A stretch of DNA of 64,000 bases from Sarea resinae (Eukaryota). The notes below the pieces were generated by a model, which made no database searches, had not been told where the DNA came from, and saw only the letters and a program-made list of their open reading frames with translations. Within the stretch, counting starts at the first letter, position 1; each line of letters begins with the position of its first letter. The position numbers were made by a program, and so were the translations under genes. The stretch covers positions 62,001 to 126,000 of the forward strand of contig JAPEUD010000031.1 in assembly GCA_026026165.1 (NCBI GenBank), written 5' to 3'. This document shows, piece by piece, positions 1 to 64,000 of this stretch.

Positions 1-314
1 TAATAGACGTGCCCGTATTCTCCATACTCTTCCAGCCTCTTCCGGAGGCAGGAGGCCTCGTATTCCTTCATGTGGTAGCTACGGAATACGTAGCTAAGTG
101 TCCTGTAGCGGGTCTCGAGCATCTGTTCCCACTCGTCCCACTTTCGATCGCCTTTGGAGATGCGACCGGGTGTTTTGGTCTTCTTGGTGAAAATGCTCGA
201 CATGCGCTGGGTGAGTGACCTCTTGGGCCGGTCCAGAGTGATGGAGAAAAGAAATGGGGTTCCGTTGGTGTAGCTAGGAGCCTCGCAGTGTTCGAAAACG
301 CGTTTAGGAGACAT
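1..314 (-). CDS. Hypothetical protein, 5' part (runs off the left edge of the window)
   Basis: ATG at 314 opens a stop-free frame MSPKRVFEHCEAPSYTNGTPFLFSITLDRPKRSLTQRMSSIFTKK...WDEWEQMLETRYRTLSYVFRSY... to position 1; no family recognised. Confidence 0.45.
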   Translation of the reverse strand, partial: MSPKRVFEHCEAPSYTNGTPFLFSITLDRPKRSLTQRMSSIFTKKTKTPGRISKGDRKWDEWEQMLETRYRTLSYVFRSYHMKEYEASCLRKRLEEYGEYGHVY

Positions 315-526
315 TTTCGGTTTTCGGTATGAACGATGCTTTCGATAGAGGGCAAAAGTTCAAGGACTAAAGCCCAAGAAAAAAGGGTTGAGAGGATCAA
401 CGGTATTCAGATTGGAAGATTTGATATGGTAACGAACTCCAAGCAAGAAAGAAGAAGGAAGGAGGGGGAGCATCGCATATATAAGTCTATTGGGCACTTG
501 TCGCCTTCTCGCATGCCCCAAGACAG

Positions 527-2833
527 TCATCCCATTATTTCCTAATCAAGTCTAGTCAGTATAGTGAGGACAATTATGGGCTTGATGTCAATCTCGGACT
601 TACGCTGGCAAACTTGCTACGAGCTCGAATAGTAGGGCCATAGAGCGCAAGCACCCAAGGTACTGCCGTCAGGACGGCGCCCTGAATCGAATAAGTATAC
701 GGTCTATCATCATGGCTGAAAACATACTAGTCCACCCAATAAACTCGATGCACCTTGGAAGGTCATCCCGCGGTACATTGCGTCAGTGAACAGCGGAATC
801 ACACCGCCTAGCATATTACGGCCTGCGAACAAAGGTAAGCTAGATTGCTTTGGGCGATAAATTCTGCCGTACTCGAGATTTGTAGCTCCGAGCAGAAACA
901 GTTCCAAACAAGGATTAGATGGGCATTTACGACAGAGGGATCACATGAAAATGAGGGATGACCGAAAATCATGAATGGGTACACAAAGGACTCTACGAAA
1001 AGGAAGGACTCACAAAAAGACTGCGCCGCTATTGCTGAGCTCGCATACCGATGATATGTGTCGGCCAAATAATTGAAGGCGGCGAGATAGACTGAATAGA
1101 TACCCATGGTGGCACATCCGATCCCTATCGCAGGCACAATCCACGGCACACTCGAGAACGATGTCCAGCCGAACCAGAATAAACCGATCGGCAAGAGCGC
1201 ACTTTCAACGCATGCAAAGTAGAGTCGTTCTTCTGGGGTGGAAAATGTCTTTCCATAGCGTAGGGCGAGCTTCTCTTGGCAAATGCTCAAGATTGTCGCT
1301 AAGCTGGCACCAATGCACATTGCTATGAGGGTATTAGTATCGTCCGATTGTCAAACAGATGGGATCGACTGACCCGCAAATACAGCTCCGGTCTGCTGAA
1401 GTGTAAAACCATGCCTCGTGCTGAAGACTAATGGTATCGCATCAAAGGTCAAATATAAGACAGCCCAGCTAAAAGCCACCCATAGCGAGAAGAAGAATAC
1501 CACGGGTTCGGTTATGAGAAGGTCTATCACATCAGAACTGGAGCTTGCACGTAGATCGAATGAGGTTTCTGTGGTGGAACTTACGGAAAGGTCGATACAA
1601 CGAGACCTTGATCATTGTTTGGATGCTTTCTCGTTCCTCATCGGACTTGACTTTCCACCGAATTCGCTGGCTCTCTGTTTTCTCCGAGTCGCCATTGATT
1701 GGCATATCAAAGCCTACGTATCCTAATTGTTCTCGAGCAGCATACCACTCATTCAAGGCCTTGGCCTTTCGACTCAGCAGAACGCTGCCGCGCGATTCTC
1801 GAAAGAACAGCAAGACCGCTAAAACCATCAAACTACAGTCGATGATTTGGACGTAGAAAATCCAACGCCAGGTTGTATTTTGTGCGATGAAGCCCGATAC
1901 CAGCGGTCCCAATCCTGTCCCGAAGAGAGCGGATCCGGAAAACAATGCCATTGGGGTATTCCGATCTGCCGTATGATAAATATCGCTAATGACTCCGCCC
2001 ACCATGGTCGAGAAAGTAGCTATGCAAGTCAGTATACATTCCGCTTCCGCAATGAGCCGTCTGAGTGGAACTCACAGCCTCCTACGCCCACGAAGAATCG
2101 AGCAACAATCATGCCAGGAAAGGAGCGCGTGACCGCGGTACAAGTTTGACAGACTGTGACGATTTAGCTATGATGTAGGTACACGTAGAGATTGCAGATA
2201 GAAAATTCATGATGATGACGGAAATGGCTTGAGAGCTCAAGCGACAAATTCCCTCGAACCTTTCGTCTGACTTCTGTCAATGAGAACAAACTCACCAATG
2301 AACAAGACTCCAGTGACAACAAAGATTGGCTTCCGACCATTGATCTCGGAGAAGGGTGCCAAAACCATGGGAGCTGTCGCAAAGCCAACGCAAAAGGTAG
2401 TAATGCCGATCGCTACAGCTACTGGGCTGACGTCCCAGTAGGCCGTCAATTGATCACTTGCCATACTGTATGAACCCGCAGCATAGGCGGTCAATGCAGT
2501 TCCGAGGCAAGCAAGCCATGTCGTACACCTCTTTCGTGTGCTCGACCACAAGAATGGAGACGTGTAGGGAATTAGATCTGGAGGCGGAGGAGCCTCTGCG
2601 GTGCCAGGTTTCGACGAGACCAAAGTCGATGGTGACGGTAGTTTGGTCTCGAAGGTCAAGTAATGATAACTTATGGGGCAATCGCCGTCGAGGTCAGAAG
2701 CATCAAAGTCTTTCGAGCTGCTATCATCTCGAATAGACGCGTTCTCAGCGTCGCCGCCCTTGACGTCTGGCCGTGATTTTATTTCCGTCTTATTTCCGGG
2801 AGTGATATACTCCGCTGCTTTCGAGCCTGCCAT
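527..2833 (-). CDS. MFS drug:H+ antiporter (DHA1 family), multi-exon
   Basis: Exons carry PFSEINGRKP, GGVISDIY...LGPLVSGFIAQNTTWRWIFY, PEERL, YLADTYHRYASSAIAAQSF, YGPTIRARSKFAS; last mini-exon EIMG-TGA at 527-541. Confidence 0.9.
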
Positions 2834-4183
2834 GGTACTTCAACTCGAATCGAAGAGGAATTGCAAGGCTTTATCCTGTACGCTGACATCCAAAGCGACA
2901 GAGACAACACATTGGTTCAGCGGCGGACAGAGAAGAATTCGGCGCAGAGGAAGCATATAACAGATGGAATGCAGGTCGAACATGACGGTGACGGTGACGG
3001 TGACGATTTCTTTATTCCCGGCGTCGTGGATTTGTAAGAGCTATGTCCGGTTGGGTGTCTGCGAACCCACTGGTTCAAAGGCGATAGGAGCGCGGTACTC
3101 TACAACACGAGTAGGGCATGACCCATTGTTATCACTGCAGCTAAGGGATTCTCGTCGGTATCAATTCACGGATGCAGAAAGTCGATAGGGTACGCTGTAT
3201 GCACACGAGCCTCCGGCCACGGAGGATGGAAGATGTGGGGAAGACAGCAGACGGGAGAGTAGTACAGTAGGTACTGGCTACTTGGTGCTGGTGGTACGAG
3301 TGGTGGTGTGCTGAGTACTGTCTACCTTTGACTGCTGAAATCGTGTGTTATCGGTGTTGGTGTCTCGCAGCCGAGCCCCTCGGCCGTCTCTCTGTCGGTC
3401 ACGGATGCCCGGTTCGGAAGTATCAAGGGAACCAACATATTTCCTGCATCAAGTGTGGCTGGTTGGTGCGCTGCAGCCTGCCTAGATGATCTCTCACATG
3501 GTGTAGTGCTTGTATGAGAGTCGAGCAGTCTTTAGATCAGCCCGAGATCAAGGAGGGACGCCTGCCCGCATTCTTCTTGCAGATAGAGTGCCGTCGTCTC
3601 TGGGCTGCTCTGGGACTGCGAACTTGAGATCCCTCCCTTGACCGCCTTCATCATTCTGCCAGAACTACTTGGGTACTTCGTCCCTCATAACGAGGAGACC
3701 CCGCGGTCAGGGAACTGTGGTCATGGGTGGGATGTACCAACTACTCTTTCTGCCAAGTACCCCCCCATAATCCACCCGCCCATGGGTGACTTGGTGGGGC
3801 AGATAGAGCACAAGTAGCGATTGCGTGCTCCTGTCGAATGATTTCGTCCGTAGATGGCGTAATCCAATCATTGAGCGGTTCCCTTGGTAGTAGGATCCCA
3901 AGTTTGCAATTTGACCCCTCCATTTGATGCTACTCCTCCCCTCCAATCTTCTTTTTCTTACTTCTTCTTCTCTTCTGCTTCAAATACAAACTTCTGCTTC
4001 CTTTCGCCACACGTGAAGCAACTCGCTACCTCATCTACTCCAAGACTCATTAGACAGTAAGACTCCAACCTCCCAGCTTCTCTCTCGCATCCATCGTCAC
4101 GCTCTTACCCATTGAATGGGAGAGTATGGATTGCGCAGAGATTTCTCGTTGGAAAGAACATGGTTTACATCTTAAAGATCATC

Positions 4184-5051
4184 ATGGCCGCAGAACAACG
4201 CGCGACTCCTCTCCGACTCGGGAGCAAAGCCCCAAACTTCACCGCGGAGACGACCCAAGGGACGATCAACTTCCATGACTTTATCGGTGACAACTGGGTG
4301 GTCCTTTTTTCCCATCCAGGTGAGCTGCCTTTGGCAACCCAACATTCAATACATTTGTGCCGACGAGCGACTTGCGCAATGCGTCCCTCGCCCCGCCACT
4401 GGTGCACATTGACGAAAGAGAAAACTAATGTGATTGTCCAGCCGATTTCACACCAGTCTGCACGACCGAGCTCGGGGCTTTTGCCAAACTCGAGCCCGAA
4501 TTCACTCGCCGTGGCGTGAAGCTGATCGGTCTCTCGGCAAACTCCCTCGATAGCCACAAGGAATGGATCAAAGACATCGATGAGATCTCAAACAGCCACC
4601 TGAAATTCCCCATCATTGTTGATAACGAGAGGAAGGTCTCCTACCTCTATGACATGTAAGTACAGGCGCGGAATGGCTTCGACGATGTGTCGCTAAATCT
4701 CTGGATGCTAGGCTGGATTATCAGGATACGACCAACGTGGACGAGAAGGGTGTCGCTTTCACCATCCGATCCGTCTTTGTCATCGACCCCAAGAAGACTA
4801 TTCGCCTCATCCTCTCTTACCCAGCCTCCACTGGCCGAAATACCGCAGAGGTGCTGCGTGTTGTCGATTCGTTGCAGACTGGAGACAAGAACCGCATCAC
4901 CACGCCTATCAATTGGATCCCCGGTGACGATGTCATCGTTCACCCGACCGTCAGCAACGACGAGGCAAAGACGCTGTTCCCGCAATTCAAGATCATCAAG
5001 CCGTATCTGCGATTGACACCCTTGCCAAAGGACAAGACGAGCGCGGTCTAG
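4184..5051 (+). CDS. PRX1: 1-Cys peroxiredoxin (Prx6 type), 3 exons
   Basis: LRLGSKAPNFTAETTQG, WVVLFSHP|ADFTPVCTTEL (peroxidatic Cys), RSVFVIDP, YPASTGRN, TPINW; introns ~4320-4441 and ~4656-4710. Confidence 0.95.
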
Positions 5052-7262
5052 ATCTGGATCTCTGCGCCTGCAAAGGCTGTTTTGAGTATGGAGGATTCGT
5101 TTGATTGGGTAGACGGAGTTAACTCCTGGCACAGTCAACCGTGCAGCCAAAAGAAGAGAGTATGAAATGAATGATGGATGAAATTGCGAATATCATGATT
5201 CGATTTTACACCCAGAGCACCTCTCATCATCGGCAATGACATGATTCAGCAATCGATCTTTGGTGTTGGCTCAATTCTTTATTACCTCTTCACGCTCCAC
5301 GAGTAATGAAATGATGGAATCATCTCGAGGTACAGCGCACATGTACCGGACCATCTGCCCTGATCCCCGTACTCTGTCCCCTTGCCCTTGTTCTGCGGTA
5401 CGTTCCCTAGTGCCTGCCCTGGATCCATGGGTTTGGTGGTTATGAGGTACTTGTTGGTAGTTGTGGGTAGCACTGCCACCTGGAATGGACATATAGAATA
5501 CCTCTCTCACGACAGCACTCGGTACTTTGGTACTCTTCATCAAAGCATGTGCAGGTACTGGACGTGCTGGTACCTGAGCTATCTCAACCCTAGGTACCTT
5601 TCGTTGCGTATTCGCATCTGCCCAGTCACATGATGTATTCATGTGACCCACAGAGACTCGGCACCTTACCTAGCTAGGTGCCTCACCTAGCTAGATTTAG
5701 CATCGTCACATCTCTTCAACACCTTCTGGAAGGAAGCCCTTGACGAGTACTGCATTGTTGTCGTGTTCCTTGAACCTCATCTAATCTTTTCTTGATGACA
5801 ACCACAGCGCTTCATACTAAACGATTTACTTCTACGACAAAAGGCCGAAAGTCTGGCTAACTCAGCTCGCTCCTCGAAGTCGTCTAGAGGGCGGACTAAA
5901 CGTGCTCTTCACACAAATATCGCAGAGTGCGAGAGAACAGAGGAGAGGCTCTAGCGCTCGGCAGCCTGTACATACACATGATTCACCACGCATTGTCAAC
6001 GTGCCAAGAGCCTATACCATCACCATCCATGGACTTGCTATTATCCTGCATTCACTGTCAAGAGTCTGTAATATTCGACTATTGACTACAATGAACCTGC
6101 ACATTCACCTGGAGAGACCTTTATTGGTAATATCGCCGACCTGTCCAAGTAAGTTGGCCCAACCGGATCCAAAGGCTAAGAGCGGGTCGAAAATCCAATA
6201 CGAAACGCGTCATCAAGCAAGGAACTATATAATTCCAAATTTGCCTTGAACACAAGGGTCCGCAAAGCTATGCCGCGCATACGCGTGAACATCCTTACAA
6301 TAAGGTGCCTTGGCCTTAAAGCCCCGGAAAGGGAAGGCGGGCGGAATGGCTTCTCTCAGATGTCTTGGCCTCGCCGGCGAGTTGAGTAAGACGACGTGAT
6401 TGAACAAACTCGATAAAAATACACTCGAAGAGGAGAGACTTGACCCAACCGGGTCTAAGCCTCGGAACTGTCCATACATCTCGACAGAATATCGAAATAC
6501 AACGACATTCATCTCGTACGAGAGGAATAGATGAGAAAGCAATTGGAATAATATGATATATAATGTTGGGTCTACACTGGCTTTGTGGATGACAATTTGG
6601 AAGAATTACGCGTGGGATCGGAGCGTGGGAGCACCCTCTCCCTACTTCCACCAGTTCCCTTCCTAGTTCCACGAATCCCACCATCATCGTGCCAGCTGAA
6701 TTGCAAACCGCTTTGTTCTGGCTGAGAATATCTGTCTTTTGCGGACGGGCTGTGTCAGAGCTGCAGGCTCTGCATTGCTCACAGACGTTTCCCTATGGTA
6801 CCAGAGGACGACTCCGTATCTAAGCACATCCGATTCAGAATGGAATTCATTATAGCAATCACCAACTATTTCTAGAAGACTACACAGCTAATACTCGACA
6901 AAGTAGACAGGCGCTCACAGATGATAAAAATAATAGAGATCGCTAGGAGATTATCGACAAAGTGTTTCCCTGCAAGGTAGATCCTAATAACTAAAGACGG
7001 GGAAGCCTGCACTAAAATCATAGATAACGTTTGCAATTTCAAATACAAGTCATTAAAGATTATAGAGGTAAGTGGACTCTTTTCTCTCTCCGCCATTTCT
7101 CCTACAATGCTTTTGACATTGCATACTCAGGGCTAGAGTTGAGGCACCGCTCCTGTCGATTTGCTGGGCTTCGATGGACAAACATTACACTGGATGGTTG
7201 AACGCTGTCTAGACCAAGAAACGGAGAACTATGTCTACGGACGACTACCACATGGCTAAGCA

Positions 7263-7700
7263 TTGAAGCTGGACGCACCCTCTTCCAACCGATTTGATAT
7301 TATACTTGTTGAGCGTATTGAAAACCGACCGAATAAAGCAGAGGGCTGCGAAATCAGCGTCAACATACTAGGTCCCAACGACAGACCCCAACCAAAGATG
7401 CTGAGCAATTTCATAGGGCCAGCCCAAGACCGAGGTCGGGGTGTTCGCGTCTTTGGAGTCGAGAATGATTGCATTTTTTGCAGGTGTCCTGCAAATACCA
7501 CCTTGCAGTCGGCGACGTGGGATGCCAGAACGGACGATCTCTCCACCGAGGATGGCGCCACGCGAATATATGCACAGCGCCAATATTTTCTGATGCACTG
7601 TTTCGACGATTTCACGTGTATGACGCTCATTCTGCCGGCGCGCCTTGTTGGGGAGGACCGCCACGAAGAGGCCATTCAAGCGATGGAAGAATCGTATTAA
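7263..7700 (+). other. Orphan ORF or gene relic of unknown family
   Basis: 145-codon open frame with protein-like composition; the nearest upstream ATG (7231) is out of frame. Confidence 0.25.
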
Positions 7701-7869
7701 GAATTACACATTGGGACTGGTCCCCTAAATGTAAGGATTGATCAACTGGTCCGAACATCAAGGGATGAAGGAGAAGCTCGAAAAGTCTTTTATACCACGA
7801 ATTTGATGATGTCTTTAATTAAAGGCATCTACAAGAAAGGAGAAAGAAACTCTCCTCAGAAGGAGCAAA

Positions 7870-8012
7870 CCTAAGCCAGTCTACCCTTATAGATGTCGGG
7901 CAACGACATGTCTCTGTCCCAACATGCGGCGTCTCAGCCCATGGAAGTTGACCAGCCGACCGCGGCAGCTGGCGTGCCTTCGAAACCAAGGAGGCAAGAT
8001 AAGCCGAGATGG
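7870..8012 (+). pseudogene. Truncated 5' fragment (intron acceptor plus first ~39 codons) of the zinc-knuckle gene at 45988-46665
   Basis: MSGNDMSLSQHAASQPMEVDQPTAAAGVPSKPRRQDKP vs MSGNDMSLSQHAAQPMDVDQPTAAAGVPPKMRRQDKP; the upstream ctac.cttatag|ATG context is also shared; similarity stops just before the first Cys. Confidence 0.85.
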
Positions 8013-9319
8013 TCATTCTACATCCAGAATTGTCAGAGCGACACTGCAACTCAAGGCAGAAATACACTAGCAAGGTTACTCATACATACTCGACATGGAG
8101 GCATTGAACGACCCCAGAGACTACTACTTTGACGGACCGATCTTCAAGTCCATTATGCTTTACAGAAAACGCCTGCTACGAGAATGTGTTGAAAAGGAAG
8201 GGGTGGTAACGTGAGGAGCGCATACACATGGAGCAGGATCCATCGCAAGGCCCTCAGATTGGCACCCTACGTCACAATTGCAATCTTGCGAGAGAGATAC
8301 GGCAAAACATACAATAGGCAGTCACTATCCCTCGCAGCGCCAGAATCCGTTAAAATTCGTCTACTCAGAACGTTCTTGAATCAAGACTTTATTGCGCTTT
8401 TGGAACTCAAAGAAACTATCTTTTGATCAATACTGGGAGAGGCCTGCCACGGTAGTGTCCAGACGCTTGGTCCGAGCCTACATCCTTTTCCATACAAGGC
8501 TAGCATTGCAAGTAATGGATTGCTAGAGCGTTAGTCTGGACCTGCAATGTCTAGATTTGCAGCGATGTTGGATTCAAACCTCGAGAAAGGAGAAGCGACC
8601 CCAAACGCAAGAGGGTGAAAGTTCTAACCCTTGTCGAATGACAGATCCGCCTCATTGTTGTCTTTCCATGCTTCCAGTATTACAGAAAGGAGTCACATGA
8701 ATCCTCTGGTCGACCTGACCATCATCACGCCGATCCACATGATCCCGACGACGTCAGAAGCGAACGGGAAAACATAGTATGAAGAAGTCTACCCTTTATA
8801 CAAATCACCCTACACGGTGCTGCTTTCCGTGGCCGGACTAAATGGGGATATTGAGGACTGAACATGTCACCGATAGAGCGGTAATCACGTCGTCATTTTT
8901 GGCCAGTAACAACTGGGAAGAATCGACCGGTCTCAGCCGAGAAGACAAAGGTAACAATCAATCTGATCATTGGCGACAGCGAACCAAATTCGGGCAATGC
9001 GAATATGAGGGGCATATCTGGTAGAGAGGCCTGTCATACGAAAAATAGTACCGAAGGACGAAAAGCCTCTAATGATTCTGAACCATTTGGAAAAGGCTGA
9101 GCAGCAACGTTTGTTTGGACGCGGATAAGTTCCTTGGCCTTCTTAGCCTGCGCAAATGTGAACAGCTCTTTCAGTGCTTCAGGTCATACGTTGCTGGCAA
9201 TAATCGGCCGCTGTCATTCCAGCAACGGCTTGTGTGTTATGACAAGTCAAAGTCGATCCTATGGTCTATGCCTACCCTCTTCTTCATCGAACATGACCAT
9301 CTCATCAGTTCACGGACCT

Positions 9320-9765
9320 ATGGACTGAAGCCTCGACAGCAACTCATCATATCCAAGAACCCTTTTTGGCACAGTGCTGCTCAATGCCTTTTGCGATTGT
9401 GGGGCTGCTGTGGCAGCAGTCGATCCGAGCCCCCTGCAACAGTACATATTGATCGGCGGATCCGCACTGGTGGTTCCTGGCTACAATCAAGCAACAGACG
9501 ACTTGGATCTTGCAACCACTGCATCCGCCATCGACGCCTTCGACCGAGGGTCGCGAAACAACCCAAGGTTCCGTAAGCGTAATTGGGGTACCTGGAGCTA
9601 TATCTGTGAGGACGAAATTGGCTCAGAACTATCAATCGAGCTAGAATTTTTAGAGCTCGACGGTCCTTCGTGCCGAGAATATCAGGAAGACATGAGCTGC
9701 TAAGCGGCGCATGTGTGGCATCAGTAGAAAGAGAGCTTACCAATGACTGGCCTCATCTCACGTGA
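9320..9765 (+). pseudogene. Degenerate pol-beta-superfamily nucleotidyltransferase (GGxA...TxDxD type)
   Basis: YILIGGSALVVPGYNQATDDLDL motif; ATG at 9320 is followed by an in-frame TGA at codon 3; a frameshift near 9665 continues as FVPRISGRHELLSGACVAS. Confidence 0.6.
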
Positions 9766-11749
9766 GTCGTGCTGGTTCTCTTCGAAGCCTTGTTAAGCAT
9801 ACCTGAGACTCCCTCTGCCTCTACCAGGCTCAGCCCGATTTAGGATCTTCTATTAGCTTGGCCTCGATCGCTGACCACGGGACCGGATCGCTCGGAGGAT
9901 TTCTACAGGATGCAGGCAGCCAGCCACATATATCACGTCCGCTGGTTATGTGGGCATGGGCGCGAATGATACAAACGTATAAAAATGTAGGGACTGACCT
10001 ACTGAACAACTCCAACGAAGAATGGGATCAAACATTTAAGCATCGGGAGGCGATCGATTGTTCATCATGGAATCGAAAAGGTCTCCTAAACGCATTAGCT
10101 GAAATGATGATTGTCTTCCGAACTCATCACCTCGAACGTATCGCGCGTGTTCTTTGAACTGCTGCGGACATTCTGCCCAGGATGACGCAGACAAGAAAGG
10201 TTTCTGGAGGAAATCCTTGAGCTGTGAACCGAACAATGGGCGACAGGGGGTTCAGCGAGATTATGGATAGATACGACTGATGATTGTGACCTTTGAGGGA
10301 GCAAAAGCGATGACAAGATTTCTCGTCAGTCACCAACAGAAGGATCGGCAGAATTCTAGGGGGGCCGGGGGGCTTTAAGCACATTGCCGTCCTTTTGTAT
10401 TCTCTGTCAATTCAGAGAGCAGCGATGCGCGACCAGCAAAAGCACACTAAAAGCATTCGCACGCTGGAGTCCAAGTTTGTCCGACCGGCTCGCGAAAACC
10501 TCACACTCTAATACGACAGTGCCGCTGCTGATAGAGTTGAGCGGGAACGAGAGGATTCTCTTAATGTTCTCGTCTCCTCTGCAAAGGAATGTGGTAACAC
10601 CGCCACCCGGGACGTCATCATTTTAGTTGACTTGGCTTTTATTGTCGCCCTGTATATTGTCGCTAGCTGCTTTGGAGACAATTCTTGAACATTATGGAAG
10701 AGATTTTATGTCGACCGGCCAGAGATGAAGAGGACTACTATTGTTTGAGACGACCCCACGGTTTTCGAATGACTCCCTATATCCACCGTCCGATGCTCCT
10801 TCCGTTTCGTCAGTATGGAAGAGCTCCTCCTTCATACTGCAATCTTGCTCCCCCTTTCGTCCGCCGGCCGAAAAGCGAAAGGCGTAATGAAGACGAAGAC
10901 GGCGAGATCACCAACCTGGCCTTTGAGAGATGGCAAATATCGCAGGCAATAAGGGGATGACGAAAGAAGAGGAACCGAGTGAAGAAGGATGAGGGCGTTC
11001 ACTGTCCTACTGCTGTCTCTCAGTCTTTTAGATGCTGTGCTGGCTTTCTGGTAGGAAGACGACAAGCCTTGTTCTGATCGCTCTACGTTATTTGTTGTGC
11101 CCGACATCGACATGATGAGGGCCTAGACCGTTTAATCAAAACGGCACAACTGGCCCTATTCGGTCCTCGAGCTTTGATGGCCAGGGAGATGGATAGGAGA
11201 AGGTGGTGGGCTTTTTACGCCCTTGCGCTAGGCAATACGCACTATATCATTTTAGGCATAAAGATTCGAACCACTCTATTGCCTACTACCCTCAGGGCAT
11301 TTTTCACTAGGGTTTATTTCGCGAATAGAGAAAGAAGATCAGGTTTCTAGGCAGGAATACGCACTATATATGTGCTTGTCCCAACAGCCTTTGTCGCGAC
11401 TATGGCAATGTCCATTGCCAATATAAGGACATCGTCCTCCCTCTGTTGTTTTCTCTGCAAAGGGTCGACCCACGCACTATTACAGGCTTTACTAGCACTA
11501 AGGGGGAAGATGCACTAGCGAAAGGTTAGACTCTATTGTCAACATGAGGTAATATACTATACGACTGAATAGCCTAGAATACAAAGACGCATTATCATCT
11601 ACATGATCTTCCTATTCCGATACAACGAGTAGAAAGGGTCTATCGAGGCTTTTTGATAGTGTACAGACAATATACAGTCGTGATAGGATAATGAATAGGA
11701 GGTGTGAGACGACTGGAGAGCTGGAAGGCGGAAGGAAGGCAAGAAGTGT

Positions 11750-14700
11750 CTAAGCTGCTTTGGCAGCATGACTGTGGCTGTGGCCATGACCATGATCATG
11801 ATGGTCATGTCCACCGCATCCACTACCGCATCCCGCACCCTCCTCTTTCCCACTCCCGCTACCACTACCACTACCACATCCACCACTACCACAGTTCCCG
11901 CAGCCCCCGCTACATCCCCGAGGCGCATGAATGTACTCATGCATCTCGCGCAGATTGCGCTCGCGAATGACGGCCACGCACCGGTCGCACAGCGCCTTGT
12001 CCGGGTCGAGATCGGCCAGGTCGCCGTCCGAGGCGTATCGCCAGCACCGAGGACATTTGGCGCCGGAGGGGGGGAGGACGAGGATGGTGCCTTTGGTGTC
12101 GGTTTCGGTGTTATTTACAATTTCATTGGTGGTGGAGGGGGTGCTGGGAGAGGATGGGGGAAGGGCAAAGGAGGCGGTGTAGGACCATGCGTGCTCTGCG
12201 TGCTCTGCGGGGACTGTGGGAGAGGTCGGGATGGCGGCGAGTTCGGACAGTGCCTCGGGCCCCGCGAGCCGGACGTTCGAGACCACGAACAGGCTCTCCA
12301 GGTCTGGGAGATAGCGCTCGAACAGGCTGCGGGCGGCGGACGCGGCCGAGCCCTCGGGCAGCACGACCACGACGTCGGACCCCAGACTCGACCCGAGCTT
12401 CTTGTCCGCGCGCGCCTGCTCCTGCGCCGCCTTGACTGCGGTGTTGGCGGCCGAGAGCCAGGGGAGGTCGTTCTCGAGCTCGGGGTTCTGCCATTCGGTG
12501 GGCGCGCGAGGGTAGATGCGCTGTAGGGGCGTTTGGGAGGCTGTTTGGAGCGCCGCTGGCGTGTAGGCCCACGCTTCTTCGACGAGGAGGGGCGTCACGG
12601 GTGCGAGCATTGCTTGCAGGTGTTCGTAGATGTGGGCCAGGACCGTCTGCGCCGCCAGTCGGGAGAGGGAGTGCGGCGAGTCGGCGTAGAGGCGGTCTTT
12701 GAGTGTTTCGATGTAGAAGGCCGAGAGGTCGATGTTAATGTACTTTGTCAGTGCGTTGATGGCTACAGATATAAAGTTAGCATGACCAGAGACCACCATT
12801 TTCGATGGTAAAGTGAAACATGCCTTTGTAGAATTCATAGTTTTGATATGCATCCAACACCGCGTTAATCACGTGGGAGAGCTGCAGCAACGCCATCTGG
12901 TCGATCTTCGTGAGATCCTTGTAGGCGACCGCGAGTTTTGGATCCCAGTCCTCGAGAGCGCCGAGCAGGAGCTTCATCGTCACCCGGAATTTGTGCATGC
13001 TGGTGCTGACCGCTTTGAGAACAGGCTGGCCGATCACGACGTCCCGCGTGTAATCGCTGCTAGCGACCCATAGTCGCAGCGCATCCGGGCCTAGGCCGTC
13101 GTACATTGGCTTGTCCGTTTTCGGCTGGCCCTTGATTTTTTTCTTTTTCATGGGCGGAAGCAAAGTGCCGCTCATGATCTCGTCGGGCGATATGACATTG
13201 CCTAGGGACTTGCTCATTTTCTTGCCGGCTTGGTCGAGCGTAAATCCGTGGGTGATCAAGTTCTTATACGGCGCCGAGGATCCGGATGGAGTCGATTGAC
13301 CGCTCTGGTGTGCGACGTGCGTGAGCAGACTGGACTGAAACCAACCACGGTGCTGGTCGGTGCCTTCTAGATACACGTCCGCGAGAGCTTCGCCAGGACC
13401 TTTCGCCTGCAGTTGTGTCCAGCTGGTGCCGCTGTCAAACCAGACATCCATGGTGTCCCTGCCTCGCCGGTAGATGCTCTTTCCGGATGCCTCAAGAAGC
13501 TCTGGAGGAGTCCAAGCAGAGTCCTCGTCGGCGTCTGTCCACCACGCGTCAATGCCACGCTCGTCGATCACTTTCATAATGTGGCCGACACTTGCGTTTG
13601 TCAAAACTGCGGCACCGGTCTCCGTATGATACAACGCCGGGATAGGAACGCCCCACGCTCGCTGTCGAGAGATGCACCACTCGCTTCTGCCCTTGACGAA
13701 GCTTTCCAATCGAGCCTTTCCGGTCTCTGGGATGAACCGAACCTTGGCTAGAGCTTCGAGAGCGGGGCTCTTGATCCCTTGCACATCAGCAAACCACTGC
13801 TCGGTCGCCCGAACGATGACTGGCTGTTTGGAACGCCAGTCGTATGGATATTTATGCTTGTAGTTGTGCTTCGCAAGCAAAAGTCTAACCGAATCAATGT
13901 ATTTGATGACTTCCTTGTTACCCTCCTTCTGGACCTCCTTGCCCCGTAGAGTTTCCGGACTGTCCGGCATGGCTTCTTTGGTGAAACGACCTTCATCATC
14001 GACGGGTGCAAATGCCGCAATGCCTTGTTTGGTACACATTTCGTAGTCTTCCATTCCATGACCGGGCGCGCAATGCACAAGTCCCGAGCCAGAGTCGGCA
14101 GATACAAAGTCTGCATGGAGAATTTTCTGCGATGGTGAGCATGCTCCTCGGATGATATTGATGTACTCCGTGGTGCCAGCAATATCCGCTCCGGTAACTG
14201 TGTCTACTACGACCTGCGGCTCAACACCACCGAAACAGACGTCAAATACGTATGGTACCCTCGACTTGGCAAGCAATAGCTGGCCGTACTCGGGTGCTTC
14301 CACAATTGAGTATTCGAGGTCCGAATGGACTGCGATTGCTCGATTGGCAGGTAACGTCCATGGAGTGGTAGTCCATATCACAGCACCAAGCCTCTCCATA
14401 TCGACTCCTGGGTGAGACGCCAGTCCTAGAGAGAGTTTGGTGATTGGGAATTTCACAAATGCTGCGGTGGATATATGGTCGTCTTTGTACTCTAGCTCTG
14501 CTTCTGCCAGAGCAGAGCCGGAAGAAGGAGACCAGTACACAGGTTTGAATCGACGATAAATCAAGCCTGCCATCGATCAGTTTGGGATTTAACGTGCTCC
14601 TGCTGTGACCATACCATTCTCGACCATCTCTTTGAATATTCCTAATTGTCTTGTCTCGAACGTCTTGTCCATTGTTTGGTAGGCATTCTCCCAGTCGCCC

Positions 14701-15176
14701 ATGATGGCCCACTGCCTAAAGCCGCTCTTCTGCTCCTCCACCGTCTTTGCTGCCAGCTCCCTCGCAGCCTTCCTGACTGCTACTGCGCCTAGCCTCTTGC
14801 TCCCTGCTACGCCGCCCTCGAGTCCTTTCTGCAATTGGAGAGCCTTCTGCTCGATTGGAAGGCCATGGCAATCCCACCCGGGCACATAGTGTACCCTCTT
14901 TCCCTGCCCAAGTTGGAATCGACAGATGATGTCCTTGAGGATCTTGTTGAGCGCATGCCCGACGTGTAGGCTACCGTTCGCGTATGGAGGTCCATCGTGA
15001 AGTGTGAAGGGATTGTCTTCAGGCCTTTCGCGACGCTGCCAGGCGTAGAGGTCATCGGTGCATCGCGCGAGGTAGATGGCTTGGTTGGCTGGAGATACCC
15101 GCGCAGGAAATGACGACTTGGGCAATTGAAGAGTGGCGGACCATGAGGATAGAAGAGGTCGAGTCGGAGCCGGCAT
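11750..15176 (-). CDS. ISM1: Isoleucyl-tRNA synthetase, mitochondrial/bacterial type, 3 exons
   Basis: HDGPPYANGSLHVGH (HIGH), PGWDCHGLPIE, WTTTPWTLPAN, WCISRQRAWGVPIP, EGTDQHRGWFQSSL, KMSKS, C-terminal CPRCW...CDRC zinc finger. Confidence 0.95.
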
Positions 15177-15643
15177 TCTCTATTGCTGGCATACTGAGCC
15201 AATACCTGAACAAAAAGCTCGACGATGGCAAGAATCTCAAATTCGTTCCATCCGATACTTTTGCAGCTACACTATGATGTACTGCGCAGTACATCGAGGG
15301 TCCGGACTTGAACGGATTTAAGCGAGCGCATCACTCCAACTCGTGATATTGACGGGATAACACTAAAAGCATCAGAAACGGCCACTCGATTAGACCTTAC
15401 ATTACAGAATCAACCACGTCAATCTGTGTGTAGCTCGGAACCAATTGTTAATAGAGTCGAATCTGCATCAATATCTACGTATTCCATATTGCAAAACTGG
15501 AAAGTGGACTATGGACTCACTAATCTCTTTTGTGACTCTCTTCAGATCAACATCAGCTTCATTTGCCGAGGGTATATAGGATGTATATCTAAACAATCCA
15601 GAAATGCTGAACAAATCAAACGCTGAACATCCGACGCCGAAAA

Positions 15644-17299
15644 TCAAAAGACGGTCAGACAGCTGACCGCTCCGTTCTTGAGTACTTCAAATACCAACCC
15701 AGGGAAGCCGAACAGCTCCGTGTTGCCCAATCCTTGTTCACCCATGGCAGCTGCGTCTCCGTTCTCTTTTCTCTTGCCGCCCAAGCTCTCTTCCCAACCG
15801 CCAAGCAATTCACAGCTGCTGCCAGGGCTATCTCCCCATCCCCGGTTCAGGACCATTCCTCTTTGGAGAGATCGCTCCTCCTCTTCGCTGCTGTATGCAC
15901 TCTTCCAGATCTCCCGTAGACGGCCTGCAATGTCTTCAAAGGCCATCTCGGAGCTTACAGGCTCTGGGTGTACGCCAGAGGCGTCGTATTCGAGGGTCCA
16001 TCTGCTGCGGCGATGGCGGTTGAACGGATAAGACCCAGGAATGTTCGCGTGAAGAAGCAGCTTAGTGGCTGTCAGATGGCTGGTACTCCCTTGTACGCTG
16101 GCTTTCTCAGGACTAGGAGCCGTTGAGTCGGGACTGGACCCTGGCGGAGCGGGAGACGGGCAGGTCGGTTGCGAGATGAAGATATCAAAGCCATGATGGA
16201 AATAATTGAAGAAGCATTCCGAAGATGACATTGCTCGGTGGTCAGCGGCTGAAATGGCATGTGCTTCGTCGTCCGAGTCGTCAGTTCCCGTTTGAGACGA
16301 GGAAAGATCGGTATCGGTGGAGTCGCGCCGGGCCGAGGAGAGGCCACTGGACCGTCGGCTGTCATCTCCTCCGACGGTGCGAGTCCGGTGTATGTTAAGT
16401 CTTCGATCGTTCTTCTGATATACCGCATCGGGTGGCCCAAGCTCAGCGATGAGGTCTTGCGGGGTCGTTTCGCTCAAGACAATCCAGAATGGCGGGGCAG
16501 TTCTACGTAACAGCTCGATTCGGCCTTCTCCATGGATCCTGACTTGTTCTATCTCGTCCGGACCTCCGTCCTTGGCTTTCCCGGCGAGTGCAATCGATCT
16601 CGGATGCTGCGGCTGCCGTGTGTACAGATGTGATCGGGCGTCGGCCCATGAAGAGCCGTCGAAAATGGCCATCGAAGTGGCCGGCGATGCTGCCTGAGAC
16701 GAGAGGAGGGACACAAAGTCGACATTATCCGACCAGGCCGAAGCAAGTAACGGAAACGAAAAGGCGATACCGGGGTATGAGAGCACATAGGTGCCCTGCG
16801 CTGATCCGTCGTCTCTGTGCGAGGGCGGCATGTATTCGCCAGGGAAGGCCGGGCCAAACAGTCGATTGTAGACATGTCGGAAAGTCGGCCCATTTGGACC
16901 AGCTGGAGTATCTAGAGTGAGAGCCCTCGGATTCGCCGCCGGCTTGACTATATCGCTGTTCTTATAGCTCAGCTTGCTCTTGGCGAAATCGAGAACCTCT
17001 ATCAGCCGGAGCCGCTGATCTGGTCCATCGAATCGCAAACGCAACCCATTTTCGGGTAGGCTGAGAAGAACAGGCGTTTCTATGGGCTGTGACGGCGAAT
17101 ACGAGAGATCGAGCTTTGGGAAGATTTGCGGTTGGGCTTTGAGGCGCGTCAAGACATCGTGGAGAGAGGCTCCGAGAGCTACAGTGGGGTAGGTATTAGC
17201 GGATCGCGCTCCTCAAGGCTGACGAGTGAAATCATGCTTACTTAGAAAGCCTAGGCCCTTGTTCGGATACACTTGTGCCGTCAGAAGAGGTGAAGCCAT
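15644..17299 (-). CDS. UPF0183 / PHAF1 (C16orf70)-family protein, 2 exons
   Basis: Exon 1 MASPLLTAQVYPNKGLGFL, intron ~17180-17241, then LGASLHDVL...GLRLRFDGPDQRLRLIEV, TPQDLIAELGPP, FFNYFHHGFDI, LHANIPGSYPFN, LFGFPGLVFEVLKNG. Confidence 0.85.
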
Positions 17300-18076
17300 T
17301 TATAGACAGAAGAGACCGTCGTGATGGAACAAACGAGTGTTCAGCAGCTTGGAAGCTCCGGGACAGCTATTGATATGGATCTCGTAACAGGGCGAGGATT
17401 GTCCGTCTGATACGGTCAGGTACTTACACGTGCACCGTTCACGGGATGCTCGTCATCATTACAGAGAAGCAATATGCGTATCCAACAGAGAGATAGAAGC
17501 AGATAAATGTCAACTTGGATGAAGTAGTGTAATAGACGATAATGATCTCTAGATGCTGTTCAAGCTTCTCGGTATGACATGACGTGAGCAGGTCAGGTAG
17601 GTGGAAGGAGAAGGTATGGATCCTCCAATGGCCCTTCCTTATCTTGATGCCCCGCGATGTACGCTGTACGGCATCGCGCAGAAGCGCCTTGCGCAGTTTG
17701 ATAGTTGCATCTTCTCGTCGTCTGACGTAGTGTACTGAGTACAGCGTACTTCGTGCTCCACAATGCCCCAGTGCTGACATGTACCCCGCCCAGTCTCAGA
17801 AATCCGACCCGACGACGTTCTTTCCGTGTTTGTTTTGATTTTCCCAGACCAATCCCGACCCTGGTCATCGACATGCACGTCCTCCACCATCCACCGTCCG
17901 CCCTCCACCATCTACTCCAGACCACTCTACCATAAACATCACCATCATCGCAAAGGCAGGCCCATTCTCAGGCCCTTTGGACTACAGTCATTGCATCGCC
18001 TCTGAACAATTCACGTCGAGATCGTCAACGGAATACGACGATACTCGTCCAGTGCGAAAGACAACCTCTCTTTTGC

Positions 18077-21000
18077 ATGGCCGGCATCCCACGGCCGACC
18101 GCGACCATGCCTCCTAAGAAACAGCCGATGCGCCCGCCAAATGGGAGATTTGCGTCCTCAAGGCCACAGCTGCTGAACACGTCATCGAGTTCCCGCTACC
18201 ATGTAGGCATTTCATCCCCAACAAACTCCGTTGCTTCAATGGCAACAAGTGCGTCGCGAAACCAATCACCCCGGGTACAGAATGGCGCATTAAAACGCAA
18301 GGAACGTGAATGCGAGGAAGAGAGCCATAACGAGGAGACCAACATACACGTCGTAGTCCGATGTCGCGGACGCAACGACCGAGAAGTACGAGAGAATAGC
18401 GGAGTCGTGGTGTCAACGGCGGGCGTCAAAGGAAAGAGCGTCGAGCTGTCAATGGGCCCAAGTGCGCTGAGCAATAAAACGTACCATTTCGACAAGGTCT
18501 TCTCACCTGCGGCCGACCAGGCCATGATTTATGAGGATGTCGTCACGCCAATCCTAGATGAGGTATGTTGAGATTTGCGATTGAAGGGACCATGTTGCTG
18601 ATTCGTCGGGCCCAGATGCTTCAAGGCTTCAATTGTACCATCTTTGCCTACGGCCAGACGGGAACTGGGAAGACTTACACAATGTCTGGAGACATGTCAG
18701 ATACGCTGGGACTCCTCTCCGACGCCGCTGGTATCATCCCCCGGGTTCTGTATGCGCTGTTCAACAGACTGGAGGTGGAGGAAGCCGAGAGCTCGGTGAA
18801 ATGCTCATTTATTGAGCTATACAACGAAGAACTCCGTGATCTTCTTTCTGCGGAAGAGCATGCAAAACTCAAGATTTTTGACGACAGCAAGATCAAAGGC
18901 CATAGTACGACTGTCGTCCAAGGCATGGAAGAGTCGCACATCAAATCGGCAAGCGCCGGCATCAAGTTACTACAGGACGGCAGCTACAAACGCCAAGTGG
19001 CCGCAACAAAGTGCAATGATCTCAGTTCCCGCAGTCATACCGTCTTCACAATCACGGTCTACACGAAGCGTACCGCGGAGAATGGAGAAGATTATGTGAG
19101 CGCGGGCAAGCTCAACCTCGTCGATCTGGCAGGTAGCGAAAACATCCAGAGAAGTGGCGCAGAAAACAAACGTGCTACCGAAGCAGGCCTTATCAACAAG
19201 AGCTTGCTTACGTTGGGAAGAGTGATCAACGCTCTTGTGGATAAAGGCTCACACATTCCATACAGGTGATTTGATCCCCTGAGACTTGGTTCGATCTACA
19301 CTAACCACGAACAGAGAGTCAAAACTCACTCGCCTTCTCCAAGACTCCCTTGGAGGACGTACAAAAACTTGCATCATTGCCACCGTCTCGCCAGCCAAGA
19401 GTAATCTCGAAGAGACGATTTCAACTCTGGACTACGCTTTTCGGGCGAAGAACATCCGAAACAAACCCCAGATGAATCAAATGATTTCGAAGAAGACGCT
19501 TCTCAGAGAATTCACGGCGGAAATCGAGAAGCTCAAGATGGAGCTGATTGCCACCCGGCAAAGGAATGGCGTCTACCTCAGCAACGAAAACTTCGAGGAA
19601 ATCACGGGAGAGAGCGAATCTCGGCGTATCCTTACGGAAGAGCAGAAAGTCAAGATTGAAACGATGGAAGCCAGTCTTCGAAACAAAGTCCAGGAGCTGT
19701 TTTCTCTCACCAGCAACTTCAACAACCTGAAAAAGGACAATGAAGGTACCAAGGCCGTTCTTGGAGAGACCAAGGGGTTACTGGAAAAAACCGAGTTTGT
19801 TCTCGCGAATACCAGGCAAAATCTGGCCGAGGAGGCCATGCTCCGCAGGGCTCACGAAAGTACCGAGGAGGAGCTAAACACCATCGGCAGCGAACTGATC
19901 TCTACCCTCGGAAAGACCGTGACCGACGTCGGAGGTCTCCAGGCAAAGTTGCGTCGGCGATCGGACTTGCAGGCTCTGAACCGTAGCGGATGGAAGTCGT
20001 CTCAGTCGCAAGTCTCGGAGATCACTCAGCTCGTTGAGATGCGCGTGGAGGAACTCAAGTCTCAACAGGAGGGCTTGATGAATGGCTTGTCCGCCCGTAT
20101 GCAGGGGTTCGTCCAAGAAGAGCTGAACAAACTCGAGACGAGTAAATCATTCCTGGAGGAGAAAGTCCAAGCATTCAGCACATCCGAGAGCGAGGTCAAT
20201 GAACAGACTTCGAAGGCGAAGGATGACATGAACGAGGTATTGGAGGAGATCAAAGTCTTGCGCGAGGATGTTCAGCAAAAGGTCGGCGAAGGGCTCAACG
20301 GGCTCTCGGCGGCGGCAGAGCGTATTTCGGCTGAAGTTATCAGTGAACTTGACGGTTTTCACACGCAACTTCACATGTCATACAGCACGCTCGGCAAAGA
20401 CTTTCGAAGCATTTTCGACGACTTGGTGAAGAACCTGCGCTCCCAGAAACTTGAAATTGCTGAGTTGAGTTCCCAACTCTCTGCGGCAGGATCGGCAGCA
20501 ATGCAGGCCAACGCATCAGCTTCATCTCACTTGGAGAGAGTCTTGAACGAAGAAAAGGCACACGCCGCCAAAGAAAGGAAGAATTTACTCGCACAGATTA
20601 CCTCGCTGGTCACCGCCTCTGGAGAAGCGCAGGATGCTAGACTGACGTCGAAGATTGACAGCGTCAAAGAGGGTATCGCCGCATCTACAGAGTCGTATGA
20701 AGAGGCTGAAGGTAAATACAGCAAGGGAATCATGGCTTGGTGTGGCAAAGAAGATGAAGCGGTGGAAGAGGTTTTGAAGGCCAGGGAGACCCTGAAGAAT
20801 AAATTGAAGACTGACTGGACGGTTTGTTACCCCTCGAACGAACATTTGATTGTTCTAACAGTTGACAGATCGCCAACGAGCACAACACCTCCATCGGCAC
20901 GGCCACCAAAGCCGTCCACCAGGAGACCATCCGCATAGTTGACAATCAAATGGAGGACATCACCACGCAAATGGCGGCTTTGGACGAATTTGTAGCCCGA

Positions 21001-21948
21001 GCTCGCGCCCAGAACGGTCTACACCACAAATCGCATGTTTCGTCGCTGGCGAACCTAGGCATCAACGTCCGTGCCTCTTACGACAGCATCGGCGCCCATT
21101 TCACCACCACCTACGACCGTATTCGTGAAGTGGGGACCGATGTCGCGGCAAAGACCGCTGCCATGTCAGCTACCCTGCCTCCTTTGGACACGAACGTCCG
21201 AGAACCTCTCGAGGGGCTCAGGAGGACGATTTTGAACACGCGGCTGGAGGAATACGAGCCTACGGGCGACACTCCGCAGAAGATCCAATACCGTTATCCA
21301 ACAACCCTCCCGCGCACAGAGACGCACGAGTTGCTTCTGTCAAAACTGCGCAATCCACCTCTCAATGCTAAATCTCCCGAGTCAGTTCAGAGTGAAGACT
21401 ACCCCATGACCGAAGACTTAGAGACCGTCTCAGAGATACTACCAGTCTCGCCCACCAAAAACCTCATCTTTACCGATAGCAAGGACGACGATGACACCGC
21501 CACCGCCGCGCCTCTCCCACAACAACCCTCCGCGGACGGACGACCGATGGCAAAACCGCGTCGGACGATCAGCAGCACTCGGGCCGCGTCCGCGGCATCC
21601 AGCTACGCCACCGCCGCCACCAATTCGTCCTCTGACTCGAAATCCTCATCCTCAACCTCGGAACGAAATGGCTTCGGCTTCAACAGTCTCCGTGAAATCG
21701 ACGTCAATGTCCAGGACAGCAGCAACCCTTTCCCCTCGACGGCGTTCTCGCGCTCGCTATCGGCATCCGCCCTGTTGGGTGGTGCACCTATGACCGGCGC
21801 GGCGGCGGCGAAATGGGGTACCAAGGACAAGGAGAAGGACGCGAAGGATGGTATCAAGGACAAGAAGGACAGGGACATGCAGCCCCCACCGCTGAAACGG
21901 AGGCTCAGGAGTTCGCCGCTCGTTTCCTCGCTGTCGAATGGTATATAA
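18077..21948 (+). CDS. bimC: Kinesin-5 (BimC/Eg5), multi-exon
   Basis: Motor motifs [49 protein letters not shown]; coiled-coil stalk; BimC box PTGDTPQK. Confidence 0.95.
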
Positions 21949-22673
21949 TGTCATGGTGTGGTGATGGCAGTGATTCATTGGATTGGATGGCTTGGCTTGG
22001 CATTGCATGGATGTCCTCTGTTCTCAGTACTTTTTTTCCTGTTACCAAATGACCTCATGCCCGGACTTCTTGTTTTTGGGGCAGGAGGCGGGGGGCGCGT
22101 GGGAGAAGGCGTTTCTGGGACCGGACCGGATCGGGGGTCCTTTGTTTTTCTCTTCCCTTTTTCTCTTCTCGGGACTGTGGCGTGCATCGTTGGTCGGGCT
22201 TGGGTAGACCGTCTGGTCGATGTTCCGTGTTTGTAACTTTTATTGCTTAGATCGGATCGGGGTCGGATCGGGCCGGGTTGAATCGTATCACAACTGACTT
22301 GTTTGATCTGGTTTGATTTGGGATGGCTCCTTTTGCTTTGATTCCAACTAGGTCAGGTCGGCTCGGTCTTGCTTTGTTTCCCTCGATGCCAGTGCAGCTG
22401 TGATGTCTATATCTCTAAATATATGTGTTGAGTACCGTTATTGTTGCGTGATGCGTAATGAATAGGTTGAATAGCTATGCGTCATGGAAAGAATGAGTGA
22501 ATAGGTGACTGGATGGACGGATGGATGGATGTGAGGATATGTTGAAGGTAAATTGAATATGAATGAATGAATGAACGAACGATTGAATGGTTAGGTGCTT
22601 GATCGTTGCCAGAGATGTTTCGCCCGAGTCGTCGTGGCTTGGTGGGGAGGTACGTATGATACCGGCTGGATAA

Positions 22674-22744
22674 GGGGGTCAGGGGTCAGGGGTCAGGGGT
22701 TAGGGGTTAGGGGCAAAGGCTAGGGGGCTAGGGGAGGCGTGGGG
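22674..22744 (+). repeat. G-rich 7-bp tandem repeat (GGGGTCA)3(GGGGTTA)2 plus degenerate copies
   Basis: Read directly; lies in a microsatellite-rich spacer (GAAT, GGAT, GAGAT runs) between convergent genes. Confidence 0.85.
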
Positions 22745-23277
22745 TCTGCTCTTTTGGCATATCGTTTCCAGTACTGTTTGTATCTTTGTCGGATGGGCTG
22801 AGAAATAGCTTGAGGAAGAGCTATGAGCCATGACTAGCCATATTTGATGTAGGCGAAGCGGTGGGATGGGATGAGATGAAATGAGACGAGAAGATGAGAT
22901 AGGATGAGATGGGAAGCACATCGGTGAGGCCGGTACAGTTTGAATTCCACGGGACCAGGATTGAACGACTGGATGAATGAATGAACGAGTATTAGAGCGG
23001 TATGGGTGTTATGAGTGTTGGGGTCCGGATGAGTCTATTGGATTGGATATGACCACAAGCATGGGATGTAGACATGTACCCCGAGCATGTGAACTCGCGG
23101 TTTTGCGGGTGTACGGGTATATAGAAACGAGGAACGCCTTTGGAAGGGATTGGAGGGACAAGGTTGATGGATGAGGGTATGAGAAATGGATGGGGGAGAT
23201 GAAGTGAGAGGGGAAGCGAGGATATTGGGATAGAATGGAGAGAGAGAGAGAGCCAGAAAATCGAAAATCAATGACGA

Positions 23278-24450
23278 TCATGAGGCGTCCTCCGCGTTGG
23301 CTTGTGATTGCGATTGTGACCGTGACTGTGACTGTGACTGTAAGTGCTCCAGTGATTGTGGTTGTGGCTGTTGTTGCGACTGTACAGGAGATGTAGTTCT
23401 GTCGTCGTCTCTCGGTCCCTTTGTCTCCTGGCCATCTTTCTCGGTGACGATGTCATCACCACCACCGCCGCCACTACCAAGGACCTCTTCCTCCTGACTG
23501 CGATTCCCAGCATCCGCATCCGCATCCACATTCACATTCGCACTCATATCGCCAGCCTCAACAACCCTCCTCAGCTCACTGATCCTGTCCCCAAAGTTCT
23601 TGACTAACATCTCCATATCCACGCCCTCGCCCTCACCCTCCTGTTCTAAGCCCCGTAGATCCACACCCTCGGTCCCTTCGATCCGTAACATCAGGCCGCC
23701 GACTCCGAGGCCACCGTGAGCGTCGGCGACTTCGCTCTCGGCTTCGCTCCAGGTGGGAGCGGGTGTTATTTCTGCGTTCAGGATCGCCCAGTCGGCAGAG
23801 AGGGAATGTGCGCTTGCTATGGTAAGGCTGGGCGTTGTTGTAGTTGGGGCTGTGGTGGTGGCTAATGGAGCAGGAGGGGGAGGCATGGCGGCGTAAGAGG
23901 ATGAGGTGGATGCTGGCTGTTCTGGTTGTTGCTGCTGTTGTTGTTCGTGAGAGGCGAGCGAGGAAGGTGCCAGTGTGAGGAGGATGTAGCGTTCGGGCAC
24001 GTCGGGATTCGCAGGTGGAGGTAGAATAGACTCGACTGGTAGGAGGTCGTGCGGGGGTTGCGCTGGCGGTGGGTAAGAATGAGGATCTTGAGGATCCTGG
24101 GGATAGTCTGAGGGTTCGTGTTGCACATTTGGAGTCAGATCCGGATGTGCGGTTGGATTCGGGTTCAGTGCGCGTAGGCTCGCGGCCGTGACGACGTCGC
24201 TGGCAAAGGCATCGTCTGAGAAAAGGTAGTGCACCGTGGGGTGGTGGTGTGTTTGGGAGGTACTGTCTGTGATGAGGGTGAAGAATGGATTGAAGACGGC
24301 TCTTTGTTGCTGATCCTGGTCATTTTGGGAGAAGTGTTGCTGGTCTGATTCTTGTAGCTGGGACGAGTGGGTTGGATCGGGAGTGGACGGAGACACGGTG
24401 GGTTGTGGAGGGGAGGAAGGGAAGTTGGGTGAGAGAGCTGGGTTCGACAT
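23278..24450 (-). CDS. Low-complexity protein with Atg31-like conserved blocks
   Basis: Single 390-aa ORF with blocks PFFTLITD, HPTVHYLFSDD, ERYILLTL, AHSLSADWAI, LMLRIEG and helix MEMLVKNFGDRISELRRVV. Confidence 0.6.
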   Translation of the reverse strand: MSNPALSPNFPSSPPQPTVSPSTPDPTHSSQLQESDQQHFSQNDQDQQQRAVFNPFFTLITDSTSQTHHHPTVHYLFSDDAFASDVVTAASLRALNPNPTAHPDLTPNVQHEPSDYPQDPQDPHSYPPPAQPPHDLLPVESILPPPANPDVPERYILLTLAPSSLASHEQQQQQQPEQPASTSSSYAAMPPPPAPLATTTAPTTTTPSLTIASAHSLSADWAILNAEITPAPTWSEAESEVADAHGGLGVGGLMLRIEGTEGVDLRGLEQEGEGEGVDMEMLVKNFGDRISELRRVVEAGDMSANVNVDADADAGNRSQEEEVLGSGGGGGDDIVTEKDGQETKGPRDDDRTTSPVQSQQQPQPQSLEHLQSQSQSRSQSQSQANAEDAS

Positions 24451-24871
24451 GATGATGTTCAGCGTGTTGAGAGGATGATATATGATATAGATGTGAATGG
24501 TTGTACGTTGACGGAAAGCGAGTGAAGCTTTGGTGGCTTCAGCCTTGGAGGTAAAGGTGAAGCTCGATTGGAGCTGGAGCTGGAGCTGGTCGTGATAGTG
24601 AGCTGGTCAGTCGCGTATCGCTTATCGCCACGTGAGGCCGAGCTCTAGTCCGTTGGGCTGATCACATTTAGAAAAAGCAGACAGACTGCGAAGATCTAGG
24701 ATTTCGTGCTGTATCACTGATATCATTGATATCATTGATATCATAAGAGCATCAGATCTTTCATTTCGTCTCTAGGGCTAGGGTATCGCTGAAGCGCGCG
24801 CCAAACAATGTCATCCCCCACAACCCCAAACACCAAACGCCACGGCCCTCGGCCTCTGTAAACACAGCCGC

Positions 24872-25307
24872 CTACTCGTCGCCTTGTTTCCATTCGAATT
24901 CTGCCGCCATGGTCAATATCTTATGTTCATACCGGGAAGCCAAGACTCACTCTGCCGACACATCGGACACAGGCCCTTGGAGGAGTCCTGCTGGATCCAC
25001 GTGAGGAGGCAATGCTGCCGAAAAGTCAGTCAGTGGAGAAAGGCGGCAGCGTCACGACAATCATACCATGTGGAAAGAATGACCGCATTTCCCGATTACT
25101 GGCAAGGTCGTCAGCAGTTGGCCTTCTACCTAAAGCCTTCATCTTTCATCGGTGACAAAACATACACAGCGTGCAATCATCGCCAGGATATTTACACGTC
25201 GGGCAGGTGCCGTCGAACTGCACGCGACAGATGCCGCAGACGTCGTCCTCGGGCATGTCCCACCGCCACGAGGCCACGGCGTTCCATTGCTTGATCGTGA
25301 CTTTCAT
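24872..25307 (-). CDS. APC11: Anaphase-promoting complex subunit 11 (RING-H2), 4 exons
   Basis: MKVTIKQWNAVASWRWDMPEDDVCGICRVQFDGTCPTCKYPGDDC, GKCGHSFHM, HCLLTWI...LCPMCRQ, FEWKQGDE*. Confidence 0.95.
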
Positions 25308-25751
25308 GCTGGCGAGCACGATGAGTGATCGGAATGATTGTTTCTTGCGATGCAACACAGGCTCGTGAGGACAGTGATGATGGAATGCTGCACGCAAACG
25401 TAGCAATCGGGTAGACGCGATCGACTACTCTAGGTGTGTTGCTGTCTTATCGGGTGGGTTTGGATGATCAAGCATAGAGTACTTGGGGAATACCTGGGGG
25501 ATACCTGGATCACACGCGATATCGGCCGATCGGCAAGGTGTCTATCGAGTACTGACCCCACAACAAGGGTCTCTCTGCTCCCATGGGCCTCGCACCCCCA
25601 ACAACGACATAACGCAATGCCACCCAATCCGTACGCCATATCACCAAGTATACCATAGTAAGCGGATGATCATAGCTTGCCCTCCTATCTCTCGACGGTC
25701 AGCTCTGCAGGTCCCTATCACCAACCTCACTCTCTCCGTTTCTCCATCCCC

Positions 25752-26889
25752 ATGGCCCTCACCGCACTCCTCAAACCCACTCCACGACTCCCCATCACGA
25801 GAGTCATTCAGAGAACCCTCTCACAATCCACGAGGATGGCCTCTACTCACCGCTCGTTGTCAACGTACGTCGTCCACCCGCCCGAACTCCACGCCGCCCT
25901 CTCCAATCCTCCTCCCGAACCCTCACGCATCATCCCCCTCTGTGCATCCTGGTTCATGCCAAACTCGCCGCTCACCGGGCCGTCCGTCTTTGCTCGCTCC
26001 CGCCTCCCCTCCGCCCGCTTCTTCGACCTCGACACAATCAAAGACCCGCACTCGCCCTACCCGCACATGCTCCCCTCGGCCACCGATTTTGCCGCCGCCA
26101 TGTCCGGCCTCGGCATAACACCCCAGGACACGCTCGTCGTTTACGACAGTGCGGAACAGGGCCTCTTCAGCGCCCCGCGCGTGGGCTGGACCCTGCGTGT
26201 CTTCGGCCACCCGCACGTGCACCTCCTAGATAACTTCAAGACCTGGGTCGCGCAGGGCTACCCGGTCGATGACGGCGCCCCCGACGAATCATTCGAGAAG
26301 ACAGCCTACCCGGTCCCAGAACTCGACGCCGAAAAAGTCGTCTCCTTTGACGAGATGCGCGACATCGCCCTCGCCGCCACCGCCTCTCCCAACGACGCCC
26401 AGATTCAGATCCTCGACGCACGCGGCCAAGGCCGCTGGGCAGGCATCGACCCGGAACCGCGGCCCGGCCTGAGCTCGGGGCATATCCCGTCGTCGCTCTC
26501 GGTGCCGGTGCTGGACCTGCTAGACCCGGAGACCAGGATGCTTCTGCCGGCCGCGAAATTGCGCGAGGTGTTTGCTGCCAAGGGCGTCGACCCCAGCCGG
26601 CCGATCATCAGTAGTTGCGGCACGGGCGTCACGGCGGCGGTGATTGATGCCGCGCTGGAGGTGGCTGGGTATGGGGATGACTCTGGGCACGGGAAGAGGA
26701 GGCTGTTTGATGGTAGTTGGACGTGAGCTTTTCCTTTCTCTCTCTCTCTCTCTCCAGGCCCACCACCGCCACAAAAGGAAACTCTTGCACACAGTCAAAT
26801 AAACACCCCACTAACGTTCGTCCTTTTCCCCCAGAGAATGGGCCCAACGCGCCACCGAAGCCGAAGGCCTGATCCAGAAATCCAAATGA
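25752..26889 (+). CDS. TUM1: Tandem rhodanese: 3-mercaptopyruvate/thiosulfate sulfurtransferase, with probable mitochondrial presequence
   Basis: FFDLDTIKD...PHMLP, APRVGWTLRVFGH, LDARGQGRW...EPRPGLSSGHIP, active-site loop CGTGVTA, LFDGSWT|EWAQR. Confidence 0.9.
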
Positions 26890-27713
26890 AACTTCATCTT
26901 CATCTCTACCTCTACCTCCGTCTCTTACAACGGATCTCATCACCATGTCATCTCCCATCTCGCTGTCAGACACCGCACTCTACGCTCTCGAGCCGTGCAA
27001 GTCGCAATGAAAAGCTAGAGCGAGGTGGTAGGTACTTTCAGTGCCATCCTGTCCGCCCGCGCGCCCGCCTTCTCAAGGACACGATAAGAAAACCCAATAT
27101 AGCAGGCTGAATGACTACAATGAACATGAGCTTTTCCCCACTTCAGCTCTAGTATAACAACAGCATTAGCATCAGCATCAGCATCAATGTCTCGGAAGAT
27201 AACCTTCACCAGAACTTTCATCGTATCACCCCACGAGAATTGTCTTCTGGTCAAGTTTGGAAGGCTTTATCCGCTCTCGTCGGTCTCCAGTCTCTTCATC
27301 TCATGCAAAGCCAAAAAGTAGATGAAAAAGAATAAACGGTAGCATAAGCACAAGTACGAAGGCAAAGATACAAATGCAGAGTACCGAGTATCGAAATACA
27401 GTAGAACGCCCACCCTTCCAGGCTTGCAGCTTGCCGGCAGCTCTGTATGCTCAATGTATTCTAAAGTAAACGCCAACGCCAAAGGCAGGGCACGACCGTA
27501 GCCCTGTTCTATTTATCCACAGCCGTTTCGGTTCGTGTCGTATCGTATATTCTCATATCGTATCGGATCGTTGAGACAAAAGACAAGAGAGGCAAAAGGT
27601 GTTGCGACAGAAATAAGACGCGAGGCAAGAGACGGTGGAGAGATGCAAGGGGTATCTGATAATTACTCCAAAACCCGCGAGAGAGATGGAAAGAGAGCGC
27701 ACGATCTTGAACT

Positions 27714-30311
27714 TCATCTCTCCCGTCCACCAACGACCAGTCTCCTCAATTCAAGCATGTCGGCTCTGAGGACGGCGATCTCCGAGCGGAGATCCTGGAT
27801 GCAGGAGCAATGGTCGTGTTCATGTTCATATTCATGATCACGCTGATGCTGATGTGGAAATTCGGAGCATGAAATGTGCTCCGTTTCAGGAGATCCATGA
27901 CGGTGGCGCGAGGCTTTTGGGTGCCTGGGATGTGGAGTGGCGTTGCTGTTGCTGTTGTGAGTTGGGTGGAAGGACGCGTCACCTTCGTCGTGGATGATGA
28001 CGCTGGTGTCCATTTCTTCAGGAAGAGGAGAGGAAGAGGATGAAGGAGGTGGTGTGAAAGCGACCATTTTCCTGCTCCTCGTCTCTCTTCCACTGTTCAT
28101 CCCTTTCTCCTTCTTCCCTTTTGCCTCGTTTGAGGTCGAGGTCGAGCTAAGCCATATATCGCCCTGCGTTGCCGCTTCCCTGTCTCCTACTACGCCTCCA
28201 ACATCTTCACTACCGCCCTTTACGCCATCAGCGCCGCCGACGTCATTTCCTGGGCGCGGTTTGGGCCTTGTGATCTCGGGTCGTTGATTAGTCGAGGGGC
28301 CGGACGAAGGAGGTGGGGTGCCCCTCATGACGTTCCGCCGCATGTAGGGCGCGAAGAGTGCGAGGCCTTTTGCAGGCTGTGGGTCTTGCCGCGTTCGCGT
28401 TCGTGGCCGAGGTTGAGCAGGATTGGTGTCCTTTTGACGCTTTGCAGGATTGATTGGTGAATGGCCGGTGGAGCGCCTAGATGCGAGTGTCTTTCGGCGA
28501 GGAATGGTATCGGTTGAACGTGAGGAACTGGGTCTGTCCTGGTCATATGAAGAAGATTGAGGCTCTGCTGCAGCTACAGGAGACTGTCCGTCTGAAGGAC
28601 CGAGCTTGGGGGCGGGCTGAGCTTTGACTGGCGAAAAGAGATCCATGTAATTCGAAGTGTAGGGCTCGACAACGTCTTGCCAATCTATGTGGCGCGTCAC
28701 TGCTTCTGTAGTATCGTCGGTTTCACCAGTGACCGCATTTGCATTCGCATCCATTTTCTCGCCGGTGTCAACATCCGATCCTCCAGTGCCCTCCTGCTTG
28801 CTCTCTGCGTGCTCGTACGGTAATACTTCCTCGGAAATTCCTTCATTCTCCTCAATCTCGATGATTTCCTCAGTCACCTGGCGCCCGGCCGCGAGTACGG
28901 CTCCCAGGCTCTTGCGCTTCGGCTTAGGCTTGAAAGCAGTCTTTGCAGGTGATACGTCTGGTTCGAGTTCTTCCGTTGTATGAGATGCCGTCATCGAACC
29001 ATCGCTGACGCCCTTATGGAGTGTCTCCCCGGCACCCTCGACCCATTCGAGGTCCAAAATTCGACTCCCAACCTCGTCAATTATTTCTTCACCAAGCAAA
29101 TTCCCTGCTATATCGAAAAGAACAGCCTTTCCGTCTACTCGGCCCACGGCAACGAGACATTCCTTACCGGGAATTGACTCATTCCGACGAATACCCGGCC
29201 GTTTGCGTTCTCTTCCAACGCCTTGTCCTTTGTCTCGACTCTTCGCGGCTTGCTCGGGAGACAGCAGTACCGCTAAGCTGGTAGCCGGTTCACGGGCGTG
29301 CCACGACTTCAGTACTGCGCCTCTGTTTCTCTCACCTGCTGCAAAATCCACGAGATAACATTTCCCGTCCGCGCCAACGCTTACGGCTCTGGATCTGTGG
29401 CCGGGTAGGAAGGCTGCGGTCAGGATACTCTGGGATTTGGTTTTCCTCTCATCTAACGTTTCGTGTCCGTCCAGTTTAACATTGTGCATATTCGCTGCCT
29501 CGGGAGCATGCAATTTCTTCAAGCAGCCAACCTCTACATTATGTTCGCTTCCACGTTGGCTCCCTTTCCGGTCACTTATCCGCGTTGCGTCATATGCAGC
29601 TAGGGTGCCATCGGCAAAGGCAAGAAGGAAGACGTTTGCTCGCTCCGGATGGAACGTTGCCTGTACGACTGACGCCGAAGAAGCGCCAGGATGCAATACG
29701 TGAGGTGGAGTCTTTAGGGTGAGATTTTGGAGGAAGATGTTGGGCGGGTTGTCAGACGCTGAGACCAGCAGATGCGAAGTTGGCGAAAGTGCAAGCACTG
29801 TCGGTGGGGAAGGATGCGAATGTGAAAGGTCGAGCAGCTGTTCTTGTCGTAATGAGTAGGATTGGACCGAATTCTGGAGCGACGTCGTAAAGAATAGACT
29901 ATTTATATCATTGCCATATATGAGAAGGCAGATTCTACCCTATAGAAGTCAGCATGTTGCCCAATACGGCGAAGAGATCAAAAGTGCGCTCACGTTCAAC
30001 CCTTTCAGATTGTAGGTAGTGTCTGTCCCCTTCTGCAGATCATGCAGTACCACGGCCTGATCATCGGCCACCGCCAGCATCGAATTGCCATCTCCAAGCC
30101 TCTTGGTCGCAAGGATCTCGTTGGACTTGGACTCAAAAGCACGAGCGACACCCTTGGAGGTCCAAGTGTAGACGTGCTTGCGGGTGGTGATGGATAAATG
30201 GTGCGTGTCCGGCGGGCCAGATCTGGGACCGCCCACTTGTTCCACTTGTCTGACGGCGCTCTTCCTCCGTCGGGTCCTTGTCGGGACCGGCGGTCGTGAT
30301 GGGGGCGGCAT
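27714..30311 (-). CDS. WD40/beta-propeller protein with disordered middle and short C-terminal coiled coil, 2 exons
   Basis: Beta-strand repeats LAVADDQAVVLHDL, LALSPTSHLLVSASD, FHPERANVFLLAFADGTLAAYD, AVSVGADGKCYLVDF, VAVGRVDGKAVLFD; C-terminal IQDLRSEIAVLRADMLELRRLV. Confidence 0.75.
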
Positions 30312-30886
30312 GATCTGTCAAGATGAAGCAACTCTGCAAGTCTTTACTCGCTTTGCTTCATGTTACCTTTGGGATGGTGTGAACAAAGTAAACAATCAAA
30401 GCGAGGCGGCAGACCAAAGGAGGCTAGCATATAAGCTCGCTTACGTAATCCCATCTGACCCCAGGCAGGAACGCCATCTCGTAAGCGGCACTAGGGCCGA
30501 TCATTGGCAAGGTAATGCTGCGGGGCAGTGAACAGCGCCAGCCTCCAGCTGACAACAATATGAAAACAATCATGTTCGCAACGTGGGCAAACTTGGGTGT
30601 GGGCGTTGCTGACACCTGGCTTTCCCACGCCATGCCTACAGATAGAATGAACCTTGTGGTGGATTTAGGCAGCCGCGCAATACCCCCAGCTGGGGTGTTA
30701 TAAAATGGACTCGTCCGCTCTCCAACGGGACATTTATTTTCCTTGCATTGCTTCATATGACCGACATCGCTGCTCCCACATAGCTGTCATTCACTTTTGT
30801 CGTATATGAAAGTATTCGAGCCAAAACAAGTTCTCCAACATATCCCAACGACGGCCACCTGATCATCTTCGGGCTCATCTGCAAAC

Positions 30887-31748
30887 ATGACTTCAATACC
30901 CGATTCCAAGCCCACCTTGGCCTTCTTTGGCGCAACAGGCCTCTGTGCAAATGCCGCACTTGCCCAGACCATCAAAGCAGGATTCCATGCAACAGCTTGT
31001 AGGTACTTGCTACTGATATCTTCTTTCAGGCTCTGACATCTTGGGTACAGTGGTCCGCACACCCTCGAAATTGATAAAGCTCTTACTGGACCGTGGTCTG
31101 GAACAGTCAGTACTGGACGGCAATTTGACCATCATTCAAGGAGACGTCAAGGACGAGGCCACTGTCAAAAAAGCCCTCACGATCAACGGTCGATTGGTTG
31201 ATATAGTCATCTCCGGCGTCGGCGCCATCCCCAGTATTTCTTGGTCTTGGAACCCGATGAACATCATCGGACTCGGAGATGCCACCATCTGCGAGACTGC
31301 CACTCGTACGATCCTCTCTGCCATCTCGTCCATCATGAAAGAGAGCGTTTTGGTGGCAAAGCCGTTGATGCTGGTCATCAGTACTACGGGTATCTCCGAC
31401 TTCACACGAGACGTGCCGCTCGCCCTCCTTCCGCTCTATCGCCCACTCTTGGCTATCCCGCATAGAGACAAGAAGGGAATGGAAACTGCTCTAGCAGATT
31501 CGGTCAAGGGAAATCATGCACCGATCCGGGGCTTCATTGCAGTCAGGCCTACCCTGTTGACCGCGGGAGCAGGCTTGGGAGTGAAGAAGATCAGAACGGG
31601 ATGGGAGGATTTGGAAGGCGAAGGACCGGGCCCTGCCTTGGGATACTCGATCGCTAGAGAAGATGTCGGATCCTGGATCTTCGAGCACATTGTCCAGAAT
31701 CATGAGAGGGATCACTGGGCTGGAAAGATGGTCTCTTTGACTTCTTGA
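30887..31748 (+). CDS. NAD(P)-binding Rossmann-fold protein (atypical SDR, flavin-reductase-like), 2 exons
   Basis: TLAFFGATGLCA, intron, VRTPSKL, IIQGDVKD, VISTTG, HRDK..ME, AVRPTLL, GYSIAREDVGSWIF. Confidence 0.85.
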
Positions 31749-33172
31749 TGAGGTGGATGGGATCTACCATCTGGAACTGAAGATGGCGTTCTCGACACGA
31801 GAAGGCGATGTCCGTTTTTGATGCCTTTCATTGCTTGTTATCAGCGCATGGCCTTTAGAGAGTCATGTTCGTACCTAATTGTCTCGTGGTATTTCGTTTC
31901 ACCAAAGGGCCTTTTCACCAAAGGGCCTTGCTGCAAAGAGCCATGATGCTATTTTCACTTATTTCACACACAAAGCAAACAATACTGGAGCATCGGCGAA
32001 TCACAGTATCTGATGCTTTCAAAGCAATGGTTCTTGATTGTAGGACAATGTCGGGTACGGTAACCACGACTTCGATGAGCCGATTCTGCTCCCCGTCGGC
32101 GCCGCCGGCGCTAGGTTGTACGAGCAGGTTCCTCAACACCAGTTCGCGGTCAAATTCCCAGTGTCCTGGTACCTTTAGTCCCACATCTTTCTTTTTCCGC
32201 CCTCTGGCCTCCAAGGCTTCCGAGAAGAAGCGATCTTACATAATTGATGAAGAGTCGGAATCGTGAGATCTTGCGGAAAAAGAAAGGGACCTTCTTATCC
32301 GAAGAAAGATTGCATGAATTCCCTCTCGCAGGGATCGATAGAGGCTGGGCGGCGGCTACACCTGTGAAGGATGATTGGGTGCATGATGCATGAACGATCT
32401 CGCCGAAGCGAGGCTAAATGATCGTGTCCAGATCCCGGTCTCGATTCATGCGCAGGGAATGGACGCAGAGGACTACAGCTACCAAGAGGCGCTGCCTGGA
32501 CTTTGTTGATTTCGACCAATATCCCGTAGCATGATCTTAGCCGTCAGTCGCATTGGTGCTTTCATATGGGCGTATTCATGGCTTCTTGGTCTTCTCACCG
32601 CTGCCTATCAGTCGGCGCTGCTGGCCAAGGTAGTCGCCACAGCTGCGAGAGTGCTCGTAGTTGAAGCACATGATCTTGGACGCATTGGCATTGGCGTATT
32701 GCTGATTGCATCAATATCAAAGCGTGCGGGGAGCCTTCTTTCGCCCTTGACGTCTCAGATTCTCGCCATCCTTGACACTGCCATGTCTTTGCATTGAATC
32801 GTACGAGTTCGAGCTCGCCGTTATTCTGTCTTGGACATTGTCTTACCTCTTACGCTATCTATAATCCCCTTCTCCATGCTCATGCGTATACATCTCGTCC
32901 TTTCATTGACGAGTCTATCTTGATATGACTTGGCTCTCCGGTGACAGACCTGTCTGTCAAGCCTCAACCTTTATACTCCTTCAAAGAATTGATGCTTCTT
33001 ATGAGAGTCTGACCGCATCAACATACTCCCAGACTCTGTGGCCATAATTCTCCCTCGGGGCCACAAAGTCGGGGCCACAAAGTTATCACTCTATATGATC
33101 CAGTTCCAATAGATTCTGATCGGCCAACGATCGCTGCTTCTTCGACGACAACACCTACCTCGGACGATCAAG

Positions 33173-34311
33173 ATGCATTGGCGATTCTTCTCGATAAACG
33201 CTCTTCTCCTCAGCCAACTCTGTTCTTCGGCCTCCGCTTCTGGGCTACTTGAATTCATCGGCGACACATACCACGTCTATCACCAGCGAGATCCACAAAT
33301 CTCGAGTCAGCTGGGAAAAGTGGCTGACCCCGTCCTACACATCCTTGGCCGACGAGCTCCCTCCCCATCCGCAGCAGACCCATCTAGCCCAAGTAGATCG
33401 CCCGCCATGAACGATTCGAGTTCAAGCTTCAATACCTGGGAAACGCAGACGAATTTAGCATGCCTTGGAGCTCTGGGCAAATCAAATGGGAACGCATCTA
33501 GCTCCTCTGGGATAGCTCCTTGCTATAACATCTTTTCCCTGAACGATTCCACGGGCGCTTTCCAAGCAGAACTTCGCTTGTACAAGCTTTCTGCTCCGCG
33601 GGGCGATTGGGCCAACATCGATGCCGAGGATATAAGTCTTGATGTGAGGTATCAATCGCCATCCGTGTCGATAAGCATTGGGCCTCAGAAAAGAGACGAC
33701 ACCATTCTGTCCTGGATGCCCACGAAGATGCTGGAAGTACGTCATCTTCCAGCACCACAGTTATTTTCAAGCGTCGAGTTTGTCGGGCAGATCGGCAATA
33801 CCGCTATGAGTCCTAGCATGACCGCGTACGCCTGAATCTTCATCCCTCCCGTGCATTTGCTAATAGCGTCGAAAGTCCTCGGCTCAAATCTCTTCTCATC
33901 CCCAACATCACGCTCGCTGCAGCATCCCCCAATACTCGCACTTCCCTCAACACCACGCTCTCGCTGACGACAGCATCGTTTTTAGTCGGTGTCTTTGCCG
34001 AGCAGAATTCATTTACCTCTACGCTGTCGTCCCCAGTGGCAGCAGCAGAAGCGGCAAAAGCGACACCATTTGTTCTCCCGGGTACGAAGCTTGGCATTTT
34101 CCCCACTGGACTCATCATCACCAGCACTTGGGCAGGGATTTTCATCCTCGCGGTGGGATATGGGACGTACATGCGATATCAATTGCGACAGCAGTTCCGC
34201 CAGGGCAGGGAGATGTCTAGGGAGATGAACATTATCCATCATATGGGTGGCAGAAGGCATAGCGACGTGTCGATATTGTTAGCTAACGGAGCGGCCATGG
34301 GTCGAATATGA
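33173..34311 (+). CDS. Secreted, single-pass membrane protein of unknown function, 2 exons
   Basis: Signal peptide MHWRFFSINALLLSQLCSSASA, a Cys pair (ACL...PCYNI), C-terminal TM GLIITSTWAGIFILAVGYGT followed by basic residues. Confidence 0.75.
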
Positions 34312-35847
34312 ACGTCAAGAAGAAGGTAGGGACAGGTGCTTGCGGTCTGGGGCCTAGGGCTACGGATAGTCGTTGCTGATCGTGTTCGGCGTATGGTACT
34401 CGGAGCTTGGGGCTCGGCTACCCATTTGATAGGCGTCTTCGCTCCATGCACAAAGTTCCAAGTGGGCATGTCCTATCCTGGATGAATGCCGTGTCGTAGA
34501 TCTGTCTGCTATTAATATTTCGATGCCAGATCATCTGAAGAACTAGCAAACCGCCCTCGCGCCCATCGACGCATTCCGACCGTGCGATCCTATCCATCAA
34601 TTCTCCCTCCAAAGTCCGACGATGGATGGGTGTGTTCACGACTCTGGTCCGGTCTATTGGGTGTTTGGATGCAGATTAGGGTTGGAGATGGTGCCACGCT
34701 ATCGGCCAAATGTGGAGCCTTTACGACGCCGATCCGTCCCATCGGCTCGTGGATGAACCAACGACGATTTGAGGTTCTTGTGGCTGCTGTCGCTGGCCTC
34801 GCTGGTGCTGGTGGTGCGCTGGTGCTGGTGGTGCCGCTGCTGCCCAACGAACACGGCCCTTTTGGGCCATTAGGGTGCCAATGAGGTCGCTGCCTTTTCT
34901 TCCTAGGCGGTTCGCCTCAGGACTCCGGGCTATTTCTTGACGAGATACCGCTGACATGCGACCACCTGAAAACGCCGCAAGTCAGTCACGGCTTTACACA
35001 TGGCATTCGACGCATTGGGTGCATTGGATGCACGGAACGCATGAATCGCTCTCCAGCTCTTCATGCCGATGCTTCTAGTAGTCCGTATCTGCCTCTGACT
35101 TCAAGTACTCTGGTCTGGAGTAGGGTTTGGTGGGGTCAGGACGGGATGGAAAAGGTTAGCGATCCGTGTATCTGCTGTAATTGCTACTGCAACATTAAGA
35201 CACGGTCGGCCAGCGCATCATCGTCTACCTGGCATTTCCCTCGGTCCCTCCCTCACACACTCACGCTCACGCTCTCCTTCACTCACATTACGGTGAGGCG
35301 TCATGCATTGGCGGCCCGATCCATCCCTACCACGTCGTGACCTGAGAAATTGGCCGGACGGCACAATAATAATACAGTAGGTAATCAATCACAGATGGCC
35401 TTCAACCCAACCAACTTTGCTCATCTCTTCTCTTTCCTTCTCTCTAGATGATCGCTCGTGATCCTTGGCCGGAAGCTTTCCATCTTTTGTATCTTGATCT
35501 CGTCTTACGTTGACCTCACTTACGATTTACGATCACAAAGTCACTAATCACACCTAACGACCCACCATCGACACTATTCGTCCTCGGCCTCAAAGCCTCG
35601 AGCCTCGAGCCTCGAGCCTCTCGTCCGTCTCTTTCACTGCTTCGTTCTTCAGCGTCCGTCGTCTGGTCTGCCTGCCTGGGTGTCGCACCGCACCGCATTG
35701 CATCGCCTGATTCGCATCCTATTCCTTGTAGCAGATCTTGTTCGCTCATCTTCGGTCCGGCACTTGATTTCTGTTATGATACCATCTAGAGTTGTCGCTT
35801 CATAGCCACCTTTATCGCCATAGTCCTAGTTACAGCAGAGGGAAACA

Positions 35848-37623
35848 ATGGCAACTACACCGAGTCCTTCAAGCCCACCCGTATGGCGTTGGCCCAGCTC
35901 ATCCGCCTCACCACAAGTCCCCTCAAATAAACCCGCTCTCCAGCATGCCGCATCGATGGCCGTTTTGAACTCGGGCTCTTCGGCCTGGCAGTGGCCGCGG
36001 GATCCTGTCTCCCCAAACTCGCCCGAATCCACCAGCCGTGAGGCCACGCCCGTCCCACAGAATAGAAACCCTTGGTCGAATGCATCGTCGTCGCCGAATC
36101 CGTCTCCTCCTACCACCCCGAGCAAGACTCCTCCAGCTAGTCCTCATACCTCGAGCAAGGTCACTCCCCTCAGTCCTGTCCACCCACGTCCCATCCATCC
36201 ACCTTTCGCAGTTCCTCGTACACCCTTCATGCCTATTGTTCCCCCATCACCCGCGCCGTCCGAGTGGTCCACATCCTCTCCAACCCCAATACCAAATCCA
36301 GCGCTACAACGCTCTCAGGGCATTGCGTCTCCATCCGTGCTGTGCAATTCTATCCTTACTCCGACATTGATCTCCGATCTGAAACTTACGTTTCCAAGGC
36401 TGTTAGCCATACAAGGCTGGGACCGGCCCACAGCTGAGATATGTTATATTTGGGCGCTGAGGAATCCGCGAGTGGCTCTGCTGCTGTATATGACGGACAA
36501 TCTAGTCTCGTGGCCCGTGGCATCAATCTTCTCGCCATTGGACGACAGCATGCTGCCGTTCTCTGAAGCGGACCTTGCTGGTGTCGTTTCGGATATCCAG
36601 AATGTCCTCGATCATCAATGGCGGGCCATGGTACGCGCCTTGCCCCAGAACGGGGAGCACGTTGAAATCACAGCCAAGGAGGCCCTGCCGTTGAAAAGGA
36701 TGGAAAAGGCCAGTGAGGATCTGGACAAGGTTCGTTGGTTAGGGAGCCACCAGGAGCGCACTTATGCACGAAAAGTCATCACTTGTGCGCAACCGGGGCA
36801 GAAGGCCACCGTCCTGGGACACGTCCAAAGATTCAAGCGGCTCAACCATGACAACATCGTGAAGATCATCTGCACGTACGCGCAAGGAAATACGATAGGC
36901 GTTATATATACGCCGCTGACCGAATGCAATCTCGAAGAGTACCTTCAACTACCCATCCCGAGTACCAAACGGGACTTGCTGAGAAGCTGGCTTGTGGATC
37001 TGGTCAGTGCGATGGAGCATATCCACGCGGCAGACATCCGGCACCAGGACATTCGCCCTGGAAAAATCCTCGTCGATGGTGACCATATTTGCTTTGCAGG
37101 ATTTGGCCTCTTGAAAGATTCCACCAATGGCGACCAGCCGACCACGGCCACGAGGATCCCAGGTCAGAAAAGTTACATATACGCGGCACCCGAAGCGCTC
37201 ACTCGCAACCGGCTACACCGACCAGCTGACATCTTTTCTCTTGGCTGCGTCTTTGTTGAGATGATGACGGTCGCGCGTGGCCGTACTGTGGAATCGTTCC
37301 GCAGCTTTCGCACCACGAACAACGACTCCAGCTTCCACTCCCACCTCGATCGTGTCTCGGCGTGGATACAGAGACTGGAATCGGGACAACAGCGACATTC
37401 ACACGATGCGGACCTTGCCGTTGATGCCATGGCGCTGTCTTTCATCTCTCCCATGCTGGCAGTAAATCCGTCGGCTAGACCGAAAGCTCGACAGCTGGCG
37501 ACGTCCATCTCGGGGTGGAATACTTGGCGCATGGCTCAAAAGCAAGGTGGTGACGGAGACGGATTTCTTGGTGGACGGTGGGGAGAGCCCGCGGGATCAG
37601 AGGGCTACTATAGTCGGTATTAG
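35848..37623 (+). CDS. Protein-kinase-like protein (probable pseudokinase) with Pro/Ser-rich N-terminus
   Basis: LNHDNIVKIICTY, IRHQDIRPGKILV, CFAGFGL, YAAPE, ADIFSLGCVFVEM, ML...P..RP. Confidence 0.85.
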   Translation: MATTPSPSSPPVWRWPSSSASPQVPSNKPALQHAASMAVLNSGSSAWQWPRDPVSPNSPESTSREATPVPQNRNPWSNASSSPNPSPPTTPSKTPPASPHTSSKVTPLSPVHPRPIHPPFAVPRTPFMPIVPPSPAPSEWSTSSPTPIPNPALQRSQGIASPSVLCNSILTPTLISDLKLTFPRLLAIQGWDRPTAEICYIWALRNPRVALLLYMTDNLVSWPVASIFSPLDDSMLPFSEADLAGVVSDIQNVLDHQWRAMVRALPQNGEHVEITAKEALPLKRMEKASEDLDKVRWLGSHQERTYARKVITCAQPGQKATVLGHVQRFKRLNHDNIVKIICTYAQGNTIGVIYTPLTECNLEEYLQLPIPSTKRDLLRSWLVDLVSAMEHIHAADIRHQDIRPGKILVDGDHICFAGFGLLKDSTNGDQPTTATRIPGQKSYIYAAPEALTRNRLHRPADIFSLGCVFVEMMTVARGRTVESFRSFRTTNNDSSFHSHLDRVSAWIQRLESGQQRHSHDADLAVDAMALSFISPMLAVNPSARPKARQLATSISGWNTWRMAQKQGGDGDGFLGGRWGEPAGSEGYYSRY

Positions 37624-39798
37624 AGGGTTTGAGGGCGGGGTTTAATGTGACACGATCGATATACGAGTCGGAGCGATTGGGATGCCAATAGTGGAGGAGA
37701 AAACGGACAAAGACGCGGCCCCGGTGTCTGGCGTCGACTGATTGCTGAGAATACGACGCAAGCCAGCGGACCACGATCCGTAGACTGCCGTCCGGAAATT
37801 GCCACGTCCATCTCATTCTTGTTTCTTTCTGTCTATTCTGTCATCTGTTCATCCATCCACCCAGGCGTTGTTTTACTGTCTTGATCTGGCCAGAATACCA
37901 ATTTGCGAACTCTTCCATCGTTTCAGCGTCATCGTCATCGTTCTTTGTTGTACCTATGCGTTCTGTATCTGTTTGTACTTTGTCTCCTTCAAATCTCAAC
38001 GACGCAAGTACTAGGTAATCATTCCCCGCCTACCGCATCGATCATCGTTGTCATCGACTTTATCGGATCATCCATTTCATTTGATTTACTAGCCGAGACC
38101 AATTGACCAAGGTACACTGTGAGCGTTGAGCGTGGGATGACTTTGGCGCTCATTGACCTTGGCAGTCTCTCTCTCTCTCTCTGCATATAACGATACCACC
38201 AAATCTCTCCTCACAGATGCAAGCGTCGCAGTAATTACCGCCAGATGTGTACGCAGTGGTGCGTGCAGGTTGCTTCTTTCGTACTGGGGTACAGCTACCT
38301 AAATGACGGGACGTGTTGACTCATTCATTTAGACTCCAGGGACCGGACGAGGTACGAGGCACGAAGTACTGACATGAGACCGTACGGTAGATTGGTACGA
38401 AGTACTTGGTACCTAGCCATCATTTGCCGGGTGGGATGAGAGTCACAGGACCTCGGGATGCCGAGGGCGTAGTTCCAAGACTTTAGGCTATCAGTATTAT
38501 TTAGTTCGTCGTTCTTTGGCGATATCGCAGATTCACGGGTTTGCGGGTTGGCGGCTTGGTGTGTGTGGGGATGAAGATTTGACGGCGTGGTTCTTGACTT
38601 TTTCGGAATCAGCCCAAGGTAATCGAGGTACCTCGTCGGGAGCGAGAGACGAGGATCATCGCTGCAGATGGGATGGCTCGTCATCTCCTTCGATTTCGTT
38701 CTCTGATCCTTGGTCTTCCTGGTCTCCACGTGTGGTGGTTCGTGCGAACGTGTCGTGCAGATGAGGCCATGGATTGAGGTGGAGAGGTGGAGAGGTGGAT
38801 GATGATTCAGATCGTCGCAGATTCTCGTCCTTGGTTCGCTCTTGCGAGTGCATCTTTATCGAGACCCCAGCCTTTCCGGTAAGCACTCCAGTCGTGGGGC
38901 CTGATAGCTGATGGACGGGCTACTGTATCGCAACTCAGAGATCTGTCTGGCGGCTGCATCTTGCCCGGGGCACGGGCGGTGTTGTTGTTGTTGTTGTCGT
39001 CGTCGTTGTGCCAAGAAGATTAGGTTTTGCTAGGACAGACTACTACGACGTCGCGTCTCTTCCGGACGGCGTGCGTCGTATTCGTACCTCGTGCCTCATC
39101 CAGGGTCCCGGTCTCCAGCGCTGCTGTGGGTCCCTGGATCGCCCTAACATGACCAACTTCCTCTGGTGCCAGTGCAGATTCGGAAAAACAGAGCGGGAAA
39201 CCCAATCGATTCGCATCAAGCTTTCGACCCGGTCTCGAACAGAGTGTGTCCCGTCGCGATGACTTGCCGCTTATTTGCTTGTCGATGAAGGATCCCACGT
39301 GCTCTAACCTAAATCTGGCAGGAAAGCCGGATCTCTGGTCCTTGCATGGATGCACGCATCAATCAACGCACGGAGAGCGACTGACCCCACACACATCCAT
39401 CTCATTAGTTTTCTCCGCACCCCGCTTCTCCGCCCTTTGCTGACCTTGTTCGCAATCCCCACAATCTCCACCGGGCGTTGGGCCGTCCTCTTGATTCGAC
39501 GTTCCGATGGCGGGCCTGGATGGAGTCACCCGTCGAAGGCAGCAGTTGCCCTTCCACCGGCCGTGCGGTGCCGGTTTCGAGGGCGTTGAAGGATTCGGCC
39601 CCACAGGAGACCCGGGTGTAACCTGCTGCAAGGGAGAAACATTCATCCAAGCAGCAGCGGGGAGGTGGGAGCACAAACCCGTTGGGCGGCAGTATATCCC
39701 AGCCGCTCTCCCCATCTTTCGATCCTCAGCACCCAAAGCTTCATCGTGTCTGCTTGCGACCGAGATCGACCATTGCTCATCAGCTCGCAAAAGGCAAG

Positions 39799-41579
39799 AT
39801 GGCCACCTACGCAGCCGACGAAGAGGCCTATGGCACACCTCCACTGGGTACCGGTGAAGCCAGCCCGGAGTCTGAGAAGATGAGCGTCAGCCGGTACATC
39901 ATGACGCGCATACCGACTCTCAAACCGCCCATGGCCAAGGCCCCCAATCCGTTCAAGCTCCTTTGTCTGCTCAACGTCCAGCAATGGCTCTTCTTCTCTG
40001 TACGTGTGCCCATCTGAAAATGGCACAGCGCATGCTAATTCTCCGAACAGGTTGCTTTTTGTGGCTGGACATGGGATGCATTCGACTTCTTTGTGAGCGA
40101 GGCCATCACGGATTCTTGAAACTCCCACAGCTGACTCGTCTCGACAGACCGTTTCCCTTACTGTTGAGGATTTGGCGGAATCTTTTGGAAAGACTAAAAA
40201 GGACATTACGTGGGGCATCACTTTAGTGCTCATGTTACGATCCGTCGGCTCGATCTCTTTTGGTATCGCGGCAGATCGATATGGCCGGAAATGGAGTATG
40301 TATCTGCCACATGGCGCAATGAATCAGATGCTAACTGCGCCCTAGCATTTATCGTGAACAATATCCTGTTCATCATTCTGGAGCTGGGCACCGGCTTTTG
40401 CCAAACATACAAGCAGTTTCTCGCCGTTCGCGCTCTCTTCGGCATCGCGATGGGAGGCCTCTATGGAAACGCCGCGGCCACCGCGCTCGAGGACTGCCCA
40501 GACGCTGCTAGAGGGATCGTATCCGGCATGCTCCAGCAAGGTTATGCGTTTGGATACCTCCTTGCTACTGTCTTCTACCGAGCACTGGTAAATACCACAT
40601 CTCACGGCTGGAGACCGCTATTTTGGTTCGGCGCTTGCCCCCCAGTGCTTATCATCCTCTTCCGGCTCTGCCTGCCCGAGACCAACACGCACATTGAGCG
40701 CCACAAGGTCCGACAGGCAAACGGAAACATTGGCAAGACATTCATCTCCGAAGGAAAAGTGGCCCTGAAGCGTCATTGGCTTCTGTTGTGTTACATGGTC
40801 CTTCTCATGGCTGGCTTCAATTTCATGGTAGGCTTTGAATGCAAATGCAAAAAAAAGCCAATGCTGACAAACCACCCCAGTCCCACGGCTCCCAAGATCT
40901 CTACCCGACCATGCTCGGCAGCCAATATGGCTTCTCTCCCGACGCCATCACCGTCACCCAAGTCGTCGCCAATCTCGGCGCCATGTCCGGCGGGACCGTC
41001 GTGGGCTACTGCTCTCAGATCTTCGGCCGGCGCTTTAGTATCATCGTCATGTGCGTCATCGGTGGTGCGCTGCTCTACCCGTACACGCTCATCAGCAGCA
41101 AACGCATCATCGCCGCCGCCTTTTTCGAGCAGTTCTGCGTCCAGGGCGCTTGGGGCGTGATCCCCATCCACCTGATGGAGCTCTCGCCGGGCTCTTTCCG
41201 CACCTTTGTCGTCGGCACCGCCTACCAGCTCGGCAACCTTGCGTCGTCGGCCTCGTCGACTATCGAAACCACCATCGGCGAGCGCTTCCCGCTGCCGCCT
41301 AGCAAAACCGGCGAGTCGCGCTACAAGTACGGCCTCGTCATCTGCATCTTCATGGGCGCCGTCTTCGCCTACACCATTGTCCTGACGGCCATTGGGCCCG
41401 AGTATCGCGGCCGCAAGATGGGCGTCGCCCACGATGAGGATCTGGCTGCGGCCGCTGGCCAGGACACCGTCGAGCAGGTCATCAACAGGCCGATTGGCGG
41501 AGCCGAGGTCGATGTCGACGAGTTTGCCGAGGCTGAGAAGTCTCCCAAGGGGAGAGCGGAGCAAAAGGAGGTTGTCTGA
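39799..41579 (+). CDS. JEN1: Carboxylate/lactate transporter, JEN1-like (MFS, SHS family), multi-exon
   Basis: WTWDAFDFF, ADRYGRKW, GIAMGGLYGNAAATALED, SGMLQQGYAFGYL, NFM|SHGSQDLYPT signature, QGAWGVIPIHLMELSP, AYQLGNLASS. Confidence 0.92.
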
Positions 41580-41801
41580 ATAGGAGTTTTGTTTATTTTG
41601 TCTGTTGGTTTTCTTTGGAGTATCTCTATGAATATCTACGACTTTTCTATAAGGTCCTTCCAGGTCAATGGGGGCCAGGCTCTGTGGTATATCCGGCTAG
41701 AGATATAATCAGCAATGTTTATGTAAACGGCAGCTGCAAAGACAGGGTGGCGGGGAATCGTCGAGGCCCTTCTCTGCACAGGTTTTTCAATGATCTTCTA
41801 T

Positions 41802-41872
41802 CACATTCACCTACTTCGGCTTTGCACATTCACCTACTTCGGCTTTGCACATTCACCTACTTTGGCTTTACA
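41802..41872 (+). repeat. 23-bp tandem repeat x3 (CACATTCACCTACTTCGGCTTTG)
   Basis: Read directly: two perfect copies and one with C->T / G->A changes. Confidence 0.9.
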
Positions 41873-42411
41873 ATCCTTGCACAACTTTGACCTTGGCTGC
41901 TTTTAATCCTCGCCAGCTCTTCATAAAGCCACTAGATTACCTATAGTCTGCCATCTTGTCGAGTTTTCACGAGACGCAAAAACCCAATCATGACATTCCT
42001 ATGGTTCAATCAAAACCTACTAGTCCTCCTCCTAGCGGGCGTCCCTTGATTGACATGTTGCAGGAAATTAACATCCTTCAATCCTTCTTAAAAAAAACGG
42101 TCCTCTGTCTAACACGCAACTAGATCACCACTGTCTATCAGGCAACCTCTGACTTGCAAACGCTTCCTTAATACTACAACAAAACTCAAAACAGACGGGC
42201 TACAAAGAAAGACGCAGTGGCTTTGGAACTAAGTGTCCAGAGAATAGTCACTGCTTAAGAAACTTACCAGATCGAGCCAGGGCACCGAGTCTCAAGTCCG
42301 CCTTGAATCCTATGAATTCTACAAAGCAAGCAGGTCTTGAGCAGAGGAGTGGTCTGACTATGAAAAAACGTCAAAATTAAACGATCTGGGGCAACCACCA
42401 TACCGACTGCT

Positions 42412-43401
42412 CTACCTGTTGGCACGTCTTCTTCTGGTGGCCCTTCTTCCCGCAGCAGGGACCTCATCTTCCGGGGAGCCTAGTCCAGCTTCCTCGAGGG
42501 AGAAATCCTGAAACATCTGGATCATTTCTGGATCGGCTAGTGCTCCAGTAAACTCCCATTCTTCCTCGACGCCGGGAACTCTAAACTTCACGACTCTACC
42601 AGCGGCCGTTTCTTGCACATTGACTCGACTGCACGGATTGTAACGTGCCTCTGGACCTGGCGGAGCCACGTTCGGTCGAGCCACATTGACATAGTCGAGG
42701 TCAGAGACTGGCATCGACTAATGAAATCAGCGAAAAGTCGAGATTAGGGTTTCGGGTGCATACCTTGAAAAGCGTTCGGAGTCGGCACCACATGCCCATT
42801 GATGCATGCATTCGCTCATCATCCTTACCGGACAGTTGCATGCGCCAGACTCGAGACTCCTAGATTGTATCAGCAGAGTACCATGGCTATGGTTAGGACT
42901 TCTTACTTTGTTCGAGCCTTCTTTGGCGGTGAGCCATAGCTCAACCGAAAACGATTCGCGAAGCATGCGGACTCCGATGACATAGTCTGGATGGGGAATT
43001 GCAAATATCGCCACATCTTTCGTATCTTGCAGCATCTCTCTCTTGGCTGCTCGGGAGGATGACACCTGAAAGAGGGTGCGAGCTGCCTCGATCTTGACGT
43101 ACAGGCTAGCCTCCCATAGGCGGTGTTTCTCGTCGTCTTGGTCGTAGACGACGTTCAGCCCCTGTGTGTGGTACTCGTCCATCGGGGCCCATGCAAGGGA
43201 CTTGAGCGGTGCCTGGTGGACACCGGGGAGGCGTCGCTTTTGCAGCACGCCTAAATCACCCTCAGCTGTACGTCTGAGGACGCGTCTTCTGCGGAGAGGG
43301 ATTTGGGGAAAGGCCGATGAATCTATAGCCTTTTTGGCAGAGCTTGGGGGACGCTTCCCGGCATTGCCTTGCTGACGCGGGCCTCCCTTGTTTCTGGGCA
43401 T
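42412..43401 (-). CDS. Orphan protein, 3 coding exons
   Basis: Introns 42860-42906 (GTAAGA..GCTGAT..TAG) and 42718-42763 (GTATGC..GCTGAT..TAG) join ORF 43401 via ESRVWRMQLSGKDDERMHASMGMWCRLRTLFK to ORF 42714-42412 in frame. Confidence 0.65.
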
Positions 43402-43509
43402 CTGGATGAAGTAGGTGTCAGCAGGTAAGCTACAATCAATAGAACTAAAGGCTGAAGCGACGGAGAGAGCAGACCTTGAAGATTTTATCTGGTAGACTTG
43501 CTCTTCGAT

Positions 43510-43545
43510 GGGATGAGATGAGATGAGATGAGATGAGATGAGATG
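43510..43545 (+). repeat. (GATGA)n microsatellite
   Basis: Read directly. Confidence 0.9.
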
Positions 43546-44374
43546 CTTTTCTTTGATCGTGCTGTGGGTGGAAGCAGTGTCGATGTTGAGGATTCATTCA
43601 ATTGGTAGAGGGTTAGGGCTTCTCACCTTACTAGGTAGGCAGCGTGGATGATGAAAAGCTTGGTTACTGGCACTGGTCTTTGAAGGACGGTGTCTTGATC
43701 TTCTGTGGATGGATGCAGTGATGAGACTGAGGATTCAGTTCGATCGATGAAGGATGAGGGCTTCTTACCACAGGAAATGTGGATGATGGAAGATGTGGTC
43801 AAGGTAAGGTAAGCCGAAACTCGTCTGAGCTGATATTCCTCTGGTCTCTTCAGACCTACCTCACGCACGCTTATCAATCAGTCACTTACCTTACGAACGG
43901 ATGGACGGCCAGATGATTGAAATCTCTAAACAGGTCTTGTTGTCAACCAAGACTCTAACCTTCCCCTGGTTCATCTGCCGTGAGTTATACTCAAACTAAC
44001 AATCTAGTCTGATACACGACGAATTACAAGGGTTCTGTTATGTTTTGCCTCTAGTTCACGAAACATTTATCTTCATCAGATTCAAGTTTCCGTCCAAGTC
44101 TTCCTCGATTAAGCGGTTTGAGTAAGGTGAGAGTTGTGCTCTTTGACCAGTAGACAACGTCAAGATTGAGGCCTCACAAAGAGATAAGAGCGATTATGAG
44201 AGAAAGATGGCTTACGGCCTTGTCTACAAAACGATCCAACGATATCGCTAGCATACTTCATCAGGTTGCTAAAACCTTCCGTAGAGTGAAGATCGGTATC
44301 GAATACTGGGTAGTTCGAGGAATTGCTATGGAACTAACCCAAAAAGAAGAAGACAAAAGGAAGAAAAAGATAGT

Positions 44375-44453
44375 TGGAGCCCATAGGAGTCGAACCCATG
44401 AGAGCGCTCAGTTCAAAAAGGACCGGCGTGCGGTACCACTGGGCCAAGACCCC
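44375..44453 (-). tRNA. Atypical tRNA or tRNA-like Pol III gene (79 nt; identity uncertain, possibly Lys-TTT-like or a pseudogene)
   Basis: A-box TGGCCCAGTGG, B-box GGTTCGACTCC, T-arm ATGGG/CCTAT, acceptor stem GGGGTCT/GGGCTCC+A, T5 terminator just downstream; weak D-stem and a 24-nt anticodon arm. Confidence 0.65.
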
Positions 44454-44734
44454 TGTTATGATAACAGGAGTTGTTATACTTTAATGAAACCTCGAAGAGG
44501 AAGAGGTTCCAGGACGTAAGGTAAGTACTGTATGGACGCACCAAGCTATCTTCTGCCATTCAGGTACTTACCTTTAATCAATGTGAAGAGAACTCGGTCC
44601 CATAGATAAAACTAACCCTCCCACTATTCTATAGGACATGCAGCTAGATAAGACAACCTCGAGTCGAAAGCCCATCGTCCAACAAAATCTCAACGGATCG
44701 AAGCATGTCCCTCTAGATCCTTTGTCTCTCAGGC

Positions 44735-45406
44735 TCATGACGCCGTTGTCTGTCCAGCTTGAGCCAGCCTCACGAGCCCTTCCCCGTCCACGCGCATGCC
44801 CATCCACTCCGTCATGCCCACGGCCCCCAGGGATTCGTAGAACTTGATGCTGGGCTCATTCCACCGCAACACGCTCCACTCGAGCCTCTTGCCGCCGATT
44901 CGGACCGTCTCGGCCGCCAAGGCCCCGATCAGCGCCTTGCCGTACCCACGGCGCCGAAACGCGGGCCGGATGAAGAGATCCTCGAGGTAGACACCCGGCG
45001 CCGCCCGCCACGTGCTGTAATTTGTGAAGTACAGCGCTAGTCCGGCGATCTGCTCGGACGCAGTGTTCTTGCTGTCGGTGGACGGCGTGGAGACCGTGAT
45101 CAGGAACGTGGATGCGTAGCCTTGGCGCGGAGAGACGGAGTCGGCGAAATTGAGCGTGCGCAGCAGCGAGTCCGTCGTCGCTTCTACTGAAGAGGCAGCG
45201 TGCTCGTAGGCCGCGAGTTCGTGGATTAGGGCTAGGATCTCGTCGACGTCTAGGATGGGCAAGAGTGAGTCAAGGTACCTAAGTCTGTCTTTGGGATGAT
45301 GTGCTGGGAAAGCCGGAGGTCTAGCGGACTTGCCTTCACGCCGCGCTTGCCGGATCGTGGCTGGGCCTGTTGGTGTCATTGTCCGTATCTTGGGTCTGCT
45401 TTCCAT
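44735..45406 (-). CDS. GNAT N-acetyltransferase (SSAT/Ats1-like), 2 exons
   Basis: ILALIHELAAYE, GLALYFTNYSTW, GVYLEDLFIRPAFRRRGYGKAL, RLEWSVLRWNEPSIKFYESLGA. Confidence 0.92.
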   Translation of the reverse strand: MESRPKIRTMTPTGPATIRQARREGKSARPPAFPAHHPKDRLRYLDSLLPILDVDEILALIHELAAYEHAASSVEATTDSLLRTLNFADSVSPRQGYASTFLITVSTPSTDSKNTASEQIAGLALYFTNYSTWRAAPGVYLEDLFIRPAFRRRGYGKALIGALAAETVRIGGKRLEWSVLRWNEPSIKFYESLGAVGMTEWMGMRVDGEGLVRLAQAGQTTAS

Positions 45407-45794
45407 TACTGAAAACGCACTTGACGCGGTTGCAGGCACTGGAGCGAACACAAGACAAGCGATCCAGATTGAGATGTCGCGGGCTCAATGTCAAGCGTGG
45501 TGGGGTCCGAAGTGAGGCGGTGAGGCGAATTGAGTCCGTGACAAGGCTGGCAGAATCATGCGGGTAAGGTAGGGGCCACAAACGCCAAGGTCAGTATGCA
45601 ATTCACGTGACCGACTCCAGTGCTACTACACCACATCATCGACCACGGTCACACACGAGCACTCATAAAGCGATTCACAACGGTACCGGATATTTGGAGA
45701 AGAAAATGCATTATAGGTAAAAAAATAAGGCTTTGTTCGGGACAATGCTTGACGCTATGCTCGATTGGTTGCCTTGCGAAAAAAAACCCCATTT

Positions 45795-45942
45795 GAGTCT
45801 GCTAAAAGCACGTCCTCAAGGTAGAAGTGCTAAGTGCACGTTCTCTTAGAGTCTGCTAAAGTGCACGATTCTCTGTGATTTGGAAGAGTCTGCTAAAGTG
45901 CATGTCCGCTGAAGGTGGAGGAGTCTGCTAAATGCAAGTTCT
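45795..45942 (+). repeat. Five spaced copies of GAGTCTGCTAA(A)GTGCA
   Basis: Copies near 45796, 45825, 45849, 45886 and 45921; a related copy at 49882. Confidence 0.85.
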
Positions 45943-45987
45943 CAATCACGTCCTTGGTCATTTTCACCTTGGAACATACGGCTTGTC

Positions 45988-46665
45988 TTATTTGCCGTAT
46001 ATCTCATCAAAGGTTCGGAGAAGGTTTTCATATTGTTCCTCGCCGAACAGAGCAGGCTTTGTGTCTTCCTCATGTCTAGGCTCGCGCTGGGGCTCTGCAG
46101 CCTCTGGTTCAGCGGCCTTTGGCTGCTGCTGCTGCTGTCGCTGCCGGCCCGACCGCGGCGGAGGGCCGGTCTGCCGATCCCGATAGGATGGCGGGGCCCT
46201 TGATTGTCGCCTTGGTGGCGATCTGGAGCGGTCCCTGCCAGCGACTGCTCTGGCGAATGCCGCTGCTTGACCTTCCGTCTGGAAGGTGAGGTTGAACAGT
46301 CCGCCCGTGGCCTGGGCTTGGTTCGTCGGACCAGATCTGGCTTGGGGCGGCCGGCATCTAGGTTCGCGTTCGGCCCTCTGCTGGGGCCTCTGCTGGGGCT
46401 TCGGCCTCCAACAGTACCGTTCGGCGTGGCCGACTCTGCCACAGTTTCTGCACGTGGCTTTGCAGGCGTCTTTGTGCCGATTACCACATCGGTCACAGAC
46501 GGGGCGGGGGTTGGTGCACTGCCCGAGGTGCCCTTTGCCACAGTCCGGGCATTTCGGCTTGTCTTGCCTCCTCATTTTCGGAGGCACGCCAGCTGCCGCG
46601 GTCGGCTGGTCGACATCCATGGGCTGAGCCGCATGTTGAGAGAGAGACATGTCGTTACCCGACAT
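45988..46665 (-). CDS. Gag-nucleocapsid-like protein with three CCHC zinc knuckles
   Basis: CPDCGKGHLGQC and CDRCGNRHKDAC (Cx2Cx3Hx3C), CRNCGRVGHAERYC (Cx2Cx4Hx4C); Arg/Gln/Pro-rich tail with RSRSPPRR; two upstream 5'UTR introns. Confidence 0.8.
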   Translation of the reverse strand: MSGNDMSLSQHAAQPMDVDQPTAAAGVPPKMRRQDKPKCPDCGKGHLGQCTNPRPVCDRCGNRHKDACKATCRNCGRVGHAERYCWRPKPQQRPQQRAEREPRCRPPQARSGPTNQAQATGGLFNLTFQTEGQAAAFARAVAGRDRSRSPPRRQSRAPPSYRDRQTGPPPRSGRQRQQQQQPKAAEPEAAEPQREPRHEEDTKPALFGEEQYENLLRTFDEIYGK

Positions 46666-46964
46666 CTATAAAGGTAGGTTAGCTATGTCGTCTCATATGC
46701 AGTCGATCTTACCTTGATAAATCCAAAGCTATCAGCAGAAGAGATGATTAGACGTTAGCTGGCGTCATAGACTGTTTGGTCTGTCTTCTAAATACCTTTT
46801 GGAGGAGCTTTGTTGGTGGTGGTTGATGAAATTGATGTTCTTGGGCTTCGTCTTCTGTTGATGATGGGCAGCGTTTTTGGTTGAGAGAGAGAGGAAGAGA
46901 GGAAGAGAGGCTGTGGGATTATAGTACTCGGCTACGACGTTCAAGGCCTTAGGGCCCCGTGATT

Positions 46965-47055
46965 CACTGCGTGCTTTGTGATTCACTCAGTTGCGTATCT
47001 TATGGACTTATCTGTCTAGGTGAATGACACGTGTGAATGTGTGAGCTGGTTGTGT
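46965..47055. promoter_or_regulatory. Putative promoter block with GTGATTCAC repeats, duplicated at ~47820-47970
   Basis: gtgattcac..tttgtgattcact..atggacttatct..acgtgtgaatgtg occurs in the same order at both positions. Confidence 0.5.
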
Positions 47056-47327
47056 TTATAGGGCGATCTAAATGCCTTCTAAAGCCAGATCAAAGCTGCG
47101 TAGGCCTTTTCTTTGAGATCCTTGATAATGGAATGTATTTGAAGCTGATGCTTATATTTCCTTCTTGGTTGTTATAATTCTTGGTGGCTGTAATAACATA
47201 TGAGGCGCGCTGATATGTAACAGGCATATAAGTGTTCAATGCCCAACTTTTTCTGTTTCGTAAACTATTTTTTCTAGCGATCGCGCCCGCGTCTATACCG
47301 ACGACTGTGTATAATCTGATCGATTTC

Positions 47328-47760
47328 CTATTCTAGTCCTTTGGTTGCAACGTTTAAGACCGGCCCTAGTCGTCGATGTCTGAACTTCTTTGGCTGGGAT
47401 TTCGCCTCACATCCAGCCTTCTGCTCGGGAAAGAGTTCCCAGCGATGCTGTTCTGCGTGACCAACTTTACCGCAGGCACTGCAGCGGCGATTGCTTAAAC
47501 CGCCATGCATTCCCCGAAGTGCTGTCTTCCGCACGACAGACAGAGCCTTGTATTGCTTAGCTGTCTCTGGTATTCGGAAGCTGCCTTATTCTTTTTCCTG
47601 TAGATAGTAGCCTTGTTAATTAGAATAGTATAATCTTCTATAAATAAGGATAGTCTTAGGATAATAGATGATAGCCTTAGGTCTTATAAGCTTAAAGGCT
47701 ATATACTAAAGTAAGTAGGCTTGTGTTCTTGTTGTAGAGAAGATGAAGATAGAAGACGGA
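47328..47760 (-). pseudogene. Decayed (RIP-like) paralogue of the zinc-knuckle gene
   Basis: CLSCGRQHFGEC followed, after a stop and frame change, by CSACGKVGHAEQHRW; TA-rich flanks. Confidence 0.7.
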
Positions 47761-48203
47761 CCGCAGATATAGATTATCATATAGTCTAGCTACAGCGGTT
47801 TACGGCTTAGCTCTTTGTAATTGACTCGGTAGTTTGTGACTCACTGAGTGGATTATGAGTGGTTTATGATTCACTAAGTTGTTTGTGATTCACTTATTTT
47901 GTCTAAGTAATGGATTTATCTACCTATCCATGGATGTCAATAGGACGTGTGAATGTGAGTTGGCTGTGTCAACGGTGGGTGAATGACCTACTACCCACTC
48001 GTCAAACCATCACTCTCTCTCAGGCGTCCATCATTCCCACCCTCAACTCTTCTCTCATTGCCTTCTTCACTGCATCATCCACATCTACTGCATCGCATCA
48101 TATCTCGATTCTTACTGCCCTCTTCACTGCATCCGATCACATCTACTGCAAAAGGTACTTGAATAATCGCGTTCGTAAGGATATCAACTACGAGCGGAAA
48201 GAC

Positions 48204-49690
48204 ATGTCCGCCCGATCAAAGAGACCAGCCAAACAAGAAGATGAGGAGATCCAGCGCGCAAGGATCGTGTGCAAAAGCTTCTCAGTCAGTTGTCCTCTTC
48301 CAGTGCTGTCGATGATCCACCGGCCCAGTGGTCCAAATGGTCCAAATGGTCTAAATCGTCGGTCCAGGACTATTGGACCAGACCAGAGAAGTACGTCATC
48401 AAGCCCTTCTCATGATAGAACTTAATCCGCCCATATAGAGCAGCTGGAGACAGTCTTGTCCCCAGAGCGGAACATGAAGCGGCCAAAGCCACCCGCCACG
48501 CCTGCCGTCGTGAAATCCTCAATGATAAGAGGTGCCGCAAGAAGGAGAGGAAGGCGAATGAACGAGCCATAAAGGGAGAGGCAAGCCGGCAGTCTGCTGG
48601 CAAAGGACCATGATTGCTCGACCAAGTCGGCCCCGGGTGCGATCATGAGGCAGCATCCGCAACCGCTTCACGTCTAGGCCCCCGAAGCAGCGCTCTCGAC
48701 AAGAAGGGCCAGAATGCCTCGGGATAAGAAGAAGCCAGCGAAGAAATAGACAATGATAGCTTCAGACAAACACACACGGCTTGTTACTGCGACCACACAC
48801 AATGTCAGCCTGGCTCAGGACAAAGGCAGAAAGCCTAGCCATTGCTAGAAGGGAACAATCTAAGCTACTGTTTTTCCACCCAGCTTGTTTCTAACACATG
48901 CTTAACTCTCAAGGGATGCATATCTTGCGGAGGTACACAGATCTACTTAGCATCATAGCTGAAGCGTACTAGTAGCAGGCAGTCTATCTTTTGCTTGAAC
49001 TAAGTGTGTCTGTTTCATGTCTCTATAGTGGTGATCAATATAATCCTAAGAAGCAGATTAGATCCCTATCAGTCGTATAGTGAGCAATATAATATTACAG
49101 CCTCCTACCTTTTAGCTTGCGGAAGACCAAAAGGCATATAGAGCTCAGCTAATCCTCATCTCCTTGTCGGCGACTCTACAGAAATCGAGCTGCTTGAAGT
49201 TGAACGTATATCTATGAATTAAGGATGTCGTAGAATTAGAGTTATCTTGCCGTAGGCTAACGGACACGAGCAGGAACTACCTTAAGTAAGGTAGCGTGCA
49301 TGTCTTTACAGGGGGACGGCAAATTGCCAACTAAGGTAAACGAGCAAATTCCAGGAGTCAAACTTGAATAAACCTCCAGCTTTGGAGATTGAAAATCAAA
49401 AGGTGGTACGTTGACTTGCGCATGCTGTTCATCTGCTTAGTGTAGGATCGATGGGGATGATGCAGGGTGTGTTAAAAATGGGATCTTCATGCCTGTTTCG
49501 TACGGTGAAGTTGCCGTGCTCAGCGCGGGGCAGCTCCGGACGATAGCTGAGACGTTCGACGATAATTGTCTAAAACTCGCATATTACGTAAGCATTTACC
49601 CAGCTAGCTTAGCAATCATCATGGTTAGTCCATACTAGTAAGACGGGATAATACAGCAAGGGGATCCCCTATATAATTACTCATTATACA
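48204..49690 (+). pseudogene. Decayed multi-exon gene of unknown family
   Basis: MSARSKRPAKQEDEEIQRARIVCKSFS exon; later splice-flanked exons GDGKLPTKVNEQIPGVKLE*TSSFGD*KSKG and IDGDDAGCVKNGIFMPVSYGEVAVLSAGQLRTIAETFDDNCLKLAYY|gtaagc. Confidence 0.5.
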
Positions 49691-49901
49691 GCGACCCGCC
49701 TCATAAATTATTACAGCAAGTCACAATTATTACAATCACTAAAAATATATATAAGCACAAGCTTTAAGTCTGTTTTATTAATAAAAAATTTTCAAAAAAA
49801 ATAAGCCCAAGCAGCTTCGAGCTGGCTTTAGATAGGCACTTAAAAATCTTGAAAAAAATCTTAAACAAAAGTAAAAAAAAAGAGACTGCTAAGTGCAATG
49901 T

Positions 49902-51409
49902 CTAAAAATCCTGGAACCAATCTTCCTGTTCTGCCTCTGCAGTGATCCTCACTCGAAGTGGGATCGCGGCCTGCGAAGAGGCGGGCTCTTGGGCAGCTTG
50001 TCGAGCAGCTTGCTCAGCGGCTTGGGCTGCACGCTGAGCAGCGTTCATCCTGGTCATGTTTTGAGACCACTGATCATTTGTGGTGGATGGTAACGCGCCC
50101 GGAGGTGATGGGTTGACGGGCAAGAGAATTTGCTGTGGTGGCTATCCACTTCTCCATCCCGTAGGCACCCACCATTTTAAGTTCGGCAATGGAGAACTTC
50201 ATCCCGAAATTTTGCATCTGGCCAAGCGCCAGGACGAGCTGCGGCTCATGCTCAAGGATGCCAGACTTTTCAAGGGCCTTGTAGGCGCTCAGGTCGGCCT
50301 TGTTGACCGCCTTCTTGATTCTCTCAGTCAGTTTGCCCTGTTGTTCATGGGCCCAGACCACGGCATTCTGACTCAATTGATTTTCATCGAGTGTCAGATG
50401 CTTCTGGCACTGCTGATCCTTTCTTGGGCCCTGAGCAAACCTCGCGATGCTCGAAAAGAGATCTGGCACAGTTGCCCCTTCCATTGCAGTCTTGTGCAGA
50501 CCATGCTGACCGAGCTCCAAGCTTGGGCGACGGAGCCATACTTCAAGGTCTTGAAGATCTGAGCACCGTGCAAGTCGTGGTCGGAGAACCACAGGAAAGG
50601 CACGGATTTGTATTGAAGCGCGTGGTCCAAGAGGCAAAGAAATTCTCGAGTACCCTCATCGGGATACCCGGCGGTCTGTCGGAGCGTTAGCAAGGCCAAT
50701 CGGAGAAGGCAGCTGCGTACTCACCATGACGATGATGAATCCTTGCAGGAATTCATCTTGATCTGCCCATGCCGTGGCCAGATTCCGGTGCTCGGTCACC
50801 ATGACTCCGCGTACGCGGCCGGGCCTTTGCCTCGAACTTTCAGGCGAGCGACCATATCCGGAATATTGCACGTTTTGGCCAACCTGGCCGTGTCGACGGG
50901 CTTGTTCTTATGATACTTGAAAACATCATTGACCATGTCGACTGTAATCTCCACATCACGGGAGAGGGACACTTCACCATTGCACTGGCCTTGAAGACCA
51001 AACGACCTTGGATGGACGCCGATGGTGACGGCCCAATTATCGATCTGCGCCTTGACCTGGGCCTTTGTCATCCCGTTCGAGCGGTTGCTGTAACCGATCA
51101 TTCGGTACTTCATCAGCTCTCCTGCGTTGATTTGCTTCATTAGTCGCACGCCCATCCACATTATTTGCTTGTAAAAGATCCGATATCGTCGGAAGTCTCG
51201 CAGGGTGGGATTCGTGTATCGGAGATGCAGCCAGCTTAATGGCCATTGACCAATACCTTGCCTTTTTTTGGTTGGCTTGCCCCAAATTCGACGTAGGTCT
51301 CCTGGCTATGATCCAAGTCAGTCATCACTTCGTGGATCTTACTGACGATCTGAGAGGTCGAGATCTGGTCTCTCCAGTTAAGATTAATCGGTTCCATTTC
51401 GAACGGCAT
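49902..51409 (-). pseudogene. Divergent Spo11 / topoisomerase VI subunit A-like gene, interrupted by frameshifts (pseudogene or assembly indels)
   Basis: Collinear motifs KYRMIGY (cf. RDIYY), VKAQIDNWAVTIGVHPRSFGL...GEV, VMVTEH (TOPRIM Glu), IIVM|TAGYPDEGTREFL, FSDHDLHGAQIFKTLKYGS (DxD), RLQWKG, QMQNFGMKFSIAEL; intron 50676-50724. Confidence 0.8.
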
Positions 51410-51663
51410 TTTGATCGATTTCTAGAAGAAAGTAAGCTTTTGGAATGTAAAAGGCTGTTACTTCTCGAAAATTTGGATCGTCTTGGTAATGTGATGATGT
51501 TGGCTTGAATTGTGGTTGTACGAAGTAGAGAGTCAGGTTATGAGAAGAAAGGAAGGAGTAGGTAAGCGAAGCAACAGCAGTGACTCATGTGCTTTTGATC
51601 CAACCTGCCGTCTACGGTAATTCACGGACTTTCCAATAACAATCCGCTTTCTTTCAGTTCATC

Positions 51664-52319
51664 TCATCTCATCCTCAAGACCGTACAAGACCTTACCATA
51701 CTTTTCTCATCACACTCCATCACGCAAGCTTCCAAGTTCATACTTTCGATCTCCGCGACCACAGCAAAGACTTGACGATGGAGTGGATCGAGCCTGAATG
51801 GTTTGAGATCAAAGCATTTGGTGAGCCGCTTCCCGACTTCGCCCGTGTACCGCTTGTCAAGGCGGATAAAGAGCTGTCTCATGTCTAGAACATGGTCAAC
51901 ATGCTCTGGGAAATGAAGACGGCAGTCTGGACGAAGAAGGCGAAAAGAGATATGCTGTGTCGTATCTGCGGCCCTATGATTCTTGGCCTGAAGGTACTCA
52001 GGGAAGTGGCGACTGAAAGGTACTTGTCGGACTTGTCAGTGAATCTCCAGGAGCAATGGATGGCTGTGAGATTATTCAGCTTGATTCCGGCATCGTAAAG
52101 AGCATCGAATCAGCTAACGCCTTATAGATTCTCGAGCAGAAAGACGTCCAGGATTATAATGGTCGCATCCCGGATAAGCAGACATATGTCGCTATCCAAT
52201 TGGCCATCATTCCAATCAAGGTCGAGATGAAGATCGCCACTGAAGCCGATGAGTCGGTTGGACGTCCCACCAGCAGATTCACTTTGAGCTAAATTCGGTA
52301 GGAAACATTCACTGTTCAT
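51664..52319 (-). pseudogene. Possible degenerate gene relic
   Basis: Consecutive same-strand protein-like frames interrupted by stops; no family recognised. Confidence 0.25.
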
Positions 52320-52931
52320 CCTAGTTAGAGAATCATCTCTGGATACAGATACACATGCCCTTGCCGGGCAGCCTGGCTAAGCTTATTGCACTAAGCACTC
52401 GCATCTGATACCTGAGATCAGGTCTTGCCTACACGGCTCTCTCGTTGTGCTCAGCACGTACTGCAGTAGACCCAAATAAAGTGTCTCCACCTCTGATTGT
52501 GTTTTTCGTCCATGCTGTAAATAATGCGATCTATCTAATTCTTACGATGCAAGCTAGTGCTTTGATCCAGGGGTAAGTACTTCGGTACCTGCTATTCCGA
52601 GATAGACGTTCCTCGTACCCGCAGATCTCGAGTGTGAGATAAGATTATCTTATCGCCGGCTTCCGCCGTCAACGCCTGGTACGACCAGGTTCCTCGGTAC
52701 CGATGGTGGCCATGCGAGCCCCACCTACGCCCTATCGATAACATTCGGGGACGGGAATAGTCATATTCTTCGCTTTTAAGCTTCACAAAACAGCCATATC
52801 GTGACTCATCGTATCAACGCTATGCTGAGTTTTTCATTGAAAAGAAAAGCATCGAATTGAGCAGCCGCTGCCTTCCTTCGTTCATTCTTCATCCTCACTT
52901 TCACTGCCATTCTTTACACACTGCAGGCATC

Positions 52932-54445
52932 ATGACAGATGCCAATGTTCCTTCCGTCTCGGAGCTGAGTCTCGCCCCCAAGCCCACTCCCTTTGGCCAT
53001 GAAATGCGAAAACACTTCCTCTTCGACAAAGATTGGACGCCTCTCAATCATGGTTCGTCCTCGCTGTCCTCTCGTCAGTTGCATCCGTGCCAGCTGAAAG
53101 TGATATCTAGGCTCATATGGCACGTACCCGCGACCCGTTCGTGATCGACTCCGCGCCATTCAAGACCAAGCCGAAGCGGCTCCCGACGCCTACCTTCGCA
53201 ACGACTATGTGCCATTGCTAGAAAAGTCCCGAGCGGCCATGGCCTCGCTCCTCAATGTGGAAATCTCGACTCTCGTCTTTGTGCCCAACGCCACGACGGC
53301 TACAAATACGGTGCTTCGAAGTCTGCGCTTTTCGCCGGGGGAGAAAATCATCTACTTCTCGACCATCTATGGCGCGCTTGAGAGGACCGTCGATTATATC
53401 ACTGAATCCACCCCCGCAGAGGCGGTGAAGATCCAATACGCCCAGCCCGTCAATGACGACTTCCTCGTCGCGGCGCTGAGAGACACGATCAGGAAGGAAA
53501 GGAGTGAGGGGACCGAACCTCGTGTCGCCATCTTCGATACCATCTCCAGCATGCCTGGGTGCCGGTTGCCATTTGAGCGTCTCACAGAGGTCTGTCGCGA
53601 AGAGAACGTACTCAGTCTCGTCGACGGCGCCCACGGAGTGGGACAGATTCCCATTGATCTGGGCGCTCTGCAACCCGATTTCTTCGTCAGCAACTGCCAT
53701 AAGTACGCCTTCCTCTCGTCTTTCTCTCTTTCAGCATGCTCATTCAAATCATAGATGGCTCTTTGTACCCCGAGGGTGCGCAATTTTCTACATCCCGACG
53801 CGAAACCAGCACCTCATACGGTCGACGCTGCCCACTTCGCATGGCTTCGTGCCACTACCAGACCCCTCCAACCCGACACCGTACACGCACTACCCGTTTA
53901 TGGTGAAGTCCGCGGTGCCGCCGCCCTTCTACCAAGCATTTTCATTCGTCGGCACAACGGACAATACACCGTTCCTGTGCCTGCCCGCGGCTCTGGACTT
54001 CCGGTCCCGCGTCTGTGGCGGCGAGCAGAAGATCATGGACCACAACATCGCGCTCGCCCAACAGGGGGCGCACCTCATCGCCGACGCTCTGGGCACCGAA
54101 GTGATGGACAATGCCGCGCATACGCTGACGAAGTGTGCGCTCGCCAATATACGCCTCCCACTGTACGTGTCAGGTACGAAGGCCAATCAAGAAACCACCG
54201 AAGCCGCCTCATCAACGGAAGACGCCATCCCCGTCGCTGCCGAACATATCGGCGCTGTGACAACCTTCCTAGCGACGCGGATGATGAGCGAATCCCACAC
54301 GTTCATTCCCGTCTTTTTCTACGACGACAAATGGTTCGCGCGCGTGTCCGGCCAGGTGTACCTCTCGCTGGACGACTTTGAGTTTGGCGCTCGGGTGCTG
54401 AAGGAGTTGTGTGAGAGGGTGAGGAAGGAGGAATATCTGGCTTGA
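52932..54445 (+). CDS. PLP-dependent class-V aminotransferase / C-S lyase (hercynylcysteine sulfoxide lyase Egt2-like), 3 exons
   Basis: PLNHG|SYG, FVPNATTATNTVL, DGAHGVGQ, PDFFVSNCHK|WLFVPRGCA, PTSHGF, RVSGQVYL. Confidence 0.88.
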
Positions 54446-55404
54446 TGGTCTGTCTCTAGAGCCGTATAAATCCATAGTAGACACAATTTCCATAGAGTCC
54501 ATTTGACATAGTAAACGAAGAAAGCGATAATTTCCGCCAGACGTGATCAACTTACGTGTGTGAACTTGACATCCACTTGGTTTTGATGACGTTGCAATTA
54601 CCTCGTTCGCTGCTAGCATACCTTAGCTTGCATGTGAAATCATAATGACAGGCTTTCAACCTAGCAGTCTCACCTTCTCATTCTTGAACTTGACGTACTT
54701 TTCACCGATCACGTTTCTCACCTCATCCTATCTTAGGTTCAATCCTTGAGTTCCTTTGGAATAGACACGCTGATCGATTATCTTCTGTTTCGAGGTCCAA
54801 TCGGTATGCTCACCGAGGACGACAAACTCGGTCTGTACAGAAGCCCATCGAAGAGATGCATGTGGCGTCTTGCGAGCACTGCCATGCCGTTGCCGGGCGT
54901 GCCTACAATCGCTGTTTCGATACGCGGCGGTCCTGGAACGAAGGCCGTTACCGTGCAAGGTGTTGCGAGCAAGAGATAGGTAGCTGTCGATGAGGTAGGC
55001 AAGGTAGGTGGCGGATCTCATCGATGAAGGCCTGGAGAGAGATATGGGCGAATGACCAATGTGGCAATACCTTCTGATGATGATGCCGCGCTCAGCGACC
55101 CGCTCCACATGGCAGATGTCCTCCGCTGGAAAAGTTGCCTGGGATGCGGGTCACGGATGAAAAGAGTAGCGGGGGTCAATCATGGTACGTGAGTGTTTGG
55201 CACCTATGCCTCCAGCCTGAATGTACTGACAGATTGGGCTTACTTGCCTATGTGGAACCGAATTTTGCTACGCGTGTGGGTTTCTGCGAAGACTTGTGAC
55301 TGCGAAGGTGCTGAGGATTGAGGTGAAAATAGGCACGAGCCCGAGGACGTCAGGGTCAACGCTCCAATACGTGAATACAAACAAAAATGTCGTCAATCGC
55401 CGCC

Positions 55405-57243
55405 TCACTCACCAACGACCTTTCGCTTCAGCATGCCACAGAAGCTTTCGAAAAGCACGATATCGTCACCCTTGAACCATCGCACCAAGACCTCCGTCTC
55501 CCTCTCCTCCCGTAATCCCTGGTTCCTGATCGAGATGCCGAATCCTAGCTTCGCGTCCTCGACATCCATCTCTTCGTCTGTCGTATTTTCTGATCCGGTG
55601 GTCCGAGGACGAGAAGATGAGGGTCCTCCCGCTGTTGCTGCTGCTGCCTTCCGTCTTGAGGCTCGGGACCAAACGTTGTCCTCAGCGAAGCCGATCCCAG
55701 TCATGCGCGCTTGGTTCCATCGCCAATGGAGAAGACTGAGGGGCCGAAGGGTTCTGATGAGGCGCTGGGCGATGTCGTCCATTGTTGTTGGGGCTGGAAG
55801 AGAGAATATGAATTCCGAAGGAAAGGGGAGATAGTGCTTGGGGATGCTGCCGGATACGCCTCGTGCGACGTTCTGTATCATGGAGAGCTTCAGCATGCCC
55901 TTCTTCTAGGAGGATCTCCGTTTTCATTGATTAAAGTAAAAACCAGGTTCTCCATCAATGTTCCCTACTTACCATACTCGGCCTTGAATCTCCCCAAGAC
56001 CACCCCACTGCCCACCGCTTCGTCTTGCTTCCCTGCACGAATTCCGTAACGGCCCAGTTTGTAACGCCGACTTCTTTGAGCTTGTCAATGATGGCCGAGA
56101 CACTGCTTAGTTTGCCGAGCATGCTGGAGTACCAGCCTATGCGGGAGCGGAGCGTGAAACTCTCCGAGATCATGCGGCCGACAAAGGCGACTTCGCCGCC
56201 TGGAGTGACCATTTCGACCTCCGCACCTGTGCAGGCCTGGAGTAAATTAGTCAGTGCCTTTCCAAAATACAATATCCGTCGGTGCGACATACGGATAATG
56301 GCGGTCTCTTTTTCTCCTTTGCAGAGGAAACAAGTTCGTCGTTTGACTTGTAGAAGGGTGGATTACACATTGTAAAGTCGAGGCTGTATGGAGATTGTTA
56401 ATGAAAAAGTACCTGCAAAGGGGCGTTGATTGACCTCTCGATTCCGATCTCGTCGAGCGGGAACAGCGGTCCCTCGGCGGTCGTCTTGAGAAGTTTGATT
56501 CTAGATGTTAGATTGTTCTTTGCCACATTGGATTTTGCATATTGTAAATTCTCATCGTCGATATCTGCTTCATGTCAGTGAGGTCTTGACCCGAACATTC
56601 CCATGATCTCCTACCTGTCGCGCCAAATCTCCAATTCGTTCGCTGCGAACAACCAAGAAGTGGATAGATGCAGCTTGCACCAGTGCCGCTACTGAAAGTC
56701 AGAGAGAAACAATGTGACAGAAGAGGCCGTACATGTCCAGACCTATGACTTCCCTCTCAGGGTCATACTGGTCGGTGTATTCATCACTCGTGGTATCCAG
56801 GAGATCTTGCAGCCAGAGGATATAATTGAGGCTTCAAAGCGCGGTTAGCTACATCCGATTGAATTTCTGATCTTTCTCACCGATTCGGGACCTAATCCTG
56901 TTAGATTTCTGGCTCTCGACTGCTCCGGGGGCTCACCGACAGGAGGGCATAGCCGGTCATCGGGGAGCTCAATGTCGAGGCCAAAGTCTCGCTTGAGGAG
57001 GCTCTTGGTCAGCTGTCTATATCTGTCAATCGCGGAACGTCAATGTGGATAGAAGCCATCATACTGAACAGCCTCCGGGTCGCTGAAGTCGAGCTGGCCG
57101 TTGGACTTTAAGCTGTGGCAGGTGTGAGCTATTCAGCACACTTCTGATGAACGAGTGTCATACTGTTTCGAAAATGCCGCGGATTGCAACGCAAGACTTG
57201 CAAAATCCACTCCATTGCGGTAGATGTTTCTGCCGCTATTCAT
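55405..57243 (-). CDS. METTL16/RlmF-like (DUF890) RNA m6A methyltransferase, many exons
   Basis: NIYRNGVDFASLA, RDFGL...DRLCPP, GLDI|GTGASCIYPLLG, MCNPPFY, CTGAEVEMVTPGGEVAFV, WYSSMLGK, QGSKTKRWAVGWSW. Confidence 0.88.
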
Positions 57244-57638
57244 GTTGTGGGATTGTTTATGCTGATGACGTCTGGGACTGTTCTTATCGTTGCGTGGTTC
57301 GCGTAAGGCAGTCTCAATGGGGACGTGTCGGTGGTGTTCATCCCGAGACGAGCAGTGGTGTTGACGACACCAACTCACGTGACCAGACTACGGTAACCGT
57401 TGCAACCCAGACCCGTCGTTTCCCGGTCCCGAGGGCAATAATGACGGCCATAATGATTCCAAGCAGACTGTCCCAAAATGATAGTAAGTTTACACTACGC
57501 TGCTATGCTATGCTATGCTATGCTATGCCGCTAATATCATGTCTTGGAAATGACCGCCTATATGCACGCGTAGAGATTTCAAATACTACCGTCGCTCCCT
57601 AACGCCTCCCGAGTCTCAGAAAGCGTCGATAGCGATGG

Positions 57639-59866
57639 TCAAGATGTAGGTGGCGGAGTCATGGGCATCGGCGAGGCAGCCGACGTATATGCTCCGGCGA
57701 AATCCAACTGAGACAACATGCCATTGACCTGATCAATCTCCTTGGACAGATCCTCTACGTTCTGCGCAAGGGAAGCCACTTCGTCAAACTTTCGATGACG
57801 GTTGGCGTCCGCAATCATTTCACTGACAAAGAACTTCTGCTCCTCCAGAACGATTAGACGGTCGCGGAGCTCCTTCTCCTCTGCCTCGAGAATCGACACA
57901 GCTGCACTGTTGTCGCTGCTGACGGTCAATTGGCTGGAGTTGCTGGCATGGCGGCCGACGGCTGCCAATGGAGAGCGAAGTCGGCCGCTGGGCGACGGCG
58001 AAGGTGTAAGGTGTCCGTCTTGATGTACACCATGGGAAGAAGCGTGCTTCAGTATCTTCGGGAGAGCCTTGAGCGGTAACATGTGCAAATGGAGGAAATT
58101 GGAGGATTGTTGGTAGATGGCTTTCTGCAATCTCTTTTGCGTCGGAGAAGATGTCGGCATATCGCGAATACGCCGAGCGGCAACGTCGTACTGAGTGAAG
58201 GCGTCGAGGAGACGCTTGCGTGTTTTCGACGCTTCTGCCAGCTGTGTGGGTGTTGGTGGCTTATTCGGATCTCTGCAAATTGTTAGTACATACAAAGATT
58301 GTATCGAGGGCACCTACTGGAGAGCAGTCAGCAGCCGCTGAAACTTTGGCTGCATTAGTCTGATTCCTCGTTCGAACTGAATCAGAGTCTCATAAGCTCG
58401 GAGGTCTGGCGGCTTCCGTGCCAGCTCGTTCGCAAAGTCCCGTTTGCTAAACACAACATTCTTACACTCTTTACACATGCGAATGTCGAGACTGATTTCG
58501 CTCAATGCTTTCTCTGAGAGGTGATCAGTCACTGCAGCTATTAGTCAGATTACTAAAACGGAAGAAAGTGAGCTCACTTGCGGCCACGTTTAGTCCAATC
58601 TCGCTGGAACAGCCAGTACGAGGATCTCCACATATCACACGGCCACAGAGCCGACAGTGGTGCCTTCGAAAGCCATAGTTTGTAAATTCCTGCTGACAGA
58701 ATGGACACTTTGGGACTTCTGCATCTTCTTGCCAAGTCACCACGGATTGCTCCAAAACTTTTCGCTGGCTCTTTGCTCCAGACAGAGGCCACAATATACC
58801 ACTGCCCCCCATATTCTGTTCCAATTCCGGATTTGTGAGAAGCTGCGTTAGCTTGGTGAGTCTCTTCTCTAGTCGGCTGACTTCGAGGTAAGCTCTGTCC
58901 ACGGTCCGTCTCCGAATGGCAGAGAACTCTTGCGTGTGGTCTCGCTCAAAGCCTTTGAGTATTAGCTGCGTTTTATCACCGAATCGCAGCCATGGAGCTT
59001 ACCATTGTGGTCGTTGTATCCCTCTCGTGACTTGTAACAAGTTTCACATACACGGCACCAGATTCCGCGTACGGGTTCATGCTGCGCCGACCTGGAGAGC
59101 TTCATTTGATACATTGTATGTTCCTCGCAGAACAACCTTCCACACTTTCGGCAGTTGACACTTCCGTTGGCTGCCCCGAGTCGTCTCCCACACGTTGGTT
59201 CTGAGCAGACATCGCCACCCAGTGGCCTTTGCCAGTGCTCCCTCGTCACGACTTCATCCGCATCTGGACGGCTGGGCTCCGGAGTGACGCGCCCGTCGGA
59301 AGGACCAATGGAGCTTTGCGGGACATCGTTTGACTCGAAGACCTCGAGTCCTTTTAGCTTCTGATTGAGAACGGCAAGCGGCTGAAAGCGCTTTGCTTTG
59401 ACCATCTGCGTCTTGAACCAAGTCTTCACTTCATCCTGTTCGACCTCTTCGAGGTTTTTGTGAGCGTCGTCGAGATGCCTGTACCCGTATGAGCAACGCC
59501 ATGGTCATCCGTGACGTTTGATATACCTATTCAATTGGAGTAAAGTCACCTAGAATGGTCAGCTTCTGGCTCTGCAATATTCGGTGGCAAGCTTGTACGC
59601 ACCATTTCTTCATTGCAAATCGGGCATGACAGCCGTGTGCCCGCTCCCGCGGCGGCACTAGAGTCTGCATTGTCCAAGGATACCCTCGAGTCAAGATCCT
59701 GGCTCTCGCCCGATCCATGCTGGTTTGAAGCCTGGGAGCTGAGAGAGACCGAACTCTCGGAGGGAGATAGCAAGCTCGGCTTGCGCTGATGAGGTGCGAC
59801 AACGGCCGGAGACAGAGCTCTTCCACTCCCAAGCACTCTCCCGCCACCCAAGGTTCGGTGAGCCAT
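57639..59866 (-). CDS. PEP7: Vacuolar segregation protein Pep7/Vac1 (rabenosyn-5 type; C2H2 plus two FYVE-type fingers), multi-exon
   Basis: CPICNEEM..HLDDAH, NCRKCGRLFCEEH...CRVCETC, WQEDAEVPKCPFC...RRHHCRLCGRVIC, C-terminal LEEQKFFV...RKFDEVASL. Confidence 0.92.
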
Positions 59867-60498
59867 TAGGTCCGCATCAACATGGCGAATCCACGACCGT
59901 ATGAACGTTTGTGGATATAAGTTCTCAGGTAGGTAGGGTAGGCAAAGTTTGGGAGTACGCGCCGCTCTCTGACCTTACGACATTGAGGTCTCATGCACAC
60001 AGCAGGGGCGGGGTCGGAATTACTGTTGATTGGTGTCGGCTGAGTCATCAAGATCTAATCTGATCTGATCTGATCTCGATTGCCATGTGACAACAGCCTC
60101 GCGATGACATGCATCACGCCTCGCCTTTACCTAGGTAGATAGTGAAAGAATACAAGGAATCGAAATTCAACATTCACCTCTCGACGGCCTATTGCCGTCT
60201 CTCCAGAGACTTTTATAGAAGTCTGTTACGCCATCATAGCTTCGTTGTGAGTTCTTGGGATCTTCGGGCTTTTCTTCCCTTGAAAGTCGTTGGATCCGTC
60301 TGACTGAATCGAGTGGTGTGGCATGATGGCAACACTAACCTGCCGTCGCCACTTCTATACACAAGGTAGAGACGTGGACGGAAAACAATCTAAAACCACT
60401 TGCAACATCTGCATCACGTCTATCTCGGGCTGTTACCGCTTTCAGTCATTACTGCACGGTCAGGTGCTCATGAGATTCGTCAACATTACATCTCATCC

Positions 60499-62457
60499 TC
60501 AGACCTTTGCCACCTTCAGCTCCTGCACTTCCTCTCTCTCAAGCTCGACGGCTTGCTCCTCGGTCATGAATTCCTCGTCGTCAATCTTCCGGAACCAGCA
60601 GTAGAAGATGACTGCAGAAAGAAGACCAGCTACGGCGGTCGCCACAAACGGCCAGATCAAATGAGGATCCACGAGCACATCGACGCAAGCTTCGGAGATG
60701 GCCGCCGAGATTGCGGTCGTGAATAAGAAGAGGGCCATCACGAGACCCTTCATGTTCTTGGGAGACCGTGCATATGCAACCTCATAGGCGGTCACGTTGA
60801 CAAAGCACTCGGACACGGCCTGCAGGACCCACATAGGCGTCTCTGCCCAGACGGAAATTGGAGAGACTCCAGTACCATCGTCACAACTGGTGGCGTAATA
60901 TCCGCATGGAGATGTCTTATATACCCGCCATTGGAGAATGGCACCTATGGCCGAAGCGACAGCGGCCAGCATGAAGCCAAAGGTGATGCGCTTTATCCGG
61001 CCGAAATTGATGTTGTGCTTGCGGAGAAAAGGATAGATGAGATAGGTCAAGATTGGTACGGCAACGATGATGGTAAGCGGATTGAAGTTGTTGATCAGGT
61101 CGTTCGGAGCGCCGTTGGTTGTCATGGCCGAGCCCATGGATGTCTGGATGTTTCCAATTCCTCCATCGTTGAGGTTATAGACCGGGTAGAAGATGAAGAT
61201 CTGGCAGGCAACGAATGTTCGGCCAACATCCTGGACGAAAGCATCCGTCCAATCGATGGGCTTGTTCCTAAAGGTGGTGACACCTTCGGCTGCCAAGACT
61301 GTTGGCTTCGCGGCATCCAGGAAGCCGCTACGCCCGAATTTCCAGATTCCGTTCTTCTTGATGGCCATGCTAATGATCTTAATCACCTTGCCCAGGTCGT
61401 TTCCACTCGGAGGTTTCTTGATCGTTCGCTTGTAGGCAAAGACGAGAACGATGGGCATCAAGAAGTATACGATACCAGGAAGGAGATATGCAAGCCAGTA
61501 GCCAACATCCTTCTCGGCATATGAGGTGGCCACGCCAAAGAAGGCGCCGACATTCACCAGCCCGTAAAAGGTAAGCATCATCCTTTGAACGGTGGCTTCA
61601 GGGTCGACGATGACACGCTCGCCCGTCTTGAGCGTCTGGATCAATGGCCTCTGGTGCGGATACTGGTCAATGACAGTCGGGGCGATGTTGCTCTTGAACA
61701 AACCTATTGGACATGTTAGGAAAGAAAGTATGTCTGCTCGTATGACATACCGGCTCCAAAGGCAAGTATAATCAGACTGATGGCGAATGGGGCCATGCCA
61801 TGACCCGCTTGCAAAACGCTGGGCAGAGCGCCAAAGACCATGATGATATGGCCAATACCTGCCACGACAACACCGACGCAGATCATCGTGTAACGACCGT
61901 ACTTGACGTCGGCAAGCCATCCACCCAAGATGGGAATCGTAAACGCCAGGAATTGGAAAAGCAGGGTCATGGCCGAAGACGTCGCGAGCCCTCTGTTCAG
62001 TGCTCCGGCCGTCTCTTGCGTACCTCTCGGAGGAGCTCCTGCGCCATTCCCCCCTTTCGGCAGCGGGAACTCTACAAAATTCGAGAAGACCCGCGAACAT
62101 CCATAGTACGACGCACGCTCAGCAAACTCGACCGCGCACAGCAGATATGCAATATTGGGAACTGAGCCGGCCACTTTGCGCAAAGTCAACAGCTCTTCTT
62201 CTGTCGGCACCTTTCCGAATATCTCGACGTCTCCTAGGTCCGGATCAATAGGTCCCACGGCATGGTTGATGGCTGTGGCCTGGACGGAAACGTGCTTCTC
62301 ATCCGGGTAGATGGAAACGCTTGGCCTCTTCTCGTCCAGGACCTCAACGGCCATACTATTTGTGGTGAGCACATCGGCTGTGAATTGCGGATGGCCAGCT
62401 AACTCAATGATTCACATTAGACAGAGTACAGAAGGCAGAAAGACTGGGCATACCCAT
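60499..62457 (-). CDS. PTR2: Proton-dependent oligopeptide transporter (POT/PTR family), 3 exons
   Basis: VEFAERASYYG, GGWLADVKYGRY, GAG|LFKSNIAP, FYGLVNVGA, AYARSPKNMKGLV; ATG at 62457 is a 4-nt first exon. Confidence 0.93.
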
Positions 62458-64000
62458 TGTGCTCTCAATTCTGTCTCTCTCTGTTGGCCTTGGCAACGAA
62501 ATAGCGGAGTATTCCACCAGCTGGAAAGGGATGTCTTCGAGAACAATGGATTGCAGCCCGTTCATATACGATCGGCATAGCGGCCATCTGAGATGCTTGT
62601 TTCTCTATCCTGCATGCAGAGACGACAGGGCCATCGATATGGCACGCCAATCGCACCTGCAAAGGCGACATCTTCTAGTATCTCGTATCTCTGCCAGCGA
62701 CGGCCATCCCGGCAATGCTTCCACAGAGTGGCAAGCATGATAGCCAAGACAGTCGCTCTCCAACGGAATAAGTTCTAGCCTGACCGATTGACAGGCTCGT
62801 AGACTTCTCCCATTATCTGGATGCGACAAGCAGGAACATGGGACAACGGGGCCGTCAACAAGGACTCGATCGAGGGTCGCAGTTACATTCTGGAATGCGT
62901 GCTCGAGAAGGACCCTGGTCTACGGCCCTCTCGCGATTCTTAGCTCCGTATGAGACCATTTCAGGTCTGTTCGAGAGGGGCAGGGGCCCATGCAATACCG
63001 CCAATGAAGCTCGTCCGATTAAGAGTTATCGTCACCCATTCCTAATGGAGCAGCTGGCTTTGACGTTCGTAGCACAGCCGTCGAGCAGAACATTGGCGTA
63101 GGTTCTGCAAGAAAAGAAAAGACGGTAAATTGAGCGAGGGAAAGCAGCCTCGCTTCTGTTTTGCCGCCCGCCGTTCAGGAAAACAGCATCGACTAGACAG
63201 CCAAGGAGAGCAATCCAGTCAGCCAGGCCTGGTGGGCTGCTTCTTCGATTTCGCCATCCGGCCGATGATTGTCCTGCTACATGGTAGTCTTCTGAAATAT
63301 CATCCATGATAACGATCACGCGACCAAGCGACCGAGAGAGCAAGCGACCGACCGACCGACCAACTGAATCATCTACTTCTCTCTTGGACACAGATTCTTC
63401 CGGGAGCAGAACGGGTAGAGTAGGTCGATCATAGGCTTCTAGCAGGCGGGTGCATCTCTGTCTACCGAGTCGCCCCACCGTACCCGTGAACACCGATACA
63501 GAGCCAGACAGCCATGCAGACATCCCACGAAGTGGCGCGCGGGGGCGCCTGCTCCCCGTCGAAGGTGCAGCGGGTCGGCGCTCATCGGTCGCACGCATCA
63601 ATGCCCTTGCCCAATCGTGTGCAGCAGGACAGCACACTAAGTCCGACAAGGCGAACACTAGCCTCGAACACCATGATAAGGTTCTGACCGATGTGCACCC
63701 CGTTCCCCCTCACCCCCCCAACACATGGCTTACCGTCGCCCGGAACGGCGCCTTCACGGAAGAGCGACAGGAAAATCGCGGATATACGTCCTCCAAAGTT
63801 GTATGCCTAACTCCGTGCTATCCAATGCATCGCAACGTCGTGCACAGGCTGTCTTTAGTAAAGCGTCTCTGCCTACATAGACGTCCCTGTATTGAACGTT
63901 GAAGAGGTGATAGCTTGCTCAGCGCTTTGAGCCGTGCAAGATTTGTCGCGTAACAGGCTGTTCAAGAACCTCTTGTCATGCATCGAAGCGGGCCGATCTC

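Follow-up and report, generated by a model that had tools for sequence, protein, structure and literature searches.

A decayed Spo11-like nuclease gene and its zinc-knuckle neighbours in Sarea resinae: a possible copy of a lineage-restricted fungal gene module

We analysed a 64,000-nucleotide stretch of Sarea resinae DNA (the window), in which a Spo11/topoisomerase VI-A-like gene and zinc-knuckle genes lie between two conserved genes that stand outside the module. These flanks are a GNAT acetyltransferase gene on the minus strand (44735..45484; PF00583, E 7.7e-14) and, on the plus strand, a class-V aminotransferase-fold gene seen as ORFs from about position 52930 (52930..54445; PF00266, E 3.4e-16). 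Both had been placed correctly by an earlier interpretation made from the letters alone (the sequence-only reading), whose label 'Egt2-like' for the second is plausible. The rest of the 64 kb consists of housekeeping genes, including those for a class I aminoacyl-tRNA synthetase (tRNA-synt_1), a kinesin, a protein kinase, a FYVE/Rabenosyn-type protein and transporters, and we found no composition shift across the window. Two further genes proposed between the flanks were not confirmed. The ORFs at 47907..48613 (plus strand), taken for a decayed multi-exon gene, matched no Pfam family or homologue, and showed neither similarity to the related loci described below nor any sign of forming one gene. 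The ORFs on both strands at 51640..52376, taken for another relic, had no homologue and no Pfam family above noise.

The Spo11-like gene (50074..51409, minus strand), which had been recognised as such, is a pseudogene with three frame changes. Its Toprim match (PF21180) reached 38.8 bits against a cut-off of 24.1, its start ATG lies at 51409-51407 and its stop at 50076-50074, and it contains one canonical 49-nt intron (50724-50676). Using tblastn with 37 homologues and alignments to the family members P0003, P0022 and P0013, we placed one frame change within 51266-51237, a second within 50834-50812 and the third at a G-run at 50478-50475; along the gene, the homologue alignments pass from frame -1 to -3 to -2 and, after the intron, from -3 to -2. 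No intron fits at these switches, because the two frames abut at 50478-50475, are joined by a 27-nt linker at another site and change within about 30 nt at the third. P0001, a deposited Sarea resinae MAG protein, shares 100% identity with the window ORF and comes from a 415-aa gene model with extra introns. In an alternative reading the gene is functional, and the frame changes are read errors or are bypassed, as in that model. In agreement with this, none of the homology-supported frame segments contains a stop codon, the codons for every catalytic residue (R-x3-Y, E and DxD) are retained and one of the three changes falls in a short G-run. However, the 'introns' of the deposited model remove family-conserved residues, among them those of an L-x-W-x-G-P block and some of the N-terminal domain, and in a quick tree the branch of the window copy is twice as long as that of its sister (1.67 vs 0.85). 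A Logan contig of run X1, an independent assembly although of the same reads (possibly from the source sample), spans 48355-52914 at a contig depth of about 383 with no differences and no gaps. Long housekeeping ORFs elsewhere in the window are unbroken (e.g. 599 aa and 741 aa), and frameshifts are therefore not common throughout the assembly. We consider a functional gene very improbable.

The family to which this pseudogene belongs is small. A phmmer search against 1.84 billion representative proteins returned 101 at E<=1e-3, the query included, and canonical Spo11 is therefore beyond its reach. Of 30 clusters looked up, 16 could be named, all from ascomycetes (Lecanoromycetes, Eurotiomycetes, Sarea or Cirrosporium), and with the other 14 nameless this taxonomic range is a minimum. 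The named taxa were Teloschistaceae, Ramalina, Bacidia, Capronia, Lithohypha, Phaeomoniella, Pyrenula, Cirrosporium and Sarea, the last with a second copy (P0003, 33% identity); further members were found in Seirophora and as a second Pyrenula copy. PF21180 was reached by all 14 family members scanned and the TP6A_N cut-off by none, and a 34-member profile gave matches to topoisomerase VI-A (1d3y_A; E 2e-15) and to yeast Spo11 (2.7e-4). With an AF2 model of P0003 (pLDDT 88.5, pTM 0.84), Foldseek retrieved topoisomerase VI-A (9o0g_A, E 9e-13), and VIA-align superposed 337 of 359 residues on Methanosarcina mazei topoisomerase VI-A (Z 29.2, rmsd 3.1), model residues 17-435 covering residues 10-368 of the chain; the Z score with yeast Spo11 was 22.5. 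Among 26 aligned sequences R-x3-Y was the consensus, with Y93 conserved in at least 90%, E173 invariant and D227 and D229 conserved in at least 90%; the E, D and D were invariant in 34 family sequences. As modelled, the family has the whole topoisomerase VI-A/Spo11 fold and is far from canonical Spo11, with about 12-16% identity to solved structures. The predicted fold includes the N-terminal segment, which in topoisomerase VI contacts the B subunit, according to one account (PMC7671362). The fungal family is apparently undescribed in the literature, and the window gene would be an unusual second gene of Spo11 type in its fungus.

The intact zinc-knuckle gene (45988..46665, minus strand) is an ORF that matches the deposited protein P0002 at 100% (220 aa, 46650-45991). 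This protein carries three CCHC knuckles near its N-terminus, preceded by about 30 residues and followed by an R/Q/P-rich tail; its matches to Pfam zf-CCHC were all sub-threshold. By tblastn with P0002 we also detected a decayed paralogue on the same strand (47334..47542; frames -1 and -3, combined E 4e-6), in which the middle knuckle is missing and the final one lacks its last Cys. Both genes had been identified from the letters. The description 'Gag-like' lacks support: neither a capsid nor a Gag domain was found, and the part ahead of the first knuckle is just about 30 residues long. What is shared with retroelement Gag/nucleocapsid proteins is the CCHC knuckles, two or three of them, and the disordered, basic stretches. 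In contrast to those proteins, the knuckles of the fungal proteins are N-terminal, after about 30-80 disordered residues, and are followed by a coiled-coil or Q-rich and acidic tail, and no reverse transcriptase, protease or integrase lies near the fungal genes. A detached copy of the 5' end of the knuckle gene, comprising the 5' leader and the first 34 codons, lies 38 kb away on the plus strand (7881..8011; inverted repeats I1/I2; 88.5% over 131 nt, 85% amino-acid identity). The stretch copied there is the same in which a second X1 contig shows variant letters and a 3-nt insertion (46527-46642).

Several shared cis elements proposed by the sequence-only reading were recovered. Beyond the 3' end of the knuckle gene, four spaced plus-strand copies of GAGTCTGCTAAA make up a direct repeat (D7; 45795..45932). 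This shared motif, also written GAGWCTGCTAAR, occurs in these four copies and once behind the Spo11-like gene, at 49882-49893. We obtained 8 matches vs 0.99 expected, a number reached in none of 100 shuffles. The upstream block of the knuckle gene, with paired TGATTCAC sites (46960..47055; families D3 and D5), has a second copy at 47867..47969, 70% identical over 105 nt; five of the eight TGAYTCAC sites of the window lie inside this duplicated block, the total of eight being no excess over the 5.3 expected. We further found a 146-nt inverted repeat (72% identity, E 1.7e-12; alignment A5) with arms at 47069..47207 and, beyond the 3' end of the Spo11-like gene, at 49697..49842. The right arm is the more AT-rich, and the repeat brackets neither the Spo11-like gene nor the intact knuckle gene. 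The A-rich spacer was confirmed at 49770-49880, whereas the TA-rich patches turned out to be modest (GC 40-44%). The RIP composite index exceeded zero at 47251-48000 alone (0.28-0.30), a patch that contains the decayed knuckle paralogue, and there was no RIP signature over the Spo11-like gene. The breaks in the Spo11-like gene, the copy at 7881-8011 and the inverted repeat had gone unmentioned in the sequence-only reading.

Outside the window, a Spo11-like gene was found beside a homologous double-CCHC-knuckle, low-complexity protein in all three contexts examined, 0-5 kb apart. The contexts were two independent metagenome loci (L001-L003 and L004) and a fused gene model, P0023, which may merge two genes. 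In L001 the Spo11-like gene has a knuckle gene 4 kb upstream, and in L002, the orthologue of L001, a Ulp1-like protease gene lies downstream; the module has the same position in L001 as in L002/L003, which represent relatives that are 94% identical. In L004, a Ulp1-like gene (minus strand) and the Spo11-like gene (plus strand) are head to head, 258 nt apart, with the knuckle gene 4.9 kb downstream. The Ulp1-type protease is thus present in two of the three contexts, and tblastx shows its L004 and L002 genes to be homologous (3.5e-44); we found no Ulp1-like sequence in the window. P0023, from Teloschistes flavicans, is a single 815-aa model in which a Spo11-like part is followed by the same double knuckle, its C-terminal part matching the knuckle genes of L004 (4e-10) and L001 (6e-9); BLASTP between the L004 and L001 knuckle regions gave 7e-11. 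The four Spo11-like genes have no common close relative among the proteins compared: the best match of L001 was P0045 (85%), that of L004 was P0065 (56%), and the likeness between L004 and L001/L002 is about 40%. The genes on either side are not the same: L001 has Anp1, L004 a fungal rhodopsin domain and an AAA ATPase, and the window the GNAT and aminotransferase genes. Gene order and orientation within the module also vary. Unlike topoisomerase VI, none of the loci has a GHKL B subunit within about 10 kb, the linked partner being the knuckle protein.

The window knuckle protein is weakly tied by sequence to this partner family. It matched the outside knuckle genes by BLASTP at 4e-4 (L001) and 0.05 (L004), and the two best matches of the P0023 partner region in the window were the knuckle gene and its relic. 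In tblastn, the match of this region to the intact gene had an E of 0.006 when composition-corrected and 38.1 bits uncorrected, a score equalled by none of 150 shuffles. A three-sequence double-knuckle HMM missed the intact window gene (outside the top 12) and ranked the relic third to fourth (E about 0.3), and the pairing in the window itself rests partly on architecture and position. The absence of significant HMMER likeness would fit chance neighbours, that is, a divergent duplicate of meiotic Spo11 beside unrelated knuckle genes, as would the commonness of CCHC knuckles in cellular proteins and the small number of outside contexts (n=3). This explanation is improbable, however, in view of the mutual homology and close linkage of the outside partners, the P0023 matches and the 3' motif common to both window genes. 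The sequence-only reading is not refuted by a lack of co-occurrence elsewhere, because the pairing was found in 3/3 outside contexts. Our data support a multi-gene module that recurs in further lichen-related fungi, with a decayed copy in the window.

Whether such a module is mobile is a separate matter, and the sequence-only reading had proposed the locus as a candidate selfish or mobile module. The recurrent multi-gene organisation and the decay agree with that proposal; nothing that we found shows mobility. In such an element the Spo11-like protein would serve as a breakage-and-rejoining enzyme (cut-and-paste or homing-type), with knuckle and Ulp1 proteins as accessories, and the copy in the window would have inserted between the GNAT gene and the aminotransferase gene and since died. 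Such an origin would be consistent with the linkage of the three genes despite differing flanks, the varying gene order and orientation, the several paralogue lineages within one fungal family and within-species paralogues, the pseudogene, relic copy and detached 5' fragment in the window, and the presence of an inverted repeat in the region. Ulp1-protease, CCHC and chromo domains are frequent accessory domains of eukaryotic DNA transposons such as Mutator-like and KDZ elements. In L004 and L002, domains of the same kinds stand beside the Spo11-like gene, and the Ulp1-like protein has its nearest Atlas clusters in expanded Ulp1 families of Basidiomycota, which we treat as a lead only. In contrast to those transposons, no known transposase, whether DDE, RNase H-type or other, was found, the module genes are not enclosed by terminal inverted repeats or by target-site duplications, and there is no sign of many copies. 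Each looked-up protein cluster came from one or two contigs, and no second long X1 contig was listed over the nuclease gene at >=80% likeness, a result that describes contigs and is not a copy count. Neither GC content nor RIP index was unusual over the window nuclease gene or anywhere in the module of L001, L002 and L004, the module genes carry normal spliceosomal introns, the inverted repeat excludes both main genes, the site is shared between L001 and L002/L003, and the window is otherwise housekeeping. We therefore regard a remnant of a selfish element as unlikely, though deserving consideration.

A related idea is that a far larger mobile element, such as a Starship-type giant transposon, reaches past the window and carries the module genes as cargo. 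Lineage-restricted, patchy genes with relic and fragment copies could be explained in this way; however, the 64 kb holds housekeeping genes with uniform composition, no captain-type recombinase was found in it, and, in line with the sequence-only reading, none of the 94+13 window ORFs had a Pfam match to reverse transcriptase, integrase, DDE transposase, Rep, tyrosine recombinase or other mobile-element families. We give this idea hardly any credence.

Among known systems with related enzymes are Mini-A and Topo VIII, type IIB homologues from viruses and plasmids of prokaryotes (PMC7671362). As characterised there, they resemble the fungal family in being stand-alone A-type subunits with a catalytic Tyr, a preceding Arg and E/DxD, and in having no recognisable B subunit nearby. 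They differ in that the fungal family has the N-terminal segment (model residues 17-435 aligning from chain residue 10), in size (about 300 residues for Mini-A vs 400-500 for the fungal proteins), and in that the fungal genes are nuclear, have spliceosomal introns and have not been placed on a mobile element. JetD/MksG of Wadjet-type plasmid defence is likewise a topoisomerase VI-A-like Toprim nuclease working with partner proteins, and several fungal members weakly matched the Pfam families JetD_C and DUF2399, at or near cut-off; the structural comparison gave Z 11.5-12.3. The fit is far worse than to topoisomerase VI-A, however; the fungal family retains the catalytic tyrosine motif and has no SMC-type partner genes.

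On balance, we lean towards the view that the window holds a decayed copy of a fast-evolving, lineage-restricted nuclease-plus-partner module subject to birth and death; we could not find a published description of such a module. Its core gene would encode a divergent, full-length protein of the topoisomerase VI-A/Spo11 type that combines a 5Y-CAP winged helix and a Toprim domain. From the predicted fold and the conserved residues, and by analogy with its relatives, we infer that it would work as a dimer, bind Mg2+ through the Toprim E and DxD residues and cleave both DNA strands, its tyrosine becoming covalently joined to the 5' ends. The glycine/arginine-rich, double-CCHC-knuckle, coiled-coil protein of the other fungi may be a nucleic-acid-binding partner or targeting factor of the nuclease, and a Ulp1-type SUMO protease would often be a further companion. 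In the window, with the enzyme gene killed by its three frameshifts and the knuckle set reduced to one intact gene, one relic and one distant 5' fragment, the present module would be incapable of cutting DNA. A role in the service of the host, e.g. in genome defence or the sexual cycle, and a selfish one are both compatible with the evidence.

The turnover of the family is consistent with birth and death, with several old paralogue lineages within one fungal family, within-species paralogues and pseudogenes. In a quick tree of 45 members, in which 18 of 42 inner branches lacked support, Teloschistaceae fell into at least three separate lineages; the two Sarea copies were sisters, as were the two Pyrenula copies. 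The dN/dS between the L001 and L002 orthologues was 0.71 (368 codons), suggesting near-neutral evolution between close relatives, but this value could equally mean that the module genes are decaying everywhere; the L004 knuckle gene has an in-frame TGA. Genetic conflict, or weak constraint on the genes, would, we infer, be in keeping with this pattern.

The arrangement of the Spo11-like locus described in the sequence-only reading proved largely right. The flanking genes are, as described there, a GNAT gene at 44735–45484 (minus strand) and, for the neighbour called Egt2-like, a class-V aminotransferase-fold gene that starts at about 52930 (plus strand). Between them lie an intact minus-strand knuckle gene (45988–46665, defined by its ORF and a protein match), which encodes the deposited 220-aa protein P0002 with three CCHC knuckles, its decayed paralogue on the same strand (47334–47542), which is readable in two frames only and lacks one knuckle, an A-rich stretch, and, on the minus strand, the Spo11-like gene (51409–50074), recognised by Pfam PF21180 in its Toprim part. 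Shared cis motifs were also present: a duplicated upstream block (46960–47055 and 47867–47969, 70% alike) carries paired TGATTCAC sites, and the motif GAGWCTGCTAAR occurs in four copies directly behind the knuckle gene and in one directly behind the Spo11-like gene, with eight matches against 0.99 expected and no shuffle out of 100 reaching eight. Two repeats had gone unnoticed, a 131-nt copy of the knuckle gene 5′ end at 7881–8011 (88%) and an inverted repeat of 146 nt at 47069–47207 and 49842–49697 (72%). The proposed plus-strand multi-exon gene and the further relic turned out to be ORFs without a family or homologue, and Pfam scans of their small ORFs stayed at noise level. The description of the knuckle genes as Gag-like was wrong: the P0002 knuckles occupy residues 34–80 of 220, and neither a Gag or capsid family nor an RT or integrase was found, so that the order typical of retroelement Gag, with a capsid N-terminal to the knuckles and RT/integrase nearby, is not seen. 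The window ORFs of at least 120 aa are ordinary core genes with long, intact frames, including, by Pfam, a class I aminoacyl-tRNA synthetase, a kinesin, a protein kinase, a FYVE/Rabenosyn protein, transporters and a peroxiredoxin.

The Spo11-like gene of the window is a pseudogene. By tblastn with 37 relatives and alignments to P0003, the second and intact Sarea family member, and to the family proteins P0022 and P0013, the conserved protein starts in frame −1 with the ATG at 51409, changes to −3 and to −2, and after a canonical 49-nt intron (50724–50676) continues in −3 and once more in −2, ending at a stop at 50074. No continuous frame is left after intron removal, since three frame changes remain with no room for introns. 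The first, within 51266–51237, is flanked on each side by a block that the Sarea paralogue conserves; another, within 50834–50812, lies inside a 27-nt linker; and at the G-run 50478–50475 the residues L-Q-W-K-G abut A-T-V-P-D-L with zero spare bases. For these reasons none of them can be an intron. An 89-nt intron at 51258–51170 was considered and dismissed, as its removal would take out conserved residues that P0003 keeps. There may be a fourth frame shift close to the C-terminus, which is of low complexity. The independent Logan assembly of sequencing run X1 covered 48355–52914 in one contig with no differences, no gaps and a depth of about 383; as this run may come from the source sample of the window, the agreement speaks for the assembly rather than for the state of the gene in other isolates. 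Two further runs, X2 and X3, contained next to none of the words, with pieces of 35–66 nt at less than 90% likeness, and no RNA dataset was among the runs listed.

The deposited model of this locus, P0001 (415 aa), is 100% identical to the N-terminal ORF and is listed as a hypothetical protein from a Sarea resinae metagenome-assembled genome, which makes the window fungal (Ascomycota). It skirts the frame breaks by means of ‘introns’ that remove conserved residues, and is thus an annotation artefact of the pseudogene, with three frameshifts bridged by invented introns. Such a model, made to run over frameshifts, is unsuitable as a functional sequence. No stop occurs inside any of the homology-supported segments and the catalytic codons are kept, the metal-site codons reading VTEH and SDHD, from which we infer that inactivation was recent. 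RIP indices, which the sequence-only reading had proposed to compute, were judged by a high TpA/ApT, a low (CpA+TpG)/(ApC+GpT) and a composite index above 0. Along the Spo11-like gene the composite index lies between −0.84 and −1.91; the gene therefore does not look like a RIP-mutated repeat, and RIP was rejected as the cause of its decay. Values above 0 were found only at 47251–48000 (0.28–0.30), where the knuckle relic lies together with the block upstream of it.

Several lines of evidence place the family in the type IIB topoisomerase A subunit/Spo11 superfamily. The window ORF scored 38.8 bits against a PF21180 cut-off of 24.1, all 14 members examined reach this Toprim family, and the metal-binding E and DxD of the Toprim domain (E, D, D) are invariant in 34 sequences. 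The 5Y-CAP winged-helix domain was also found, including the catalytic Tyr and, four residues ahead of it, an Arg; R-x3-Y stands in the consensus, and alignments of 26 and of 28 sequences each keep the Tyr in at least 90%. None of the 14 members reached Pfam TP6A_N (best 16.9 bits against 26). A profile of 34 sequences matched archaeal topoisomerase VI-A (E 2e-15) and also yeast Spo11 (2.7e-4). The AlphaFold2 model of P0003 was confident (pLDDT 88.5, pTM 0.84) and matched M. mazei topoisomerase VI-A over nearly the whole chain, with a Foldseek E of 9e-13 and a VIA-align Z of 29.2 (rmsd 3.1 Å, 337 of 359 residues, chain residues 10–368); against yeast Spo11 the Z was 22.5. This near-whole-chain fold, together with the retained R-x3-Y, Toprim E and DxD, argues that the family is, on sequence and predicted structure, a full-length type IIB A subunit. 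We infer the enzyme mechanism only from this fold and these residues. It differs in this from the Mini-A proteins of prokaryotic viruses, which are shorter (PMC7671362). A look-up for a B subunit retrieved no GHKL family within about 10 kb in the window or in the metagenome loci L001, L002 and L004.

The family does not have the strong TP6A_N and Toprim matches of a canonical meiotic Spo11 orthologue. Canonical Spo11 in the metagenome locus L005 reached 56.9 bits for TP6A_N and 96 bits for Toprim, as against none and 33–69 bits in family members. Canonical orthology is further opposed by the small number of relatives, only 101 by phmmer, and by the presence of several paralogue lineages within one fungal family. 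L005 was accordingly rejected as a family member, being the canonical Spo11 of an intron-poor eukaryote; the gene (L005:7740–9218, with TP6A_N and Toprim) adjoins a CDC20/Fizzy gene on its metagenome contig. Both matches to viral contigs were discarded as out-of-frame artefacts in a GC-rich phage gene.

The 101 relatives were found at E≤1e-3 by phmmer of P0001 against 1.84 billion representatives, 49 of them at 1e-10. Names were available for 16 of the 30 clusters looked up, the other 14 being unnamed, and all 16 are ascomycetes. They comprise the Teloschistaceae Gyalolechia, Variospora, Teloschistes, Caloplaca, Pyrenodesmia and Calogaya, as well as Ramalina, Bacidia, Capronia, Lithohypha, Phaeomoniella, Pyrenula, Cirrosporium and the second Sarea gene, P0003, at 33% identity; the search with the family alignment added Seirophora and a second Pyrenula gene. 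In a quick tree of 45 rows, from which rows shorter than 300 aa were dropped and in which rows were cut to 520 residues, the Sarea pair are sisters, as are the Pyrenula pair, and Teloschistaceae sequences fall into at least three lineages. One member, P0049 of Capronia coronata, has a low locus tag number (A1O1_00005); going by the tag alone, the gene may lie close to where its 4.6-Mb scaffold begins, perhaps in a subtelomeric position. We found no description of the fungal family or of the module in the literature searched, including passages of PMC11302465, PMC9665070, PMC7671362, PMC6652019 and PMC12203943, a search of running text; supplementary tables could list members.

Spo11-like and knuckle genes do occur together elsewhere, a point that the sequence-only reading had proposed to check. 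A metagenome scan with an alignment of eight sequences recovered, besides L005, four fungal loci, of which L001, L002 and L003 are orthologous (94–100%) and L004 is independent. In L004, a Ulp1-type protease gene and the Spo11-like gene lie head to head, 258 nt apart, with a chromo-domain ORF behind the Spo11-like gene and a glycine-rich double-knuckle gene 4.9 kb downstream. The Spo11-like gene of L001 has upstream of it, at a distance of 4 kb, a 422-aa RGG/double-knuckle/coiled-coil gene, and in L002 a Ulp1-type gene follows downstream. The Ulp1-like genes of L004 and L002 are homologous (tblastx 3.5e-44), as are the knuckle regions of L004 and L001 (BLASTP 7e-11). A third context is P0023, an 815-aa model from Teloschistes flavicans, in which, according to a regular-expression search over all fetched proteins, the Spo11-like part is followed by the same double knuckle (C-x2-C...C-W-P-x-C...); its C-terminal part matches the knuckle gene of L004 at 4e-10 and that of L001 at 6e-9. 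We took the Spo11-like genes of L001 and L004 as separate lineages because their best matches elsewhere differ (P0045 at 85% for L001, P0065 at 56% for L004) and they are about 40% alike. The pairing of a Spo11-like with a double-knuckle gene thus holds in all three outside contexts (L001–L003, L004 and P0023). In Atlas, the L001 knuckle protein had no usable match, and the Ulp1-like protein retrieved Ulp1 clusters only, mostly from Basidiomycota, which we regard as a lead.

These loci showed further features of their own. The ORF directly behind the Spo11-like gene of L004 (11776–13074) encodes 433 aa, carries its chromodomain C-terminally, has an RGG tail and lacks a counterpart in L001 or L002. 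L002 and L001, 94% identical relatives, differ by a 3.2-kb indel that falls precisely where the Spo11-like gene ends on its 3′ side (L002:3868–7103 against L001:11045), and the segment has no Pfam match. Because the L002 reading runs on into the C-terminal motif of other members, the indel seems to be a deletion by which L001 lost the segment and, with it, the usual C-terminal tail of the family. Three of four knuckle-type proteins (P0002, the L001 ORF 4176–5549 and the L004 ORF 16417–17388) have, by eye, acidic C-termini with an Ile/Leu-Tyr pair (DEIYGK, DDLYDFRF, DEILYEGEL), which may be a short docking motif.

The tie of the window itself to the double-knuckle partner family is weaker than in L001, L004 or P0023. 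P0002 matched L001 at 4e-4 and L004 at 0.05 by BLASTP. The two best matches of the P0023 partner region in the 64 kb were the knuckle gene (E 0.006, composition-corrected) and its relic, and the uncorrected score against the knuckle gene was reached by none of 150 shuffles. Neither an HMM built from the three unambiguous double knuckles nor phmmer with the double-knuckle segment recovered the window knuckle gene at a significant E among all 1383 window ORFs. No Ulp1-like sequence was found in the window, to which the Ulp1, chromo and other ORFs of L001 and L004 gave no match.

That the locus holds a remnant of a recurrent multi-gene module is supported by the three of three outside contexts and by the decay; the further claim, that the module is selfish or mobile, is unproven. 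In favour of a selfish or mobile element, linkage within the module is kept while flanks and gene order differ between loci, the Teloschistaceae spread over several lineages of the tree, and dN/dS between the L001 and L002 orthologues is 0.71. Pseudogenes and fragments recur as well, in the window and possibly in the L004 knuckle gene, where an in-frame TGA (L004:17389–17391, minus strand) separates the double knuckle from the coiled-coil part with no intron signals around; it is possibly a second case of module decay, or else an error of the metagenome contig. Moreover, the accessory domains beside the Spo11-like genes are of kinds known from DNA transposons. Against it, the module has an ordinary composition and canonical introns, sits at the same site in L001 and L002/L003, and in the window is surrounded by housekeeping genes, every protein cluster looked up was seen on one or two contigs, and the 3.2-kb difference between L001 and L002 reads as a deletion in L001. 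Over the Spo11-like gene, X1 gave one long contig at ≥80% likeness, although contigs give no copy number. Neither terminal inverted repeats nor target-site duplications were found in L001, L002 or L004, and in the window no such ends of a class II transposon surround the genes, the flanks of the inverted repeat sharing at most TA. That 146-nt repeat was rejected as the module boundary or as transposon ends because neither the Spo11-like gene nor the intact copy of the knuckle gene lies inside it.

In line with the sequence-only reading, which had recognised no RT, integrase, DDE transposase, Helitron Rep or tyrosine recombinase, Pfam gave no such family in 107 window ORFs, nor a transposase or recombinase in 141 ORFs of the related loci. 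Likewise, no family of captain tyrosine recombinases, as in Starship-type elements, was found in the 64 kb examined of the 239-kb contig. If the module were a mobile element, its enzyme would have to be the Spo11-like protein itself. We consider it unlikely that the module is, or descends from, a eukaryotic selfish DNA element of a kind not known so far, in which a topoisomerase VI-A/Spo11-type breakage-and-rejoining enzyme would take the place of a DDE, tyrosine-recombinase or HUH enzyme. Such an element would move or home through covalent 5′-tyrosyl double-strand breaks, with the CCHC-knuckle protein as a nucleic-acid guide and the Ulp1-type protease blunting a SUMO-dependent host response to protein–DNA adducts, and the copy in the window would be a dead one.

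Spo11 initiates meiotic recombination, and additional type IIB A subunits are, apart from those of plants and some protists, known mainly from prokaryotic viruses and plasmids (Mini-A, Topo VIII). This putative second Spo11-type family, from lichen-forming and related ascomycetes, is fast-evolving and catalytically complete, has a recurrent partner gene and offers a natural experiment on the role of a Spo11-type nuclease outside meiosis. It may serve in genome defence or in a sexual function specific to the lineage, or be selfish DNA; if the last applied, the family would represent a new enzyme class for eukaryotic mobile elements, with consequences for ideas on how topoisomerases and recombinases are connected.

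Elsewhere in the window, a 23-nt unit (CACATTCACCTACTTCGGCTTTG...) is repeated three times in tandem at 41802–41872, downstream of a sugar-transporter-type gene, and simple repeats of the GATGA/GATGG type occur 20 kb apart, at 22855–22927 and 43506–43556.
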